This document shows, in pieces, positions 1-64,000 of a DNA stretch of 64,000 bases. Source of the DNA: an uncultured Acidobacteriaceae bacterium (GTDB lineage: Bacteria > Acidobacteriota > Terriglobia > Terriglobales > Acidobacteriaceae). The translations under genes were made by a program, and so were the position numbers. The stretch lies in contig CAVRMO010000004.1 in assembly GCA_963722405.1 (NCBI GenBank), positions 12,510 through 76,509 on the forward strand, given 5' to 3'. The notes under the pieces are model-generated. The model was not told the origin of the DNA. It saw nothing but the letters and a program-made list of their open reading frames with translations, and did not search any database. Position 1 is the stretch's first letter. Each line of letters starts with the position of its first letter.

Positions 1-1
1 C

Positions 2-1612
2 TTGACCTCGGACCTCGCTGGTCCACCGGTGCTTTCGCCCGACGGTTCGTACCTCGCATTCACTGCCGTCGGCAGTGACGGCAAAACAAATCTCTGGGTT
101 CGTCCCATGAACGGCGCCGATGCGCGTACCCTGCCGGATACCAACGACGCGATTTTCCCCTTCTGGTCGCCGGACAGCCGGGCCCTCGGTTTCTTCGCCA
201 ATGGTAAGCTGCGGACCATCGATCTCAACGCGACCACCGCGGAGGCGGTTTGCGACGCGCAACTGGGACGCGGCGGTGCTTGGAGTCCCACCGGCGTCAT
301 CGTGTTCTCGCCATCTCCGATCGGCGCTTTGCTGCAGGTCAGCGCCAGCGGGGGCTCTCCCACGCCGCTGACAAAGTTGGACAACAGTCGGCATTCCTCC
401 CACCGCTGGCCATTCTTTCTTCCCGACGGCACTCATTTCTTGTACTTCGCCATGGACCACAACCCGTCGAGGCTTGCCAACAATGGCATCTACTACGCTT
501 CGCTGGACGGACGCGAGAACCGCCTGCTCCTGCACTCGCAAACCAATGCGATCTATGCGGCTGGGTTTCTGCTGTTCAACCGTGGCGATCAGTTGGTGGC
601 CCAGGCCTTTAATCCGGATAGAGGTGAATCGAGCGGCGAGTTGCAAACCGTGTCGTCCGATGTCTTGAACGATGTTTCTACGTGGCGCACAAGCGCGTCG
701 GCTACCAACAGCGGATTGGTGACCTTCGGCAATGGCAGCTCCGGGGCGGTGCAACTGGTTTGGATGGACCCCAATGGAAAGCCGCCGACCGTCGCTGCCG
801 ACAAGTTGCAGAATTTGCAGTTCGCCCGGCTGTCGCCGCAGGGCGACCGTGTTGCGATGGTTATCGATTCCGGCATGAACGATATCTGGTCGCTCGATTT
901 GGCGCGAGGAGTCAGCACACGCCTTACGTTTGGCCCCACCGGAAACACCTTCCCCGCGTGGTCGCCCGATGGTAAGTGGATCGCCTACAGTTCGTTGCGT
1001 GCTTCCGGGAGCGGCATCTACCGCCTGCCTACCGACGGCAGCGGCGCCGAAGAGTTATTGCTTCCCGACCCGCCCGGGAGTTCCTTTGCTCCCGATGACT
1101 GGTCGAAGGACGGCAAGACCCTGCTCTACTCGCCGAACGTCTTCATGCAAAAGGACAATGGCGTATGGGCCGTGTCGCTGGACGGAGATAGAAAACCACG
1201 CCAGGTTCTCTCGCATGGAACCAACGCAACCCTGTCTGCGAACGGACGCTGGCTTGCTTACGAGTCAGCCGAGTCAGGTCGGGTTGAGATTTACGTGCAA
1301 GCCTATGGCGGCGGACAGGGGAAATGGCAGATCTCTTCGAACCTGGGCCAGGCGCCGCGGTGGAGCGCCGATGGCAAAGAGCTTTTTTACTTCGACGAAC
1401 ATCAGTCGGTTGTCGGTGTCTCGGTGCAGGAGGGCGGAGGCGCGCTGCAATTCGGCTCTCCCCACACTGTAGTCAGCCAGTGGACGATCCTGACAATCCC
1501 GTTCTTCAGCGTCTCTCCTGACGGCAACCGATTTCTGATGGAGCGCGTCTCGCAGCAGGTGAACCAGCCCATCACGCTCATCACCAACTTCACTTCAGCA
1601 CTGAAGAAATAG
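2..1612 (+). CDS. TolB-like / WD40-like beta-propeller repeat protein, C-terminal part (5' end lies outside the window)
   Basis: The ORF is open from the window edge. It has recurrent blade motifs (SPDGSYLAF, WSPDSRALGF, WSPDGKWIAY, WSKDGKTLLY, WSADGKELFY, SPDGNRFLM) typical of TolB-type propellers. Confidence 0.8.
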   Translation: MTSDLAGPPVLSPDGSYLAFTAVGSDGKTNLWVRPMNGADARTLPDTNDAIFPFWSPDSRALGFFANGKLRTIDLNATTAEAVCDAQLGRGGAWSPTGVIVFSPSPIGALLQVSASGGSPTPLTKLDNSRHSSHRWPFFLPDGTHFLYFAMDHNPSRLANNGIYYASLDGRENRLLLHSQTNAIYAAGFLLFNRGDQLVAQAFNPDRGESSGELQTVSSDVLNDVSTWRTSASATNSGLVTFGNGSSGAVQLVWMDPNGKPPTVAADKLQNLQFARLSPQGDRVAMVIDSGMNDIWSLDLARGVSTRLTFGPTGNTFPAWSPDGKWIAYSSLRASGSGIYRLPTDGSGAEELLLPDPPGSSFAPDDWSKDGKTLLYSPNVFMQKDNGVWAVSLDGDRKPRQVLSHGTNATLSANGRWLAYESAESGRVEIYVQAYGGGQGKWQISSNLGQAPRWSADGKELFYFDEHQSVVGVSVQEGGGALQFGSPHTVVSQWTILTIPFFSVSPDGNRFLMERVSQQVNQPITLITNFTSALKK

Positions 1613-2355
1613 GGCGCAGATCGGGGCTTTCCGTTCCTGAATGGCGTGGCCCTGGTCACACATACAGGTCCCTATCCTCGCCGGGCGTGCCTCACCATTT
1701 CGACGAATACCTTTTTGGATTGCGCTGTATCGCTCACTTCCCGTAAGAACGCGATCCGAGTTGCCATCCCGGGTCGCACAGCAACCTGTGGAAGGATTGT
1801 GCCGGTACGATCTTGAAACTCTGAAGCGCCGCCGACTTGGGATCGTACGGACCTGTGCGGGGGGCGAATCAGCGATGCTCGTCCCTACCGCGAGAGTGGG
1901 CCTGTTCGAAGTCACTTTGCCGTAGAACGCCCTACTCGTAGAAGTGGGCGGCCCAAACTCCCCCGAAGTCGGGTTATGGGAAGTTTGCCCGGACAATCGC
2001 TGAGATTCCTCCGGGATGACGAACGATACAGGAATGCCGTACAACGCCGCTATCCCCGACTAAATAAAAGCGAGCAGGAACACGTCAAGGCTGGAAAGAA
2101 ACTGCACCTTCTTCTTCATGGCGGACGTAGCGGCGATACACAAAGAGTCATCCCCTGAGCAACGGGCAAAAAGTTACACCTGTGGCCGCTATCGTGGCCA
2201 GTCAAAGGGGGACGAGAAGGGAGCGCCCACATTGCCGTTATCGAGGGACACCCTGCATGCCTAGGCGGTACCCAAAAGACCGGCGAGAATCTGGGGCCGC
2301 TATCTTACAGGACAATGCGCCATGACGCGCTCATTCGAACCCACATCGATCAGCC

Positions 2356-2967
2356 TCATCGCACCCCGCGTGACATAAACCAATACGCAACAGCACCCAG
2401 CAAGGCCACCACTGGTACCGCTCTCCAAATGAGACGCGTCCGCAGGCTTGTTGCGGATGACAGAAGCGGGGATGAACTTACTTGTGCCGGGTACTCATCC
2501 GTTGTAGCAGCTATTGGGGGAGGAACGGGGGTGGCCTCTTCGGATGCCGCCCCGATACGGGCGCGCACCTGTGCGGCGACATCGGGCAGCAGGCTCGAAC
2601 TGGCTTCCTTCACTTGCGGTGGAGGGGCCGGGATAGTCTTGGTGCGGACGGGAGCGAGAAAGCGGTAGCCGCGCCTGGGAATCGTCTCAAGGTAGAGAGG
2701 GTTATCGACGTTGTCGCTGAGAGCGGTTCGGATCTGCTTTATGCACTTGTTCACGCCCTGTTCAAAATCGACGAAGGTGTCGCCGCCCCAGATCTGATTC
2801 TGGATCTCATCTCGCGTTACCACCTGCCCCGATCGACTGGCCAACAAAGCCAACAATTTGAAGGGCTGAGGCGAGAGTTTCAGGGTGTTTCCATTTTTGC
2901 GGATTTCTTCCAAGTCGAGGTTCAACTCGAAAACTCCAAAGCGAAGAAGTCGGTAGGTATCGTTCAA
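2356..2967 (-). CDS. Membrane-anchored winged-helix transcriptional regulator (OmpR/PhoB-type DNA-binding domain, CadC/ToxR-like)
   Basis: The N-terminus (FGVFELNL..LKLSPQPFKLLALLASRSGQVVTRDEIQNQIWG..YLETIPRRGYRF) is a winged-helix trans_reg_C signature. One C-terminal hydrophobic segment is present (WRAVPVVALLGAVAYWF). TTG is the only in-frame start. Confidence 0.8.
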   Translation of the reverse strand: MNDTYRLLRFGVFELNLDLEEIRKNGNTLKLSPQPFKLLALLASRSGQVVTRDEIQNQIWGGDTFVDFEQGVNKCIKQIRTALSDNVDNPLYLETIPRRGYRFLAPVRTKTIPAPPPQVKEASSSLLPDVAAQVRARIGAASEEATPVPPPIAATTDEYPAQVSSSPLLSSATSLRTRLIWRAVPVVALLGAVAYWFMSRGVR

Positions 2968-3858
2968 GGCACGGTCCCCGCACTTGCCTCAAATGGTGTG
3001 GATTATATCGCTGTTAATGCTGCGGATGTCTAATTTTGTTTGGTCAGAGTAGCGTGTAAATGCCGTGTTGACAGCGATTGAGACGGTCATCTCGCGGCTA
3101 TCCTGAGGTCACGCCGTATCCATTGCGAAGTCACGCGTTAACCATTGAAATAACAACCAAAAGAATCGTACTGTGCCCCCCGGAGCGGAAGAGTTGAGCG
3201 ATAACCGACGAACCGATCGATCGGGAGAGCACCCTGAGGCAGAAGAGGGTTGCGCCTCAGGGCTTAAATGCCAAGTTCCACAGAAAGATCGAGTTTGCTG
3301 TTTCTGGGATCCCGCATTCTTGGTCTGAGCGGCCTCGTGCACAAGCGGCTGCTCACTTTAAGTTAGGGGACGACGTTCTCTGGCCTGCCGTTCAACGTAC
3401 ATCCCCCAGGGTGAGGGACTCCTCACCCACCCAACAATCGCTGCCACTACTATGACCCCAAGGCGTCTATTTCGCGGTGGATGCCGCGGTGATCGTTGGT
3501 GCGACGGACATCACTCTGTCGGAAGCTCCGCCACACTGCAGAGTAGACGATCCGGACGTCATGCGGCTTGCCCTGGCCAGGTCGACACAATTCAGTGTGA
3601 TTTCGTCTAATCATGCGCATTCAGTTTTCGAAGTTGATCGCCTTTGCAGCCCTGATTGCCGTAGCCGCCCTCGTTTTCGCACAGTCGCCGACCTATCCTC
3701 AAAAGCGCGCAAGCATACCAGCATACCGCCGCCGTGACAGGAGCACGACGGTTCATTGGCCGGATATTTCACAGACTCCCCAGAAGTCGGGATCTGGGAA
3801 GTTGCCCCGCACTCGAACCGTCCCCTGCCGGCTCGGAAGGTTGCCGAGGTTAGTAATT

Positions 3859-4284
3859 TCACCAACTTACCACAGCAACCTTGTTCACCCCGCTGCATGC
3901 CAGGAACAGTCGTCGATCAGGAGTTGCCACCATATTGCGGACCACGCCACCACCCGATGGGATCTGCTTCGTACTGAAACCCTGCGATTTTGGGTCGAAT
4001 CGGACCAGAGTATTGGGTTTCACACCCGACTCGCTAAACCAAACCCCTCCCTCTGTCGTGATCGCAATTCCATATGGTTCTGACTCCGAGCCGCCCGGTG
4101 ACAACCATTCTTCCAGCAGCTTTCCGCTCGACGGGTCGAAATGGCCGAGATACCCGCGCGCGAAGTCCGTGTAATAAATTGTGCCGTCAGGCGCTAGCGC
4201 AATCCGGCGAGGGCGAGCACCCGCTGCTGGCAAGGTGTATTCGCGGATTCTCATGGTCTTCGGGTCAATACTGGCCAGTTTGCT
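3859..4284 (-). pseudogene. Vgb-like (streptogramin-lyase-family) beta-propeller, C-terminal fragment, separated from its N-terminal part by an IS insertion
   Basis: The reading frame ..SKLASIDPKTMRIREYTLPAAGARPRRIALAPDGTIYYTDF..GIAITTEGGVWFSE.. continues the 5268-5841 fragment once 4285-5277 is removed. Confidence 0.7.
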
Positions 4285-5267
4285 TCTGCTTATCTGGTTG
4301 CTTCAGCAAGCCCCAATAGGTAGTGTTGAGGGGTGCCCCGACCGTCGTTTCCAAAGACGCTACGCCAATTTCAAGCCGACTTCGCCAGTGAAAAGGCCTG
4401 CGAGCAGTACTTGGCGGCTTGTCGCTGGCCCGATGGTTTCATTTGTCCTCGATGCGGACATCATCGAGCCTACGAATTGGTGAACCAGCGACGGCGGCAG
4501 TGTGCTGGCTGCCGGCACCAAGTCTCACTGACCGCTGGGACCGTTCTTCACCGGACCAAGATCCCCTTGACCCATTGGTTTTGGGCCGCCTACCTGATGA
4601 CCACTGACAAACGCGGTGTGTCCGCCGTGCTGGTGCAGCGTCAGCTCGGATTGTCCTGTTACGAAACTGCCTGGATGATGCTTCACAAACTCCGCCGGGC
4701 CATGGTGAATACGGCTCGAGATCCGCTGTACGGCGAGGTAGAAGTGGATGACACGTGGGTGGGCGGCGAGCAGGCTGGTCTGCGAGGAAGTCGACAGCTC
4801 AAGGGGCCACGAGCGGCCCTCGTTCTGGTGGCAGTGGAGAAGCGTGGCAAGGGCTCGGGGCGTGTCCGCATGAGAGTGATCCCGGACTTCAAGGCCAAAA
4901 CAATCCTCCCTTTTCTCACCCAGAATGTCTCTGCCGGCTCGACCATCTACACCGACGGTCTCAAGAGCTTTGACGGGCTTACAGAGGCCGGTTTCAAGCA
5001 CATCCGTCGCACTCAACCGCTGCGATCGGAACTAAGCAAAGGTGCAAAATCGGCGGTACCTTTGGCTGATCGCGCCATTGGCAATCTCAAGCAATGGCTC
5101 ATCGGCACCTACCACGGTGTGAGCCGGGCTCAACTCCAGGTTTACCTGGACGAGTTTGTCTTTCGGCACAATCGCCGCAAGCAGCCTGCGGCTTCATTTC
5201 AAACTCTGCTCGGACTTGGAACTGCGCGAAAATCAACGGAGTACCTGTCCATACGCGGCGCGCGGGA
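4285..5267 (+). mobile_element. IS1595-family insertion sequence (about 983 bp) inserted in the Vgb-like gene
   Basis: A 10-bp direct repeat CCAGTTTGCT lies at 4275-4284 and 5268-5277, consistent with an 8-10 bp target duplication. The interrupted host frame is restored by excision. The element carries a single transposase ORF. I could not see clean terminal inverted repeats. Confidence 0.7.
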
Positions 5268-5811
5268 CCAGTTTGCTAGTACCGAACTCGCAAAAGAAGG
5301 GCGTGTTGTTCTGCAAGATGACGATTCCGTAGGGCACAGCGTGCGGTGTAGGCAACTTTGTCAGGGTCATCTTGCCGGTCTTCGGATCGAGCCTCCCAAT
5401 GTAGTTGGTCTCCTCATTGGTGAACCACAGAATGCCATTCTGGTCGAATACGGGCGTGTGCGGGTCGATCTCGGTGCCATCGGCCGGACGATACTCGACG
5501 ATCTCGCCAGTCCTTGGGTTGAGTTTGCCGACATAACCCGCAGAGATCGCGGTGAACCAGATGTTGCCGTCTCTATCAGCCACCAGCCCGTGTGGACCCG
5601 AGTTCGGGGTCTTCAAAGGGTATTCCTTAAACTCTCCAGTTTTCGGATCGAGCTGGCCCAGTTTGTTCGCCCCTTGTGCGGTGTACCACAGGGAGCCATC
5701 CGGCGCCAGTGCTGGATCGTGGGGCCGCGACTTCGGCGTTGGCACCTCGTATTCCTGGATCCGTACGTTCAACGTTCCCACAGTCATAGAGCCGGCAAGC
5801 GCGGCAGCTAG
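4333..5811 (+). CDS. IS1595-family (ISXO2-like) transposase; only the first ~311 codons are IS-derived, and the ORF then reads out of the element antisense to the Vgb fragment
   Basis: It has an N-terminal zinc ribbon (CPRCGHHRAYELVNQRRRQCAGCRHQ), DDE-region motifs (VEVDDTWVGG, TIYTDGLKSF) and a C-terminal YLDEFVFRHNRR. There is no stop codon before the inferred IS end at 5267. Confidence 0.8.
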   Translation: MPRPSFPKTLRQFQADFASEKACEQYLAACRWPDGFICPRCGHHRAYELVNQRRRQCAGCRHQVSLTAGTVLHRTKIPLTHWFWAAYLMTTDKRGVSAVLVQRQLGLSCYETAWMMLHKLRRAMVNTARDPLYGEVEVDDTWVGGEQAGLRGSRQLKGPRAALVLVAVEKRGKGSGRVRMRVIPDFKAKTILPFLTQNVSAGSTIYTDGLKSFDGLTEAGFKHIRRTQPLRSELSKGAKSAVPLADRAIGNLKQWLIGTYHGVSRAQLQVYLDEFVFRHNRRKQPAASFQTLLGLGTARKSTEYLSIRGARDQFASTELAKEGRVVLQDDDSVGHSVRCRQLCQGHLAGLRIEPPNVVGLLIGEPQNAILVEYGRVRVDLGAIGRTILDDLASPWVEFADITRRDRGEPDVAVSISHQPVWTRVRGLQRVFLKLSSFRIELAQFVRPLCGVPQGAIRRQCWIVGPRLRRWHLVFLDPYVQRSHSHRAGKRGS

Positions 5812-5841
5812 CGTGAACAAACAAAGTTTGTGCAGAGACAT
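5268..5841 (-). pseudogene. Vgb-like beta-propeller, N-terminal fragment with signal peptide
   Basis: It starts MSLHKLCLFTLAAALAGS at ATG 5841. Propeller repeats follow (PHDPALAPDGSLWYTAQGANKLGQLDPKTGEF, PHGLVADRDGNIWFTA, GKLNPRTGEI, GRLDPKTGKM). The frame ends ..FCEFGTSKL at the IS junction. Confidence 0.7.
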
Positions 5842-5927
5842 GCCCGTCCTCCTTGGCAGCACATTCTTAAGCGAGGGTCCCCTCGGTCCTTTTGCGACCG
5901 ACAGCTTCTTCAGGTTCTGGTTGACCA

Positions 5928-6125
5928 CTAGGGCATCGCGATGAACAGAATCTGCATCGGAGTCCGTAGCCAAAGCGGAGTAGCCGGTTTACCGCGCAGA
6001 GTAACGTGTTCGAGCGCTGCGTTCAAGTTGGCAGAAAACATCTCGATGAGCAGCAAACTAAGGCAAACGCCAGCCAACGATCGAAAACTGGCGAGTAGCA
6101 GTCCGACCGCTCCAAGAAGTTCCAA
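5928..6125 (-). pseudogene. Possible DoxX-like membrane protein, C-terminal remnant
   Basis: ELLGAVGLLL...FSANLNAALEHVTLRGKPATPLWLRTPMQILFIAM resembles the C-terminal half of DoxX-type proteins. An in-frame TAG lies about 10 codons upstream, and I found no N-terminal half in any frame. Confidence 0.35.
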
Positions 6126-6313
6126 AACGCCCGTGAGGTATCGGGCGCCCGCCTACCGCACGCGGCTGAACCAGACGTGACCACATCCTCCGCAGACCCA
6201 AAGAAGTGGTTTCAGGTTGTCTTCCAAGTCGAGCCGGTCTGAGATTACAACTCAGATCGGACGGAGTTTTCAGTAACCATAGCGGCCGACATGCGCAGCA
6301 CGCGCGTACAAGC

Positions 6314-6739
6314 TTACTTGTCCTTCTGCACGCTCTCGAACCCCTTTTCAAATTGCGTGACCAGCGGAGTCTCGCCGGACTGGAGACCGTCGCGTCCCAT
6401 GACGCGCCAGAGAAAATTGCCACTCGGCCACGGGCGCGCGTCGTACACGGCCATCACATCTTCGGAAGGCCGGCTCATCACGAGAATGATGATGTCGGCT
6501 TCGGAAGGCCGGTACACGATCACCAGTTTACCCCACTCCTGAATGGCGTTCTGCACCGCGCCGATCGCGTTCCGATCTTCGGGAAGCAGGTTCGGATCGA
6601 ACTGATCTCCGTCATAGGAGGAAACGTAAACATAGCGCGCATTCGCCAGAATGCCTGGAAACACTGGCGCTTTCGCGGTACTCGGATTAGGCGCAGCCGG
6701 TGCGGAAATCGCGGCCAGCACAATCAAGGTGATCGCCAC
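6314..6739 (-). CDS. Hypothetical exported protein (5' end possibly frameshifted, see findings)
   Basis: The sequence is coding-like (YVYVSSYDGDQFDPNLLPEDRNAIGAVQNAIQEWGKLVIVYRPSEADIIILV) with a hydrophobic N-terminus. The opposite-strand ORF 6206-6877 is R/H-rich shadow. Confidence 0.6.
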   Translation of the reverse strand: MAITLIVLAAISAPAAPNPSTAKAPVFPGILANARYVYVSSYDGDQFDPNLLPEDRNAIGAVQNAIQEWGKLVIVYRPSEADIIILVMSRPSEDVMAVYDARPWPSGNFLWRVMGRDGLQSGETPLVTQFEKGFESVQKDK

Positions 6740-6877
6740 GACAAAAAAATCGCTTCATACAAATGCCTCTGCAGTTTAGATGCCGTCGGGGAGGGCGGAG
6801 GTGCCGCGCTCTCAAACCAGTACTGTCCGGGACAGCAAGCCATCTCCTATAACTCCTGCACTGACCATACAGTTTGA

Positions 6878-7054
6878 CTGACGCTCGCCCAGACCAAGGG
6901 GAGCGTCAAGGACGTGCAGGGCATCCTTGGGCACAGCAAAGCCGATACCACCGTCAATGTCTACATGCAGCCGATCGAGGAAAGCGTGAAGCAGACGCTG
7001 GGAGCGATCTACGCGGAGTTGAGGGCGCGGCCGAAGCTGGTTGCGGTATCGTGA
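6878..7054 (+). pseudogene. Tyrosine recombinase (phage-type integrase), C-terminal remnant
   Basis: This 58-codon open frame has no start. It reads LTLAQTKGSVKDVQGILGHSKADTTVNVYMQPIEES..*, containing the conserved LGH-x(4-6)-TT-x2-Y catalytic-Tyr box. A TGA lies immediately upstream. Confidence 0.6.
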
Positions 7055-7139
7055 AATGGAAAAATTTGGTACGCTTTTTGGTACGCTTTGGTACGGTGGG
7101 TCTTTGGGGCGGTCCGCAAGTGGTTGTCCCTCAACGGTT

Positions 7140-7214
<75 letters not shown>

Positions 7215-7232
7215 TCCTTATTTGCTTACTGC

Positions 7233-7260
7233 ACAGCCACTTACGAGTGGCTGTAGTTTC
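7233..7260 (+). terminator. Hairpin downstream of tRNA-Val
   Basis: ACAGCCACT-tacg-AGTGGCTGT forms a perfect 9-bp stem, followed by AGTTTCTTG (a weak U tract). Confidence 0.5.
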
Positions 7261-8119
7261 TTGCCGTCAAAAACCCGGCCCGATGTCAACCCGATGAAAT
7301 TCAATGGGTGTACCCCACCGCATGCCTTCTCTCTTGAGACAGGGATAAGCAGTACATGCCGTTAGGGGGAGAAGGTGTATCAGGTGAATGAGAAGGTCGG
7401 CCATGAGAAGGTGGGGTGTGGACTTTCACGGCACGCGAAGAGGCAGAGGAAAGAAGCTGCGGATTGCCTCTAGCTTAAACCGCAGGGTGACGGCAGTCCG
7501 ATTTGCTGTACAAGATCGGCTCTAAAACGGCAGTGGGCTTGAATTCTACCGAAAACACAGGGGTTGACGGGGTGAGGATTTACTTGAAATTCCCCCGACA
7601 ATCCCTGTGCCAAAGGAGGCCAACAATGCCTGTACCAATGTTTACGTAGTCTCCAGTCCGCGTCCGTGATGGCGGTCACGCTTCAAGGACGGTGTAGGTG
7701 GTGCAACGTCGGACGGGTAGCAACTCGAAGGGTTCGTCAAACCTTAAAAGGTGGGAAGCCCGTGACGAGCGTCACAGGTTTTATCAACAGCAGTGCGTAT
7801 TGCTGTGCAAAAGAGGGAGTATTTGGGCTGCGGCTACGACTATCGGGGGGAGTTCTTGATCGCGACTCGTTGATGCGGACTAGTCAGGCTTTCTGTCGAG
7901 GATTCCCAATCCCTTGACTTCCTGCACCAATCTGCTTTCGCGAACCTCAGCATCACCCCTGCTTGCTGCGGCAACACGATCCTTGAAAATCTTGATTTTC
8001 TTATGTACGTCTGCAAAAACGTTTGTGTACGGCTGATCTGCCACGGTGTTTCTCCCCGACTCGGATTCTACTCGTTTGTGCCTCTGTTCCAACTCGATGA
8101 TCGGCGTTAGCCGTGCGTT

Positions 8120-8296
8120 TCAAGCAGGTCGCATTCCCTGTTTCTGAAGGCTTTGTACTACACCCGCAGTGTGTGGATTCTCACTTTCAACTGGAAACGT
8201 GTGCTTGAATTCGCATCGGATGGAGCAGAAGTCGAATGTGTCACGGGCATTTGAAGCTTGTTGCACATAGTCACGGAAACATTCCATACACATCAT
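8120..8296 (-). CDS. Small Cys-rich (CxxC...CxxxC) hypothetical protein, 58 aa (below the ORF-track cutoff)
   Basis: The protein is MMCMECFRDYVQQASNARDTFDFCSIRCEFKH... A strong SD (GAAGGAG) lies 7 nt upstream of the ATG. Confidence 0.4.
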   Translation of the reverse strand: MMCMECFRDYVQQASNARDTFDFCSIRCEFKHTFPVESENPHTAGVVQSLQKQGMRPA

Positions 8297-8544
8297 GTCG
8301 TTACTCCTTCACCACTTCCGCATATCTGATGATTGCGTCGTCTGTGGTCGAGGGCAACTGATAACGTGTCGGTTTAAATACGAAAGTAACCACCATGCTC
8401 CCGCAGTTCAAAGGACAGGAGAACCAACAGTTTCGTGGCGGTGTCGATTGATGGGGAGGTCACGGGTTTATGGGGTTGGGCACGGGGCGCGAAAACGACG
8501 AAACGAATGAGGCCGCAATCCCGACCCGCGACGAGCAGCGCGGA

Positions 8545-8724
8545 TCACCCCAACTCAGCGGAAAGCATGTACTCCCCTGCATCCCAGTCCCATTCGATTC
8601 TGAGGACATTCGGCTTGCAGCAAACCTGCCAGTCTTCCACGTAACTCTGCCGCATCCCCACGGAAGCATCCACCAACGTCTCGTTCCACTCTCCGCAGCC
8701 AGCGCACTGAAAGCCTGAGGTCAT
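8545..8724 (-). CDS. CPXCG-motif-like cysteine-rich small protein, 59 aa (below the ORF-track cutoff)
   Basis: MTSGFQCAGCGEWNETLVDASVGMRQSYVEDWQVCCKPNVLRIEWDWDAGEY.. matches the C-x-x-CG ... Y-x-ED-x-x-VCC-x-P pattern of the CPXCG family. No obvious SD. Confidence 0.5.
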   Translation of the reverse strand: MTSGFQCAGCGEWNETLVDASVGMRQSYVEDWQVCCKPNVLRIEWDWDAGEYMLSAELG

Positions 8725-9163
8725 CGATTCTAATATTCATTGAAACTTTGTGGGGAATTGCCTGTGGGGAATTGCCTTGACACCTTGGAAGGGACAGCGC
8801 ACAGTCGAGGCAGAGGTAGTCGTTCCTCTCCTTTTCCAGATTTCCTGTACTAAGTCAGCCGATCTGAAGTTCTTCGACCTTAGTCGCGATTTGACCACGG
8901 TGCTCTGCCGTGATGCCCGAGCGAAAGAGATCCCATTCCTCTCAAGCTCTCGCAATACCATCTGGGCTAGCACTTCAAAGGTGAAAAAGATGAGGAAACT
9001 AATTGCCTCGTTGTTGTGGCCAATACCTGCACTGCTGTTTGCTCCCATGATCGTGCTTTTTGCTAGCGGGATTCGGGTGAAAAATAAGGATCGTCCCCTT
9101 AACTGCCATCTATATCCGCTTTCGCGACAGAAGAAATAGCGCAGAGTAATATGGAGTTTCGTC

Positions 9164-9469
9164 ATGGTAGCCCATTGCGCGAACCCATCATGCAATCGCG
9201 AGTTTCGAGAACTTAGCAAGGGACGGCTGTTTGCGCTTCCGCCGACTCGTTTTGAGAGCCCAGCGACATGGCGAGAAATGAAGCTGTCAGACTACTGCTA
9301 TTGGCTCTGCCCGGAGTGCGAGGCAACTCACACAATCACGCGAGACGAGTCCGAAGTCGTCGTCAGCAAACGAGCCCCGACTTCGCTAGGATCATCTGCA
9401 CCAGCCGTACTGCGTCGGCCAGTCAGACGGGCGCAGATTGGATTTCGGAGTTACACGGAAACAGCGTGA
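9164..9469 (+). CDS. Cys-rich hypothetical protein (CANPSC...GRLF ... CPEC)
   Basis: MVAHCANPSCNREFRELSKGRLFALPP...YCYWLCPECEATH suggests a zinc-ribbon-like pairing. A weak SD (TGGAG) lies 7 nt upstream. Confidence 0.4.
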   Translation: MVAHCANPSCNREFRELSKGRLFALPPTRFESPATWREMKLSDYCYWLCPECEATHTITRDESEVVVSKRAPTSLGSSAPAVLRRPVRRAQIGFRSYTETA

Positions 9470-9736
9470 CCCCAGCCTCCAGTTTCTCAATCCGCCATTG
9501 GAGCCCGAGGAACGTCAACTGGCGGCGATTGAGGGTTGGATATTAAGGGTGCTCTGAGAACGTCTGGGTACCTGTAGGCGAGGGCGCGAACCGCCAGACG
9601 GGGAGTCGTCACGCCGAATAGCGATCCGAAGCTTCAACCCGATGACTAACCCGATGAAACCCTGTCTTACACGTACTTGCAAGTAGTTAGCAGCCCCCGC
9701 GAGCCTATGTAAGTTGTTGAAAGTAAAAGTTATTAT

Positions 9737-9786
9737 ATCTTCACACGGTGGAAGTCACAGGTTCGAATCCTGTAGAGCGCCCACCA
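9737..9786 (+). repeat. Partial copy of the tRNA-Val 3' half (att-like direct repeat of 7167-7214)
   Basis: ATCTTCACACGGTGGAAGTCACAGGTTCGAATCCTGTAG[AG]CGCCCACCA is identical to 7167-7214 except for a 2-bp insertion. A diverged copy of the tRNA terminator hairpin follows at 9803-9830. Confidence 0.85.
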
Positions 9787-10202
9787 CGTCTCGGCTTACC
9801 ACGCAGCCACTTACAGGTGGCTGTTGTTCGTCAACACCGCGCAAAGCAGAGCCGAATCGTTTAGCCATGGCATTCATATCACGGATGCGCCCGGGGCTTA
9901 CCAAGAATTCGACCAACGTGCCGACGGGTATACCAAGGTGCTCATCAAGTTTGGACAAGAGGCTGCGTAGTTATGGAGGCCGCGTCTAAGTAACAGGATC
10001 GACAGGAACCGAACGAATGACTTTCCGTCAGACGACGCCACGGTATACGACGCATGAATGTCCAGCTGCGCTGCTCGCCCAAGTAGAGTCGGGCACCTTA
10101 TTGAGGATTCACGAGTTTGGACGCACCTTCGGAGACCGTCGCGTTTAGGGCCAAGGCTGCCAGTCCGTCCACGGTCCGCTCTGTTTGCCTTGGAGATACG
10201 GA

Positions 10203-10571
10203 TTACGCATGTGTTTCTTCGATGTTCCCGATTGTCGCGACCAAGTCCGAATCGAGGCGATTTTTGTCGATGCAGGCTTGAGCACCAACATCGACCACGC
10301 GGGCCGATAGGTAGGTCGGGTCATGTTGGCTCATAATTACAACTTTAATTTGAGGCAGCTCTCGCCGCAGAAGACGTGCGGTCTCCAACCCACCTGGATC
10401 TGGCATGCTGACGTCGAGCAGAACGAGATCTGGCAATAGCCTGTGAGCCATGCGCAGCGCCTCCATGCCATCCGCAGCTTCTCCGCACACTTCGAAGTTC
10501 GACTGCGACGAAAGGATTCGCCGGACGCCCTGCCGCACCAAGTGATTGTCATCTGCAATGAGGATTCGCAT
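10203..10571 (-). CDS. Stand-alone response-regulator receiver protein (NarL-like REC, no output domain)
   Basis: MRILIADDNHLVRQGVRRIL...DLVLLDVSMPDPGG...VVIMSQHD. The start was taken at the internal ATG that gives a canonical REC N-terminus. Confidence 0.85.
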   Translation of the reverse strand: MRILIADDNHLVRQGVRRILSSQSNFEVCGEAADGMEALRMAHRLLPDLVLLDVSMPDPGGLETARLLRRELPQIKVVIMSQHDPTYLSARVVDVGAQACIDKNRLDSDLVATIGNIEETHA

Positions 10572-10602
10572 AGTCGTCGATCTGCTTCGCATTCAGGCGA
10601 AC

Positions 10603-13395
10603 CTATTCGAACGTCGGAGCTGGCTGCAAATCCTCCGTTCCTGATCGCGTGTTCTTGGCAAGAGGAATAGTGATCGCGATCAACGTACCACTCCCTTCGG
10701 AATTGAGACGCATCTCTCCACCAAGCTGCAAGACACGTTCGCGCATTCCCCGAATTCCTACACCTCCTCCTTTCGCCTGAAGCTGGGCCAACTTGTCGGG
10801 CGATATACCCTTGCCCTGATCCTGAACCTCAAGGGAAATCTTCTGGTCGGCGCGCACGATACGGATGGTTGCGACTTTGCTCCCGGAATGCCGATGAACG
10901 TTCGTTAAACACTCTTGGACGATACGAAAAACCGACAATTCCAGTTCGTGGGAGAACCTTCCCAGGTCTTCCGGAATCACTAGACTGATATTCAAGCCAC
11001 TTCGTTCTTCAAGTCCCCGTATGTACCAGTGAAGCGCTTCGCCGATGCCACTGTCGTCGAGCAGTGGGGGATGCAACAGATAAGACATTGTCCGTATCTC
11101 CTGGCTCAATTCGAGAACCAACTGCTTTCCTTCCTCAGCGTCCTGTGCGAGGTCAGGGCTGATGTTGCGCGCCTGTTGAGCCAGCTGGGCGAGATTCATC
11201 CCCAGCGCCGTCAGGGTTTGGCCAGCGCTGTCGTGCAGCTCGCGCGCAATGTGCCGCCGTTCGTCGTCCTGGGCTTGCATGAGACGTCTCGACAACTCGC
11301 GAAGCAGCTCGGACTGCCTTACCACTTCGACATTGCGGAGCTCCAGTTCCCGAGTTCGGGCCTGCACTTCGGCATCCAGCGTTTCTACCAGGGTGCGGTA
11401 GTTTTCCTCGGCATGCTTGAGGTCAGTGATGTCGATCCCGGTGGGATGGAGGAAAATGATCTGGCCCTGGTGATCGCGTATCGGATGTAGCGCGAAGTCG
11501 ACCAGGCGCTCAGTTCCATCGGCCCAATGGTAAGGTAAGTTCTCACGGTACGGAACGCCCAATGCGGCCTGCTCGGTTGCAGCTCGAATCTTATCTTGCA
11601 CGTCCTTCGAACCCCGCCACCACCCCGTGTCCCAGAAAGAACGCCCCAACACCTCTTCGGCCCGGTAACCGCACGCATCCAAACACAATCGGTTCGCGTC
11701 AATGACCTTCCCGTCCGTGGTCATGATTCCGGCGAATACAGGGGTCTCATCGAACACCCCCCGGAACTTTGCGGTGGCGGCAAGGGCTTCGGCAGTCATT
11801 TGCCATTCCCGTTCCTCGATCTGCTTACGCTCGGTGATGTCCAGGGTCACTCCATCAAAGCGCTTCGGCTGGCCGGCTTCGTCATAAAAAGTTCTGCCTA
11901 TCGCTCGAATCCACTTTTCCCGTCCATCGGGCGCCACGGTGCGATATTCAATGTTGTAAGGAGTGTCGTTTGCATTGGAATCGGCGATGCTCTGTCGAGT
12001 GCGTTCGCGGTCGTCCGGATGAATCCTCTCGTAGAATGTGTCAATCGTCACCTCCGCTTCCGGTGGCAGCCAGAAATGCTCTTTGACACGGTTGTCCCAA
12101 ATCAACTTGTCAAACGGCAGGTCGCAGAACCAGAATCCGACTTGCGACGCTTCCGCGACCATGTCAAATCGCTCGCGATGCTGCCGCAACGTTTCCTCGT
12201 TTTGAATGCGCCGCGAGATGTCCAGCACGGTTCCCAGGATCCGCCAAGGGGAGCCGTCTGCTCGACGTTCCAGTTGGCCCGTAAACTCCACCCATCCGGT
12301 CGATCGGTCCTTGCGTTTGATCCTGCCTTGGAAGAAGAAACGTGCGCCAGTCTCCAACGTGAGTGACAGGGCGCGTTCGAATTCTTCCGCGTCGTTTGGG
12401 TACAGGATATCGGCCCTGAATTCCTCTGCGCTGATGGGGCCTTCCTCGCGCGTGCGGCCAAATATCTCGTAGGGGCGATCGTTCTCCCACGTGGCCCGGC
12501 CGTCGTCTATGTACCAGTGCCAGATGCCAAGTTCTGCTGCTTCGCCGGCCAGCCGTAGCCGCCGCTCGGACTCGGCAATCGTTTCCCGGGCATGTATTGT
12601 TCGCGAGATGTCCCGGAAATAGCACACCAGTCCAGACCGACCCTCAGGCAAAGGTATGAGATTGACCTGGTATTCATAGAACTCAACGACACCGCGGCCC
12701 AATCGCTCCTCTCTGTGCTCGGCGACGAGGTACGGTAGCCCGGTCTCCAGGGTGTGCCGGAAGTGGCGGGTGATGTAATCGGCGTACGCCGTCGGCCACA
12801 AGATGCGGATTAACTCGCCGACGTCCCGGCCTATCAGCTCCGAAACTTCTCCAAACGCTTCGCGTGCAGTGGGATTGACCTGCAGAAGACGGAGATCGGC
12901 ATCAACCACGAAGACCCCCAGCGGAGCTTCGTCGACCAGGGTCTCGAATTGCTCCGTCCGTCGCCGCAGGGCATCTTCGCTCTGTTTGCGCACTCGCGAC
13001 AGTTCCAGGTGGGTTTGCACTCGTGCCAGCATTTCGCGCGCGCTGAAGGGTTTAATCAGGTAGTCGTCAGCGCCCTGTTCGATTCCTTCCACCCGCGCTT
13101 CCTCGCCGGCCCGCGCCGAAAGCAGGATAATGGGAATCGTCCGGGTGGCGGCGTCGGAGCGCAACTCCCGTAGTAGCCCGAAGCCGTCGAGGTTTGGCAT
13201 CATCACATCGGTCAGCACAAGGTCTGGGCGCCGCTCCCGTACTGCTTCCAACGCAGCTTGTCCGTCGGGAACGGATTGCACTTCATATCGTTCCGCCAGC
13301 AATCTCACCAGGTATTGGCGCATGTCCGCGTTATCATCGGCCACGAGAATTCGCGCCCGCGATTCGGATCCTCCTTCGACGGACGATCCCGGCAC
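10603..13395 (-). CDS. Hybrid sensor histidine kinase: REC - multiple PAS/PAC - HisKA_3 - HATPase_c
   Basis: REC: ARILVADDNADMRQYL..DLVLTDVMMPNLDG..KPF. Repeated PAS-like modules follow. The H-box RRHIARELHDSAGQTLTAL is NarX/DesK type. ATPase boxes are QECLTNVHRHS, DQGKGI and GVGIRGMRERV. Confidence 0.9.
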   Translation of the reverse strand: MPGSSVEGGSESRARILVADDNADMRQYLVRLLAERYEVQSVPDGQAALEAVRERRPDLVLTDVMMPNLDGFGLLRELRSDAATRTIPIILLSARAGEEARVEGIEQGADDYLIKPFSAREMLARVQTHLELSRVRKQSEDALRRRTEQFETLVDEAPLGVFVVDADLRLLQVNPTAREAFGEVSELIGRDVGELIRILWPTAYADYITRHFRHTLETGLPYLVAEHREERLGRGVVEFYEYQVNLIPLPEGRSGLVCYFRDISRTIHARETIAESERRLRLAGEAAELGIWHWYIDDGRATWENDRPYEIFGRTREEGPISAEEFRADILYPNDAEEFERALSLTLETGARFFFQGRIKRKDRSTGWVEFTGQLERRADGSPWRILGTVLDISRRIQNEETLRQHRERFDMVAEASQVGFWFCDLPFDKLIWDNRVKEHFWLPPEAEVTIDTFYERIHPDDRERTRQSIADSNANDTPYNIEYRTVAPDGREKWIRAIGRTFYDEAGQPKRFDGVTLDITERKQIEEREWQMTAEALAATAKFRGVFDETPVFAGIMTTDGKVIDANRLCLDACGYRAEEVLGRSFWDTGWWRGSKDVQDKIRAATEQAALGVPYRENLPYHWADGTERLVDFALHPIRDHQGQIIFLHPTGIDITDLKHAEENYRTLVETLDAEVQARTRELELRNVEVVRQSELLRELSRRLMQAQDDERRHIARELHDSAGQTLTALGMNLAQLAQQARNISPDLAQDAEEGKQLVLELSQEIRTMSYLLHPPLLDDSGIGEALHWYIRGLEERSGLNISLVIPEDLGRFSHELELSVFRIVQECLTNVHRHSGSKVATIRIVRADQKISLEVQDQGKGISPDKLAQLQAKGGGVGIRGMRERVLQLGGEMRLNSEGSGTLIAITIPLAKNTRSGTEDLQPAPTFE

Positions 13396-15688
13396 ATAGG
13401 GAACAGGGAGTACGCTCCGGCACTGTAAGAATCTCGTCTGTCGCTTGGGTTTGGCCCGCGTCGGGCAGCCAGCGCAGCGCTTCCTCCACGTATGGAGCGG
13501 CCCCGACCGCGGTGGATGCCAGCGTGCGGGTTCCGCAAATCGCGTCTGCCGGAAGGTGGGCCTTACCTCGGGGCAGGCTCACCAGGAACGTGCTCCCTTT
13601 TCCGAGCACGCTTTCGACGCGAACGAATCCTCCATGGAGCTTGACCAGTTCTTGTACCAGGGCCAGTCCGATCCCACTTCCTTCGTGAGTGCGGCTGCGC
13701 GAGTTCTCGATCCGATGGAAGCGATCGAATAGTCTGGGTAGTTCCTCTGCCGGAATCCCGACGCCAGTGTCACGCACTCGCAGTTCGACACTGTCCCCAG
13801 CATCCCTCAGGGAAACCGCAATGCTCCCTTCAAAGGTGAACTTAAATGCGTTCGAAATCAGGTTAAGTACGATCTTTTCCCACATGCCGCGATCCACAAA
13901 AATTTGTTCTGCAATCGGCGGGCAATCCAACACTAACTTCAATCCTGCCCGTTCCGTTGCCGAGCGGAATACACTCGCAAGTTCCAGGGTGAAACGCGCA
14001 AGGTCGGTGGACGCGTAGATCGCCTGCATGCGCCCAGCTTCCAGACGGGAAAAATCCAGCAGAGTATTCACCAATCGCAGCAGCCGCGAACCGTTTCGGT
14101 TTACCAGCTCCAACTGGAACTTGGCGGCTGGAGAGAGGTCTGTGTGGCTTCGCGACAGCAAATCCTCCACGGGGCCCAGCATCAGGGTCAAGGGAGTGCG
14201 GAATTCGTGGCTGACGTTGCTGAAGAATGCGGTCTTGGCGCGATCAATTTCCGCCAATGCCGCGAGTCGTCTCCTCTCTTCTTCGGCGGCCCGCACATTC
14301 AGGATGGCCGTCGCGATCTGCCCGGCCGCTAATTCGTAGAACGTGCGATATTCGGAATCGAGTTTGCGGGCAGGATTGACGCCCGCTACCAGCACCCCAA
14401 CCATCCCACCTTCTCCACGCGAGGTGATTGGCAGTGCCAAGGCCTGAGAGAGCCGCTGCTGCGCCACTCCCAGAGGAAGTCCCTCAACGTCGCCGACAGC
14501 GACAACTTGCGATTGAGCTGAGTTCACCACCTCAGTCACAGGCCATAAACAACACTGCTGATTTTGAGGAGCTAGCTCAACCGAATCCGGCGAGAGAGCC
14601 TCAATTCCCTTGGGGACTCCGCAACTTTGCTCCAGGCGAGCTACCCGTCCTTCACTGTCGATGAGGTAAAGCAGGGCGAATGGTATGTCGTCTGGATTCT
14701 TTTCCAGGGCAGCAACCACTGACGCGCAGGCAGCCTCAACGGTCTTTTGAACAAGGGAATTGGCCGACAGTTCGGCGAGCGTGCCCAGCCTCCGCGCGTT
14801 GACGGCTTTCGCTGTCACCTCAGTGGAGGGGCAAAACAATCCTGCTACAGCTCCGGATTCGTCGCGAATTGGGCTGTACGAAAACGAGTAAAACGTCTCT
14901 TCAATGTAATCGCCGCGGTTCATCAAGAGCCGCACGTCATCCACGAAAGATGCTTCGCCTTTTTCGTAGACGTTCTCGAGCAGAGGCCCAATGATGTCCC
15001 AAATCTCGGGCCAAACTTCCGCCGTGCGTTTGCCCAGGGCCCACGGATGTTTCGCCATGCTCAAGACACGAATGTAGGCGTCGTTGTAAAGAAAAACGGC
15101 ATCCGGTCCCCATCCCACCCACATCGGGTGTCGAGCATTGAGAATAAGGTTTACGGAAGTCTTCAGGCTTTGCGGCCACCTTTCGATGGGTCCAAGTGAA
15201 GTCTGCGACCAATCATGTTCCCGAATCAGTTGTCCCAGCGCTCCGCCACCATCGAGCCAGTCGAGCTTGGATTTTTCACTTGCGATGCCTTCCCGGCACG
15301 CTGCGGCTTCACCGTTTCGAGTTCCAAATAGTCGATCCAGAGTTGGCAGTAGTTCGTCCGCCAGGTCTTTTTTGGCGACGCAGGCAGCCGCATCCACTTC
15401 CCCGGCTTGTCGACGGACAACATCAGGATCGTTTTGGCTGACGATGATAATTTTGGATTCAGGCACTTCTCGTCGAAGGATTCGAGTCGCATCGAGTCCG
15501 TTCATCCGCGGCATCGATAGATCCATCAGGACGACATTCGGGCGCAGTGTCTTCGCTTTTTCGACGGCTTCCAGTCCGTCGGCAGCTTCACCGCATACCG
15601 CCCAAGCGGGGCGGGTTGACAGCAGCGAGCGCAACCCTCGCCGAATCGTCTCCTGGTCATCAACGACAAGTATGCGCACTGAATTCAT
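13334..15688 (-). CDS. Sensor histidine kinase: REC - PAS-like - GAF-like - HisKA - HATPase_c
   Basis: REC: VRILVVDDQETIRRGL..VVLMDLSMPRMNG. H-box: FFSNVSHEFRTPLTLM. ATPase boxes: NLISNAFKFT, DTGVGI, GSGIGLALV. The ORF is open to 15796, but I chose ATG 15688 (MNSVRILVVDD). Confidence 0.85.
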   Translation of the reverse strand: MNSVRILVVDDQETIRRGLRSLLSTRPAWAVCGEAADGLEAVEKAKTLRPNVVLMDLSMPRMNGLDATRILRREVPESKIIIVSQNDPDVVRRQAGEVDAAACVAKKDLADELLPTLDRLFGTRNGEAAACREGIASEKSKLDWLDGGGALGQLIREHDWSQTSLGPIERWPQSLKTSVNLILNARHPMWVGWGPDAVFLYNDAYIRVLSMAKHPWALGKRTAEVWPEIWDIIGPLLENVYEKGEASFVDDVRLLMNRGDYIEETFYSFSYSPIRDESGAVAGLFCPSTEVTAKAVNARRLGTLAELSANSLVQKTVEAACASVVAALEKNPDDIPFALLYLIDSEGRVARLEQSCGVPKGIEALSPDSVELAPQNQQCCLWPVTEVVNSAQSQVVAVGDVEGLPLGVAQQRLSQALALPITSRGEGGMVGVLVAGVNPARKLDSEYRTFYELAAGQIATAILNVRAAEEERRRLAALAEIDRAKTAFFSNVSHEFRTPLTLMLGPVEDLLSRSHTDLSPAAKFQLELVNRNGSRLLRLVNTLLDFSRLEAGRMQAIYASTDLARFTLELASVFRSATERAGLKLVLDCPPIAEQIFVDRGMWEKIVLNLISNAFKFTFEGSIAVSLRDAGDSVELRVRDTGVGIPAEELPRLFDRFHRIENSRSRTHEGSGIGLALVQELVKLHGGFVRVESVLGKGSTFLVSLPRGKAHLPADAICGTRTLASTAVGAAPYVEEALRWLPDAGQTQATDEILTVPERTPCSLCAGIVRRRRIRIAGANSRGR

Positions 15689-15848
15689 TGACCTCGTTCT
15701 CCCCCAGTGATTCCTTAAGGTGGGGTGGCGTTTAGCGTCAGCCCGTTTGTTTGCAGGGTTCTCCATCCCGGTTTCAGTTTGACGGCATTTTTGCAAATTT
15801 TCGCAGGCCCTTGACTTTGCTCTGTTCTGACACTAATATCAGTGTCAT

Positions 15849-16184
15849 ATGAAACCGCCCCACGAACCCGACCTGGAATTGCGCGGCAAACTCATCCGCA
15901 GCCTCGGTGCTCTCCGCGAAATGCTGCCCGGCTCTTTTGTCGAACGCAAACGTGCCTGCGGCCGGCCCAACTGTCATTGTGCCGACGGCAAACACCTGCA
16001 CTCGCAATATCAGATCTCCGTACTGATTGACGGCAAGCCGAAAGCTCTCAACATTCCGGCGGAGTTCGTGGATGAGGTGCGCGAGAAAATCGAGATGCGC
16101 CGCCGCTTTGATGCCGCCGCCGCGACTATCTGCCGCGTAAATCTCAAGCGGTTTCTCCAAGAAAAGGAAGAGCGCCAAGTTTGA
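15849..16184 (+). CDS. IS accessory protein (orfA) with zinc-knuckle motif
   Basis: PGSFVERKRACGRPNCHCADGKHLHSQYQISV is a motif type I associate with small ORFs preceding some DDE transposases. The stop overlaps the transposase start. Confidence 0.7.
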   Translation: MKPPHEPDLELRGKLIRSLGALREMLPGSFVERKRACGRPNCHCADGKHLHSQYQISVLIDGKPKALNIPAEFVDEVREKIEMRRRFDAAAATICRVNLKRFLQEKEERQV

Positions 16185-17434
16185 CCCGACACCGGTTCGA
16201 GGCGTATCTCGACAAGGTGTTTAGCTTCTCGGATTTGGTGAGCGCTCTGCCCGAGGGACGGCAGTTTCCCCAGCACTCTTGGAAAAAGGTGTTTGACGCC
16301 GTCTTCTTGGGTGCCGCAATGCAGATTCCCAGCCTGCTGCAGATCGAGGCCGAGTGTCATCATGGGGCGCTGGCCCAGCGCATCGGACCGGTCAGCGACG
16401 ACACCCTCGGCTACTCGCTGGAACGACAATCTCCCGAACCCGTGTTCGCGCTCAGTTGTGAAATTGCACGCCGCCTTAAACGCAACGGCGTTCTACGCTC
16501 CGATTGGTCCCGAGGGCTGGTGGTGGCAGCGGTGGATGGCATTGAAATCTGCAGTTCGTTTGCCCGCTGTTGCCAGGCCTGTATGGAGCGAGAGATTCAA
16601 CACAAGGTGAACGGCGAGCTGAAAACTGATATTCAGTATTATCACCGCATCGTTGTCATAGTCTTGGTCAGCACCTCTTTCCCCATCCCCTTGGGGGTTC
16701 GCTTTCAGAAGAACGGCGAAGCCGAGGTCTCCTGCGCCCTGGCTCTACTGCAAGATCTGGTTGGGCAGTTGGGCCGCCGCTTCCTGGATGTGTTGGTGGG
16801 GGACGCTTTGTATTTGCAAGCGCCCTTCGTCAAGGAAGTGGAACGTCTGGGTCTGGTTTGGGCCTTCACCTTGAAAGAGAACCAGCCCGAGTTATTGCGC
16901 GAGGCGGAGCGTTGTACCCAGGATTCTCCCACCGGCATTCAGGCGGACCCGGGCCGGGAGATTCAATACTGGCACTTGCCGGAGGTCGATTGGCCGGTCG
17001 CCGATCGCCTAGTGCGGGTCGTCAAAACGGTTCGCACCGAACAGCAGCGCCGCGTCACCCTCCGCGAAAAAGACGCTCCTAAAACCAAAGGCAAGACGGC
17101 GATAGCCCAACCCAGCACCAACTTCTACGCCACCAATTTCGAACTGGGCTCGATCTCGCCGCTGTTCATTCATCAGTTCAGTCGCAGCCGTTGGCGAATC
17201 GATACCGAAGTCTTTCAGACCATCACTACCGACTGTCACCTCAAACACCCCGCTGTCCACCAAACCACAGCCTTGGTGGTGCTGACCATGATCCGGTTTC
17301 TTGCCTATACCCTGTCCCTGGTCTTCTACCACCGCCAAGTCCGTAGCCATGCCCGCCGAAAATGCGAGACCTTTCATGAGCTCGCCAAGCGCCTAGCCTA
17401 CTGGTTCGTCGCTCTTTCGCCCAATACCAGTTGA
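16181..17434 (+). CDS. DDE transposase (IS4-superfamily-like)
   Basis: The candidate catalytic triad is VAAVDGIEI, VLVGDALYLQ and RWRIDTEVFQTITTDCHLKH (YREK-like). A Cys-rich insert is present (CSSFARCCQACMERE). TTG start. Confidence 0.85.
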   Translation: MTRHRFEAYLDKVFSFSDLVSALPEGRQFPQHSWKKVFDAVFLGAAMQIPSLLQIEAECHHGALAQRIGPVSDDTLGYSLERQSPEPVFALSCEIARRLKRNGVLRSDWSRGLVVAAVDGIEICSSFARCCQACMEREIQHKVNGELKTDIQYYHRIVVIVLVSTSFPIPLGVRFQKNGEAEVSCALALLQDLVGQLGRRFLDVLVGDALYLQAPFVKEVERLGLVWAFTLKENQPELLREAERCTQDSPTGIQADPGREIQYWHLPEVDWPVADRLVRVVKTVRTEQQRRVTLREKDAPKTKGKTAIAQPSTNFYATNFELGSISPLFIHQFSRSRWRIDTEVFQTITTDCHLKHPAVHQTTALVVLTMIRFLAYTLSLVFYHRQVRSHARRKCETFHELAKRLAYWFVALSPNTS

Positions 17435-18401
17435 TCAGGCCGCGCGTGTCCTTCGACCTGTCCGGCAATCTTTTTCGGTGTCCCCTCTGACGCTCTGGTC
17501 GCCCTATTTTCTCCAACCCGAAAAATCAAATGCGCCCTCCAGTTTCCTAACGATTTCTCCCGTCCCGCGAGCATTCCAACTTGTCCCAGATTCCTGGTCT
17601 GCCCTAACTGATGTCAAATCAATGCCTACCCGATCGGCGCGTGACGCTTTACGGAATCGCTGCGTTCTCCCCGGACCCGATATCGCCGCACTAATCGTGC
17701 AAGATATACTACCGATGTTTTGTCAGAATAAGGAGAGAATTTCGGCTAGTTCCGGGCTACAGCATTCACCGTATTTACTTTTATTCCAGTCCGATAGATG
17801 GGCTTGCCGGCTAATCCCGAGCCGCTAGGACGAAGTTCGGGCTCGCGTGAGTCGGCGACCTGTCGACAATAGCCAGAGAGACCTTCTGCAGAAAATGACC
17901 GCTGATCATGGATGCGTTCAAAGAGACGACGTAGCCTGAAATGGGCTTCTGAGAAATTACTACCGGTTAGTCCTGATATAGGTAGTAATCCGGCTCGAGG
18001 CCTCGTGATGAGATGACGTCTGCGGAGAACTTCGCATTTGCGATCAAGAATCAGATATCTGAACGTTTGTTCGCAGTCCCCGGGCCTCGCGTACGTCTAG
18101 CAATATCCACCTAGGTTGGCTGACGGGCCACCTCGTAGTGCAAAACCCTTTTCGCAGGCCTGTGTCCGACGATAGCGCCCGTGCTCTCGAACTACGATAA
18201 AGGCCAATACGGTAAACACTGTATGGTGACCCATCCGCTTTACATGATAAATCCATGTTCTTGTGTCCTTCTGGCCCCAATCAGCTCAGCTCGTTTATCC
18301 AACTGACGTAACCCGGACAATCGGCGGCCAGACCATCCGCCCCTTCCTTCACGGCAAGAAACTGTATCAACTCCGGTCTCGGCAGTACGCGGGAGATAGG
18401 C

Positions 18402-21400
18402 ATGAAAAGAACCGAACGCAACGCGGCGATTGCGACCGCTAACGACGACTCCGCGGAAAACGCGGACATCCGCGGAACGTCCAGGGCTGTGGCAGAGCCT
18501 CCGCTTGCTGACCTCGGGGCAATCTTGAGCAGTCTGCAAGTCATGCGCAATGGGGACTTCTCGGTCCGATTACCGGGTTCCTGGACTGGACTGGCAGGAA
18601 AGATTGCAGACACATTCAACGATATTGTTGCCGCCAATCAGCAGATGACGCAGGAACTCAGGCGCGTGGGACAAGTTGTGGGTAAAGAAGGAAGAACACG
18701 AGAGCGTACCAAGTTCCACGAATCGCGCGGCGCGTGGGGCGAGATGGAGAACTCGGTCAACACACTGGTAGAGGACTTACTCCGGCCTACGACAGAAGTG
18801 ACGCGCGCTATCGGGGCCGTCGCCCAAGGAAACCTGACTCAGACGGTTCGACTCGACGTTGACGGCCGGCCCCTGGAAGGAGAATTCCTACGCTCGGCCA
18901 ATATCGTCAATACGATGATCCAACAGCTCAGTGTCTTCACCGCTGAAGTTACGCGTGTGGCACGCGAGGTGGGGACTGACGGCAAGCTCGGCGGACAGGC
19001 ACAGGTACCTGGCGTGGCGGGCACCTGGAAAGACCTCACGGATTCCGTCAACTCAATGGCAAGCAACCTTACTGGTCAGGTGCGCAACATTGCCGAGGTC
19101 ACCAATGCTGTGGCGAATGGAGACCTATCGCGAAAGATCACGGTCGACGTGCGAGGGGAAATTCTCCAGTTGAAAGAAGCCATCAACACAATGGTCGACC
19201 AATTGCGATCCTTCGCGTCCGAAGTAACTCGCGTAGCGCGCGAGGTGGGTACTGACGGCAAATTGGGCGGGCAGGCCGTCGTGCCCGGCGTGGCCGGCAC
19301 ATGGAAGGACCTCACCGATTCCGTCAACGCAATGGCCGGCAATCTCACGGCCCAGGTGCGCAACATCGCCGAGGTGACGACAGCGGTGGCTCGCGGAGAT
19401 TTGTCGCGCAAGATCACCGTGGACGTGAAGGGCGAAATCCTCGAGCTCAAAGACACCATCAATACGATGGTTGACCAGCTCAACGCGTTCGCAGGCGAAG
19501 TGACGCGCGTCGCTCGCGAAGTGGGCACCGAAGGTAAGCTAGGCGGCCAGGCGCAGGTTCCCGGAGTCGGTGGCACTTGGAAAGACCTTACCGACAACGT
19601 CAACTTCATGGCCAGCAACCTGACTGGCCAGGTCCGCAACATTGCTGAGGTAGCAACAGCAATCGCGAGCGGCGACTTGTCGCGCAAAATCACTGTCGAT
19701 GTGCGTGGCGAGATTTTGCAGCTAAAAGAAACCCTCAACACGATGGTCGATCAGCTCAACCGGTTTGCCGGCGAAGTGACTCGCGTCGCCCGCGAGGTGG
19801 GCACGGAAGGCCGTCTCGGTGGGCAGGCAAACGTACCCGGCGTGGCGGGGACATGGAAGGATCTTACGGATTCGGTGAACTCGATGGCTGGTAACCTTAC
19901 CGGTCAGGTGCGCAACATCGCCGAGGTCACCACGGCGGTGGCGCGCGGTGATTTGTCGCGCAAAATCACTGTGGACGTGAAGGGCGAAATTCTCGAGTTG
20001 AAGAACACCATCAATACGATGGTGGACCAGCTGAATGCATTTGCCGGTGAGGTTACGCGCGTGGCGCGCGAAGTGGGAACCGAAGGCAAACTGGGTGGCC
20101 AAGCGCAAGTACCGGACGTGGCCGGCACGTGGAAAGACCTTACCGATAACGTCAATTTTATGGCAGGCAACCTGACGGCGCAGGTCCGCAATATCGCGGA
20201 GGTGGCGACGGCCGTTGCCCGTGGTGATCTGTCGCGCAAGATCACGGTGGACGTGAAGGGTGAAATTCTAGAACTCAAAGACACCCTCAACACCATGGTG
20301 GACCAGTTGCGGTCGTTTGCCTCCGAAGTGACCCGCGTCGCACGCGAAGTCGGTACCGACGGAAAGCTTGGTGGCCAAGCGCAGGTTCCGGGAGTCGGCG
20401 GTACATGGAAAGACCTTACGGATTCGGTGAATTCCATGGCGAGTAACTTGACAGGTCAGGTGCGCAACATCGCGGAAGTGTCCACTGCCATCGCCAACGG
20501 AGACCTGTCAAAGAAAATCACGGTCAACGTTAGCGGCGAGATTCTGCTGCTGAAGGAAACCATCAACACAATGGTGGACCAGCTCAACGCTTTCGCCGGT
20601 GAAGTGACACGCGTGGCGCGCGAAGTGGGCACAGAAGGTCGTCTCGGTGGCCAGGCCAATGTTCCAGGCGTGGCGGGAACGTGGAAGGACCTCACGGACT
20701 CCGTGAACTCAATGGCGGGGAACCTGACCGGCCAGGTGCGCAATATCGCCGAAGTGACCACGGCTGTGGCGCGCGGCGACTTGTCGCGCAAGATCACGGT
20801 CGACGTGAAGGGTGAGATTCTGGAGTTGAAGAACACCATTAACACGATGGTGGATCAGCTCAATGCTTTTGCCGGAGAAGTGACGCGGGTAGCGCGCGAA
20901 GTCGGCACCGACGGCAAGTTGGGCGGCCAGGCAGAAGTGCCGGGGGTGGCGGGTACGTGGAAGGACCTTACCGACAACGTGAATTTCATGGCCAGCAACC
21001 TGACGGGCCAAGTGCGCAACATCGCCGAAGTCGCAACCGCGATCGCCACTGGTGATCTGTCAAAGAAAATCACCGTGGACGTTCGTGGAGAGATTCTGCA
21101 GCTTAAAGAAACTCTCAACACCATGGTCGAGCAGTTACGATCGTTCGCCGCCGAGGTAACTCGCGTCGCCCGAGAGGTCGGAAGCGAAGGGCGCCTGGGC
21201 GGACAGGCCAACGTGCCGGGTGTCGCAGGAACGTGGAAGGACCTTACCGACTCAGTGAACGCCATGGCCGGCAACCTTACGGGTCAGGTGCGCAATATCG
21301 CCGAGGTGACCACCGCGGTCGCTCGTGGCGACTTGTCGCGCAAAATCACGGTGGATGTAAAGGGCGAAATTCTCGAGCTAAAGAACACCATTAACACGAT

Positions 21401-24400
21401 GGTGGATCAGCTCAACGCTTTCGCAGGCGAAGTGACACGCGTTGCGCGTGAAGTCGGTACCGACGGCAAGTTGGGCGGCCAGGCACAAGTGCCGGGCGTT
21501 GCCGGCACATGGAAGGACCTCACGGACAACGTTAACTTCATGGCCAACAATCTCACCGGCCAAGTCCGAAATATTGCCGAGGTCGCGACCGCTATTGCCA
21601 CAGGCGATCTGTCGAAAAAGATTACGGTTGACGTTCGCGGTGAAATCCTTCAGCTGAAAGAAACGCTCAACACCATGGTTGAGCAGTTGCGCTCGTTTGC
21701 CGCAGAAGTGACACGCGTAGCCCGCGAGGTTGGTACAGAAGGCCGGCTCGGTGGTCAGGCGAACGTACCCGGAGTTGCTGGGACGTGGAAAGACCTTACA
21801 GACTCGGTGAATGCCATGGCCCGCAACCTCACGGGACAGGTTCGCAATATCGCCGAGGTAACAACTGCCGTAGCGCGTGGCGATCTGTCGCGAAAGATCA
21901 CGGTCGATGTGAAAGGCGAAATTCTTGAGCTGAAGAACACGATCAACACCATGGTGGACCAGCTCAATGCGTTTGCGGCCGAGGTGACCCGTGTGGCCCG
22001 CGAAGTTGGTACCGAGGGCAAACTGGGCGGTCAGGCGCAGGTGCCCGGCGTTGCCGGAACATGGAAAGACTTGACCGACAACGTAAACGTGATGGCGGCA
22101 AATCTCACGGAGCAGGTGCGCGGAATCGTCAAGGTCGTGACCGCGGTCGCAAATGGTGTGCTCACACAGAAACTGACGGTTTACGCCAAGGGCGAAGTCG
22201 CTGCACTCGCTGACACGATTAACAACATGACTGACACGCTCGCTACCTTCGCCGATCAGGTTACGACTGTCGCCCGCGAAGTGGGAGTCGAAGGCCGTCT
22301 CGGTGGCCAGGCTAACGTGCCCGGCGCTGCCGGAACCTGGAAGGACCTAACTGGAAACGTCAATTTGCTGGCCGACAACCTGACCAACCAGGTGCGTGCT
22401 ATCGCTGAGGTCGCCACGGCAGTCACCAAGGGAGACTTGACGCGCTCGATCCAGGTTGAGGCCAGTGGCGAAGTTGCGGAGTTGAAAGACAACATCAACA
22501 CCATGATCAACAACCTCCGCCTCACCACGGAGCGCAACACAGAGCAGGACTGGCTGAAGACGAATCTCGCGCGATTCACTGGCATGTTGCAGGGCCAGCG
22601 CGATCTCACCTCTGTCGGAAGAATGCTGCTGTCGGAACTCTCTCCGTTGGTGAACGCACAACAAGGCGTGATCTATCAGATGGAGGGTGAAGGAACGAAT
22701 ACGATGGTCCTCCTCTCCGCGTTCGCCAGTGATGGTGAAAATGGCCATCTCAGGCAATTGAAGATCGGCGAAGGCCTCGTGGGCCAGTGCGCGGCCGAGA
22801 AGCGAAGGATGCTGATCAACGATTTGCCGCCTGACAGCATTTCGATTCGATCGGGTTTGTTTGAGGCTGTGCCGCGCAACGTGATCGTGCTGCCAGTTCT
22901 GTTTGAAGATCGAGTCAAAGCAGTCATCGAATTGGCTTCCTTGGGCACATTCACCGCGTCGCACCTTGCGTTCCTGGAGCAACTCACCGCCAGCATAGGC
23001 ATCGTGCTCAATAGCATTGAAGCAACCATGCAGACGGAAGGATTACTGAAGCAGTCACAGCAATTGGCGACCGAACTTCAGACCCAGCAAAAGGAATTGC
23101 AGCAAACCAATGAGCAACTGGCGCAGAAAGCACAACAGTTGGCCGAACAGAACGTCGAGGTGGAAAGGAAGAACCAGGAGATTGAGCAGGCCCGCCGCGC
23201 CCTGGAAGACAAGGCGAAAGAGCTCGCACTCACTTCCAAGTACAAATCTGAGTTCCTGGCGAACATGTCACACGAGCTACGGACGCCGCTGAACAGTATC
23301 CTGGTTCTCGGTCAGCAACTCGGAGACAATCCCGATCACAACTTGACGCCCAAGCAAGTCGAGTATGCACGCACCATTCACGGCGCCGGAACCGACCTGC
23401 TGAACCTGATCAGTGACATTCTTGACCTTTCGAAGATCGAGTCCGGTACGGTTTCGGTTGAGGCGGAGGAGGTCTTCTTCGCCAGCCTGCTGGATATGGT
23501 GGCTCGGCCTTTCCGCCATGAAGCCGAAAACCGGCGACTTGGCTTCGAGGTTCACACTGACCCGAACCTCGATCGCAGCCTGGTCACAGATTCCAAACGT
23601 CTGCAGCAGGTACTGAAGAATCTGCTGTCCAATTCCTTTAAGTTCACGGAGCAGGGCGGCGTTCGCCTTTCGGTTCAGCATGTCGAGAAAGGGTGGAGCG
23701 AAGATCATCCGATCCTAAGGCGAGCCGGGTCTGTCGTGGCCTTCGAAGTTGCAGACACGGGAATTGGCATTCCGCACGAAAAGCAACGGATCATCTTTGA
23801 AGCATTCCAGCAGGCAGATGCAGGAACGAGCCGCAAATACGGTGGAACCGGTTTGGGGCTGGCGATCAGCCGCGAGTTGGCCAGCCTCTTAGGCGGAGAG
23901 ATCCAGTTGCGCAGCGAGCTCGGCAATGGCAGCTCATTCACTCTATTTCTCCCCCAGACATATGTCGGCCCGTCCGTGCCCAGTGTGTCCGTTCTGGAGG
24001 GGAAGGCGTCTCCATCCTCCTTGCCTCTTCAATTAGCGAGTGTGGGCACGTCAGAGATTCCAGTTGAACGTATCGTCGATGATCGAGACCACATCCAGCC
24101 GGGCGACGCCGTCCTGTTGATCGTAGAAGACGATCCTCACTATGCTCGGGCGATTTGCGATCTATCCCGCGACAAGGGGTTCAAAGTCCTGGTGGCCCTA
24201 CGGGGCGCCGAAGGCCTTGCTCTCGCCCGCGAGTTTCATCCGACGGCCGTCTCACTGGATGTTTTTCTTCCCGACATGCTCGGCTGGACGGTCCTTAACC
24301 ATTTGAAACAAGACCCCGCAACCCGCCACATTCCCGTACAGATGCTTACCTTGGACGAGGGGCGACATCACGGCTTGGCACGTGGCGCCTTCGCCTTTGT

Positions 24401-25277
24401 GACGAAACCGACAACGCCTGAAGGACTGGATGCGGCTTTGGACCGTATCAAAGCATATGCGAGTCCTCGACGTAAGAAACTCTTGGTGATCGAAGACGAT
24501 CCGGCCGAACAGTTCAGTATTCGAGAGCTGCTGGGTTACGACGACATCGATGTCATCTTCGCCGATACCGGTTCCGAGGGGCTGGCGTTGGTCAATGAAG
24601 AGCAATTCGATTGTGTTGTGCTCGATCTCCGCCTGCCCGATATGTCGGGATTCGAGGTCCTGGAACAACTCCGTGATACGCCGTCGCTCAGCGATCTACC
24701 GGTAGTAGTTTTCACCGGGAAGGAACTGTCTTCGGAAGAAGATGCGCGGCTGCACTCCCTAGCGCGCAGCGTGGTTGTAAAAGGAGTGGAGTCGCCGGAG
24801 CGACTCCTCGACGAAACTGCACTGTTCCTCCACCGGGTAATTACCCACCTGCCACCTGAGAAGCAAAAGATGCTCGATCGACTGCACCGCTCCGATGAGG
24901 CGCTCGTTGGAAAGAAGGTTCTGGTGGTGGACGATGACGTGCGCAACATATTTGCGCTGAGCAGCGTACTTGAGCGCCGTGGAATGACGGTGCTTACTGC
25001 AGAGACCGGGCGCGAAGCTATAGCGACGCTCGAGTCCACTCCGGACGTCGCCATCACCCTTATGGACATCATGATGCCCGAAATGGACGGCTACGAAACG
25101 ATGCAGGTGATCCGCCAGAACTCGTCGTTCCGCCGCCTTCCAATCATTGCGCTTACGGCCAAGGCCATGAAGGGCGATCGTGAAAAGTGTCTGGAGGCAG
25201 GAGCTTCCGAGTATCTCGCGAAGCCCGTCAATACCGAGCAATTACTGTCAGCTCTGCGTATGTGGTTGCACAGGTAG
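18402..25277 (+). CDS. Giant hybrid sensor kinase: N-terminal HAMP units, then 13 x 92-aa poly-HAMP repeats, then GAF, coiled coil, HisKA, HATPase_c and three REC domains
   Basis: The repeat consensus is F-A[75 protein letters not shown]. GAF: [19 protein letters not shown]-box: [16 protein letters not shown]. ATPase boxes: [30 protein letters not shown] domains: [33 protein letters not shown]. Confidence 0.95.
18936..22523 (+). repeat. 13 tandem in-frame repeats of 276 bp (92 codons) inside the poly-HAMP kinase gene
   Basis: The unit boundaries fall at 18936 + n x 276. The last two units (21972-22523) are more diverged. Confidence 0.9.
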
Positions 25278-25332
25278 TCGGAGGTCGCGTGGCTTCTCAG
25301 AGTGTCGCCTGGAGCCGCGCGCATAGGAACGA

Positions 25333-27279
25333 ATGCAGGCAAATGAACTAGTCAACATCCTGATGGTGGACGATCAGCCTGCGAAGCTGCTCAGCTACGA
25401 AGTCATCCTTCGCGAGTTAGGCGAAAATCTGCTCAAGGCCTCGTCTGGGAAGGAGGCCCTGGAGCAACTGTTGAAAACCGATGTTGCTGTCGTGTTGATG
25501 GATGTAAGCATGCCTGATCTGGACGGCTTTCAACTCGCCGAAATGATTCGCGAGCATCCAAGGTTCCAGAAAACTGCAATTATCTTCATTTCCGCCGTGC
25601 ACTTGACGGACGTCGACCGACTCAAAGGGTACCAGCGCGGTGCGGTGGATTACATATCTGTACCTGTAGTCCCGGAACTATTACGGGCGAAGGTCAGCGT
25701 GTTTGCCGAACTGCATCGCAAAACTCATCAACTCGAGAAGCTAAACCGGGATCTGGAGCAGCGAGTCGCACAAAGGACAGAGGAGCTTCAGGCGAGTGAG
25801 GGTCAATTCCGCACGCTTGCCAACTCGATCCCGCAATTGGCTTGGATTGCCGAGCCGGACGGATCTGCGCGTTGGTACAACCAGCGCTGGTACGAATACA
25901 CGGACACCAATCTGGAAGAGATGCGCGACGGAGGTTGGCATAGGCTCATTCATCCTGAACATGTCAGCCGCGTGATCTCCGGAGTCGAACGCTCTTGGGC
26001 CTCGGGCGATCCATGGGAGGATACGTTCCCGCTACGGGGACGGGACGGCGAATACCGTTGGTTCCTTTCGCGGGCGCTCCCAATTCGCGAAACCAGTGGC
26101 CGAATCGTGCGGTGGTTTGGAACGAACACTGATATTACGGAGCAGAAACGCGCCCAGGAGCGGATATCCGAGAGCGAAAGGCGCTTCCGAACCATGGCCG
26201 ACAAAGCGCCGGTCATGATTTGGATTTCCGGACTCGACAAGCTGCGCACTTACTTCAACAAGCCATGGCTTGAGTTTGCCGGAAGAACCCTGGGGCAGGA
26301 GATAGGAGATGGTTGGATGGAGGGCGTCCACCCCGACGATCGCGAGCGATGTTGGCGGACTCACAGTGTCTCGTTCGACGAGCGCGTTCCCTTCTCCGTG
26401 GAATATCGTTTGCGCCGAGCGGACGGGGAATACCGCTGGATTATGGATAACGGCGTCCCGCTGATTGGACCGGACCAGAGCTTCTCGGGCTATATCGGGG
26501 GATGCATCGACATGACAGAGCGAAAGCTGACCGAAAATGCACTAATCAGGTCCGAAAAGCTTGCGGCTATGGGTCGCTTGGCCGGCATCATATCCCATGA
26601 AATCAATAATCCGTTAGAGGCTATTTCCAATGCATTCTATCTTTTGCGAAAGCATCCGTCATTGGATAGCGAAGCTCACCATTATGCGACCTTAGCTGAA
26701 CAGGAATTGGCACGAGTAACACATATAACCAAGCAGACACTTAGCTTCTATCGCGAATCAAAGGAACCCGTATCGATCTCCCTTTTTGACGTTCTGGACA
26801 ATGTTCTCGAACTACAGTCTCGTCGCATAACTGCGAATGGGATCTCGTTGGAGAAGCAATTTCGCGGTACAGCTGCGATCCAGGGATTTCCAAATGAACT
26901 CAAGCAGGTATTTCTGAACCTCATTGGAAATGCAATAGAGGCAATGAAAGAGGGAGGGCGCCTCCGCGTGCAGGTCCATGATTGTACTGAAGGGACAACA
27001 AGACGACAAGGAGTACGGATTTCGATATGCGACACGGGATCAGGTATTGATCCACAATATGCCAAGAGAATCTTCGAACCATTTTTTACTACGAAAGACA
27101 CTAAAGGCACCGGACTTGGTCTTTGGATTAGCAGAGGGATCATTCAGAAGTATGACGGCACAATACGGTTTCGCAGCATGCGTTCGGCGACTGGACGCAT
27201 GACTTGTTTTTCCATTTTCATTCCCGGGTTGCCGACTGCTCCAAACTTGGGCTTTAGTATGTCCGCGACGGCTGGGTAG
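25333..27279 (+). CDS. Sensor histidine kinase: REC - PAS - PAS - HisKA - HATPase_c
   Basis: REC: NILMVDDQPAKLLSYE..VVLMDVSMPDLDG. PAS: WYNQRWYEYTD and YFNKPWLEFAG. H-box: IISHEINNPLEAI. ATPase boxes: LIGNAIEAM, DTGSGI, GTGLGLWISRGI. Confidence 0.9.
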   Translation: MQANELVNILMVDDQPAKLLSYEVILRELGENLLKASSGKEALEQLLKTDVAVVLMDVSMPDLDGFQLAEMIREHPRFQKTAIIFISAVHLTDVDRLKGYQRGAVDYISVPVVPELLRAKVSVFAELHRKTHQLEKLNRDLEQRVAQRTEELQASEGQFRTLANSIPQLAWIAEPDGSARWYNQRWYEYTDTNLEEMRDGGWHRLIHPEHVSRVISGVERSWASGDPWEDTFPLRGRDGEYRWFLSRALPIRETSGRIVRWFGTNTDITEQKRAQERISESERRFRTMADKAPVMIWISGLDKLRTYFNKPWLEFAGRTLGQEIGDGWMEGVHPDDRERCWRTHSVSFDERVPFSVEYRLRRADGEYRWIMDNGVPLIGPDQSFSGYIGGCIDMTERKLTENALIRSEKLAAMGRLAGIISHEINNPLEAISNAFYLLRKHPSLDSEAHHYATLAEQELARVTHITKQTLSFYRESKEPVSISLFDVLDNVLELQSRRITANGISLEKQFRGTAAIQGFPNELKQVFLNLIGNAIEAMKEGGRLRVQVHDCTEGTTRRQGVRISICDTGSGIDPQYAKRIFEPFFTTKDTKGTGLGLWISRGIIQKYDGTIRFRSMRSATGRMTCFSIFIPGLPTAPNLGFSMSATAG

Positions 27280-27295
27280 GAAGAGGAAGTATCCG

Positions 27296-27673
27296 ATGAT
27301 GCTCGAGGACAAAGCCGTCATCCTATGCGTGGATGATGAGGAGATTCCGCTCATGCTTAGGAGGCTCGTGTTAGAAAAGGCTGGCTACAAAGTAGTCACC
27401 GCTGGATCGGCTGCAGAGGCTTGGGATATTGTTACGTCCCGCCATATCGATTTGGTATTGTCCGACCACCTAATGCCTGGTTCGACTGGGGCGGAACTTG
27501 CCCGCGAGATTAAAACCAGACTGCCTGGACTACCAGTTATCCTGCACTCTGGTGTCAATGAGGTCCCTAGTGATGCGGGCTATGCGGACCTTTTTCTGAG
27601 CAAGGTGGTGGGGCCGATAATATTATGTGAACAAGTCTCTGCGGTCCTGGCCGAAGCGGGAACGAGAAAGTAA
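27296..27673 (+). CDS. Single-domain response regulator (REC only)
   Basis: VILCVDDEEIPLMLRRLVLEKAGY..DLVLSDHLMPGSTG. Confidence 0.85.
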   Translation: MMLEDKAVILCVDDEEIPLMLRRLVLEKAGYKVVTAGSAAEAWDIVTSRHIDLVLSDHLMPGSTGAELAREIKTRLPGLPVILHSGVNEVPSDAGYADLFLSKVVGPIILCEQVSAVLAEAGTRK

Positions 27674-27751
27674 CATAGAATCTTTTCGGATCTGCTTGAT
27701 GCAGCAGCGCGCGGAAATCGAGCATTGAATCAAATGACGTGAGGCAGTCTC

Positions 27752-28144
27752 TTGAAGAAAATCGATGCTACCATTCTTTGCGTGGACGATGAGGGCACCC
27801 AACTAGCCTTGCGCAAACTGATGTTGGAGCAAGCAGGCTATCGCGTGCTTACCGCAGAGTCGCCGGCCAAAGCGATTGAGCTGTTTCGACCAGACGCAGT
27901 TGATCTTGTAATCGTTGATTACTATCTACCGGGCATGAACGGCCTTTCATTGGCTCGCGAACTCTTGCGACAGAAGAAGTTGCCGATTGTGGTCTTATCT
28001 GCCTATGCAGAGCTGCCATGCGAGTCGATCGGAACTGCCGACGTGTGGATAACTAAGGGTAACGCCTCGGAGGAATTATTAACAAAGCTGGAAGAGTTGC
28101 TTTCCAGGAGCGCATCTGTGACCGGCCATCCGAGTGCCTCTTGA
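27752..28144 (+). CDS. Single-domain response regulator (REC only), TTG start
   Basis: TILCVDDEGTQLALRKLMLEQAGY..DLVIVDYYLPGMNG. Confidence 0.8.
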   Translation: MKKIDATILCVDDEGTQLALRKLMLEQAGYRVLTAESPAKAIELFRPDAVDLVIVDYYLPGMNGLSLARELLRQKKLPIVVLSAYAELPCESIGTADVWITKGNASEELLTKLEELLSRSASVTGHPSAS

Positions 28145-28364
28145 GGGTGGGGTTCGTCCGTTTCGCCAAGGGAAACGGTCTAGCGGAGGCTGCGCAACTG
28201 TGGGGATTGCGCGAGTTAGCTGCCTCGGTGGTTCCTCAAAAACGTCAACAGCGGAGTTCCGTGACCATTTCCATGGTCTGTGCAAGTCGAGTTGAAATTC
28301 TTGCGCTCCATCACCCAGCGCCCATTATTCGTAACTACCGAGGCAAATTTCTTCATTTAGCCAC

Positions 28365-28393
28365 TTGACCTTCCGACCCTAGTTGTGTAGTGT
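28365..28393 (+). promoter_or_regulatory. Sigma70-like promoter of the cys leader transcript
   Basis: TTGACC (28365-28370), a 17-nt spacer, then TAGTGT (28388-28393). This would start transcription about 2-7 nt before ATG 28403. Confidence 0.4.
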
Positions 28394-28402
28394 CATACGA
28401 TC

Positions 28403-28489
28403 ATGTTGAGTGGTCGTCAGAATTGTTGTTGCATGCCCTGCTGTTGTTGCGGGTACACAGATTCTGACGCCTATGGAAATACCGCCTAG
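28403..28489 (+). CDS. Polycysteine leader peptide (28 aa) of the sulfite reductase operon
   Basis: The peptide is MLSGRQNCCCMPCCCCGYTDSDAYGNTA*. Seven of nine consecutive codons (28424-28450) are Cys. It has no SD, lies next to the predicted TSS, and is embedded in alternating complementary RNA segments upstream of an intrinsic terminator. Confidence 0.6.
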   Translation: MLSGRQNCCCMPCCCCGYTDSDAYGNTA

Positions 28490-28517
28490 CTTTCTTATTT
28501 AAGCAGGATTTCCCTAA

Positions 28518-28558
28518 CCCACGCGTCAGAGGCATCTGACACGTGGGTTTTTCTTTTT
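28518..28558 (+). terminator. Intrinsic terminator acting as attenuator in the 5' leader of the cys operon
   Basis: CCCACGCGTCAGA-ggca-TCTGACACGTGGG pairs at 12 of 13 positions and is followed by TTTTTCTTTTT. It sits 19 nt upstream of the sulfite-reductase ATG and 370 nt from the previous gene's stop. Confidence 0.7.
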
Positions 28559-28576
28559 GGCGCAAAGAGGTGGCGG

Positions 28577-30271
28577 ATGTCAGAAGTCGTCAAGGAAACG
28601 AAGGCGCAGCGAATCGAGCGGCTCAAACGGGAAAAGAACGCGTGGGAGTGCCTCGACGAGATTCGTGGGTTTGCCCGGAGCGGACTTGCGTCCATTCCTC
28701 CGGAATGGTTGGACACATATTTCCGCTTCTGGGGCGTGTACACGCAGGGCGACGGTGTTGGAGCGGTCGGCGGCACGGGTGGCGCGGGCAAGGCGCTTCC
28801 CTACTTCATGGTGCGCATCCGCATACCCAACGGAATCCTGCTTTCCCACCAGGTCCGGGCCATTGCCGATGTGGTTACGAAGTATGCCCGCGGCAGCGCC
28901 GATATCACGGTGCGCCAGAACGTTCAGCTGCACTGGATCACGATCGAAGACCTGCCGGAAGTGCTCGACGCATTGTGGCGCGCGGGTCTCACCACGATGG
29001 GCTCGTGTGGTGACGACGTTCGCAATATCGTTGGCTGCCCTCTGGCCGGGGTTGACGCTGACGAGATTTACGACGCCTCGCAACTGGTGGAGGAGGCGAA
29101 CCGGGAATTTGTGGGCAATTCCGAGTTCTACAACCTGCCTCGCAAATTCAAGATTTGCATTACAGGCTGTCATGCGTGGTGCTCGTATCCCGAGATCAAT
29201 GACATCGGCCTGACAGCCGTGCGAGGCAAGGACCATGAGGTTGGATTTTCCCTGCGCGTCGCGGGAGGTTTGTCGACCGACCCTCATCCGGCGAAACGGC
29301 TCGATGCATTCGTCCTGCCGGAGCAGGTGTTGCCAGTGCTCAGAGCCGTTGCGTCCATCTTTCGCGACAGCGATGTGTTGCGCGAGAACCGCGAGCGAGC
29401 ACGACTGAAGTTCCTGTTCCTGAAGCATGGATGGACGGCTGAACATTTTCTCAGCGAGCTAAACGGCCGCCTGGGATTCAAGTTGGCCCCAGCAGTTGCG
29501 GAAGACATTCCGGATGACGTGTATCGCGATCACGTAGGAGTTCACCGGCAAAAGCAGCCACGCTACGTCTACGTGGGAGCCTCTGTACTGCGGGGCCGGA
29601 TCACGGCGGCCCAACTATACGCTGCGGCCGATCTGTCTGAGCGTTACGCCGGGGGTGAGTTACGCACGACCAACATGCAGAACCTGCTGATCGTCAACGT
29701 GCCCGAGCACAACGCGGCTGCGGTTGCAGGCAGCTTGCAGCTCGCGGGCCTGCCTATTGAAGGCTCGCCCTTCGGGCGCGGCATCATCGCTTGCTCGGGG
29801 ACTGAATTCTGCAAGATTGCGATCACGGAAACCAAGTCGTTTGGACGGTGGCTGGCGGAAGAACTAGACGAGCGACTCCCGGGCTTTGAACAACACCTGA
29901 AGCTGCATGTGACGGGTTGCCCCAACAGTTGCGGCCAGCACTGGATCGCCGACCTTGGGCTAGAGGGTAAGAAGATCAAACAGAACGGGCAACTGATCGA
30001 CGCCTACTACTTTTGCGTCGGCGGCGCGGTTGGCAAACATCAGGCTATCGCGCGACCTGTTGGATATCGCTGCCCTGCCACGGAGGTGCCGGACGCCATC
30101 GAGCGCCTGTTGAATCGCTACCTGGCGGCGAGAAGTCCGGATGAGAATCTTCGGCAATTCTTCGGGCGCCATTCGAGCGAAGAGATTCGCGCCTTCCTCG
30201 CCGGTGGAGATTTCGTCGCTGTCGAGCGCGATCCAGCGGCTGGCCGCATTCCTCACGGGGTGGAAGGATGA
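28577..30271 (+). CDS. Assimilatory sulfite reductase hemoprotein (ferredoxin-type Sir/NirA/CysI family)
   Basis: The siroheme/4Fe-4S cysteine clusters are IACSGTEFCKIAITETK and HVTGCPNSCGQHWIAD. It is co-operonic with siroheme synthesis and APS reductase genes. SD GAGGTGG. Confidence 0.9.
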   Translation: MSEVVKETKAQRIERLKREKNAWECLDEIRGFARSGLASIPPEWLDTYFRFWGVYTQGDGVGAVGGTGGAGKALPYFMVRIRIPNGILLSHQVRAIADVVTKYARGSADITVRQNVQLHWITIEDLPEVLDALWRAGLTTMGSCGDDVRNIVGCPLAGVDADEIYDASQLVEEANREFVGNSEFYNLPRKFKICITGCHAWCSYPEINDIGLTAVRGKDHEVGFSLRVAGGLSTDPHPAKRLDAFVLPEQVLPVLRAVASIFRDSDVLRENRERARLKFLFLKHGWTAEHFLSELNGRLGFKLAPAVAEDIPDDVYRDHVGVHRQKQPRYVYVGASVLRGRITAAQLYAAADLSERYAGGELRTTNMQNLLIVNVPEHNAAAVAGSLQLAGLPIEGSPFGRGIIACSGTEFCKIAITETKSFGRWLAEELDERLPGFEQHLKLHVTGCPNSCGQHWIADLGLEGKKIKQNGQLIDAYYFCVGGAVGKHQAIARPVGYRCPATEVPDAIERLLNRYLAARSPDENLRQFFGRHSSEEIRAFLAGGDFVAVERDPAAGRIPHGVEG

Positions 30272-30897
30272 GCCGACGGCAGCCATCGCTGTTCCCCATA
30301 TTCGTGAAACTGGAAGGCAGGCCCTGCCTGTTAGTGGGCGGGGGCCCCATAGCGGAAGGCAAGACCACAAGCTTGTTGCGGTCGGGAGCGCGCGTGACCG
30401 TGGTTTCGCCCAAGGTGACGGCAGCCTTGCTGCACCGTGCACACCGCGATGAGATCCGGTGGGAGTCCCGCAGCTTCCAGAGCAGCGACCTCGAGGGGAC
30501 ATTCCTGGTCATTGCTGCGACGTCTAGTAGTGAAACGAATGCCATGGTTTATCGCGAAGCGGACCAGCGCGGGATTTTGTGCAATGCGGTCGATCAGCCG
30601 CAAGACTGCCACTTCTATTATCCCGCGGTTGTCGATCGCGGAGCGTTGCAAATTGCTATTTCCACGGGGGGGCTTAGTCCTTCGCTGGCGCAGCGTTTAC
30701 GGAAAGAACTGGAAGTTCAGTTCGGGCCCGAATACGAGCGGTTGGTCGAATGGCTAGGACGGGTGCGTTCGGGCTTGATGAGCCAAAGCAGCGACTTTGA
30801 ATCGCGGCGCCGCATTCTGGGCCGTCTCGCCAGCCGTGAAGTCTTCGATCGCCTGCAACGCGCGCGTGGACGCGAGCACGGGGAGGATGCGGCATGA
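30268..30897 (+). CDS. Precorrin-2 dehydrogenase / sirohydrochlorin ferrochelatase (CysG N-domain / SirC-Met8-like)
   Basis: It has a Rossmann motif (LLVGGGPIAEGK) and ISTGGLSPSLAQRLR. ATGA overlap with the upstream gene. Confidence 0.85.
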   Translation: MSRRQPSLFPIFVKLEGRPCLLVGGGPIAEGKTTSLLRSGARVTVVSPKVTAALLHRAHRDEIRWESRSFQSSDLEGTFLVIAATSSSETNAMVYREADQRGILCNAVDQPQDCHFYYPAVVDRGALQIAISTGGLSPSLAQRLRKELEVQFGPEYERLVEWLGRVRSGLMSQSSDFESRRRILGRLASREVFDRLQRARGREHGEDAA

Positions 30898-31700
30898 GGG
30901 CGAAAGTCTATCTCGTCGGCGCAGGCCCCGGCGATCCCGAGTTGTTGACAGTGAAAGCTGGCCGCCTGCTGCGATCTGCCGACATCGTTCTGCATGATGC
31001 GCTGGTCAGCGAAGAGATCCTGCAGATTGCACGCCCGAATGCGCAATTGGTGGATGTGGGCAAGCGGGTGGGAGAAAAGCGTCTGACGCAGGATGCCATC
31101 AACCAGCTCCTCGTCGATCTTTCGGGCTGCGCTGACGTAATTGTCCGGCTGAAAGGCGGCGACCCTTCGATATTCGGCCGGGCCGCGGAAGAGATGTCGG
31201 CGTTGCGGCAAGCCGGAATTGAATTTGAAGTTGTGCCCGGCGTTACCGCAGCCCTTGCTGCCGCGGCGCAGGCAGGGATCACGCTCACCGACCGCCAATC
31301 GGCCTCAGGTGTGATCTTTCTCACCGCACAACAGGCGACCGGCAAGGGGCGGACAAACATTGCGCGCTACGCCTCGCAGGACGCCACGCTGGTGATCTAT
31401 ATGCCGACGGGCCACTATCGCGAGATTCGCAGCGACCTGATCGCCGCAGGTTTGAGTCCCGAGACGCACTGCGTGGTGGTGGCGAATGCATCACGGCCGG
31501 ACCAGGAGTTGCTGTGGACCGATATCGCTGCGCTCGGGTCAATCGCCATGCTGCCATCTCCCGCTCTCCTCATCATTGGCCAGGTCGCGCGCTGCCGCAG
31601 TGAAGCGTTGGTTAGCAGCACTGGATGGCAAGGAATTCTCGGTAATGCTACGACGTTATGGCAAGAAATCGCCACGACGAAAGGGAATGGTGAATCATGA
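30894..31700 (+). CDS. cobA: Uroporphyrinogen-III C-methyltransferase
   Basis: VYLVGAGPGDPELLTVKAGRLL, RLKGGDPSIFGR and EVVPGVTAA are tetrapyrrole methylase signatures. ATGA overlap. Confidence 0.9.
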   Translation: MRAKVYLVGAGPGDPELLTVKAGRLLRSADIVLHDALVSEEILQIARPNAQLVDVGKRVGEKRLTQDAINQLLVDLSGCADVIVRLKGGDPSIFGRAAEEMSALRQAGIEFEVVPGVTAALAAAAQAGITLTDRQSASGVIFLTAQQATGKGRTNIARYASQDATLVIYMPTGHYREIRSDLIAAGLSPETHCVVVANASRPDQELLWTDIAALGSIAMLPSPALLIIGQVARCRSEALVSSTGWQGILGNATTLWQEIATTKGNGES

Positions 31701-32392
31701 GCCTGCAGACAAGTACGCGACAGTACGAGAACCTGGATGCTAAGGATGTGATTGATCGCGCACTCGCAGAAAATCGTGGATTAGCCTGTATCACGTGCAG
31801 CTTTCAGGCGGAGGGCATGGTCGTACTCAGCCTGTTGCGGAAACGGCTCCCGCATGTGCCTGTCCTCTTCCTCGATACCGGGTATCACTTCGCCGAGACC
31901 TATGGTTACCGCGATCGCATGACTCGATTGTGGGACCTGAACCTTGTCAACCTAATGCCACTCCAGTCGGTGGCCAAACAAGAATCTGATCTGGGGATTC
32001 TGTATCAGAGCAATCCCGGCCTGTGCTGCCAGCGACGCAAGGTCGAACCATTGATGAGAGCACTGGAGCCCTTCGATCTCTGGTTTACCGGATTGCGGAG
32101 AGAGCAGTCAGCAACGAGAAAGAACCTGAAGACGGTTGAAAACCATCTCCTCCCCAGCGGCAAACACTTGCTGAAAGTGAATCCACTCGCGGACTGGGAC
32201 TGGAAGAGGGTTTGGAAGTATACGGTCGAACACCAGATCGAGTACCAGCCGTTGTATGACGAAGGCTTTACCAGCATTGGTTGCGAACCCTGCACTAGTG
32301 TCCCGCTGGATGAAGCAGACCTGCGCTCGGGCCGCTGGGGTGGGGGAAGGTTGGAGTGTGGCATTCATACCTTCTCGCAAAAGGCGGAATGA
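31697..32392 (+). CDS. cysH: Adenylyl-sulfate (APS) reductase, thioredoxin-dependent, Fe-S type
   Basis: It shows the PAPS_reduct fold (FLDTGYHFAETY) and the catalytic ECGIH motif. The CC (NPGLCCQRRK) and CxxC (GCEPCT) pairs are characteristic of APS-specific enzymes. ATGA overlap. Confidence 0.85.
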   Translation: MSLQTSTRQYENLDAKDVIDRALAENRGLACITCSFQAEGMVVLSLLRKRLPHVPVLFLDTGYHFAETYGYRDRMTRLWDLNLVNLMPLQSVAKQESDLGILYQSNPGLCCQRRKVEPLMRALEPFDLWFTGLRREQSATRKNLKTVENHLLPSGKHLLKVNPLADWDWKRVWKYTVEHQIEYQPLYDEGFTSIGCEPCTSVPLDEADLRSGRWGGGRLECGIHTFSQKAE

Positions 32393-32742
32393 AGACGCGC
32401 TGTTCCAGCCTTTTCGCCGCATAGTCCGCGAACGCGGCGCCGGGCATGAGGCCCTCCCCCCCAGCGCCCGTTGTCTTGGGATCACGCATAATCTAGTCAG
32501 GAGAGATTGCCAAGCCAAAGCCTATCCGTGTCTAAAGTAAGGCATGGCATTTTTTGTCCCGCATTCGGTTGAAAGCAAAATCACGAACTAAAGTCTTTAT
32601 CTGCACTACCAGCGGAGTCCGCGAGGCTAAGTTATGTTTGGCACAAAAGCGCACAAAAGCCTCCGATGAAATTTCACTTTGGACTGGCTAAGGGCCGGTA
32701 GTTGGAATATAAGTACTGAATTCCAACCAGGGCGGATGCAAA

Positions 32743-35445
32743 GTGAATGAGTCCAGCGTCAGTGACGAAGCAAACCGTGTCTACGCCACCGCTGTCTCGC
32801 CGGGAGATACATCTGCGGCTCATCTGAATTCAACAGGCAAACGAATTCCGCGGGTTGCCATTGTTGGAGTGCATGGTGTAGGGGCACATGCACCAGGCGC
32901 TACGGAAGACGCGATGGCGAACTTGTTGTTCTCGCTGCCGGTCCCCGAACCAAGCACTTCCCGCTACTTCGGTTCCTTCCGGTCTGTTGGCGTCCAAGTC
33001 CCTTTGCAGCCAGTTCAGGCTAAAGCGCTACCGGTCGAACGAAAGACAGGTCTCGCGGCTCGCGCAATGGATCTGTACGAGGAGCAAAGCACAAAGTTCG
33101 CAGAGTTGGCGACCGACTATGGCAAGAAGAACGAGGTAGTGGAACGTGGAAAAGCCGGAAATACGTTTATGCGTCTGCTTCTGCAAGGCTATAAAGGTGG
33201 CGCCAATACCGATGCCTACATCACTACCAGACTCGAGGGTAAGCGGAGTGCAAAAGCGCCGGGCGGGGAAGCCGATGTCCACATCTATGAAGTGCTCTGG
33301 GCCGACCTCGCCCAGCCTGACAGCACAATTCTGACTTTCTTGCTTGCTCTATTTCAGTTGGTCCTGCACCTGGCTAGCCTCAGCCGCCTCGCCATCGATA
33401 CCGGTTCAGCGGAGAACACCGGACCTTTGTGGCAGGTCTACCTCGCTATGCAGAGGTATGCAGTCCGCATGCTGCAGATTTTCATTCCATTAGCGAAGGT
33501 TGTCCTGCTGGTCGTAATCTTCTCTTGTATCCCCGCGCTACTTAGTAAGAAGTACGACCTGAGCTGGTTCCCTATCTTGATGCTCGCACTTGCGGGCATC
33601 GCTATCAGCTTTCTTATTTTGAGTCGGAGCCAGAAACCGGTCAGGTCCCACCCGTGGCTTTGGGCATTGCTCGCCCTGGTACCAGGAATTTTAGGGGCCG
33701 CCGTAGGGTGGCTGTTGAGCAGGTACACGAATCCAACCGTTGCTGGCTCTATCGCCTGTTGGCTTTTTCTGGGTGTTCCACTCTTGTTCTATGTGCTGCA
33801 CAACTATGAAGATGTGCGAAAGGGCGTGGAGGTTACGGGATGTCTGGTGTATGGCGTCTGTTTCCTGATTTTTATTGGATACCTGCCCCTCGCCTCAGCC
33901 AAGTGGGCTCCTGAAGCCGCACTCTGGCAGGTTCCCCAAGCCACATTCTGGACGGCCGAGTGGTTGATCGCTTCACTTCGGGCTTCCTGGATGCTACTGA
34001 TTATTTTCGCATTTCTGGCTCTCTTGCTTGGCACCGTGGCCTGTTGGCGTCAGAAGGATACCCCCAAGCGGGCGCGCGTCCGGGCGGCAGTACGCACCGG
34101 CCAGTTCGCCCTTGCGCTGCCCGCGCTGCTGTTTCTGCTGATTACCTCGATGATATGGGCCGGGATGTTCTCGATTGCAAGATGGGTGCACAAGCCGTTT
34201 TTCGAAGAGCGCTTGCTGACGTCACCCCCAGGGGGAGAACGGCTGCTTACCCTGCATCTCATTCCCAACCCGGGTCTCGTCGCCGAGCAGGTTCCGGATC
34301 CGAATGCCAAGGCCGACCCGTGCGCCACCACCCCTCCTTGTTCCGTACCCACACATGCGGACTATCTGCCGGGGATCCTCGCCTGGAGCGTGGGCTACCA
34401 GCTTCCTATCACGCTGGCTCTCTTTGGTCTCGCGCTTTTCTTGCTGGTCTGGTGGATACTGCCGGGCGCAAACACGGAAAGATTTCCGCTTCGCAACAAG
34501 AGTGAGCCGCCGCGAAGCTCGACCAACGCACAGTCGGTGCGGCTAGGCACCTGGAACTCGCGTGGCCTGGATGCCATCTCGGTGATAAGCGCCTTGTTCT
34601 GGTGCGCTATTTTCGTGGCGCCGCTGGCGTTCTATTTCCTGCCAGGTATGTGGCAATCGTATTTTCGGGAGGGGACAGTCCAGATCGTCTTTGTGTGGGC
34701 GGGAACATTCGCCATTCTTGGCGCCACGGTGGCAGCGATTGTGAGGTACGGCAGTTTGATCTTGAGGGCCGTTCTGGATGTCGACACTTACCTGCGTGCT
34801 TCACCGGCAGTTGCCACGCCCCGGGCCCAGATCGTGGAACGGTACGTGTCGACCCTGCGTTACCTGGCACGGTATCGGGATGCCGACGGACGCGGCTATG
34901 ACTCGGTGGTGATTGTCGCGCACAGTTTGGGAGCTTTGATTTCCGGGGACCTCCTTCACTTCCTTTATTCAGATGGCGATCCTCACCTGGCAGCCTTCGG
35001 ACTTTCTGGGGACCAGAAACCCGGCACGATTCCAATCAGCTTGCTAACTATGGGGAATCCAACCCGCCAGCTCTTGAACCGGTTTTTCCCATATCTCTAC
35101 GACTGGGTGCGCGCTGAGCCCGACAACGGACTGCATCCGCTTCCGGATCCAGCCACAGTACCTCCAGTTGCCATATCGGCTCACGCGTTGCCGGACCCGC
35201 GGGAGTTGGGAGTAGCCAAGTGGTTGAACACCTACCGCAGCGGCGATTACATTGGTCGGTCACTGTGGCTCGAAGAGTGGTACGGCCGGACAGGCGGCAA
35301 ACCAGAGGAAGGCCGCTATCCGCAGCCGATTCACGTGGTCCATGGCGATCGCCGTACTGAGATGTGCATCGGTGCTGGAGCCCACACCCACTATTGGGAC
35401 GACACCGCACCGGATGTTGCCGAACTGCTGAACTCGTTAATCTAG
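32743..35445 (+). CDS. Large polytopic membrane protein with lipase/esterase-like (alpha/beta-hydrolase) motifs split between the N and C termini
   Basis: The N-terminus has RVAIVGVHGVGAH and YEVLWADL. About 10-11 hydrophobic helices follow. The C-terminus has a nucleophile elbow (VVIVAHSLGALISGD) and later SGDYIG and GAGAHTHYW. GTG start. Confidence 0.75.
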   Translation: MNESSVSDEANRVYATAVSPGDTSAAHLNSTGKRIPRVAIVGVHGVGAHAPGATEDAMANLLFSLPVPEPSTSRYFGSFRSVGVQVPLQPVQAKALPVERKTGLAARAMDLYEEQSTKFAELATDYGKKNEVVERGKAGNTFMRLLLQGYKGGANTDAYITTRLEGKRSAKAPGGEADVHIYEVLWADLAQPDSTILTFLLALFQLVLHLASLSRLAIDTGSAENTGPLWQVYLAMQRYAVRMLQIFIPLAKVVLLVVIFSCIPALLSKKYDLSWFPILMLALAGIAISFLILSRSQKPVRSHPWLWALLALVPGILGAAVGWLLSRYTNPTVAGSIACWLFLGVPLLFYVLHNYEDVRKGVEVTGCLVYGVCFLIFIGYLPLASAKWAPEAALWQVPQATFWTAEWLIASLRASWMLLIIFAFLALLLGTVACWRQKDTPKRARVRAAVRTGQFALALPALLFLLITSMIWAGMFSIARWVHKPFFEERLLTSPPGGERLLTLHLIPNPGLVAEQVPDPNAKADPCATTPPCSVPTHADYLPGILAWSVGYQLPITLALFGLALFLLVWWILPGANTERFPLRNKSEPPRSSTNAQSVRLGTWNSRGLDAISVISALFWCAIFVAPLAFYFLPGMWQSYFREGTVQIVFVWAGTFAILGATVAAIVRYGSLILRAVLDVDTYLRASPAVATPRAQIVERYVSTLRYLARYRDADGRGYDSVVIVAHSLGALISGDLLHFLYSDGDPHLAAFGLSGDQKPGTIPISLLTMGNPTRQLLNRFFPYLYDWVRAEPDNGLHPLPDPATVPPVAISAHALPDPRELGVAKWLNTYRSGDYIGRSLWLEEWYGRTGGKPEEGRYPQPIHVVHGDRRTEMCIGAGAHTHYWDDTAPDVAELLNSLI

Positions 35446-35488
35446 GCGACGGTCTCGGGATGCCTTAGCATCCACGCTTCAATTTTCT

Positions 35489-35516
35489 AGCCGGAGCGGC
35501 GTGCTCCGGCTTTTTT
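35489..35516 (+). terminator. Intrinsic terminator (copy A of a repeated module)
   Basis: AGCCGGAGC-ggcgt-GCTCCGGCT followed by TTTTTT. Confidence 0.75.
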
Positions 35517-35530
35517 GTGCGATGCCGACG

Positions 35531-35562
35531 TGACGGGAATAAATCCGCCGCACGCCTGTTAT
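35531..35562 (+). promoter_or_regulatory. ECF-sigma-like promoter motif, copy A (GGGAAT-N17-GTTAT)
   Basis: TGACGGGAATAAATCCGCCGCACGCCTGTTAT. About 88 percent identical to 36285-36316 at the same spacing, roughly 40 nt upstream of the next start codon. Confidence 0.4.
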
Positions 35563-35605
35563 CAGCACAGGCGCTACACGATCGTAGCCAGAAGGAGTGA
35601 ACGTG

Positions 35606-36223
35606 ATGAATCGTATTCAGGCTCAAACTATGAGTGACCGCATTGCAAAGATCGTCGTCCCTGCTCTTTTCTTCTTTCTTTCTCTGGCTGCTCCGGGTTA
35701 CTCGCAGACGCGTGTCGTCAATGCACTGCCTGGCTCTGCGGCGACCTCAACGGGAACGCAAGCACCGAAGGGCGTAAAAGTGCTGGCGCGGGTTCCGTTG
35801 GACGGTCTGCCCGTCACCAGGATGTACACGCAATGGGAATATGGCCGGACGTACTTGTACATCGAGCACGGCGGGGCGCGACTTACCACTGTGGATGTGT
35901 CCCGAAAACAGAACCCGCTCGTCGTCAACCATGCGCCGAGGATGGTGGAACCCACACGCTACCAAGAGCTAGCTGAAGGTGGCACAATTGAGGTCTCATC
36001 TCCATGGCGCGTGAACGCCGGGGTTGACAACATCGGCGGCCGCGGAATGTTCAGCGTCCTGGAAAGCAGTGATCCCGGGGATGCAGCGCTTCTTCAGGCC
36101 TTCAGCCATGAAAGCAGCAACTTAGCCGACCGTGACCGCCGGTTGATCTTTTTCGCATCTCCGGCCGAGTTACTGATCGTTGAAGATGGCCGCTGGAAGG
36201 GGATGAATTACACGATTAACTAA
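35606..36223 (+). CDS. Hypothetical exported protein
   Basis: SD AAGGAG lies 8 nt upstream of ATG 35606 (the ORF is open from 35597). Signal-like N-terminus (IVVPALFFFLSLAAPGYSQ). Confidence 0.65.
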   Translation: MNRIQAQTMSDRIAKIVVPALFFFLSLAAPGYSQTRVVNALPGSAATSTGTQAPKGVKVLARVPLDGLPVTRMYTQWEYGRTYLYIEHGGARLTTVDVSRKQNPLVVNHAPRMVEPTRYQELAEGGTIEVSSPWRVNAGVDNIGGRGMFSVLESSDPGDAALLQAFSHESSNLADRDRRLIFFASPAELLIVEDGRWKGMNYTIN

Positions 36224-36241
36224 GTCCCTGATTCGATCGTC

Positions 36242-36270
36242 AGCCGGAGCGGCATGCTCCGGCTTTTTCT
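36242..36270 (+). terminator. Intrinsic terminator (copy B of the repeated module)
   Basis: AGCCGGAGC-ggcat-GCTCCGGCT followed by TTTTTCTT. Confidence 0.75.
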
Positions 36271-36284
36271 TGTGGCTTCAACTT

Positions 36285-36316
36285 TGACGGGAATAAAACC
36301 TCCGCACGCCAGTTAT
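36285..36316 (+). promoter_or_regulatory. ECF-sigma-like promoter motif, copy B (GGGAAT-N17-GTTAT)
   Basis: TGACGGGAATAAAACCTCCGCACGCCAGTTAT, about 30 nt upstream of SD AAGGAGG and ATG 36350. Confidence 0.4.
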
Positions 36317-36349
36317 TCACTCAGAACGACACGCGCGTAAGGAGGACAC

Positions 36350-37324
36350 ATGACCGGCAACAAGTCGAATTTCATCGATCAAGCGATGCAAGACCTTAAC
36401 AACGACGGCATCGACCGTCGCGGTTTTCTGAAGTGCATGGCATGGGCCGGCACGGGACTGGTCTGGACCTTCAGCGGCGGCATTCCTGTCTCTGAGGCCT
36501 TCGCCGGCGACTCCAATCGAAGCGCCGGCAAAAGCGGGGACTTCAGCTTTGTCCAGATCAGCGACAGTCACATGGGTTTTAACAAACCGGCCAATCCTGA
36601 CGTCGCAGCGACCTTGCAGGCGGCGGTCGACAAGATCAATGGCTTGGCGACGGCGCCTGAATTTATGCTGCATACCGGCGACATCAGCCATCTCTCGAAG
36701 CCGGAAGAATTCGATGCGGTCGACCAGATTCTGAAAAGCGCGAAGCCCGGGGATGTTTTCTATGTTCCCGGCGAGCACGACGTATTGAATGACGATGGCA
36801 AGCAATTTCTGGAGCGCTACGGCAAAGGCAGTCAAGGCGGCGGATGGCGCAGTTTCGACAAGAACGGCGTGCATTTTATCGGGCTAGTGAATGTGCTGAA
36901 CCTGAAAGCCGGAGGCCTAGGGACGCTGGGCGGAGAGCAACTGGAATGGATGGAAGCTGACGTCAAACACCTGAAGCACAGCACTCCGATCGTGGTGTTT
37001 GCACATATCCCTCTGTGGGCGGTGTATCCCGAGTGGGGCTGGGGTACGTCCGATAGCGCACAGGCGTTGGCGTACCTGAAGAAGTTCGGCTCGGTTACGG
37101 TGCTGAATGGACACATTCACCAAACCATGCAGAAGATCGAAGGCAACGTGACATTTCACACCGCAACTTCCACCGCATTCCCGCAACCGCATCCCGGAGC
37201 GGCGCCGTCTCCGGGGCCGATGAAGGTTCCAGCTGAGCAGTTGAGGAGCTTGCTTGGTATCACGGACGTGAATTATGTGCGGGGTCGGCACTCGCTGGCG
37301 GTAGTTGACTCTACCCTCGGCTAG
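36350..37324 (+). CDS. Tat-exported metallophosphoesterase (calcineurin-like)
   Basis: Twin-arginine motif DRRGFLK. Phosphoesterase motifs QISDSHMG, HTGDISH, PGEHD, FAHIPLW and NGHIHQ. Confidence 0.85.
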   Translation: MTGNKSNFIDQAMQDLNNDGIDRRGFLKCMAWAGTGLVWTFSGGIPVSEAFAGDSNRSAGKSGDFSFVQISDSHMGFNKPANPDVAATLQAAVDKINGLATAPEFMLHTGDISHLSKPEEFDAVDQILKSAKPGDVFYVPGEHDVLNDDGKQFLERYGKGSQGGGWRSFDKNGVHFIGLVNVLNLKAGGLGTLGGEQLEWMEADVKHLKHSTPIVVFAHIPLWAVYPEWGWGTSDSAQALAYLKKFGSVTVLNGHIHQTMQKIEGNVTFHTATSTAFPQPHPGAAPSPGPMKVPAEQLRSLLGITDVNYVRGRHSLAVVDSTLG

Positions 37325-37376
37325 ACCACTCGACGTAACCATATTACTAGTTCGGAAATCCAGAGAGGAGCTGCAG

Positions 37377-37736
37377 ATGTTGAGGAGAAGTGTGTTTATT
37401 CAAGCTTTGGAAATGATGATCATCGCGATGGTGCTGTTATTGCCAGGAACCCTGGCAGTCACAGCGGACGCGCAGCAGGCGCCACCCACCTCTGTCGAGG
37501 TCAAGATCGATAACTTCAGTTTCGGCCCTGCCACCGTGACCGTACCCGCAGGTACAACGGTAACGTGGACGAATCGGGACGACATCCCCCACACCGTGGT
37601 CAGCACAGACGGCGCGTTCAAGTCCAAAGTGCTCGATACGGATGAGAAGTTCTCCTTCACTTTCAGCAAGCCGGGAGCGTACCCATACTTCTGCTCGATT
37701 CATCCCAAGATGACGGGCAAGGTTGTGGTCCAGTGA
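37377..37736 (+). CDS. Cupredoxin (amicyanin/plastocyanin-like blue copper protein)
   Basis: Signal peptide, then VTVPAGTTVTWTNRDDIPHTVV and YFCSIHPKMTGKVVV (His ... Cys-x2-His-x2-Met ligand pattern). SD GAGAGGAG precedes ATG 37377. Confidence 0.85.
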   Translation: MLRRSVFIQALEMMIIAMVLLLPGTLAVTADAQQAPPTSVEVKIDNFSFGPATVTVPAGTTVTWTNRDDIPHTVVSTDGAFKSKVLDTDEKFSFTFSKPGAYPYFCSIHPKMTGKVVVQ

Positions 37737-37743
37737 GCAGGCA

Positions 37744-38199
37744 ATGAGCGTCAATCCATTCGACCCCAAGACAATACTGTTGGCTAAACACGCGCAGCAC
37801 GTGGTGCTGATCCACTTCCCTATTGCGCTGTTTCTCACTGCCGTGGCGTTCGACTTCACGGCACAATGGACGAGCAACCGCGCGTTGGCAGCCGCAGCAT
37901 ATTTCAATCTGCTTGTCGCCGCGATCTCGACAGTCCCGGTTGTTTTATCAGGCCTCGCGGCATGGCAGTGGGCGCTCGAAGGCCAGAGACTAAAAGGGAT
38001 CCTACTAATACACCTGACATTGGGGTGCGTGTCGGCTGTTCTGATCTGGCTGGTGCTCTGGATTCATCAAAGAGCGCGGCGGCTCCCGGACGGACCGTTG
38101 CCACGCTATCGCCTGCCCCTCGAAGCAATCGCGGTATTGATCGTGGGACTTACCGGCCATCTAGGCGGCTTTCTAAGCGGCGTAAATCTCCCCAGCTAG
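37744..38199 (+). CDS. DUF2231-like integral membrane protein
   Basis: HFPIALFLTAVAFDF plus four hydrophobic helices. The ORF is open from 37723; I chose ATG 37744. Confidence 0.7.
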   Translation: MSVNPFDPKTILLAKHAQHVVLIHFPIALFLTAVAFDFTAQWTSNRALAAAAYFNLLVAAISTVPVVLSGLAAWQWALEGQRLKGILLIHLTLGCVSAVLIWLVLWIHQRARRLPDGPLPRYRLPLEAIAVLIVGLTGHLGGFLSGVNLPS

Positions 38200-38294
38200 C
38201 CTCACCGTCATGGCGGATACCGGCGAAAAGCCGCTCCGGTTAGGAAGCGGCTTTCTCGCGCTCACATTCATAACCGACAACTATTTCTCTTCCA

Positions 38295-39017
38295 TCACGG
38301 CAGCTTTTCTTCCCCGTAAAGCACGGCGATATGCCGCGCTGTGGCTGCGACGGCCATGCACGTCATTCCGGCAATAGCCGCCGCCCCTCCGAGGTCGAAC
38401 AACAGAAAGCAATGGCCGGCGATATACGCATAAGGACTCACAAGGAGCACAGCATTCCCCAAAATTAGCAGAATGCGGATTTCCGTGGGGCCGAAGATGC
38501 CTTGCGAAAGATGGAAGTGTCCCATGGTGTAGGTCGTGAGGTAGCTCTCGATCGAGAGTATGTAGAAACATGCCAGCATGCCGGCCGCGATCTGCCAGTG
38601 CACGTAGCCGGAGCGCGCCAATCCCGCCATCAGGGCCAGCGCCCCAAAAGTGTCAGCCATGTGATCGACATAAAAACCATACCGCGGTCGTTGCTGGTGC
38701 CGGACTCGCGCCAGCGTGCCATCCAGGCTGTCACCCACCCAGTTGAGCGCCAGAAAGAAACTCGCCAGTACTAACGCAAGGGGGTGTCGCGAAGCCAGCG
38801 CGTAGCTTGCTCCGGCTAACAATTGCGCTACGAACCCTAACCCCGTCAGATGGTCGGAGTTGACGGCGGCCGGAGTGCGCTCAGCCAGCCAAACTAGCGC
38901 CCGCTTCTCGACATCGGCCGTCAGTGCTTTGTGCACTCGGAGTGGGATTACGAAACCGGTCTCTCGTCTGTCAGCAATCATCGCTTCTCTCATGTGGACC
39001 TCACATTCCTGGTTCAT
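38295..39017 (-). CDS. CDP-alcohol phosphatidyltransferase family protein
   Basis: DSLDGTLARVRHQQRPRYGFYVDHMAD fits the DG..AR...G...D...D signature. Multiple TM helices. Confidence 0.85.
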   Translation of the reverse strand: MNQECEVHMREAMIADRRETGFVIPLRVHKALTADVEKRALVWLAERTPAAVNSDHLTGLGFVAQLLAGASYALASRHPLALVLASFFLALNWVGDSLDGTLARVRHQQRPRYGFYVDHMADTFGALALMAGLARSGYVHWQIAAGMLACFYILSIESYLTTYTMGHFHLSQGIFGPTEIRILLILGNAVLLVSPYAYIAGHCFLLFDLGGAAAIAGMTCMAVAATARHIAVLYGEEKLP

Positions 39018-39838
39018 CGTCGTGCATCTTTCAGGGCGCTTGAGCCCAGAGCGTTACGAGTGGCAGTCAAAGTGAATTTCAGGGAATCGCGCGGCATTTC
39101 CTGGACCACCGGTGCGACCAGCCATCCCAAACCAGCCGGCACATCCCGCGTCAGCGAAATCGCCTCGCACTCAATGAACAGGCCATCAGCTACCTCGACG
39201 AAACTCCAGTAAGTGTTCAGCCGCCACAGGAAGCCGTCGTCGTCGCCTTCGGTCATGCGTCTCTCGTGCGCCGTCCCTGGGTTATCGATCTCCCAGACGT
39301 GCGTGCTCCGCGAGGTACTGTAGCCGGTGCCCCCGCCCGTCAGGCCAGCTTGCACCTCGTACTCCGCGTCAAGCACGATAGGAACCACCACTTGCTTCTT
39401 GAAACGCATGGCGACGGTCGCGACTCCAGCGCGTTGCGAGATGAGGTGCGCCGACTCGACCTCGGGCGCATAGTAGGTCGACAGCCGGTCGTAATCGCGC
39501 AATAGAGCTAACATGTCGCTGGCGCGAGCGCCAGAAACAAAGGCTGCGCCCCGCCAGTGGTGCAACAATCCCCCGTTCACCTGGCGACTGCCCAGGTTTA
39601 CAGCCTCCACTCGCAAAACGCCGGACCGCAGTTGGCGCTCGATCTCGGCTCGGTCAGTTCCCTCCCTATTGAGGGTGGCAAGGTAGGTATCGGGCTTGGC
39701 GTGCTGCTGCACGAGCCGCTTCTCCACCCACGAGGCGTACGTCTCGTAAGCCCGAAGGGCGGGGCCGCTGAGCCGAGCCGAAGAGCACGGCACCGTGAAG
39801 GCTAGAATCGCCGCCGCCGTTCGGAAAATCGCTCCCAT
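39014..39838 (-). CDS. Hypothetical exported protein, translationally coupled to the phosphatidyltransferase
   Basis: Signal-like N-terminus (MGAIFRTAAAILAFTVPCSSA). ATGA overlap with the downstream gene. No family recognised. Confidence 0.65.
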   Translation of the reverse strand: MGAIFRTAAAILAFTVPCSSARLSGPALRAYETYASWVEKRLVQQHAKPDTYLATLNREGTDRAEIERQLRSGVLRVEAVNLGSRQVNGGLLHHWRGAAFVSGARASDMLALLRDYDRLSTYYAPEVESAHLISQRAGVATVAMRFKKQVVVPIVLDAEYEVQAGLTGGGTGYSTSRSTHVWEIDNPGTAHERRMTEGDDDGFLWRLNTYWSFVEVADGLFIECEAISLTRDVPAGLGWLVAPVVQEMPRDSLKFTLTATRNALGSSALKDARR

Positions 39839-40078
39839 CGCGCACCTCGAAACGCAAGCATGCTCGTCGCTCTTGGCGGACGCAATACATCGTGACTCAA
39901 ACTTTTCTCATTTGCACATCATCGTGCAAGTAGCTGAAATACAAGTAGTTGCAGTCGAGAATCGCTCTCCCGCAGGCGCGAGCTTGGGCCAGCGACGCGA
40001 ATGAGGCGTCGCCTCCCAGATCGTGACGTCCCTCCTGTATCTGCGATTTACCCTCTCCAGCTAAACTGAATCTTGCCC

Positions 40079-40987
40079 ATGACCCAGAAAACGACAGCCC
40101 GGGTATTTCGCTTTGGCGTCTTCGAGCTCAACGAAGCCGCTGGTGAACTCCGCAAACACGGCATCCGCATCAAGCTTCACTCCCAGCCATTTCAAGTACT
40201 GCTGCTGCTGCTGGATCGCCCCGCGGAACTGGTGACTCGTGAGGAGATGCGGCAGAGGCTCTGGGGCGACGACACCATCGTGGACTTCGACCACGGACTG
40301 AATACGGCGGTCAACAAGCTGCGCGAAGCTCTCGGCGATGCTGCCACGCGGCCACGGCATGTCGAAACGGTCCCCGGCAGGGGCTATCGCTTTATCGCCC
40401 CAGTAACTGTGGCGGTTCCTGCTGCAACCACCTTGGTTGAGTCGGCGGCTGATTCCACAGGGAGTGCGGCAACTGCCATCGGTGTTGCGGCGACGGAAGA
40501 ACCGGCGGGAATATCCCCTCGCACGCTCCTTACGGCTCCGCACGATCTGCCCCGGGCTTCCCGCGCCCGTGTCCGGACCTTGTTATTGCTGACTCAAGCG
40601 ATGTACCTGGCGTTCTACTTGGGGGCATTAGCCAACATCCCCGAGATCGAAGAGATTTTCAGCGATGCGCGCCTGCTTTCGCCCGGGATACTCACCGCGC
40701 TGCTGGTGACGACCTCCGTGATACTCATCCCAGTCCGGCTCTACCTGCTCACGGCGGTGGCATTCGATTTTCAGCAACTTCCTGCAAAGTTTCGGCGGAT
40801 ATTTCCGGTACTGCTTTGGCTCGATCTGCTGTGGGCTCTCTCACCGTTCCTTCTAATTCATCACATCAGTGTCGGCCTTGCGCTTGGCATGACCGCCGCG
40901 CTCGTGTACATGCCCTTCGCACAGCGCTCGCTAGTCTTGATGTATGCGCGCGACCGCCAAGATCAATCCACGTCAGATCCTGTTTAG
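40079..40987 (+). CDS. Membrane-anchored winged-helix regulator (CadC-like), second copy of this architecture in the window
   Basis: FRFGVFELNEAAGELRKHGIRIKLHSQPFQVLLLLLDRPAELVTREEMRQRLWG..VETVPGRGYRF, followed by several TM helices. The ORF is open from TTG 40073. Confidence 0.8.
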   Translation: MTQKTTARVFRFGVFELNEAAGELRKHGIRIKLHSQPFQVLLLLLDRPAELVTREEMRQRLWGDDTIVDFDHGLNTAVNKLREALGDAATRPRHVETVPGRGYRFIAPVTVAVPAATTLVESAADSTGSAATAIGVAATEEPAGISPRTLLTAPHDLPRASRARVRTLLLLTQAMYLAFYLGALANIPEIEEIFSDARLLSPGILTALLVTTSVILIPVRLYLLTAVAFDFQQLPAKFRRIFPVLLWLDLLWALSPFLLIHHISVGLALGMTAALVYMPFAQRSLVLMYARDRQDQSTSDPV

Positions 40988-41018
40988 GTTTGGGTTCTCA
41001 CGTTCGTGCCAAAAAGTC

Positions 41019-41044
41019 GAGCCGGAGGTTTCGGCCTCCGGCTC
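41019..41044. terminator. Perfect 10-bp GC hairpin between convergent genes
   Basis: GAGCCGGAGG-tttcgg-CCTCCGGCTC, with an A-run on the plus strand just upstream (a U tract for minus-strand transcripts). Confidence 0.55.
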
Positions 41045-41122
41045 AGGGCGAGCAACTCAGGAGAGTTGTGATGGAGTGAACTCTCGCATCGGTATCCGCG
41101 AGGGTCCTAAGTTCAAGATCGT

Positions 41123-41434
41123 TCAGACTGTGCGTTTCCCCCTGCGCCAGCCGTAGCCGATCAAGCTTGCGAGTCCCCTGCCCAGCAGGGTGAGAGTGCC
41201 GACTCGGGAGTAGTAGCGATGCTGCCAAAAGTCTTCAGTCTTCGATCTGCTCGGGACCGGGAATACCAGCGGTGAAATACAGAACGTTCTGGCTGCACCG
41301 CCATTTCCGATCGTGATGTCCTAAAGGCCCTGCTTGGTGATTTGGTTACCCTTCGGGTCATCGAGCGCTCCGGTCATGGGATCGAACCCATTGATAGCCA
41401 CATCGTCGAAGTTTCCAATCAACTGCCTGGTCAC
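41123..41434 (-). pseudogene. Decayed C-terminal fragment of a TIGR03118-like paralog carrying a PEP-CTERM-type tail
   Basis: Pieces in three frames can be joined. They are QLIGNFDDVAINGFDPMTGALDDPKGNQITKQGL*, QNVLYFTAGIPGPEQIED*, FGSIATTPE, and GTLTLLGRGLASLIGYGWRRGKRTV*. They parallel LLVGNFGSGAIVGFDL..LYFTAGSFGESHGIFGS of the intact neighbour. Confidence 0.55.
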
Positions 41435-41465
41435 CGCGAAGACGGTAAGTTCCTTTTGGCGATCT

Positions 41466-42620
41466 CTATCGTTTCCCGTTTAGTTGTTGGGTCTGTACAT
41501 GGTCAGTGCTGGGAACAGTGACGGAGCCGAAGATTCCGTGACTCTCACCGAATGAACCCGCAGTGAAGTACAGAGAGTTGACCGGGCCGGCCTTCGCTCC
41601 ATTGCCGAATCCCAATCCCCACAGTCCTCCAATTCGCAGCGGAAGTCCGGACGTGTCCAGCATCTCTCCCTGGAATGCCCCGTTATGGGCAAGGTCGAAA
41701 CCTACGATGGCTCCGCTACCGAAGTTTCCGACCAGGAGTTTGCCGCTGAGGGTGCCAAAGCCCGTCGAGGGCGCAAGCGCGACCGCCCAAGGAGAATTCA
41801 ACGCGAAGAGATGCGGCAGTCGCATGAGGAGGTTGCCCTGGCTGTCATACTCGTCAACGTAGCCGTGACCCGGGCCGGAGACGTCATCGTGTTTTGCGTC
41901 ATCCTGAAGGGCATAGGTGACGAAGACGTTGCCGTTAATATTCGCAACGTTGAAGGGGGCGTATCCCACGGGAATCGTGTTATCGACGAATGCGTTCGAG
42001 CCAAACGAATGGGGATTGTAGCTGGCATCGAAGACATCGACCGTAGCCGCGCGGAAGTTTGCCGCATAAAGATAATTGGCGCCGCCGGCAGAGGCGAGAG
42101 CCAAACCCTTATAAACGGCTACCGGCCAGTTGTTGACCTTGATCACTGCGTTGGTGGGGTCAACTCCCGGGTTCCAGCCGGAAATCGTACCATCTTCTGT
42201 GGCGAAGATGAATATCGCCTGTTTACCGGTCACAAGCTGGAAATCCGTGGTCGAGTTAAACACGATCCCGTCCGGAACTCCACCGGTGGGGCCATTCCAC
42301 GCCGGGATGGTCACGACCAATCCCTGCGTGACTCCTGCGCCGTCGTAGAGGGTGGAGAGTCCGGAGTTGTTGTCGGAAACCCACCATGGGCTGCCGCTGC
42401 TCGCAACTAATCCCCAGGGATTCACCAGATTGGGGTCTAAGTTGGTGGCGGCAGAAGTAATGTCGGAATTCAAATTTGTGACCGTGTACCGTGTGCCGTT
42501 CGAGGGGAACTGAGCGGTTGCCGGAAGGCAGAGCGTTGCGATCGCAACCAGGGATAGCGCTGCTTTCAGGACAACGCTTGCAGCGTTCTGCATACCTAAG
42601 ATCCTTCTTGAGATGGACAT
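41466..42620 (-). CDS. TIGR03118-like secreted beta-propeller protein
   Basis: YTVTNLNSDITSAATNLDPNLVNPWGLVASSGSPWWVSDNNSGLSTLYD resembles the TIGR03118 N-terminal signature as I recall it. Signal peptide present. SD AGGAG precedes ATG 42620. Confidence 0.75.
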   Translation of the reverse strand: MSISRRILGMQNAASVVLKAALSLVAIATLCLPATAQFPSNGTRYTVTNLNSDITSAATNLDPNLVNPWGLVASSGSPWWVSDNNSGLSTLYDGAGVTQGLVVTIPAWNGPTGGVPDGIVFNSTTDFQLVTGKQAIFIFATEDGTISGWNPGVDPTNAVIKVNNWPVAVYKGLALASAGGANYLYAANFRAATVDVFDASYNPHSFGSNAFVDNTIPVGYAPFNVANINGNVFVTYALQDDAKHDDVSGPGHGYVDEYDSQGNLLMRLPHLFALNSPWAVALAPSTGFGTLSGKLLVGNFGSGAIVGFDLAHNGAFQGEMLDTSGLPLRIGGLWGLGFGNGAKAGPVNSLYFTAGSFGESHGIFGSVTVPSTDHVQTQQLNGKR

Positions 42621-42895
42621 CGTGTGCTCCTTCTGTTTCACAATTTTGTGGTCGTTGATTCGCAATCAGCGAGGTGGCGTGCGTAGCTGCCACCGCAGGA
42701 CCGAATCTACTGGCAACGCAAAACCGAATTGTCGTGGCAACGTCAAGAAGTTGTGAATTCATGTTGACAATTGCGCGTGCCAAACACCGGTTCAACCGGT
42801 TTGTCTCAAAATTGTGAACACATCGTTGACTGCTGACATCAACTGGTATAGCTGTTGAATCACATAGCCCTCTTGTACGTGGGGTAGAGGAGACA

Positions 42896-43576
42896 ATGGA
42901 CAAGGTTCTTGCAATCGAAGACGATCCTGCCGTGCAGCGTGCGTTGCGCCGGACCTTTGAAACTGCCGGTTTCGACATAACCATTGCAACCGACGGTACT
43001 TCCGCTATGGACGTGTTCCGCGCCACCACGCCACGCGTCGTAATACTCGACCTGCGACTGCCGGGTCGCTCGGGACAGGACATTTGTCGTGAGATCAAGC
43101 GCCTGGCGGCGAGCGTACCGATCCTCGTCCTGAGCGCGGCCAGCGACGTCGTTGACAAGGTGCTGCTGTTGGAGCTGGGCGCCGACGACTACGTGACCAA
43201 GCCCTTTAGCCCACGCGAACTGCTCGCGAGGGTGCGTGCTGCCATTCGCCGGCTGAATCACAATCCCGACAAGAACGAGACCTTCAACTTCGATGATGTG
43301 AACGTGAATTTCTCCAAGATGGAATTGTGGAAGTCTGGCAGGCTGGTGCCTCTCACTCCTCAGGAATTCAAGATGCTCCGTTTCTTCCTGAACAACGAAG
43401 AACGGGTGGTTTCGCGCGCTGAACTGCTGAATGAAGTGTGGGGGTATAACAGCTATCCTACGACCCGCACTGTGGACACGCACATGCTGCGCTTGCGGCA
43501 AAAGCTGGAGAAAGACCCCGGCGACCCTGTCCATTTCCGCACTGTGCACGGCACGGGTTACAAATTTGTGCGTTAA
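42896..43576 (+). CDS. OmpR-family response regulator
   Basis: REC (VLAIEDDPAVQRAL..VVILDLRLPGRSG..KPF) plus a winged helix (LTPQEFKMLRFFLNNEERVVSRAELL..FRTVHGTGYKF). Confidence 0.9.
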   Translation: MDKVLAIEDDPAVQRALRRTFETAGFDITIATDGTSAMDVFRATTPRVVILDLRLPGRSGQDICREIKRLAASVPILVLSAASDVVDKVLLLELGADDYVTKPFSPRELLARVRAAIRRLNHNPDKNETFNFDDVNVNFSKMELWKSGRLVPLTPQEFKMLRFFLNNEERVVSRAELLNEVWGYNSYPTTRTVDTHMLRLRQKLEKDPGDPVHFRTVHGTGYKFVR

Positions 43577-43636
43577 TACACCCATCACGCGTCGAGGAGA
43601 GCCTCCATCCGGCTTCGAACCAAATTCCTGATCGCG

Positions 43637-45388
43637 ATGCTCCTCACCTCCGCGGGCTTGACCGCGGTGTCGCTGTTGATCGTACAGCGCAGCGTGGAAA
43701 ACCAGGTTCGCAGCAACTTGCGCGTTGATCTTGCTAATTCGGTGGAGACATTTCGCAACTTTCAGCGCGAGCGCGAGAATTCCCTCGCCCGGTCTGCCGC
43801 GCTGATAGCCGATCTGCCGGTGCTCAAGGCCCTGATGACCTCGCGCCACGCTCCCACCATCCAAGACGCCTCAACTGAGCTGTTCCGACTCTCCGGCGGT
43901 GACCTTTTGGCGCTGGTTGACCCGTCCAATCAAATCGTGGGATTTCATACCCGCACGCCCGGCATCACGCTCGAGCAGGCGCAAGCTTTGCGCAACCAAA
44001 CAACCATTCCCAGCAATTCCCCGCAGTGGTGGTTCGCCGGCGGACATCTCTACGAAGTCTTTCTAGTGCCTATATACTTTGGGCCCAAAGCCAGCAACTC
44101 AGTGCTCGGGACTGTCGCACTGGGATACGAAATCAACGCCACCGTGGCTCAGGAGCTCGCTCGCGTGGCCGCTGGCCAAGTCGCGGTGGTGTACGCAGGC
44201 CGGGAAGTAGTCAGCACTCTCGGTTCCGCGGATGTCGACCAGCTGCAACGCGGGATAACCGCGCACGATTCTTCCACCTTGCCCATGGACGTGAAGTTGG
44301 GCAACGAGACCTTCGTGGTGACCTCGCTCGCGCTTAATGAAGGCGAGCCTCCCGTCACCATGTTCGTAATGAAGTCCTACGATCAGGCGGCGCAGTTTCT
44401 CAGCCACTTGAGCCAACTCTTGCTCGCCGTCGGTCTGGGCGCGGTGCTCCTCGGCACGCTGCTCGTTTACATCATCGCCCGCAACTTTACCCGGCCCCTG
44501 GAACGTCTGGTCGACGGCGTGCGTGCTCTTGGCAAAGGAGACTACGCTTTTCCCCTGGACATCAGGAAAGATGGAGAGGTCGGCGAGGTGACCCATGCTT
44601 TCGTCGGAATGCGCGAGAGTCTGCAGCATGCGCAGCAGCGACTGCTGCATTCCGAGCGCCTGGCGACCATTGGCACCATGGCCAGCTCTATCTCGCACGA
44701 CTTGCGGCATCCTCTCACTGCGGTGCTGGCCAACGCAGAGTTTCTAGCCGAACCCGATCTCTCACCTCGCCAACGCGAGGAGTTGTACCTCGAAATTCGC
44801 GTCGCGGTGCATCGCCTTACCGACCTCATCGATTCTCTGCTTGAGTTGTCCCGTCCGGCCGAATCTCTGAACCTCACCGAAACCGTCGTTGAACACTCGA
44901 TAAGTCGCGCTATCGAATTGATCCACTCCCATCCCGAGTTCCAGAAGGTCACACTTGGTATTGTCTCCACTGGAGTGCATTTCGCTATGTGCGATCCCCG
45001 CAAGATGGAGCGTGTGTTATATAACCTGCTGCTGAACTCTTGCCAGTCGGTGCAGGCGACGGGCGGACATGTCTCCGTGACCGTCGAGAATCATGACAGC
45101 CAGCTGGAAATTCGCGTCGTGGACGACGGTCCCGGGTTCGAAACCTCGATCCGCGACCGTGTGTTTCATCCCTTCGTAAGTCACGGCAAGGAAAATGGCA
45201 CGGGACTGGGCCTGACCATTGCGCAAAAGATCGTGCAGGACCACTCCGGCCAGTTGCAGGTGGAACAATCGGCGCCGGGCTGTACCGTGATGCGCATCAC
45301 CCTGCCGCGTACAATGTCGATCGCCACCACCGCGACGCGCTCCGGCTACGATGACATCGAAGGTCGCCGGGATAACCACGCCCCCTAG
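43637..45388 (+). CDS. Sensor histidine kinase (periplasmic sensor - HAMP - HisKA - HATPase_c); true start may lie upstream at a non-ATG codon
   Basis: H-box SISHDLRHPLTAV. ATPase boxes NLLLNSCQS, DDGPGF and GTGLGLTIAQKI. The frame is open from 43577, with SD GAGGAG at 43594. Confidence 0.85.
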   Translation: MLLTSAGLTAVSLLIVQRSVENQVRSNLRVDLANSVETFRNFQRERENSLARSAALIADLPVLKALMTSRHAPTIQDASTELFRLSGGDLLALVDPSNQIVGFHTRTPGITLEQAQALRNQTTIPSNSPQWWFAGGHLYEVFLVPIYFGPKASNSVLGTVALGYEINATVAQELARVAAGQVAVVYAGREVVSTLGSADVDQLQRGITAHDSSTLPMDVKLGNETFVVTSLALNEGEPPVTMFVMKSYDQAAQFLSHLSQLLLAVGLGAVLLGTLLVYIIARNFTRPLERLVDGVRALGKGDYAFPLDIRKDGEVGEVTHAFVGMRESLQHAQQRLLHSERLATIGTMASSISHDLRHPLTAVLANAEFLAEPDLSPRQREELYLEIRVAVHRLTDLIDSLLELSRPAESLNLTETVVEHSISRAIELIHSHPEFQKVTLGIVSTGVHFAMCDPRKMERVLYNLLLNSCQSVQATGGHVSVTVENHDSQLEIRVVDDGPGFETSIRDRVFHPFVSHGKENGTGLGLTIAQKIVQDHSGQLQVEQSAPGCTVMRITLPRTMSIATTATRSGYDDIEGRRDNHAP

Positions 45389-45462
45389 GGACAAGAGGAA
45401 GAATGCCGTAGGAACGGCAGAAGTTCACACGGCCAACAACTTCGATTGCACAGAGGTGCCAC

Positions 45463-46980
45463 ATGAAACTCTGTCAGAGATTGCGATTCCCGGGCATGGC
45501 GCTCGTCAACATTTTGGCGCTATGGCTCGCCACTAGTGCTGCGGCCCAGGCTCCCCAACCCGCGCCCAATGACGCCAATGTCGCCGCGTCGTTGACCGAG
45601 TTGCAATCCCAGGTCCGTGAGCTCAAGGACATGGTGCTACAACTCAAGCAGGAAACCACGGCCAGCCATGCTGAGATCACCCGCCTGCGCCAGGAGTTGG
45701 AGTCGGAGCGTGCGGCTGCTCCCCCCACAACGGGTACGGGTCCGATCGACGAGCGCGTCGGCCAACTGGAAGAAAACCAGCAGTTGCTCTCCGGGAAGGT
45801 CGACGATCAGTACCAGACCAAGGTTGAGAGCGCATCGAAGTATCGCGTGCGTTTGTCGGGCATCGTTCTGTTCAACCTCTTCAGCAATCAGGGCAACGTC
45901 GACAACATTGACGTGCCGACGCTCGCCTATCAAGGCAGTGGTCTTCAGACCTCTGGCTCGTTTGGCGGTACCCTCCGGCAATCGATTTTTGGGTTCGAAG
46001 TATTTGGGCCTGATCTGATGGGTGCGAAAACCAGCGGCAATGTGAACTTCGATGTCGGTGGCGGCTTCCCTGCCATTTCCAACGGAGTGAACTCGGGCTT
46101 GGTGCGGCTGCGCACTGGTACGATGCGCCTCGCCTGGAAGGATACCGATCTCGTCGTAGGGCAAGATGCGCTCTTCTTCGCGCCCAACTCGCCGACCTCA
46201 TTCGCATCGTTGATCACGCCTGCGCTGTCATACTCCGGCGACTTGTGGGCGTGGACGCCGCAAATGCGCGTCGAGCATCGCATCGCCGCATCGAACAACT
46301 CCACCGTCACGCTGCAGGGAGGAATCCTCGACAATCTCACTGGCGAGCCTCCCTACTATGCCTACACTTGGTATCGCACGCCCCAGGCTGGCGAGCGTTC
46401 CCGTCAGCCGGCTTATGCGGGACGGATCGCCTACTCTCATCCGGTGTTCGGCCACACCTTCACTTTCGGCGCTGCCGGCTACTACAGTCGCGAAGATTAT
46501 GGATACGGACGCAACGTCAACGGTTACGCCGCGATGCTCGATTGGACCCTTCCTCTCAATCGTTGGTTCACTTTGAGTGGATCGTTCTACCGCGGTCAGG
46601 CCATTGGCGGCATCGGCGGCGGCATCGGACGCAGTGTGCTCTCCAGCGGACCGTTACTCGATCCCGCCACCAGCGTCATCCCGCTCAACACCGTGGGAGG
46701 CTGGGCGCAACTGAAATACCGTCCTACCGCCAAGCTCGAATTCAATGCGGCCTTTGGCCAGGACAACCCGTTCGCCGCCGATGTGCGTTACTTCTCTGAC
46801 GCCGTCAGCTATGGCGACCCCACGCTCACTCGCAACCAGGGAATGTTCGCCAACGCAATTTACCGTCCGCGTTCCGACTTGCTCTTCTCGCTGGAGTACC
46901 GCCGCCTTAAGACTTTCTCCATCTACGACTACAACTCCACCGCCGGGCAAGTAAACCTGGGAATGGGGGTCTTGTTCTGA
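45463..46980 (+). CDS. Outer-membrane beta-barrel (porin-like) protein with N-terminal coiled coil
   Basis: Signal peptide, a heptad-like segment (LTELQSQVRELKDMVLQLKQE), alternating beta-strand pattern, and a C-terminal ..GMGVLF ending in Phe. Confidence 0.7.
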   Translation: MKLCQRLRFPGMALVNILALWLATSAAAQAPQPAPNDANVAASLTELQSQVRELKDMVLQLKQETTASHAEITRLRQELESERAAAPPTTGTGPIDERVGQLEENQQLLSGKVDDQYQTKVESASKYRVRLSGIVLFNLFSNQGNVDNIDVPTLAYQGSGLQTSGSFGGTLRQSIFGFEVFGPDLMGAKTSGNVNFDVGGGFPAISNGVNSGLVRLRTGTMRLAWKDTDLVVGQDALFFAPNSPTSFASLITPALSYSGDLWAWTPQMRVEHRIAASNNSTVTLQGGILDNLTGEPPYYAYTWYRTPQAGERSRQPAYAGRIAYSHPVFGHTFTFGAAGYYSREDYGYGRNVNGYAAMLDWTLPLNRWFTLSGSFYRGQAIGGIGGGIGRSVLSSGPLLDPATSVIPLNTVGGWAQLKYRPTAKLEFNAAFGQDNPFAADVRYFSDAVSYGDPTLTRNQGMFANAIYRPRSDLLFSLEYRRLKTFSIYDYNSTAGQVNLGMGVLF

Positions 46981-47012
46981 GGAGCAGCCTGACGCAACGA
47001 GATAGATTCGCG

Positions 47013-47711
47013 GTGGCCCTAATCGTCGTTATCCTGGCGCTGGCCATGCGTTCGCCTGCGCAGGGCGTGAACGTTACTGGCCGCGTGATCTACTTCGGAT
47101 CGACGAATCCCCCGGGCACCATCTCCGCCGTGGTGTGGCTGGTTCCCATCCCCTCTCCGGCCAATGATCCGCCTGCCGTGAAGCTGGTGGACGCCGTGCT
47201 GCGCCAGAAGAACAAGGCCTTCGAGCCTCATCTCCTGGTCGTGACTAAGGGCTCGACCGTACAGTTCCCGAACCAAGATCCCTGGTTTCACAATGTGTTC
47301 TCGCTCTTCAACGGCAAGAAGTTCGATCTCGGACTCTACGAGGCCGGCACTACCCGCACCGTCCATTTCGATCGCGAGGGCGTATCTTACATTTTCTGCA
47401 ACATCCATCCTGAGATGAGCGCGGTGGTGGTTGTGGTTTCCAGTCCTTATTATGGTGCGTCCACAAAAAGCGGCGAGTTCTCGATCGCTGGCGTGCCTCC
47501 GGGCCGTTACACTCTTCACGTCTGGGCAGAAAATTCCTTGCCCGAAAATCTCGATGCGTTGTCACGGGAGGTGGAGCTCAACGGTACCATACACTCGGTT
47601 GGTACCTTGCGGGTGCGCGAAGCCGAAGCTGCCAAGACACAGCACAAAAATAAGTATGGCCAGGACTACGAACCGCCCTCGCCCAGCAATCCTGTGTACA
47701 CCCAACCGTAG
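47013..47711 (+). CDS. Exported protein with a cupredoxin-like segment and a carboxypeptidase-regulatory-like beta-sandwich
   Basis: VQFPNQDPWFHNVFS..YIFCNIHPEMSAVVVV (Cys-x2-His-x2-Met) followed by GEFSIAGVPPGRYTLHVW. GTG start; an upstream CTG with SD GAGGAG is also possible. Confidence 0.7.
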   Translation: MALIVVILALAMRSPAQGVNVTGRVIYFGSTNPPGTISAVVWLVPIPSPANDPPAVKLVDAVLRQKNKAFEPHLLVVTKGSTVQFPNQDPWFHNVFSLFNGKKFDLGLYEAGTTRTVHFDREGVSYIFCNIHPEMSAVVVVVSSPYYGASTKSGEFSIAGVPPGRYTLHVWAENSLPENLDALSREVELNGTIHSVGTLRVREAEAAKTQHKNKYGQDYEPPSPSNPVYTQP

Positions 47712-47795
47712 CTCGGGTAAACTCCGACACTGCCGCATTGACATCTCCTCTCGGCCACCCTACCTTTCGGAGTGATCCAGGGAGGTGTTGTCATC

Positions 47796-49325
47796 GTGCG
47801 CAGAATCAGTTCCCGATTCGTATTCCCACCGTTTGCCATTCTCCTGTCTGCCTTCGGTGTTCTAGTCGCGCAGAACGCCGCCCCGTCAATCGGGATTTTT
47901 CAGAACCACGCAGATATCGGCACGGTGTTGCACACCGGCTCCGCCCAATATGACGCCGCACACGGTACCTACACTCTCACCGGCAGTGGCGAGAACATGT
48001 GGTTCACTGCCGACGCTTTTCAGTTCGCTTGGAAGCAGGTCTCCGGCGACATCGCGCTGACAGCGGACATTGCATTCCCCGATAAGGGAGGCAACCCCCA
48101 TCGCAAAGCCGTGCTGATGATTCGTCAGAGTCTCGACGCCGACTCGCCTTACGCGGACGTAGCACTGCACGGAGAAGGCCTCACCTCTCTGCAGTTCCGC
48201 GATACCAGGGGCGGTGCCACCCACGAGGTCCAATCGAACCTCTCTGCCCCCAGCCGTCTGCGTCTCGAAAAGCGCGGCGACATCATCTATCTGTTCCTCG
48301 CTTCCGCCGCAGGCGAGCCCCTGCGCCCGTCTGGCGCGTCAATCAAGATTCCGCTGCCAGGGTCGTTTTACATCGGCATTGGCGTGTGTTCGCACGACAA
48401 GAACGCCATCGAGAAGGCGGTGTTCTCCAACGTCGAAATCACAACTCCCGTAGTCAGCACAGCACCGCCCGTCCTTTTCAGCACCTTGGAGACAGTGACC
48501 GTTAGCTCCACCGATCGTCGCGTCGTCTTCGTTTCTCCAACTCACTTCGAAGCTCCTAACTGGAGCCGCGACGGCACCTACTACCTCTTCAATAGCGAGG
48601 GGCACATCCTGCGGCTGCCTGTTACCGGCGGCGCTCCCACGCCCATCGATACCGGCTCCGCCAATCGCTGCAACAGCGACCATGGCATTTCGCCTGACGG
48701 ACAGTGGTTGGTCATCAGCGACTCCTCCCAGGCCGACAACCAGTCCAGCATTTACATTGTGCCAATCGCGGGCGGCACTCCTCGTCGCATCACCGAGAAT
48801 TCGCCGTCGTATTGGCACGGCTGGTCGCCCGACGGCAAGACTCTCGCCTACTGCGCTCAGCGCAATGGCCAGTTCGACATCTACACCATTCCTGCAGCCG
48901 GCGGTGAAGAGACACACCTCACCACCGCAAAGGGCCTCGACGATGGCCCTGACTATTCACCCGACGGCCAGTACATCTACTTCAACTCCGAACGCACCGG
49001 ACATATGCAGATCTGGCGCATGCAAGCCGACGGCAGCGCTCAGAAACAGGTCACCTTCGACGACCTCGACAACTGGTTTCCGCACATCTCACCCGATGGC
49101 AAGTCGATGGTCTTCCTCTCCTACGAAAAAGATGTCACCGACCACCCACCTAATAAAGACGCGCAACTTCGCATCATGACGCTGGCGGATGGCCAGATCA
49201 AGGTTCTCGCCAAGCTTTTCGGCGGACAAGGCACTCTCGATGTGCCTTCATGGTCGCCCGATAGCACGAAGGTTGCATTTGTGACCTACGAGCTGATCCC
49301 TGCCGAAGAAGCTGCATCCAAATGA
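47796..49325 (+). CDS. Exported protein: N-terminal beta-sandwich domain plus TolB-like beta-propeller
   Basis: [68 protein letters not shown] and [19 protein letters not shown] precedes GTG 47796 (the ORF is open from 47772). Confidence 0.8.
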
Positions 49326-49364
49326 AGAGGAGATTCGATCACTGGAAATCGTGCACCTTCGTTA

Positions 49365-50012
49365 TCAATCACCCGACTCCCGCTTGGCGCGCTGTAAAGA
49401 AGGCTTGAGCTGTCGCCAAAAGAGAACGAACAAAAGAGCGATTGCGATCCCGGCCACAGCAGCCCCGATCCACATGGCTTCAACTTGTGACGCTCGGGGA
49501 TGCCGCAGGAACCGAATGATCGCCCGCCCGTATTTTGCAGCCAGAAATCCAATCAAGGCATATCGTAGGGCCCGACCCGCGAGCACGGCGGATGCGAACC
49601 TTCCCTGCGGATATTTCAGAGCTCCCGCTCCGACAAAGAATGCCGACGTGGGAAACGGAGGCGGTGCGATACACGCGACGAACACCGCGACGGAGCCTCT
49701 TTGCTTCAACAGGCTCTGCACCTGTCGGGAACGCTTCGCCCCAATGCGCTTTTCCAACCAGCGCTCACCCGCCGTTGCCGACATGCGATACGTGATGTAT
49801 GCGCCGATCAACGAACCGAGGGTGCTGGCCGCGGCGTAGTACGGCCACAGTTCGTGACTCTTCGCCGCCAGAATCGCGGTCAGAGCGTCGAGGCTGCCAA
49901 ACGTCGGAACCACCGAGCTGTCGATGATTCCCAAGATTAGCAGTCCCACTCCTCCCAAGCTCCGGAGAAGTTTCCACCCTGGAAGTACGGCCACTACCAA
50001 ACTTATAGGCAT
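49365..50012 (-). CDS. YqaA/DedA-like (VTT-domain) membrane protein
   Basis: Several TM helices, with GERWLEKRIGAKRSRQVQSLLKQRGSVAVFVACIAPPPFP typical of this family. Confidence 0.65.
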   Translation of the reverse strand: MPISLVVAVLPGWKLLRSLGGVGLLILGIIDSSVVPTFGSLDALTAILAAKSHELWPYYAAASTLGSLIGAYITYRMSATAGERWLEKRIGAKRSRQVQSLLKQRGSVAVFVACIAPPPFPTSAFFVGAGALKYPQGRFASAVLAGRALRYALIGFLAAKYGRAIIRFLRHPRASQVEAMWIGAAVAGIAIALLFVLFWRQLKPSLQRAKRESGD

Positions 50013-50086
50013 AAGCGTCGCGGATTCCGCATCAGTAGTTGATTGGCTCCGATGGAAATCGATCCATCCAATTCTCGAAAATTCGG

Positions 50087-51550
50087 CTACTGCTTCCCCG
50101 GTCCCACCAGGGCCTTCCCGGGATAGGTATCGGGTACGAGCTTTCCTTGGTCGATCAGCACAGTTCCGCCGATAATCACAAACTGCATGCCGGTGCTGGT
50201 TTCCATAGGGGCCTTATACGTCGCACGGTCGGTAACGGTCTGCGCGTCGAAGACAACGATATCCGCGTCAGCTCCTTCCTGCAGGCGTCCCTTAGCGTGG
50301 CCGGCCGGCGTGGATTTCTCCAGGCGTTGCGCCGGCATCAAGCTCATCTTGCGAATGGCGTCCATCAATGTGATGCTTCCCTTTTCGCGTACATACTGAG
50401 CCAGCACGCGCGAATACGTTCCGGCGTTGCGCGGATGCCCTTCTGCTCCATCACTGGCAATCATCACCAGCGGGTTCGGAATCACCTTGTCCACCACTTC
50501 CTGCGTGTTAGCAAACATCAGAACGCCCTGCGGCTTACTGGAATTGTGTAGTTCCTCGAAGCGCTCTTTCGTCAGCCGCTCTCCGGTGTCGGGTATTTGC
50601 AGCGCGCTGTACTCGATGCCCAGCTTCTCTCTCCAACCGGGATTGAACAGCGCGGAATTAATGACGGTCATGCCCGCAATATAAGGATAGGCCTCGGTCG
50701 TCACATCCAAGCCACGGGCGCGCGCGCCCGCTACCAGCGACAGACACTCGATCGCGTCGCGCAGACAGGTGCTGTTAATGTGCACAATGTGCAATGAGGC
50801 GCCCGAAATGGCAGCCGCTCCTATTACTTCGCTGACAGACTCAATGTCGGAGCCCGGCTCGCTGGACCCAAAACTCCGCACGTGCGTGTAAACCGGAACA
50901 CCCCGCTCCGCCGCGAGCCGAAACATGTCAATCACTTCCAACCTCGTCGCGCCCGGCGTGTACTGAATGCCCATCCCGATCGCCAGTCCGCCGGCATCTA
51001 GCTGCGCGCGCAGGCGTTCACCAATGGCCTCGATCTGCTCCGGTGTGCCTGGCTGGTTTGTCGCAGGACCGCTCTTGGGAAGTATCTCGGGTATGCCGGC
51101 ATGGGGGCCGATCATACCCACCGGAAGCGGCGCACCGAACACTAGCGCGCGCGCTGCAGCATGACTGGCCGCGGTGCCGTAGTTGATCAGCGAATGGCCG
51201 TCTTTCTGTTTGAGAAAGTTGGCCACGTCGACAACGCCAATTTCCATTTCAAGCGCAGTGGTCACACCGTCAAAGGCTTTCACACGCCCACTGTCGTTGT
51301 CCTGGCCGTGCTGGTGGAGATCGATGAATCCCGGCGCCACCACCAGCCCCTTCGCACTAACAACTCGCTCGCCCGTCAGTGGTTCTGCAGAGACTCGAGC
51401 GATTTTCCCATTACTGATGCCGACGTTGCGCGTCGCGTCCAGCCCCGACTCGGGATCCATCACCCGCCCGCCTTCGATGACTAGATCGTACTGCTGTGCG
51501 AACCCCACAGTAGCCAGTACTAACGACAGTAAGAAAATTGCTGCGCGCAT
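50087..51550 (-). CDS. Exported amidohydrolase-family protein (N-acyl-D-amino-acid deacylase-like)
   Basis: YDLVIEGGRVMDPESGLDATRNVGISNGKIARVS..GLVVAPGFIDLHQHG shows the metal-binding HxH. Signal peptide present. Confidence 0.8.
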   Translation of the reverse strand: MRAAIFLLSLVLATVGFAQQYDLVIEGGRVMDPESGLDATRNVGISNGKIARVSAEPLTGERVVSAKGLVVAPGFIDLHQHGQDNDSGRVKAFDGVTTALEMEIGVVDVANFLKQKDGHSLINYGTAASHAAARALVFGAPLPVGMIGPHAGIPEILPKSGPATNQPGTPEQIEAIGERLRAQLDAGGLAIGMGIQYTPGATRLEVIDMFRLAAERGVPVYTHVRSFGSSEPGSDIESVSEVIGAAAISGASLHIVHINSTCLRDAIECLSLVAGARARGLDVTTEAYPYIAGMTVINSALFNPGWREKLGIEYSALQIPDTGERLTKERFEELHNSSKPQGVLMFANTQEVVDKVIPNPLVMIASDGAEGHPRNAGTYSRVLAQYVREKGSITLMDAIRKMSLMPAQRLEKSTPAGHAKGRLQEGADADIVVFDAQTVTDRATYKAPMETSTGMQFVIIGGTVLIDQGKLVPDTYPGKALVGPGKQ

Positions 51551-51604
51551 GGGTCGGGATCATACGTTAGTGCAGGGCAAATCTCCAACTCATGGGACTA
51601 ATGG

Positions 51605-51898
51605 TCACAACAATTCCAATCCAGGCCCGCTCTCCGTCTCGCTGCCACCTTTCCTTAAATGGGAACCCCGCCTAATAAATCGCGTTGGTACTCTGAACAT
51701 AACTCCGCCGCGGCCGCAAACTCTCCAACAGATCACGCAAAGGCGATCCAGCAGGCATATTTCCAGAACCAGGGCGTCGAATTGGGTGTCCGGGACTTTG
51801 GATTTGATCCGCAGGCTGGCATTGAGAGAATCATCATCGACCGGGTAACTGTGCACCACGTGTGGGTTGACCGGCAGCCGGATACCCCGCTCTGCCAT
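51605..51898 (-). CDS. Possible small hypothetical protein
   Basis: The first ~55 codons have GC-rich third positions, and the ORF fits the minus-strand gene series. However, there is no SD and the C-terminal half looks non-coding. Confidence 0.3.
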   Translation of the reverse strand: MAERGIRLPVNPHVVHSYPVDDDSLNASLRIKSKVPDTQFDALVLEICLLDRLCVICWRVCGRGGVMFRVPTRFIRRGSHLRKGGSETESGPGLELL

Positions 51899-51937
51899 TG
51901 GCGGGGCGGGGTTATCCGTTTCGGCTGAAGCACTCGC

Positions 51938-52519
51938 TCAGAACCTGGTGGACTCTACGATCGCCATGTCGTTGACCCTGGGATCGACCTCCGCATGTCC
52001 GCACGCCAAGGTTGTGCCTTGCGCGTCGAACTTGCACCCATAAAGGCCGGCCGTCGGCGCCTGGCACTGGCCTTGCGCCATCTCGACCACCCACCACCCC
52101 GAGCCTGGCGACTTTCCCAGAAAGTTCTTCTTCCCGTAGATGCCGATCAGAACGTCACCCTCGGTCGACTTGCCGTGAGTGCAGCGCAGGGTGCTGCGCG
52201 CGAAGGCATACAGGATCTTTGACGACCCGTCCCACAGCATATCGGCATTCACCACGTTGCCGGTGCCGCTCAAGTCCAACGCTTCGCTCCAGAATGAATT
52301 CTTGGGATCGCCGGTATCGATCATGGCCTTGCCGTGTCCAATGGCGGCCTGCTTCGCCCGCTTGGTCGCACCCGCCGCCGGCGAGGGCGACATGATCCGC
52401 TTCTGCAAATCGGAACCGGGTTGGAATTCGACCGGCCCGCTGGCCGCTTGTGCCGCGCAAACCGTCGCGCATGCCAGCAGCATTGCTGGCAACAGGAAAA
52501 AAGAGAAGTGTCGCGTCAT
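51938..52519 (-). CDS. Hypothetical exported protein
   Basis: Signal peptide MTRHFSFFLLPAMLLACATVCAAQA at internal ATG 52519. No family recognised. Confidence 0.65.
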   Translation of the reverse strand: MTRHFSFFLLPAMLLACATVCAAQAASGPVEFQPGSDLQKRIMSPSPAAGATKRAKQAAIGHGKAMIDTGDPKNSFWSEALDLSGTGNVVNADMLWDGSSKILYAFARSTLRCTHGKSTEGDVLIGIYGKKNFLGKSPGSGWWVVEMAQGQCQAPTAGLYGCKFDAQGTTLACGHAEVDPRVNDMAIVESTRF

Positions 52520-52548
52520 ACAGAAGTACCCATCCTCAAAAAACCATA

Positions 52549-53148
52549 TCACTTCGATTGGATCCCCATTTCCCGCGCCAGCCGTATCTGGTCAGTACGA
52601 AAGTCGGAGAGCGCCTTCTCCAGGTTGGCTGCGGCGATGGTCAGGCGCTCGGCTGCCACCTTTCCTGGCTCCAGGCGCTGCTGCACTTTCTTCGCTTCTT
52701 TAGCGACGAAAGTATAAGCCTTGCGCACTTGTTTCGTTAAGGGCTTCAGCTCCGATTCCTGCACTTTGGTAAATGACGCGAGGAATCGTCCGTTGTAGTG
52801 GTCCACGTCGTCGATTGCGTCGTGAAGTTGGAGCGACTTGGCGTTGGTCGTAGGTATGTTTTGTGCTGCGGTGCCCAGCATCTGCAACTCCCGCGACTGT
52901 TGCAGCGCAGCTTCGGTGCTGTCGATAGCCGAGTGGAAATAGCCCACCTGATCGGGCCGTGCCTGGATTGCGGCCGCCCGGGTCATCGTCGCCAGCTCGG
53001 GGTTAGTCGCACCCGTAGGCGCCGACTCGGCGGGCGGCTTAGGCGATTGCGGCATGTGAGACCGTTGCCCAAGCGCAGCAGGAGCCAACGCTAGTAATAA
53101 TAGGGATGCGGTGGCCACGATTAAGCGCATGTCGAGTGTCCCATTCAT
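52549..53148 (-). CDS. Hypothetical exported, largely helical protein
   Basis: Signal peptide (LIVATASLLLLALAPAALG) followed by helical, charged sequence. Confidence 0.65.
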   Translation of the reverse strand: MNGTLDMRLIVATASLLLLALAPAALGQRSHMPQSPKPPAESAPTGATNPELATMTRAAAIQARPDQVGYFHSAIDSTEAALQQSRELQMLGTAAQNIPTTNAKSLQLHDAIDDVDHYNGRFLASFTKVQESELKPLTKQVRKAYTFVAKEAKKVQQRLEPGKVAAERLTIAAANLEKALSDFRTDQIRLAREMGIQSK

Positions 53149-53250
53149 CCACCAGTTTCGAATGAATGGAGAAAACTACTGATTATACGGAGGCGCCCGT
53201 TCTACGCGCGGGTTTCATGTGGAGTGACCTGGAATCCATCTGCTCGAGGA

Positions 53251-53306
53251 GCAAGTTGCTTATTGCAAGTTGCTTATTGCAAGTTGCTTATTGCTAGTTG
53301 CTAATT
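53251..53306. repeat. Tandem 14-bp repeat, three perfect copies plus one degenerate
   Basis: GCAAGTTGCTTATT x3 (53251-53292) followed by GCTAGTTGCTAATT (53293-53306). Confidence 0.9.
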
Positions 53307-53313
53307 GCATCCC

Positions 53314-54204
53314 CTACTTCACGCGCTGCAACTCGCGGTAGGCCTCGCTCTTCGACACACCAAACTCTTTTGCCGCCTGTTTCAGCGCGGCCTTCTCGTC
53401 GAGCGAATCGGAGCTCATCAGCTCGCGCACCCGCTTGGCCACACTCTTGGTCGAGGCTGGAGCCTGGGCCACTTCTTCCGCTTTGCCGATCAGCAGCGTG
53501 ATCTCGCCCTTCACGTCCCCACGCTTCTCCAGGGTAGCCAGCACGTCCTCGGCGTGTCCGCGCAGAAACTCCTCGTGCATCTTTGTGACTTCGCGCGCCA
53601 CCACCACATGACGCTCCGGCCCCAGCAGTTCGACCACATCCTTCAGCGCATCCACAATGCGATGCGGCGCTTCGTAGAAAATCTGCGTTCGCGGCGAGTG
53701 TCGAATAGCCTCCAGCAGCGTACGTCGCGCGCCTTCCTTCCCAGGCAGGAACCCACTGAAGCGGAAGGAATCCGTCGGCAGCCCGCTGGCAACCAGCGCC
53801 GAGAGGAATGCCGATGCCCCCGGCACCGGTACGATGCGAATGTGGTGCCGCACGGCCAGCGCGATCAGCCGGTATCCGGGATCGCTCACTCCCGGCATCC
53901 CTGCGTCACTCACCATGGCAATGTTGTCACCTTGCTCCAGGTGAACAATCAGCTCGGCCGCACGCGTAAGTTCGTTGTGCTCGTGGTAGCTGACCGTCGT
54001 TTTCTCGATGCCGTAGTGATCCAGCAATTGCATCGTATGCCGTGTGTCCTCACAGGCAATCAGGTCAACTTCCTTCAGGATGCGCAACGCTCGCAGCGTG
54101 ATGTCTTCCATATTGCCGATCGGCGTGCCCACCAGGTAGAGTGTCCCCGCTCCCGGCGCCCCGCCGTTCCGCACCTCGCGCACTACAATCTTCGCTTTAG
54201 CCAT
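53314..54204 (-). CDS. rsmI: 16S rRNA (cytidine1402-2'-O)-methyltransferase
   Basis: GTLYLVGTPIGNMEDITLRALRILKEVDLIACEDTRHTMQLLDHYGI. The start was taken at internal ATG 54204 (MAKAKIVV), giving about 296 aa. Confidence 0.9.
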   Translation of the reverse strand: MAKAKIVVREVRNGGAPGAGTLYLVGTPIGNMEDITLRALRILKEVDLIACEDTRHTMQLLDHYGIEKTTVSYHEHNELTRAAELIVHLEQGDNIAMVSDAGMPGVSDPGYRLIALAVRHHIRIVPVPGASAFLSALVASGLPTDSFRFSGFLPGKEGARRTLLEAIRHSPRTQIFYEAPHRIVDALKDVVELLGPERHVVVAREVTKMHEEFLRGHAEDVLATLEKRGDVKGEITLLIGKAEEVAQAPASTKSVAKRVRELMSSDSLDEKAALKQAAKEFGVSKSEAYRELQRVK

Positions 54205-54397
54205 ACAGCGCAAGTCTACACCCGCCAGCGCAAGCCACTTGCCATCTCTCGCCGCACAAAGAGCGGACAACCGGGGCATCGGGACAGGTTGCCCAAAACG
54301 GTACACAGTCGGGGAAGTCCAGACCTCACCGCGATCCTCGGCATAAAAGGGTGCCCCACCCGCTGACTGCACCTCCCCTGTACAATTCCGTCACACC

Positions 54398-55411
54398 ATG
54401 AAGCATTCTTTTTTTGCTCGTCGCTGGCTGACGTTCGCCGCAGCCTCAATGCTCGTTTGCGGATTGTCCTTCGCCCAAAGTCACGCCGGACAGTTAGCAG
54501 CCCATCAACCGCCCCCCTACTGGGCGTACTGTCCAAACCCGCCGAAGGATGCGCCTCCAACGCCGGCCAAACCGGTCGAAGACGCACTTCAGCATGTCCC
54601 TAACAGCACAGCATCGTTCACTCTTGCGCAAATTGACGATCTGTTCACCCCACCCGACTGGCATCCCTCCGGCCACCCACCGATGCCCGACGTAGTCGCT
54701 CACGGCAGCAAGCCGGACGTCTACGCCTGCGGCTACTGTCACCTACTCAATGGAATGGGCCGTCCCGAGAATTCCAGCCTCGCCGGACTTCCCGTGGACT
54801 ACATCATTCAGCAAATGTCCGATTTCAAAAGCGGCCGGCGTAAGAGTGCGGAGCCCACTCATCTCCCCGCCGCAGCCATGGTCGGCGTTGCCTCGCACGC
54901 GGACGAACAGCAGGTGCGCACCGCCGCCGCGTACTTCGCCGGCCTAAGGCCGAAGCCGTGGATTCGCGTCGTCGAGACCGCCACCGTTCCCAAAACTCGT
55001 GTTGCCGGGTGGATGCTGGTCGTCTCCGAACCTTTGGTGCAAGAGCCGATCGGCCGACGCATCATCGAGACTCCCGAAAGTCTCGATCGTACCGAGTTGC
55101 GCGATGACACCTCCGGCTTCGTCGCCTACATGCCTCCGGGCAGCATCAAGAGGGGAAAAACGTTGGTCATCTCCGGAGGCGCTGGCAAGACCATGCCGTG
55201 TGCCGCATGTCACGGCGTGAATCTCAAGGGCAGCGGTGATGTTCCGTCCCTGGCCGGGCGATCGCCGAGCTACGTTGTCCGGCAGCTTTACGATATTCAA
55301 AGTGGTGCTCGCGCCGGAGCCGCCACTCAAGCCATGATGGCGCCGGTTGCCAACTTGACGCTTGACGATATGATTTCAATCGCCGCCTACACCGCATCAT
55401 TGGAGCCTTAG
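54398..55411 (+). CDS. Exported dihaem c-type cytochrome
   Basis: Signal peptide and two CxxCH motifs (CGYCH, CAACH). Confidence 0.85.
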   Translation: MKHSFFARRWLTFAAASMLVCGLSFAQSHAGQLAAHQPPPYWAYCPNPPKDAPPTPAKPVEDALQHVPNSTASFTLAQIDDLFTPPDWHPSGHPPMPDVVAHGSKPDVYACGYCHLLNGMGRPENSSLAGLPVDYIIQQMSDFKSGRRKSAEPTHLPAAAMVGVASHADEQQVRTAAAYFAGLRPKPWIRVVETATVPKTRVAGWMLVVSEPLVQEPIGRRIIETPESLDRTELRDDTSGFVAYMPPGSIKRGKTLVISGGAGKTMPCAACHGVNLKGSGDVPSLAGRSPSYVVRQLYDIQSGARAGAATQAMMAPVANLTLDDMISIAAYTASLEP

Positions 55412-55461
55412 CTCCCTGCGGCAAAGAAACTGCGCCGTAGCGAATGACCTTGGAGGTTTCG

Positions 55462-55953
55462 ATGACAATCGCCCCCGCCGCCTTTGCGGTTCTTGCCGAC
55501 GACCCCATGTCCTGGAGCTCCGACTGGGCCTGGGGCGTGCCCTTGATTGTGCTGACCGTCGTCATTCACGTCCTCGGCCTTGGGCTCATCAGCCAGAAGG
55601 CCGGACGCGCTTCCGAGGTCATACTCGGCCGCCGTCACTCGACCGTCGCGTTCGTAATCATCGTAGGTGCTACCACCCTATTCGCTACCTGCCTGCACGC
55701 CTTGGAGGCCGGCCTCTGGGCGCTAGCATACCTTATTCTCGGCGCCTTGCCTGACCTCAGACACTCCATGCTCTATTCCCTGAACGCCATCACCAGCTAC
55801 GGCCACACGGATCTCGCGCTCCCCGACCACTGGCACCTCATGGGAGCTTTGGAAGCGCTGAACGGATGGCTGCTGTTCGGCCTGACCACCGCCTTCCTCT
55901 TCGCTGTGATCGAGAAAGTCTGGTCGGCGGCCAACCGGAGTGGTCATCGCTAG
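55462..55953 (+). CDS. Small membrane protein with a pore-loop-like segment (ion-channel-like)
   Basis: TM helices flank YSLNAITSYGHTDL, which resembles but does not match a K-channel TVGYGD filter. SD GGAGG lies 5 nt before ATG 55462 (the ORF is open from 55444). Confidence 0.6.
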   Translation: MTIAPAAFAVLADDPMSWSSDWAWGVPLIVLTVVIHVLGLGLISQKAGRASEVILGRRHSTVAFVIIVGATTLFATCLHALEAGLWALAYLILGALPDLRHSMLYSLNAITSYGHTDLALPDHWHLMGALEALNGWLLFGLTTAFLFAVIEKVWSAANRSGHR

Positions 55954-56031
55954 CCACCCCGCCGCATCGCAGTCCAGGTAAATCCGTATCCCAGCCACCA
56001 CCGCCCGCAAAGAGAAAGGATTGCTGGGCAG

Positions 56032-56970
56032 TTAGTGCACCCGATTGCCCGTCCTTCGAGACAAAACCGGCGACGCGGCGGAGTCGATTCCGCTCTCCGG
56101 CAGCAAGGCCACCAACGCCTTCGCAGCGTTTGAGAAGTGCGCGTTCTTGCGGCATGTGTAAAGGAACTGGATACTCGCCTCCATTCCCGACAGCTTGATG
56201 CCACGTAGCGTGCCCGCAGCCAGTTCGCGCTGCACAACGCTCTTGGCCTGGATTGAAATCCCCAAGCCAGCCTCCACCGCGTGCTTCACGCCCTCGAGGT
56301 TTCCGAAATCGAGAACATTCGCTAACACAATGCCCTGCGCCTTGAGTCGCTCCTCGACCACCGCTCTCGTACCGGCTCCTTGCGCTGCCACTATGAAAGT
56401 TTCCCCCGCCAACTCCTTCGGTCTGATCCGCCGCTTCGTTGCCCACGGGTGATTGGGCGGCACGATCGCGATCAGCTCGTCCGTCATGAACGCCCTGGTC
56501 AGTAGCCGAGGATTGCGCGCGTCGTAGCTCACCAACCCCAGATCGAGTTCGTTGGCCAGCAGCTTGGCCTCGATGCTCTCGCTCAGCGAGATATCCAGCG
56601 TCACTTCCACCGCGGGATATCGCCGGCGAAACTCCGCCAGCACCTTGGGCAATAGATACACACCCACGGGGAAACTCGATCCCAGTCGCAGCCTGCCGCC
56701 GCGCATGCCTTTGAGATCGTCGATCCGCCGCTCCGCTGCGTCGATGATGGCCATCACCTCCTGCGTGGCTTCAAAGAGAACCTCGCCCGACTCGGTCAGC
56801 GCCACTTTCTTCCCTGACCTGTCGAACAAATGGACACCGAAATACCCCTCCATCTGCTTGATGTGTTTGCTGATGCCGGGTTGGGTCAAGTGCACCAGTT
56901 CGGCAGCGCGAGTGAAGCTGCGACTCTGCGCAACCGCTCGAAAGATACGCAGTTGGTCCAGATTAATCAT
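56032..56970 (-). CDS. LysR-family transcriptional regulator
   Basis: The N-terminal HTH is MINLDQLRIFRAVAQSRSFTRAAELVHLTQPGISKHIKQMEGYFGVHLFDR. The C-terminal part is a substrate-binding domain. Confidence 0.9.
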   Translation of the reverse strand: MINLDQLRIFRAVAQSRSFTRAAELVHLTQPGISKHIKQMEGYFGVHLFDRSGKKVALTESGEVLFEATQEVMAIIDAAERRIDDLKGMRGGRLRLGSSFPVGVYLLPKVLAEFRRRYPAVEVTLDISLSESIEAKLLANELDLGLVSYDARNPRLLTRAFMTDELIAIVPPNHPWATKRRIRPKELAGETFIVAAQGAGTRAVVEERLKAQGIVLANVLDFGNLEGVKHAVEAGLGISIQAKSVVQRELAAGTLRGIKLSGMEASIQFLYTCRKNAHFSNAAKALVALLPESGIDSAASPVLSRRTGNRVH

Positions 56971-57102
56971 AACTGAAAGTTATCGCTCATATGATAATAA
57001 TTCATTTGATTCATGATACTACGATCGTTATTGTCGAAGTAGTTCGAGACCAAACTGGTGGCCGCTAGATAAGCCGACCGGCCCTCGAGCGGGGAGGAAT
57101 TT

Positions 57103-57291
57103 ATGAGCAACTTGAACTATGCAATCGTAGAGAACGATGCAAATGTGATCGACACGTTGGAGCAGGAGCGTAACCAGCAAGCCCGGCCCTATCTCGTATC
57201 CAACGGAGGCGCAAACATGGCAGTCTCGATTACCCGCCGCGCTGAACAGGCCCTGGACTTCGGGTTGGCCCACGGAAGCATGCCGGCATAG
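57103..57291 (+). CDS. Small hypothetical protein divergent from the LysR gene
   Basis: The ORF is 62 aa, with a strong SD (GGGGAGGA) 5 nt upstream of the ATG. No family recognised. Confidence 0.4.
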   Translation: MSNLNYAIVENDANVIDTLEQERNQQARPYLVSNGGANMAVSITRRAEQALDFGLAHGSMPA

Positions 57292-57330
57292 TTTGCTTCG
57301 ATATTTTTCTTGGGATACCACCGGCTTCTG

Positions 57331-57414
57331 CATCTTCTCGGGATTCTCGGCGCGATCTACCAGGTCGTTTAGGTTTGCATTCACCAGCGTTTCCACTTGA
57401 TCTAGTAATGCCAT
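57331..57414 (-). pseudogene. PspA/IM30-like N-terminal remnant (about 28 codons)
   Basis: MALLDQVETLVNANLNDLVDRAENPEKM parallels the PspA N-terminus (..[22 protein letters not shown]..). No frame continues the family after this point. Confidence 0.4.
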
Positions 57415-57656
57415 AACCACTCTTCTTAGTTGCTTTTCTGGTTTTTCTGACCACTAGATACTGGCCACTGAGCACTGTCCCTGAGTGCCCCACCCGAGCT
57501 TGTTTTGCTTAAATGAATTTGACTGTCCTTGTTTTAATCTGTCGCGCTCCCGTTGTCCTCGACCTTCGTACAGCGCGGCACTTGCGCGGCAATCTCGGGG
57601 GTAAGGAACATTGGGCGTTACACTGAACATCTGACTCGCATCCCACGGAGGTTTCG

Positions 57657-58250
57657 TTGTCGCTCTTGCGCCGTTTGATGAACCGCAACCTGACGCTCTA
57701 CTCCCAGCTTGACGCGCTGGCCGAGTGCGGCATCGAGCCTGGCAACGGCGTGGGACCCGCTGAGTTGCTAGCGCGCCATAGCGAACGCGAGTACGAAACC
57801 TCGCCCTTCAAGTTACTGCTTTCTGTGTTGGGAACTGAATCGCCGGAGCCGCCATGTCTTCCATTGTCAAACAACTTCTGGCACATGCGCGCTGAGTGCA
57901 TCTCTGGCCGGGGAGACTATGTGAAAGTGGCGCAGCGCATGGCCCTACTGGCGGGATCCGCGCTCCCACTGGAAGCGGTCAACGACGAATTCGACTGGCG
58001 ACAGGGGATCGCTTGGCTCACGTTCACCCTGCACGGGCGCGCCTTCCGCTGGCCTGCCAAAATCGAGGAGCGCTGGATCGATCCCAACATCCTCAGCCGC
58101 TTTGTCGCCTTACTGGAAGAACAGAAAACCGCGCGCCGCTTCACCGGCCTTGACCTGGGTGGCCAGGACTGTCTGATCGGCTGTGCAACCGACGAACAGT
58201 TTGCAGCCTTGCGCAAGCGTACAGGCCTGGAGTTCGAGTGGCTCGGATAA
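57657..58250 (+). CDS. Hypothetical protein
   Basis: TTG start with SD GGAGG 5 nt upstream. Coding-like composition. No family recognised. Confidence 0.6.
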   Translation: MSLLRRLMNRNLTLYSQLDALAECGIEPGNGVGPAELLARHSEREYETSPFKLLLSVLGTESPEPPCLPLSNNFWHMRAECISGRGDYVKVAQRMALLAGSALPLEAVNDEFDWRQGIAWLTFTLHGRAFRWPAKIEERWIDPNILSRFVALLEEQKTARRFTGLDLGGQDCLIGCATDEQFAALRKRTGLEFEWLG

Positions 58251-58302
58251 GCGCGCGCTCTCCGCGCTCTCGCCAAGGTTGACCCGGTTTTCGCATCATC
58301 GC

Positions 58303-58332
58303 AAAAAAAATCGGGGAGCCCGAAGGCTCCCC
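58303..58332 (-). terminator. Intrinsic terminator of the TonB-dependent receptor gene
   Basis: GGGGAGCC-ttcg-GGCTCCCC on the minus strand, followed by an 8-nt U tract (the A run at 58303-58310 on the plus strand). Confidence 0.75.
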
Positions 58333-58363
58333 AAAAATCCAGTCAGATCGATCAGTGAAGTGG

Positions 58364-61300
58364 TTAGAAGTTAAGCTTCAACCCGAACTGGATGTTGCGG
58401 CGCTCGGTCGGGTTGGTGGGGCTACCGTAAGGTATGCCCTTCTCGGTTTGAACCGAGGTGACGCCGGTGCCGTCCTCGAGATCGAGGTTGCCGTTGAGGA
58501 TGTAGTAGTTGCTGTGGTTGAACGCGTTGTAGAACTCGCCGCGGAACTGCATGTTAAAGCGCTCCGTCAGCTTGAACGTCTTGGCCACAACGAAGTTGAA
58601 GTTCCAGTATCCCGGTCCGCGATACGCATTGCGGTGGCCTTGAGGCAGCCCGCTGTTGCTGTACACGCAGTTTCCGTGGTCGAGGTACTGGCAGTTCGGG
58701 ACCGCCAGCGCATCGCCCGCGTTAACCGGAATGCCGGTGTTGGGATCGATCGGCAGCGACAGGTAGTTGAACACGTTTGGCGCCACGGCCGAGGAGTTGC
58801 TGGACGAGCCGTTCTGATTCACCGGCTCGCTCGGTATCCAGCGCGGGCACGTGTAGCCGACCGCCCCCAAGTTGGAACAATCGTAGATGGAGTACGGCAG
58901 GCCCGAACGGATGTTCAGGATGGGTGAGAAGCTCCAGCCACCGAGAACCTGACGCTCCACCGCGTTGCTCGAACTGTTGCCCCACGGAATGTTCCAGGTG
59001 CCGCTCAGGACGAAGCGGTTCCGGATGTCATAGTCCGCGTTACCCTTGTCCAGATTGGCGTTGTACGGATCCAGATAGCCCAAGCCGTAAGAGCTGGAGT
59101 ATCCGTCGGAGAAGGCCGACGACAGGTTGTCAATCGCGTGCGACCACGTGTAGTTCATGTTCAGATACAGCCCCTTGTTGAAGAGGTTGTTGGTCTGGAA
59201 CTTCACGTTAAGTCCGTTGTACTCGTTGAAGCCTTCGGAGCCGCGATAGTTGATATTGGTGTACTGGTAATTGAGGCGATTGTCGAACCGGGCATCGCCC
59301 AGGAACTCGCCACCATAGCCGCCGGCGTTCAAGTTGGCGATGTCGTACTCGTGGGTGCCCTTCGAACCGGTGTACTCAAACGAGAGTACCGAGTTCTTCA
59401 GGACCTGGTAGTCCATTGCTCCAGACCAGAACTGAATGTACGCCGTGGGGATGTTCTGCTGCACGGCGCGCAAGCTCGGGTTCGGGAAGCAGGAAGTGCC
59501 AGGTAGAACCAGCGGATTACCACCGCAAGTGCTGCCAGCTCCCGCCAACGGGCCGTTGTTGGCCACGTAGATGGGCAGCGTTCCTGACGGAACATCTGTT
59601 CCGTTGGTCACGCTGATGACCGCGTAGTTCGGCGGGTTCTGAATGACGTTGAAGGTCACGTTGCCAAAGTTGCGCTCGTAGCCGATGCCGTAACCGCCGC
59701 GGAGACTCATCAAGCCGTTTCCGAAGACGTCATAAGCAAAGCCTACGCGCGGGGCCCAGTTGTTCTTGTCCTGCCCCCACAGTCCGCCCTCCGGACTCTT
59801 GTCGGCGATTTGCACGGTTCCGTTACGCACCTGGTCGAACAGGGTGGCACCAGGTCCGAGGTAGAAGTTGGAATCGAGTGCTGGGTCGGAGTTGTGCTGT
59901 ACGCCGTAATACTCCCAGCGAACACCCAGGTTCACAGTCAGCTTGGGAGAGATCTTCCACGAATCCTGCACGTAGAAGTTGCCGTCGTTGTAGCGGTTAT
60001 TGCGGTTGAAAGACGGCTCTCCCACCGGAAGGTTCAGCAAGCAACCAGGCGTCACGACGTAGTGGTTGTTTGCATCGCGCGTGCAAGGAAACTGGCCCTG
60101 CGGATACACCGCGCCCTGGAACTGGTACAGTTGGCCAGCAGCCAGATTGGCCGCAGCCGCCGAGATGCTGCCGCCGGACGCCAGTGACTCCACTGCGTTT
60201 TCGTAGGCGCCAAACGCGCGGTTGTCGCGGGTCTGGACGTAGCCGCCACCAAACTTGAACTGGTGCCGGCCCTTGGTCCACGAAAGGTCGTCGTAGATCT
60301 GGTACACGTTCTGCGGACCGCCAAACGGAATGGCGTTACCCGGCGTGGTTTCCGAATAGCCCGGGAACACCAGGGCTCCGGTAGTACCCGGAAGGTTAGG
60401 CAGGCCGGTTGCTGAGGTATACAGCGTCGGACTCACAGGATTAGTGCCCAGCGGCTCAATATTGGTCAAGCGGTTGTAATTGATCTTGAGCGAGTTGACA
60501 ATATTGGGACTGAACACATGGGTCAGGTTGATCAGCACGCTCTGGTTAAAGAACGTTTGGCCGGTATTGTATCCAGCATACGGACTGGAGTTGATGTAAC
60601 CAGCAAAGTCATCTTCGCTGTACAGAGCGTAACGGCCGTACAGCGTGGTCTTGTCGGAGAAGTTGTAATCCACGCGGGCTACGGTCGAATAGGTGTTCTG
60701 CGGGGCACCTGCACCGGAATCGGATGGAACCGAATAGGCGATGGTCTCTCCGAACGGGGCGCTACACGGCAAGGGCGCCGGGCAATTGCCGCCGTTGGCG
60801 GTTTGCCAGTTCGTCGTGCCCAATACCTGGATGCCGGGAACGAGGTGGCTGCCGTAGGCGTTGAAGAACGCAACGGTAGCCGGGTTCACACCGGGCTGCG
60901 TGAGGAAGTTCGGGTCGATGATGCTCTGGGTGTTGGTAGCGCTGCTGCGCACCCGCGTCCACTCTGTGCTGCTGAAGAAGAACAACTTGTTCTTGATGAT
61001 CGGGCCGCCGATCGAGTAGCCGAACTGGTTGCGGGTGAAGCCCGGTTTGGCAACATCGTTGGAGTCGTTCTGATAGGTGTTGGCAGCCAGTGCCGACACG
61101 CGGTTGAATTCATACAGCGATCCGTGGAACTGGTTGGTGCCCGACTTGGTGCTGACGTTGATCACGCCACCGCCGGCGCGTCCGTATTCCGCCGTGAAAT
61201 CAGAGGTGACAACCCGGAACTCCTGCACGGAGTCCAGCGGAACGCTCTGTCCGACCGTTGCGGTGAACAGGTCGACGTTTTCGCCGCCATCCAGCAGGAT

Positions 61301-61864
61301 GTCGGTGTCCGCCGAGCGCTGGCCGTTGATGGCATAACCGGCGCCGCGCATGGACTGTGTGTCCTCAGCCACGTTGCCCGAGGTCGCAACCAAGTCATAG
61401 GGGTTGCGGGTGAGGGTCGGCAGATCAGTGATCTGCTGAGCAGTGACGACGTTCGAAAGCGTCTGTGTTTCGGTGTTGACCGCCGCAGTTTCGCCCGAGG
61501 CCGTCACTTCCACCGTGGTCGAGGTTCCCGTGACGTTCAACTGGGCCGAGATTTCGTTTCTGGATCCTATGAGGACCTGGACCTGCCGGGTGAATTTCTG
61601 AAAACCGGCATGCTCGACTGTCATAGTGTAGGTCGTAGGTGGAAGATTGGTGATGGCATACTCACCAGCCGATGCAGTAGTCGTGCTCCGCGTCAACCCG
61701 GTGGCCGCCGATACGACGGTCACGGTCGCACCCGGCACGACTGCGTTACTGGTGTCAGTAACTGTGCCCGTGATTACACCAGTCTCCGCCTGGCCAGACA
61801 GCCAAACCGTGCCGAGTAATAGGACGCCAAGCACAGCGACCAAACTTAGAGCTTTACTTCGCAT
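58364..61864 (-). CDS. TonB-dependent receptor with N-terminal carboxypeptidase-regulatory-like domain
   Basis: Signal peptide (MRSKALSLVAVLGVLLLGTVWLSGQA) and GVITGTVTDTSNAVVPGATVTVVSAATGLTRSTTTASAGEYAITNLPPTTYTMTVEHAGFQKF. A plug-like region and a long beta-barrel follow. The C-terminus is ..FGLKLNF. Confidence 0.9.
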   Translation of the reverse strand: MRSKALSLVAVLGVLLLGTVWLSGQAETGVITGTVTDTSNAVVPGATVTVVSAATGLTRSTTTASAGEYAITNLPPTTYTMTVEHAGFQKFTRQVQVLIGSRNEISAQLNVTGTSTTVEVTASGETAAVNTETQTLSNVVTAQQITDLPTLTRNPYDLVATSGNVAEDTQSMRGAGYAINGQRSADTDILLDGGENVDLFTATVGQSVPLDSVQEFRVVTSDFTAEYGRAGGGVINVSTKSGTNQFHGSLYEFNRVSALAANTYQNDSNDVAKPGFTRNQFGYSIGGPIIKNKLFFFSSTEWTRVRSSATNTQSIIDPNFLTQPGVNPATVAFFNAYGSHLVPGIQVLGTTNWQTANGGNCPAPLPCSAPFGETIAYSVPSDSGAGAPQNTYSTVARVDYNFSDKTTLYGRYALYSEDDFAGYINSSPYAGYNTGQTFFNQSVLINLTHVFSPNIVNSLKINYNRLTNIEPLGTNPVSPTLYTSATGLPNLPGTTGALVFPGYSETTPGNAIPFGGPQNVYQIYDDLSWTKGRHQFKFGGGYVQTRDNRAFGAYENAVESLASGGSISAAAANLAAGQLYQFQGAVYPQGQFPCTRDANNHYVVTPGCLLNLPVGEPSFNRNNRYNDGNFYVQDSWKISPKLTVNLGVRWEYYGVQHNSDPALDSNFYLGPGATLFDQVRNGTVQIADKSPEGGLWGQDKNNWAPRVGFAYDVFGNGLMSLRGGYGIGYERNFGNVTFNVIQNPPNYAVISVTNGTDVPSGTLPIYVANNGPLAGAGSTCGGNPLVLPGTSCFPNPSLRAVQQNIPTAYIQFWSGAMDYQVLKNSVLSFEYTGSKGTHEYDIANLNAGGYGGEFLGDARFDNRLNYQYTNINYRGSEGFNEYNGLNVKFQTNNLFNKGLYLNMNYTWSHAIDNLSSAFSDGYSSSYGLGYLDPYNANLDKGNADYDIRNRFVLSGTWNIPWGNSSSNAVERQVLGGWSFSPILNIRSGLPYSIYDCSNLGAVGYTCPRWIPSEPVNQNGSSSNSSAVAPNVFNYLSLPIDPNTGIPVNAGDALAVPNCQYLDHGNCVYSNSGLPQGHRNAYRGPGYWNFNFVVAKTFKLTERFNMQFRGEFYNAFNHSNYYILNGNLDLEDGTGVTSVQTEKGIPYGSPTNPTERRNIQFGLKLNF

Positions 61865-62243
61865 TGTCTCACTCCCGATAGTGCAGGATTCTTCGCAACA
61901 AACCGTCAGGGGGAAAATCCCTCGTTTGTTACATAGCAAGACTCTAGCCATTTGGTGGGGTTCGCGTTTTCAATGGGATACTTGAAGATCGCGGTGGGGC
62001 GCATACACTGATTTGTAGGGATGAAGCTAGTAGGATTCTAAATAGTGTATGTCGTAGTATAACTCTGCTCTATATCTGTGATCCCATAGGCAACCAAGGT
62101 CTTCTGCCTACTCTTGGCGGGTGTACTACTACTTCGGGATGAAACAACTCCACGAGAGACGAGAGAAGAGAGCTTTAGCAGGTGATAGTAATGCACCTAT
62201 GAGCACTACAGCCTGAGATCTAGCTACGTTGCTACTGAGCAAC

Positions 62244-63740
62244 CTAGACATAATCGAATAGCGCCATAAATCCGAAGTCCATATGCAATTGCTGATGGCA
62301 GTGAAACAGGGTCATCCCGTTATTGTTAGCCACGAAATCAACTTCAACCTCTTGGTATCCGCCCACCATCACCACGTCTTTCATCACTCCCGACGTCGAC
62401 TGTCCAGCGATTCGCGTCAATTCGAAGCTGTGCCGATGGAGGTGAATCGGGTGAATGTCATCGCTCGCATTGCGCATGCGAATGCGGTAGCGTTTGCCCT
62501 CGTGCAGCTGAGACATCGGCGTTGCCATCATCTGCTCCTGCGGATACGCGATGCCATTGATGGTCCATTGGTTGAATCCGTCGAGCACGGCGTTCTGCTT
62601 TTCGAACAGCATGTCGAACACTTGATCGGGTTGCCCGGCCTCCGAACCTGAATTCCCAAAGTGCGCATAATTCCACTTGAACGGGTGCGGCGCGACCCAC
62701 TGCGCCTTGCCTTTATGACCGGCGTATTCGACCACAATGCCCATGCCGTGATGCCGGTCGTCATCGGCCAGGTCACCCATAATCCAGACACCAGGATGGT
62801 CCATCTCGACGACGGCCGAAATCCGCTCCGCCGTTCCCAGCCACAGAACCGGCACGCGGACCGACTTTGGCAGCGCGTTGCCGTCCATGGCAATCACGCT
62901 GAAGCTGTGCCCGGGAAGCGCGAGGCTTCGGATCTCAGTGGCGCTGCCGTTCAGCACATGAAACAGCACGCGCTCGCCCCGCTTGACCCTTACTGGCTCG
63001 CCATGGCCAAGCATTCGGCCGTTGATGGTGAAAAGCTCGTAGCCCACTTCGAAGCCATGCGGCATGCCCTTGGCCAGCGAGGCCTTCATCCGGCTTTCAC
63101 CGCTGTTCTTAAGTTGCGCGACGGTCGTCGCTGGCGAGAGGAAGTCCATCGCCATGTCTCCGCCGCGGCTCAACTTCGGTTGAAATTCCTTCAGCGTAAG
63201 AAACACTTCACGGTCATAGTTGCCGGGATGTTGTTTGGGCTCGATGTACACCGGCCCCACTTGCCCGCTGTACTGGCCCTCCGCGAGGTTCGCTTCCGCG
63301 CGGACGTGGGTGTGATAGAAGCGCAGTCCCGATGGCCTCGGCACAAACGAAATTCGCCGGCTGCCGTGTGGCGCAATAAACGGAGTACCCTCCTCCGCCG
63401 CTCCGTCGACGTCGGTCGAAAGAAATTGTCCGTGCCAGTGCAATTGCTCCGGCGTGTCCGTCTCATTTCGAATATCGACCGTAACCCCCTCGCCTTCTTT
63501 CAGACGCAGCAGCGGGCCGGGAAACTGTCCGTTGTACGAAGTGACGGAAACAATATGATTCGGCGCCAGTTCGATGGCCTTGGTCGCGATGGTGAGGGTG
63601 TAATCGGCAGGAGCGTCGGTGGGCGCAGTGACCGCCACTGGTCCCTGAGTCAAGAGATCCGTCGATGATAAAACGGCGGCTCCCGCGGCGACCCCGGCTG
63701 CCCTCAAGAAACTTCGGCGAGATAGGTGAAATCGTGCCAT
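62244..63740 (-). CDS. Tat-exported multicopper oxidase
   Basis: Twin-arginine signal (MARFHLSRRSFLRAAGVAAGAAVL). Copper-binding motifs HWHG, HLHRH and HCHQQLHMDFGFM. Confidence 0.9.
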   Translation of the reverse strand: MARFHLSRRSFLRAAGVAAGAAVLSSTDLLTQGPVAVTAPTDAPADYTLTIATKAIELAPNHIVSVTSYNGQFPGPLLRLKEGEGVTVDIRNETDTPEQLHWHGQFLSTDVDGAAEEGTPFIAPHGSRRISFVPRPSGLRFYHTHVRAEANLAEGQYSGQVGPVYIEPKQHPGNYDREVFLTLKEFQPKLSRGGDMAMDFLSPATTVAQLKNSGESRMKASLAKGMPHGFEVGYELFTINGRMLGHGEPVRVKRGERVLFHVLNGSATEIRSLALPGHSFSVIAMDGNALPKSVRVPVLWLGTAERISAVVEMDHPGVWIMGDLADDDRHHGMGIVVEYAGHKGKAQWVAPHPFKWNYAHFGNSGSEAGQPDQVFDMLFEKQNAVLDGFNQWTINGIAYPQEQMMATPMSQLHEGKRYRIRMRNASDDIHPIHLHRHSFELTRIAGQSTSGVMKDVVMVGGYQEVEVDFVANNNGMTLFHCHQQLHMDFGFMALFDYV

Positions 63741-63873
63741 GTCCTCAGCCTTGCGACACGCGTCTGGCGCGCGAGCCCGAAATACAGCGATCTTAGATGA
63801 GCTAGTTGGCCTTTTTGGACGAAGAGATTTCTGGCAGGCTCTCACTCCGCCTTCTTAGCCTTACCATCCTCGG

Positions 63874-63999
63874 TCAGCGCAACGCGTATCGCAACGCGCC
63901 GAGCGCTCCAGCGCCCGCGACCAGCCAGGCAGAATTGAAGCGCGGAAAACGGAACACTAACACTGCGCTGCCGATCGCCAGCGCAGCGGTGAGCCAATC
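63874..63999 (-). CDS. 3' end of a membrane-protein gene that starts beyond the window
   Basis: The open frame ..DWLTAALAIGSAVLVFRFPRFNSAWLVAGAGALGALRYALR* is hydrophobic and TM-like. Only 41 codons are visible. Confidence 0.35.
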   Translation of the reverse strand, partial: DWLTAALAIGSAVLVFRFPRFNSAWLVAGAGALGALRYALR

Positions 64000-64000
64000 C

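Follow-up and report, generated by a model that had tools for sequence, protein, structure and literature searches.

The stretch of DNA analysed here (the window, 64,000 nucleotides from an uncultured bacterium of the Acidobacteriaceae) carries a gene for a 2291-residue hybrid histidine kinase, recognized as such in a preliminary description and supported by its open reading frame, its translation and Pfam matches to HisKA, HATPase_c and REC domains. The features of this gene and the genes that follow it are listed in Table 1.

Table 1. Features of the kinase gene and its downstream neighbours (positions in the window)
Feature	Position	Strand	Basis
Soluble hybrid histidine kinase with an AskA-type poly-HAMP array, 2291 aa	18402..25277	+	ORF, translation, Pfam, 9TRK alignment
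Variable N-terminal tail, about residues 1-35	18402..18506	+	No TM or signal segment
First HAMP, D1-type canonical, about residues 36-88	18507..18665	+	Aligns with AskA first HAMP, 9TRK
Degenerate di-HAMP 'unit 0', about residues 89-178	18666..18935	+	Aligns with AskA HAMP2-3
13 in-frame 276-bp / 92-aa di-HAMP units (C + D2)	18936..22523	+	TRF, slicing, Pfam
Unit 4, protein-identical to unit 7	19764..20039	+	Unit comparison
Unit 7, protein-identical to unit 4, 41 synonymous differences	20592..20867	+	Unit comparison
Units 8-9, source of 184-aa super-unit duplication	20868..21419	+	Match units 8-9 of 12-unit relatives one-to-one
Units 10-11, extra copy of units 8-9	21420..21971	+	Absent from G012 and 12-unit relatives
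Units 12-13, diverged, terminal	21972..22523	+	Orthologous to last two units in all relatives
Linker + GAF domain, residues 1375-1545	22524..23036	+	Pfam GAF_2 1400-1536
Coiled coil, HisKA (DHp), HATPase_c core, residues 1546-1860	23037..23981	+	Pfam, divergence
Three receiver (REC) domains, residues 1906-2291	24117..25274	+	Pfam Response_reg, 3 stretches
REC-PAS-PAS-HisKA-HATPase kinase	25333..27279	+	Pfam
Response regulators of 125 and 130 aa, each a single domain	27296..28144	+	Pfam

A kinase of the AskA type

The repeating module consists of a non-canonical (C) and a canonical (D2) HAMP, directly concatenated with a strict 92-residue period. Pfam reports 13 HAMP stretches alternating with 14 HAMP_2, followed by GAF_2, HisKA (1615-1682), HATPase_c (1730-1852) and three Response_reg stretches, in agreement with the initial reading of a poly-HAMP array of two-HAMP units placed before a GAF domain. 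No Pfam domain was found upstream of the HAMPs. Neither the whole protein (maximum 19-residue Kyte-Doolittle hydropathy of 1.44) nor, for transmembrane or signal segments, its first 200 residues (maximum 1.04) contains a candidate membrane segment. The region ahead of the array had been described as short and devoid of transmembrane segments; the second point holds but not the first, as this region spans 178 residues and contains three more HAMPs. These are a D1 HAMP, a type defined as the first array position (PMC13446029), and the degenerate unit 0, which bring the total to 29 HAMPs. Unit 0 is 34% identical to unit 4 and presents a proline kink (LRPTTEV, aligned with VQPTTEM in AskA) and a five-residue connector insertion ([11 protein letters not shown], aligned with EVDGRPLRGEF in AskA). 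A proline in the third HAMP and a connector insertion are hallmarks of the family (PMC13446029). The extreme N terminus is variable, with 25-50% amino acid difference over residues 1-60 among species of the genus.

The closest known systems are AskA (MXAN_0712) and AskB (MXAN_6735) of Myxococcus xanthus (PDB 9TRK/9TRJ; Coles et al., Protein Sci 2026, PMC13446029). Residues 37-316 of our kinase align without gaps to residues 50-329 of the AskA structure 9TRK (E=6e-117), and the array units are about 88% identical to the AskA modules. Like AskA and AskB, the protein is soluble, starts its array with D1, has the kinked third HAMP with its insertion, and continues with 92-residue C-D2 di-HAMP repeats, each with a conserved Trp, then GAF, DHp/CA and several REC domains. 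It also displays, over its HAMPs, the weak SpoIIID and RpiR-HTH Pfam echoes reported by Marcos-Torres et al. From these sequence features, we class it as a member of the known AskA-type family of kinase-associated poly-HAMP arrays. The array had been presented as far longer than those usually discussed, but its 29 HAMPs fall within the published range (21 in AskA, 31 in AskB; PMC13446029). Unlike M. xanthus, the host here is a soil acidobacterium without a known developmental programme.

Two other groups of proteins deserve comparison. The fungal group III hybrid histidine kinases (Nik1/Os-1/TcsC/Bos1) are also cytoplasmic, with HAMP-pair repeats of about 90 residues preceding the kinase and REC domains. 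They have only about 5-6 repeats and one REC domain, and are not known to carry a GAF domain. A shared origin of the fungal and bacterial arrays is considered likely (PMC13446029). The multi-HAMP chemoreceptor Aer2 (PDB 3LNR/3VOL) and chemoreceptor-type arrays likewise concatenate canonical and non-canonical HAMPs in alternating rotational states; however, their HAMPs belong to groups A/B, are few and dissimilar, feed a methyl-accepting output and have an independent origin. Aer2 itself matches our kinase weakly (E = 0.0017).

Units alike in protein and scrambled in codons

Tandem Repeats Finder (TRF) detects a 276-bp period across 18945-22079 (11.4 copies, 73% matches), and cutting the sequence at 18936+276k yields the 13 in-frame units initially proposed. 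The codon-by-codon comparison in the preliminary description proved exact: units 4 and 7 are identical at 92/92 amino acids while 41 codons differ, all synonymously. The corresponding 41 nucleotide differences (14.9%; 23 transitions and 18 transversions) all lie at codon position 3 and are evenly spread, the longest identical run being 17 nt. The pair has a pS of 0.58 and a dS of about 1.1, a range in which dS values are imprecise. The unit classes seen at first sight also stood up. Units 4, 7, 9 and 11 differ mutually by 0-3 amino acids, units 8 and 10 by two, as do units 9 and 11, and units 12 and 13 lie 26-36 amino acids away from the remaining units. The two pairs of the super-unit have by now reached saturation at synonymous sites, with 44/90 identical codons for units 8 and 10 and 41/90 for units 9 and 11.

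Could this number of units be an artefact? The source genome is a metagenome-assembled genome (MAG) in 25 contigs, where misassembly or binning could miscount the repeats or fuse sequences from different strains. However, since the units are only 62-85% identical in DNA, they do not act as repeats for an assembler. In addition, the same 13 units, in the same order and with the same unit-specific residues, occur in three related genomes (G002, G014 and G016), making four independent assemblies with this one (G000), and a single-contig MAG (G010) aligns along the whole gene. An assembly artefact is unlikely on these grounds, and we give it almost no credence.

It had also been suggested that selection for nucleotide dissimilarity may protect the array from recombinational collapse; in this view, synonymous sites would have been driven apart to guard it from RecA-mediated deletion. 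Long perfect repeats are indeed intrinsically unstable, no identical stretch between any two units exceeds 35 nucleotides, and surviving arrays are trivially those that never collapsed. We compared the array with 500 random synonymous recodings drawn from its own codon usage. Its mean between-unit identity (0.723) slightly exceeds that of the recodings (0.709+/-0.004), as well as that of recodings using the codon usage of the rest of the gene (0.693). The longest shared run is 35 nt, against 26.6+/-3.7 nt in recodings, and runs of at least 20 nt number 14 against 8.1 expected. Codon identity between units at identical residues is also above chance (45% versus 40-42%), and pS between orthologous units (0.46-0.67) does not exceed that of the flanking domains (0.59-0.76). 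The array is thus no more dissimilar than chance, being slightly more self-similar than random recodings, and we reject selection for scrambled DNA, which appears very improbable.

Constraint and history of the array

Extreme purifying selection on every unit, as first proposed, is strongly supported by comparison with a sister species (G002) at a dS of about 1, itself an imprecise value. Over the array, 0/1196 amino acids differ between the two genomes, at a pS of 0.52-0.55, against 4.1% in GAF, 6.5% in the ATPase, 5.4% in REC and 25% in the N-terminal tail. Two other relatives, G014 and G016, differ from this genome at 12/1196 and 6/1196 array residues, versus 7-11% and 5-12%, respectively, in flanking domains; within the genus, the linker/GAF region varies by 4-7%. 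Most of the genomes compared are MAGs. Cultured Bradyrhizobium species present the same trend, with 0.9-3% difference in the array against 4.5-13.6% from GAF to REC.

As an external yardstick we used EF-Tu, taken by coordinates after leaving out loci that yielded an antisense frame. It differs at 13/394 residues (3.3%) between this genome and the sister species (Fisher p = 1e-8 against the array), which indicates that, between these two genomes, selection is stronger on the array than on EF-Tu. A second yardstick, rpoB, could not be recovered from the assembly of this genome. Among 35 proteins sampled from the two genomes, with best matches sought against the whole of G000, the kinase is the most conserved (97.1%, versus a median of about 76%). 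Synteny between the two, within the 60 kb compared, is limited to the kinase and the next gene.

The array is also crossed by antisense open reading frames (for example 19076-19741, minus strand). These are not genes, because their own-frame pattern between species (pS about 0.02, pN about 0.16-0.20) mirrors the sense-strand constraint.

The number of units and the orthology of each unit, whose comparison had been recommended at the outset, are both conserved across species. Units 1-9, 12 and 13 map one-to-one onto units 1-11 of a relative (L035), and unit-specific residues are kept across genomes at 286/286, 279/286, 281/286 and 221/234 positions, versus 53% agreement between units. The near-identity of units 4 and 7 (0-5 amino acid differences) itself recurs in 29 acidobacterial genomes. 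Across genera, then, the units are positional orthologues.

A different account would invoke concerted evolution, whereby recurrent gene conversion keeps units, especially 4 and 7, identical and the synonymous differences post-date the last conversion. Some relatives do bear such marks. In four of them (L036, L039, L050 and L059), codon identity between units 4 and 7 reaches 0.74-0.82 against a background of 0.55-0.63, with identical tracts of up to 38-68 nt; stretches of 58-68 nt, present in several relatives, look like conversion tracts. Two units of L091 are 99.6% identical in DNA, and in the arrays of another family (G025, G027 and G033) lineage-specific consensus residues are common to all units, with minimum pS of 0.15-0.30. 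Averaged over 20 genomes, unit 4/7 codon identity is higher within genomes (0.60) than across genomes (0.50), although the codon bias common to one genome inflates the former. In this genome it amounts to 55%, which exceeds the within-array background (45+/-5%) by about 2 SD and is close to the orthologue level (62% between unit 4 here and unit 4 of the sister species), so that conversion long ago in this lineage is conceivable. A recent event is not supported, as no tract exceeds 17 nt. The original argument against recent duplication or conversion therefore stands for this genome, with the qualification that exchange between units does seem to occur elsewhere in the family. Conversion can explain neither the absence of any change over 1196 residues between species nor the conserved unit-specific residues, which it would erase. 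Concerted evolution appears improbable as the explanation here.

In all likelihood, units are identical in protein and scrambled in codons because old age is combined with extreme constraint, rather than through recent amplification, homogenization in this lineage or selection for scrambled DNA. Unit 0 and 11 core units would be older than the split of the acidobacterial genera, and the final step, the copying of units 8-9 into units 10-11, would have occurred within this genus. Synonymous sites would later have drifted to near saturation while purifying selection fixed nearly every amino acid, among them those on the surface and at the 26 positions by which units are told apart.

Proposed function and significance

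We consider it very probable that this protein is an AskA-type cytoplasmic hybrid kinase with an ancient, strongly constrained 29-HAMP rod as its input or transmission element. The rod would be a homodimeric four-helix structure comprising one D1 HAMP and 14 di-HAMP modules, presumably packed in parallel (alternating knobs-into-holes / x-da / da-x) given the ~88% identity to the crystallized AskA fragment. Rotation relay and strained conformations have been described for kinase arrays (PMC13446029); by analogy, alternating non-canonical and canonical HAMPs may relay axial helix rotation, with its sense inverted at each domain. The signal would travel down the rod to the GAF-DHp-CA region, and phosphate would then be handed on to the three internal receivers as well as a conserved downstream REC protein. 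This is likely the adjacent REC-PAS-PAS-HisKA-HATPase kinase as phosphorelay partner: in 73/80 loci, which span several phyla, a homologue of its N-terminal part lies beyond the kinase ORF, mostly just downstream, 12-170 nt past the kinase end. A role equivalent to that of the ambruticin- and glycerol-responsive Ask complex (AskA/B/C) would entail an AskC-like partner kinase, DNA binding and a response to ambruticin; the conserved REC neighbour provides context for it. Proximity to the kinase is not conserved for the two single-domain response regulators, which adjoin it in 5 and 3 of the 80 loci.

What could cause such extreme selection? Core packing alone does not explain the constraint on surface residues. 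Output may depend on how the energies of 29 coupled switches add up in a fine balance, and probably also on contacts made by the surface of the rod, so that even conservative changes anywhere would be deleterious. Alternatively, and more tentatively, the rod may act as a position-coded structure, with a non-redundant role for each of its 14 di-HAMP units, rather than as a series of interchangeable relay modules. It could then form a full-length surface for binding a partner protein or DNA or for assembly, or a set of individually tuned, ordered switches. This would explain the invariant surface residues, the invariant unit-specific K/R, D/E and S/A/G choices, and an array evolving more slowly than EF-Tu.

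This kind of protein is known, but its evolutionary signal is apparently unreported: our literature search on HAMP repeats with synonymous or purifying-selection analysis found no paper. The near-identical modules of AskA-type kinases were ascribed to intragenic amplification, in a study without DNA-level analysis (PMC13446029). In contrast, the DNA-level comparison here shows amplification to be ancient, the units positionally orthologous and selection stronger than on EF-Tu. The array offers a natural example of a protein-level repeat without a DNA-level repeat, which bears on repeat detection and on the inference of 'recent amplification' from protein identity. Bacterial poly-HAMP systems 'remain poorly characterized' (PMC13446029). 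For this lineage, modules that are old and individually distinct across genera, in a 1196-residue rod more conserved than EF-Tu, argue that no module is redundant, that surface as well as core positions matter, and that array length and unit order have a function of their own.

Architecture and family of the poly-HAMP kinase

The genome under study (G000), to judge by its closest relatives an Acidobacteriaceae (Terriglobales) MAG, carries a single copy of the kinase gene, which encodes a protein in which Pfam recognizes HAMP_2 domains (14) alternating with HAMP domains (13), ahead of the sensor, kinase and receiver domains listed below. A PDB search aligned residues 37-316 without gaps to residues 50-329 of 9TRK_A (E = 6e-117), to which two internal array units are about 88% identical. 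9TRK and 9TRJ are six- and four-HAMP fragments, respectively, of Myxococcus xanthus AskA (Protein Sci 2026, PMC13446029). The same work describes 'kinase-associated poly-HAMP arrays' as starting with an N-terminal D1 HAMP, followed by repeats of non-canonical (C) and canonical (D2) HAMPs, with a proline kink and a connector insertion in the third HAMP, and as ending in GAF, DHp/CA and REC domains, with no membrane segment. The G000 kinase presents all of these features: LRPTTEV and an 11-residue segment align to the AskA hallmarks (proline kink, connector insertion), and no transmembrane segment was found in the protein (maximum 19-aa hydropathy, 1.44). The protein adds one more member to a family that was already known and whose structure was recently characterised.

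Positions of the kinase, its domains and neighbouring features
Feature	Window position	Strand	Kinase residues	Remark
DDE transposase ORF (PF01609)	16181-17434	+		between divergent signalling gene blocks
Poly-HAMP kinase	18402..25277	+		2291 aa
Array of 13 units	18936-22523			276 bp (92 aa) per unit
Antisense ORFs	19076-21274	-		100-221 aa
GAF-kinase-REC region	22524-25274			
GAF_2			1400-1536	Pfam
HisKA			1615-1682	Pfam
HATPase_c			1730-1852	Pfam
Three receiver domains				after HATPase_c; Pfam
REC-PAS-PAS-HisKA-HATPase kinase	25333-27279	+		gene next to poly-HAMP kinase

Tandem Repeats Finder reports a single array with a 276-bp period and 11.4 copies, with only 73% matches, and slicing at 18936+276k yields the 13 in-frame 92-aa units of the preliminary description. 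The N-terminal region was rightly said to show no obvious transmembrane segment, but it does not lie outside the array, as it holds the D1 HAMP and a degenerate di-HAMP, unit 0 (34% identical to unit 4). This brings the count to 1 + 14x2 = 29 HAMPs, bracketed by the 21 of AskA and the 31 of AskB (PMC13446029); the array is long, yet within the known range rather than far beyond it.

The REC-containing N-terminus of the downstream kinase has a homologue separate from the poly-HAMP kinase ORF, mostly 12-170 nt downstream of it, in 73 of 80 related loci (L034-L113), which come from Acidobacteriota, Alpha-, Beta- and Gammaproteobacteria and Myxococcota. The poly-HAMP kinase and the downstream REC protein form a conserved two-gene module, and the REC-PAS-PAS-kinase is likely a phosphorelay partner. 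Two single-domain receivers follow it, and two REC-kinases lie upstream of the poly-HAMP kinase on the opposite strand. The transposase ORF is located about 1 kb upstream of the kinase start.

Constraint on the array

Units 4 and 7 had been described as sharing all 92 residues while differing at 41 codons, and this is exact. The 41 nucleotide differences (14.9%; 23 transitions, 18 transversions) all fall at third positions and are evenly spaced, the longest identical run being 17 nt; pS is 0.58, dN is 0 and dS is about 1.1 (NG86, whose estimates are imprecise near saturation). The unit classes also stand: units 4, 7, 9 and 11 are within 0-3 residues of each other and units 8 and 10 within 2, while the last two, 12 and 13, are 26-36 residues away from the others. 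The near-identity of units 4 and 7 (0-5 differences) is itself conserved in 29 acidobacterial genomes.

Of 18 further genomes in the genus, 6 carry an orthologue of the kinase, as do several from a sister family; the compared genomes are mostly MAGs. The array comprises 13 units in G000, in its sister species G002 and in G014 and G016, and 11 in G012.

Amino acid divergence of kinase regions from G000
Region	G002	G014	G016
N-terminal tail	25%	39%	32%
13-unit array (1196 aa)	0 aa (pS 0.52-0.55)	12 aa	6 aa
GAF	4.1%	7.0%	4.7%
ATPase	6.5%	9.4%	11.8%
REC domains	5.4%	11.4%	4.9%

Between G000 and G002 the array dS is about 0.9-1.0 (JC-corrected). Since pS in the flanking regions is 0.59-0.76, the synonymous divergence of the array is ordinary for this pair of genomes, and the extraordinary quantity is its non-synonymous rate. 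The extreme purifying selection proposed initially is thus borne out, with no change in the array at this dS against 4.1-6.5% in the flanking domains. Our yardsticks for this pair were one housekeeping protein, EF-Tu, with 13 of 394 residues different (0/1196 for the array; Fisher p = 1e-8), and a sample of 35 ORFs from 60 kb of G002, whose best matches in G000 have a median identity of about 76% and among which the poly-HAMP kinase ranks first (97.1%).

At every scale compared, the array is more conserved than the GAF..REC part. Best-match unit identity and GAF..REC identity are 98% and 85%, respectively, in another acidobacterial genus (L035), 93% and 71-73% in Bradyrhizobium, and 91% and 65% in Nannocystis; between cultured Bradyrhizobium species, the array differs by 0.9-3.0% and GAF..REC by 4.5-13.6%. 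The GAF-kinase-REC region of G000 is 71-73% identical to six Bradyrhizobium loci (L054, L064, L066, L070, L073 and L074), and acidobacterial units 4, 7 and 9 (as in L035) differ from Bradyrhizobium unit 7 at only 1-3 of 92 residues. Such close similarity across phyla is unusual for a sensor kinase; besides constraint, it suggests that soil bacteria have passed the gene between phyla.

Some copies, as assembled, have interrupted reading frames. In G010 (L010/L034; OY969419.1, a single-contig MAG), the orthologue is 88.7% identical in DNA, but its coding sequence falls into three ORFs (1200, 256 and 820 aa). Several stops occur in the G015 copy (L014), and truncated ORFs in several further MFD MAG copies. 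Either indel errors in long reads or genuine pseudogenes could be the cause, a distinction that matters given the extreme constraint elsewhere.

Synonymous sites and exchange between units

Is the scrambling of synonymous sites selected, as had been suggested, to keep the units dissimilar in DNA? Residues common to two units use the same codon in 45% of cases, where chance predicts 40% (genome codon usage) or 42% (array usage). Compared with 500 random synonymous recodings of the same protein under array codon usage, the real array has a higher mean inter-unit identity (0.723 versus 0.709+/-0.004), a longer longest shared run (35 versus 26.6+/-3.7 nt) and more runs of 20 nt or more (14 versus 8.1). 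The array being slightly more self-similar than chance on every measure, selection for dissimilarity is not supported; what remains is the truism that diverged arrays cannot collapse through homologous recombination. The antisense ORFs were rejected as coding: their own-frame pS is about 0.02 and pN about 0.16-0.20 between species, a pattern due to sense-strand constraint.

Recent duplication or conversion had also been argued against. This holds in G000, given the short runs and even spread of differences between units 4 and 7. The codon identity of this pair (0.55) is about 2 SD above the background of 0.45+/-0.05 and below the orthologue level (0.61-0.62 for G000 versus G002 and G010). It does not hold family-wide. 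In L036, L039, L050 and L059, units 4 and 7 reach a codon identity of 0.74-0.82 (backgrounds 0.55-0.63), with identical tracts of up to 38-68 nt, which fits short conversion patches. Two units are 99.6% identical in DNA in Vulcaniibacterium thermophilum (L091), and Pyrinomonadaceae (L106/L109) have unit pairs at 95-96%; such pairs arose by recent duplication or conversion, unlike anything in the saturated G000 array. L112 also has unit pairs in the 95-99.6% range, and such young pairs are useful for dating the divergence rate of new copies. Sister-family arrays (G025, G027, G033) carry lineage-specific residues in all units, with a minimum pS of 0.15-0.30. Tracts, young pairs and lineage-specific residues together indicate that amplification and conversion shape these arrays over deep time; in the genus of G000, the array has remained static for so long that its synonymous sites are saturated.

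Units 1-9, 12 and 13 of G000 match units 1-11 of L035 one-to-one (0-4 differences), and units 10-11 duplicate the 184-aa super-unit 8-9, a duplicate that is absent in G012 and in 12-unit relatives. Among units 1-11 of G000, 26 of 92 columns vary. Orthologous units keep the unit-specific residue at 286 of 286 such positions in G002, 279/286 in G014, 281/286 in G016 and 221/234 in L035, whereas different G000 units agree at only 53%. Even K/R, D/E or S/A/G alternatives that other places in the rod plainly accept are therefore frozen at each position: every unit has its own orthologue and is not interchangeable with the rest. Inter-unit variable columns (37/40/43/47 and 78/81-83/88/91-92 of each unit) form stripes, spaced 3-4 residues apart, on a single face of the second helix in each HAMP. 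Array length is strongly modal across L034-L113: a count of exactly 12 HMM-detected units (11 and unit 0, in a protein of about 2110 aa) is shared by most full-length relatives from different phyla, with outliers at 7, 10 or 13-15, and length itself looks to be under selection.

Selective regime and rod mechanics

Architecture and selective regime are the directly observed part of this analysis; the mechanism may be sketched from the AskA structures (PMC13446029). The rod would be a parallel dimeric four-helix coiled coil, in which axial rotation would be inverted, re-inverted by each di-HAMP and handed on. In published models, kinase-type arrays adopt strained, less favourable conformations, which contacts between domains, including a conserved Trp, keep in place (PMC13446029). 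We infer that 29 coupled, near-balanced switches could make the output sensitive to a free-energy change anywhere on the rod, which would explain why every residue is under selection. That surface positions are invariant too suggests extra contacts along the rod. The M. xanthus proteins AskA and AskB interact with one another and with AskC, MrpC and FruA, and in vitro AskB also binds DNA (PMC7643160).

An evolutionary regime of this kind is not mentioned in PMC13446029, nor did a full-text literature search return any paper on it, and it appears unreported so far. The modules are ancient, each with orthologues at its own position; synonymous change in them has reached saturation, and at the protein level they are better conserved between G000 and G002 than EF-Tu is. 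Near-identical modules would naturally be read as a sign of recent amplification; the present findings correct that reading, and whether modules are redundant can now be tested directly.

Follow-up and report, generated by a model that had tools for sequence, protein, structure and literature searches.

A candidate cysteine-sensing transcription attenuator in front of the sulfite reductase operon of a soil acidobacterium

How could a soil acidobacterium match the genes that supply sulfide to its supply of cysteine? The question is raised by a short reading frame, rich in cysteine codons, in front of a sulfite reductase gene in a 64 kb stretch of DNA (the window) from the phylum Acidobacteriota, class Terriglobia. 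An original prediction, made from the letters of this DNA, had proposed that the frame and the RNA around it form an attenuator. Its bases and coordinates all agree with the sequence on re-reading, and we analysed the locus together with its counterparts in 80 related species genomes, defined as those with a Sir protein 65-88% identical to that of the window. The leader elements and operon genes described lie on the plus strand.

The sulfite reductase operon and its leader ORF

The first structural gene, sir (28577..30271), encodes a siroheme/[4Fe-4S] reductase of the NirA/SirA type with the Pfam domains NIR_SIR and NIR_SIR_ferr. Its product matches the NCBIfam NirA family with a score under the equivalog cut-offs, its best relative of solved structure is M. 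tuberculosis NirA (1ZJ8, E = 3.5e-85), and we read it as a probable assimilatory sulfite reductase. The start of sirC (30268..30897), which encodes a siroheme synthase N-terminal-type protein (precorrin-2 dehydrogenase/ferrochelatase), overlaps the sir stop codon, and a gene of this type comes after sir in 75 of the 80 loci. Then follow cobA (30894..31700; uroporphyrinogen-III C-methyltransferase, cobA / cysG C-terminal type; 74/80 loci) and cysH (31697..32392; CysH-type APS/PAPS reductase; 63/80 loci), whose product carries a CC...CxxC motif (GLCCQ, GCEPC) typical of APS reductases. A terminator-like site at 32526-32547 may mark the end of the operon, which joins sulfite reductase, siroheme synthesis and APS reductase and serves the supply of sulfide for cysteine. 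The leader accompanies sir-sirC-cobA-cysH, and not one of the 80 loci keeps the genes found upstream of it; a reading of the leader hairpin as the terminator of the upstream gene was rejected on these grounds, the leader always being found with sir.

Transcription of the leader would start from a sigma70-like promoter (28365..28393), read from the sequence as a −35 element TTGACC (28365-28370), a 17-nt spacer and a −10 element TAGTGT (28388-28393). This −10 is weak, agreeing with TATAAT at 3 of 6 positions, and TTGAC-17/18 nt-TAnnnT is found at the homologous position in 65 of 74 related loci, with TAGAAT as the most frequent −10. A simple consensus scan of the window missed both the promoter and the terminator described below because its rules are strict, the −10 matching at half of its positions and the terminator stem having an internal mismatch; the failure is one of the rules, and the features themselves are present. 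The −10 ends 9 nt before ATG 28403, and a spacing of 9-10 nt recurs in 45 of the 65 loci, from which we predict a 5' UTR of about 0-4 nt and a leader mRNA that is leaderless or nearly so. The absence of a Shine-Dalgarno sequence (SD), which we rejected as proof of leaderless translation, is weak evidence for it because the sir genes of this lineage often have none either (SD present in 4/71 uORFs and only 10/71 sir genes).

The leader ORF itself (28403..28489) has 28 codons, encodes MLSGRQNCCCMPCCCCGYTDSDAYGNTA and starts at ATG 28403; a short ORF is conserved at this place in 75 of the 80 genomes. Seven of nine consecutive codons (28424..28450; tgt tgt tgc atg ccc tgc tgt tgt tgc), corresponding to peptide positions 8-16, specify cysteine, and such a 7/9 run occurs only once across the six frames of the window. 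A search of the window for a second polycysteine ORF found none, the next best run (5/9) being on the minus strand and either within genes or out of frame with them, and 778 kb of related loci contained no run above 5/9 outside these leaders. Across the family the leaders hold 4-8 Cys codons per nine. Cysteine identity is retained while TGT and TGC exchange synonymously, and TGT, which is read by wobble, makes up 62% of the leader Cys codons; for the sir genes in these genomes the figure is 10%. The promoter, the near-leaderless start and the run of seven Cys codons in nine had all been part of the original prediction: the bases of the first are correct and its pattern is kept in relatives, the second is supported as a prediction by the spacing of the conserved promoter, and the third is both accurate and unique in the window.

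Mutually exclusive pairings in the leader RNA

Downstream of its start the leader contains four segments whose pairings and energies we took from ViennaRNA MFE folds. Segment 1 (CGTCAGAAT, 28415..28423) is the 5' strand of a protector hairpin, 1:2, and segment 2 (ATTCTGACGC, 28461..28470) can pair with either segment 1 or segment 3. Segment 3 (28516..28530, within which CCCACGCGTCAGA spans 28518-28530) is the 5' arm of an intrinsic terminator and has segment 2 as its alternative partner; segment 4 (28535..28549, including TCTGACACGTGGG at 28535-28547) provides the 3' arm, and the U run (TTTTTCTTTTT, 28548..28558) lies directly 3' of it, in a hairpin-plus-T pattern that is unique in the window. 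The 1:2 hairpin comprises 9 Watson-Crick pairs, one G-U pair and two G-C pairs beyond a bulge (−22.3 kcal/mol), the 3:4 stem (28516-28549) 14 bp with one C/A mismatch (−23.6 kcal/mol), and the 2:3 helix 9 bp, formed by 28462-28470 with 28523-31. A further, middle hairpin (28475..28513, −10.8 kcal/mol), which had escaped the earlier reading, nests within 2:3 and extends the antiterminator; the stop codon of the uORF (28487-28489) sits in its upper part.

These features are far beyond chance. The leader folds with z = −4.59 against 200 dinucleotide shuffles, none of which folds equally well, and the hairpin pattern CCCAC...GTGGGYTTT occurs once in the window where 0.03 occurrences are expected. 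Neither a second copy of the hairpin nor a second match to the covariance model described below was found in the window.

The window leader was folded under constraints for three states of the ribosome. The ribosome-free leader folds into 1:2, the middle hairpin and the terminator. When a ribosome occupies the Cys run and the transcript ends short of segment 4, the 2:3 helix forms and encloses the middle hairpin (−22.0 kcal/mol). A ribosome placed at the stop codon lets 1:2 form again, together with the terminator. The three helices had been proposed beforehand (9 bp for 1:2, 3:4 with its U tract as an intrinsic terminator, and 8 bp plus 3 after a bulge for 2:3), as had the folding with and without a covered Cys run; all three are recovered, 1:2 with additional pairs, and the folds reproduce the proposed logic. 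The terminator and middle hairpin together reach about −34 kcal/mol and the antiterminator −22 kcal/mol, and since the terminator is thermodynamically the stronger, read-through would have to be kinetic. Read-through at the trp attenuator likewise depends on kinetics.

The same competition is seen across the family. The median terminator energy is −26 kcal/mol over 74 loci, and in all 74 the stretches of segment 2 used by 1:2 and by 2:3 overlap. In MFE folds of transcripts cut before segment 4, a stalled ribosome leaves at least 5 nt of the terminator 5' arm paired to uORF sequence in 73/74 loci, compared with 31/74 when the ribosome stands at the stop codon and 44/74 with no ribosome, the last figure meaning that in these cut transcripts some pairing between segment 3 and the uORF persists ribosome-free.

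A hairpin in this position could also act on translation, as in Ms5788A of mycobacteria, the leader structure hiding the sir ribosome-binding site until a ribosome stalled in the Cys run opens it, and the hairpin and U run then not serving mainly as a terminator. This is indeed how the sole polycysteine leader dissected by experiment works, and in several relatives the sir ATG lies 0-10 nt after the U run, close enough for the hairpin to hinder initiation. In the window, however, the SD GAGGTGG (28567-28573) and ATG 28577 of the first structural gene (28567..28579 together) lie 18-28 nt past the hairpin and are unpaired with the leader, and masking of the SD was rejected for this locus. Across loci sir begins anywhere from −2 to 99 nt after the U run, so that no fixed SD-masking helix is conserved; conservation is seen instead in a canonical stem with its U run. 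We therefore consider translational control unlikely here, and continue with transcription attenuation.

Conservation and covariation in Terriglobia

In 75 of the 80 genomes a Cys-rich short ORF ends 60-170 nt before sir, and the leader is absent in the other 5. The shared module consists of the promoter, a nearby ATG, the Cys-rich ORF, an antiterminator segment inside the ORF and a terminator made of a stem plus U run; the intrinsic terminator is conserved in all 74 aligned leaders. Taken together, the related genomes and metagenome contigs that carry the design number more than 140, and in a metagenome scan 86 of 128 matches to the family terminator pattern have a Cys-rich leader. A covariance model built from 32 leaders of another clade, with the clade of the window left out, found exactly one match in the window (28395-28555, 46.1 bits, E = 5.3e-10). 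The search upstream of sir in relatives that the original prediction had suggested thus finds both the Cys-rich uORF and the alternative pairings conserved.

Poor alignment of the 5' half between clades left the terminator as the sole structure that RNAalifold recovered from a broad MAFFT alignment (A1); the pairing statistics come from a single-clade alignment (A2) with hand-defined structures. In that alignment the terminated state is 88% paired compared with 42-53% in controls with slid partners, the antiterminated state 91% compared with 36-51%, and the main-clade counterpart of the middle hairpin is 94.6% paired, two of its pairs having changed on both sides. Between clades the most telling change is CGCCAGA/TCTGGCG to CGTCAGA/TCTGACG, which took place jointly in segments 1, 2, 3 and 4 in the clade of the window, at the cost of a Gly-to-Asp replacement in the leader peptide; CTGACG in segment 2 of the window is the compensated form of the family core CTGGCG. 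Within the clade of the window, the pairs 28421-23 / 28461-63 covary, with U-A in the window, C-G in locus L001 and U-G in L002. Locus L015 has a second compensated 2:3 pair. The cores of the main clade almost never vary and covariation there is thin, so that support for the pairings, judged from these alignments, comes mostly from conservation, the slid controls and a few compensations between clades.

The codons around the segment 2 core bear on what is being selected. The codon that precedes it specifies Ser, Thr, Ala or Pro, yet its last two bases, CT, are fixed, and the third base of the Gly codon GGC at the core is nearly invariant; the pattern of substitution indicates a constraint on the RNA and not on the peptide. 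It is relevant to the suggestion that the product of the short ORF is itself functional, a small Cys-rich protein such as a redox peptide or one that binds metal or Fe-S, co-expressed with the sulfite reductase, the hairpins being incidental or a leaky terminator. ORF length, position and Cys content are indeed conserved, as is a C-terminal ..SGAGRLLT in the main clade. The RNA explains that conserved C-terminus, however, since CT and the third base of GGC are fixed next to a residue that varies; the clade of the window exchanged Gly for Asp along with compensating changes in three other segments; outside the Cys run its peptide is unlike that of the main clade; and leaders of the same architecture with Thr/Ile runs precede aspartokinase genes, which fits a codon sensor and not a protein product. 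A small protein as the purpose of this ORF seems to us extremely unlikely.

Another suggestion is that the RNA is a switch that binds a ligand or protein (a riboswitch, a T-box-like element or a target of an attenuation protein), with the Cys-rich frame irrelevant. Its strong structure (z = −4.6) and mutually exclusive helices would suit such a switch. However, searches against Rfam at E up to 1 gave no relevant match in the window between 27000 and 30000 (T-box, SAM riboswitches, Thr/His/Leu/Trp leaders) and no match in five related loci (two Cys leaders and three aspartokinase leaders). Further, what the 5' half conserves foremost is the identity of the Cys codons, with synonymous variation, which points to decoding, and the frame and the positions of the start and stop codons relative to the helices are all conserved. 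We hold a ligand- or protein-sensing switch to be very unlikely.

A Cys-codon leader ORF, an intrinsic terminator, an antiterminator and a 1:2 protector hairpin are all found in silico. The element very probably belongs to the ribosome-mediated transcription attenuators of the trp/his type, with charged tRNA-Cys as its measure of cysteine and sir-sirC-cobA-cysH under its control; this logic, put forward in the original prediction, is supported in silico by conservation, constrained folds and compensatory changes. From these observed features and the way they are conserved, and from the alternative pairings with the energies computed for them, we infer the following course of events. Transcription would begin a few nt before ATG 28403, and a ribosome would start on the 28-codon leader as RNA polymerase proceeds. 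With Cys-tRNA scarce, the ribosome would stall at the first Cys codons, from 28424 onward, covering segment 1 and leaving segment 2 (28461-28470) free to pair with segment 3 (28523-31), the middle hairpin being nested inside that helix; the polymerase would then make segment 4 and the U run while the 5' arm of the terminator is still held, and would read through into sir. With Cys-tRNA plentiful, the ribosome would reach the stop codon within the middle hairpin, melt that hairpin and cover the sequence directly 3' of segment 2. Because the stop codon lies in the hairpin nested in the antiterminator, a terminating ribosome would block the antiterminator directly; behind it segment 1 would pair again with segment 2, freeing segment 3 for segment 4 and causing termination at the U run (28548-28558). 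If the leader were not translated, 1:2 and 3:4 would also form and transcription would terminate. The cell would in this manner very probably gauge its own cysteine supply by the speed of its ribosomes.

Known leaders and a possible shared chassis

The enterobacterial attenuators (trpL, hisL, thrL, leuL, ilvL, pheL) have 1:2, 2:3 and 3:4 pairings and an intrinsic terminator before the first structural gene; in these classical cases the stop codon is placed so that the terminating ribosome blocks the antiterminator, and the terminator is more stable than the antiterminator. The window leader has the same four-segment anatomy, a terminator, the same placement of the stop codon and the same order of stabilities. 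It differs in the amino acid predicted to be sensed, cysteine, and in its host phylum, Acidobacteriota; its ORF begins about 9-10 nt after the −10 with no SD and is predicted to be leaderless, its antiterminator includes a nested hairpin with the stop codon, and we found no relationship between the two in sequence or through Rfam.

Closer in content are the polycysteine leaderless sORFs of mycobacteria, in which the signal is ribosome pausing at Cys codons and for which the authors stated that uORF-mediated attenuation for cysteine had, to their knowledge, not been described before (Canestrari et al. 2020, bioRxiv 10.1101/834739). One of them, Ms4527A, adjoins MSMEG_4527, the orthologue of Rv2391 (sirA/nirA), on its upstream side, and another, Ms5788A, acts translationally by masking an SD, with one very stable duplex and no terminator/antiterminator pair (bioRxiv 10.1101/834739). 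In the window as in mycobacteria, at least two consecutive Cys codons stand in an unannotated sORF that is the first cistron of an operon for cysteine metabolism; the mycobacterial sORFs are leaderless, and that of the window is predicted to be so or nearly so. Ms4527A and the window leader even precede orthologous NirA/SirA-type reductases. Unlike the window leader, Ms4527A has its Cys run at the C-terminal end, beside the stop codon, and a BLASTP comparison of Ms4527A with the window peptide gave no alignment at E up to 100. Ms5788A differs in mechanism, SD masking there being set against a canonical intrinsic terminator in the window.

Transcription attenuation by cysteine has also been predicted for uORFC-8-2 upstream of cysS in Rhodobacterales (Alphaproteobacteria) (Brewer et al. 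2021, PMC8632094). As in the window leader, Cys codons in a uORF are combined with stems, two of them in the consensus of uORFC-8-2, and with a U run at the end. It has two tandem Cys codons at about positions 14-15, whereas the window has seven in nine at positions 8-16, and it precedes a gene for cysteinyl-tRNA synthetase in Alphaproteobacteria and not a biosynthetic operon in Acidobacteriota. The two are unrelated in sequence and structure, the negative Rfam search counting towards this only if Rfam 15 includes the motif.

In Actinobacteria, Cys-rich candidate leader peptides have been proposed upstream of cys/cbs operons, with no conserved terminator hairpins, and how these operons are regulated was left open, Rho being one suggestion (Seliverstov et al. 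2005, PMC1262725). These leaders and those studied here share runs of Cys codons before cysteine genes, predicted by comparison of genomes; in the window, by contrast, all four elements of an attenuator are present and conserved. The suggestion of Rho for Cys leaders that have no hairpin terminator (PMC1262725) could be extended to the window, translation of the uORF then governing Rho-dependent polarity or mRNA stability instead of intrinsic termination. Against it stand a strong, conserved intrinsic terminator and a conserved competitor for its 5' arm, and the probability we would give to such a mechanism at this locus is very low. Intrinsic termination controlled by the leader ribosome remains our reading.

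The literature searched has no report of a polycysteine leader in Acidobacteria, nor of one that has an explicit terminator and controls an operon for sulfate assimilation. The original remark, which knew of such leaders in mycobacteria and of none in this lineage or with so explicit a four-segment terminator design, agrees with that literature, in which the dissected mycobacterial case is translational. To our knowledge, cysteine has long been a conspicuous gap among the amino acids sensed by classical attenuation. The element described here would be a textbook-clear transcriptional version of such sensing, on a core operon of sulfate assimilation, and it comes with more than 140 natural sequence variants for analysis.

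An observation that we did not expect is that the same terminator stem also occurs in Thr/Ile leaders upstream of aspartokinase genes. The common frame consists of ..CTGG.. in segment 2, CCCACCGCCAG in segment 3 and CTGGCGGTGGG in segment 4, followed by a U run. Leaders with Cys runs on this frame precede the sir operon, a separate cysH, a rhodanese gene and a porin gene, and those with Thr/Ile runs precede two types of aspartokinase gene and asd. Whether the window element is one of a set of evolutionarily related Terriglobia attenuators, built on a single terminator/antiterminator chassis with swapped sensor codons and spread by duplication and re-coding of the leader, is in our judgement an evenly balanced matter. 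The alternative to shared descent is convergence on one especially effective terminator stem. If descent from one chassis holds, the Cys-run loci together would make up an acidobacterial cysteine 'ribulon', and attenuators in this lineage would not arise afresh for each operon.

Acidobacteriota are an abundant soil phylum that is genetically poorly studied, and almost none of their predicted attenuators has an assigned function. The leader offers a direct route to annotation of the NirA-like gene, as encoding a sulfite reductase and not a nitrite reductase, and it could serve as a ready-made cysteine-responsive genetic part, as predicted from its design. Because its terminator stem is common to the Thr/Ile leaders, it also offers a rare chance to study how an attenuator originates and how it is re-targeted from one amino acid to another.

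Leader sequence and operon in the window

The original prediction placed a trp/his-type cysteine attenuator in front of the sulfite reductase operon, and its elements were recovered when the sequence at 28365-28579 was read again. The promoter is exactly as described (TTGACC, a 17-nt spacer and TAGTGT), the leader ORF (28403-28489) begins with an ATG at 28403, nine bases past TAGTGT, and its 28 codons encode MLSGRQNCCCMPCCCCGYTDSDAYGNTA before the stop; seven of the nine codons at 28424-28450 are Cys. Four complementary segments follow the proposed order, in which 1:2 is a protector hairpin, 2:3 an antiterminator and 3:4 a terminator, with a U run at 28548-28558, a Shine-Dalgarno (SD) motif at 28567-28573 and the ATG of sir at 28577. 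When the 64 kb window is read in six frames, seven Cys in nine codons are found nowhere else, and another 778 kb of related DNA holds at most five in nine outside these leaders. The fold of 28395-28560 reaches -60.6 kcal/mol, whereas dinucleotide shuffles give -42.3 ± 4.0 (z = -4.59) and none of 200 does as well. Its minimum-energy structure is the predicted terminated state, in which the 1:2 hairpin and a middle hairpin precede the 3:4 hairpin, with the U run after it. The window contains a single match to the hairpin-plus-T pattern, where 0.03 would be expected. These features are well beyond chance, and the observation itself is confirmed. A simple consensus scan called neither promoter nor terminator, because the -10 fits TATAAT at three positions only and the stem carries one mismatch, and Rfam gave no match at the leader region.

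The leader is followed by four genes, each overlapping the next at its stop and start codons: a siroheme/[4Fe-4S] reductase of the NirA/SirA type (sir, 28577-30271), a siroheme synthase N-terminal-type protein (sirC, 30268-30897), a uroporphyrinogen-III methyltransferase (cobA, 30894-31700) and a CysH-type reductase (cysH, 31697-32392) that has the APS-reductase motif CC...CxxC. Among proteins of solved structure, the best relative of the sir product is NirA of M. tuberculosis (1ZJ8; E = 3.5e-85 over the full length), a sulfite reductase. Upstream of the leader are response-regulator and histidine-kinase genes with no relation to the operon. A terminator-like hairpin and T run at 32526-32557 (+), 134 nt past cysH, may mark the operon end; the next gene (32743-35445, +) encodes a 900-aa protein without Pfam match.

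Conservation of the leader in Terriglobia

A scan with the Sir protein, in which each species was represented by a single genome, gave 80 loci, almost all of them in Terriglobia (Acidobacteriota); their Sir proteins are 65-88% identical to the query. A short ORF with 4-8 Cys per nine codons ends 60-170 nt before sir in 74 loci and in one more, L003; a typical peptide is M..NLRA.CCCTCCCCACVCSGAGRLLT, and the window's variant is shared with the two closest genomes, L001 and L002. The genes upstream of the window's leader are present in none of the 80 loci, whereas those downstream of sir are kept (sirC in 75/80, cobA in 74/80, cysH in 63/80), so the leader is part of the operon and not of its upstream neighbour. 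The gene for the 900-aa protein is kept beside the operon in none of the 80.

A promoter of the form TTGAC-17/18-TAnnnT, most commonly with TAGAAT as -10, is found in 65 of the 74 loci, and 45 of these have their leader ATG 9-10 nt after the -10, a spacing that predicts a 5' UTR of a few bases. It fits the leaderless or nearly leaderless start that had been proposed. The missing SD, part of the argument for that start, counts for little, since SD-like motifs are scarce before sir as well (10/71, sir start positions being approximate, and 4/71 before the uORF). Translation initiation of sir in Terriglobia seems to be largely SD-independent. At L004, L005, L007, L011, L013, L019, L033, L063 and other loci, the sir ATG lies 0-10 nt past the U run without an SD-like motif, and where the two adjoin the terminator hairpin could affect initiation too. 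The codon TGT accounts for 62% of Cys codons in the leaders and for 10% in sir of those genomes, an enrichment of a wobble-read codon that resembles the rare codons of other attenuator leaders.

In the main clade, to which the window does not belong, segment 2 is (N)CTGGCGCGGGGAGG, within the uORF (codons S-G-A-G-R), segment 3 is CCCA(C/T)CGCCAG and segment 4 is CTGGCGGTGGG, followed by the U run. The codon preceding the segment 2 core specifies Ser, Thr, Ala or Pro, yet its last two bases, CT, are constant, and the synonymous third base of GGC in segment 2 is almost invariant, which points to a constraint on the RNA and not on the peptide. Across the 74 loci, median RNAduplex energies were -26 (1:2), -17 (2:3) and -26 (3:4) kcal/mol, with median z-scores of about -2 against shuffles, and the stretches of segment 2 used by 1:2 and by 2:3 overlap in all 74. 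When 32 sequences of a single clade were aligned (alignment A2), the terminated state was 88% paired vs 42-53% with slid partners, and the antiterminated state, made up of 2:3 with a GGG:CCC extension and of a helix that contains the stop codon, 91% vs 36-51%. The segment cores are nearly invariant inside this clade, as expected because every base there takes part in two helices as well as a codon, and such thin variation limits the covariation evidence within it. Between clades, segments 1-4 change from CGCCAGA / TCTGGCG / CGCCAGA / TCTGGCGG to CGTCAGA / TCTGACG / CGTCAGA / TCTGAC-A-CG in the window's clade, with a resulting Gly to Asp change in the leader peptide. CTGGCA pairs with TGCCAG in L015, other loci retain pairing via G-U, and one 1:2 pair is U-A, C-G or U-G across the three genomes of the window's clade. 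The proposed pairings are therefore conserved in relatives relative to slid controls, with compensated changes between clades.

A covariance model based on 32 leaders of the main clade, with the window's clade left out, gave a single full-length match in the window (28395-28555, +; 46.1 bits, E = 5.3e-10) and recovered 71 of the 80 species loci. The leader is truly absent from five of the 80 (L018, L030, L046, L048, L057) and degenerate in L065 (three Cys per nine codons); the model found no match in any of these six despite a close Sir homologue. In L018 and L030 a small CxxC...CxxC (zinc-ribbon-like) ORF lies upstream of sir instead.

Predicted switch and known cysteine leaders

All four sequence-level hallmarks of trp/his-type attenuation are found in the window leader, and this is its predicted function. 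Constrained folding reproduced the states that had been proposed: without a ribosome, 1:2, the middle hairpin and the terminator form together, at -22.3, -10.8 and -23.6 kcal/mol respectively; when the Cys run is masked and the transcript stops short of segment 4, a 9-bp 2:3 helix forms around the middle hairpin (-22.0); and when a ribosome occupies the stop codon, 1:2 returns and the terminator forms. Since the uORF stop codon sits within the nested hairpin of the antiterminator, a terminating ribosome would take that hairpin apart directly. In the full-length fold the terminator is thermodynamically favoured even with a stalled ribosome, so read-through would have to be under kinetic control, like that of the trp attenuator. 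In the family as a whole, the terminator 5' arm paired with uORF sequence over 5 nt or more in 73/74 loci with a stalled ribosome, 44/74 with none and 31/74 with a ribosome at the stop.

Mycobacterial polycysteine leaderless sORFs have the same sensor, and the leaderless start is probably common to both; the member Ms4527A (VTSARNSITGSLVARRHVDKRVCSCCCLP) lies ahead of MSMEG_4527 / Rv2391, the orthologue of the reductase gene, and the dissected mycobacterial case is translational, with one stable duplex and no terminator (bioRxiv 10.1101/834739), whereas the window leader has a terminator. Ms4527A and the window's leader peptide show no similarity. Masking of the sir SD in the mycobacterial manner is disfavoured, because the leader does not pair with this SD and the leader-to-sir spacing ranges from -2 to 99 nt across loci. 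Comparative and folding evidence thus supports the attenuation originally proposed, a mechanism that we regard as likely, and there is good reason to view the element as a classical terminator/antiterminator attenuator of a sulfate-assimilation operon, with a polycysteine uORF that is probably leaderless. In Rhodobacterales, uORFC-8-2 is a predicted transcriptional Cys attenuator on cysS with two Cys codons (PMC8632094), compared with seven of nine before sir here, and the actinobacterial Cys leaders of Seliverstov et al. lack the terminator that this leader has (PMC1262725). As the original prediction anticipated, no report of such a leader in Acidobacteria was found in the literature searched, most subscription journals being outside the search.

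A terminator shared by Cys and Thr/Ile leaders

Metagenome contigs scanned for the family terminator, CCCACCGCCAG-N4-10-CTGGCGGTGGGTTTT, gave at least 128 matches on at least 120 contigs. Among the matches listed, a polyCys leader precedes sir in 66 (automatic first-ORF check), another or miscalled first ORF in 10 and a contig end before the downstream gene in 10; a Thr/Ile leader precedes aspartokinase in 30, a Thr/Ile/Val leader precedes aspartate-semialdehyde dehydrogenase (asd) in one, and 11 have neither a downstream ORF in reach nor a polyCys leader. The ten with other or miscalled ORFs among these comprise four stand-alone APS/PAPS reductase genes (cysH; L126, L129, L133, L190), two small rhodanese-domain genes (L110, L181), one putative porin gene (Porin_5; L145), all with polyCys leader and same terminator, one unclassified gene, and L089 and L107, which are ordinary sir operons by tblastn. 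There are hints here of a multi-operon cysteine regulon run by ribosome stalling. L015 also has a second polyCys short ORF, MIKIPSQCCCCTAPCAGCCRPLCI (L015:8070-8144, +), just 3' of that genome's sir operon. About 255 nt beyond it begins the gene for an outer-membrane protein that resembles TonB-dependent receptors (start about L015:8399; domains CarboxypepD_reg, Plug and OMP beta-barrel).

The aspartokinase and asd leaders are Thr/Ile-rich rather than Cys-rich (for example MNTxIQKATRITSTGTGMSTRITCLLEDGIG and ..TTIVVTITVTTTVTTSASGDGRNG) and are thr-type leaders. The aspartokinases have AA_kinase and ACT domains, and their leaders were seen at L045:9414-9526 (-) and L053:9480-9639 (-), in further species loci (L049, L050, L034, L040, L056, L060, L062, L066, L070, L072) and in metagenome loci (L089, L094, L104, L120, L128 and others); in many genomes the gene is on the strand opposite sir. 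A second, shorter aspartokinase type (L184, L170, L192, L199, L124) and asd in L111 have Thr/Ile/Lys-rich leaders with the same terminator (e.g., MLAIATKRITFPSTKTAKSITTTIMRTTIASGAGRNS and ..TTIVVTITVTTTVTTSASGDGRNG), and in some, such as L184, a sequence much like segment 2 of Cys leaders (..GGCGCGGGGAG..) is found at the 3' end of the ORF.

The aspartokinase-leader terminator is the Cys-leader stem, CCCACCGCCAG...CTGGCGGTGGG plus U run, and the segment 2 of the aspartokinase leaders (CTTCTGG) pairs with CCAGAAG of stem and loop. At least 12 species genomes hold both kinds of leader, about 5.5 kb apart, with an identical 11-bp terminator stem, which could reflect convergence on one efficient stem. 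The segment 2 region also has sequence common to Cys and Thr/Ile leaders (CGTGTCTTCTGG in one subtype pair, GGCGCGGGGAG in another), and neither kind matches an Rfam family. Taken together, the sequences suggest a common chassis in which sensor codons were exchanged. The attenuation principle and polycysteine sensing are both known already; the value of this predicted attenuator, conserved across a major soil lineage, lies in its clean design, its many natural variants and the chassis it may have in common with Thr/Ile leaders.
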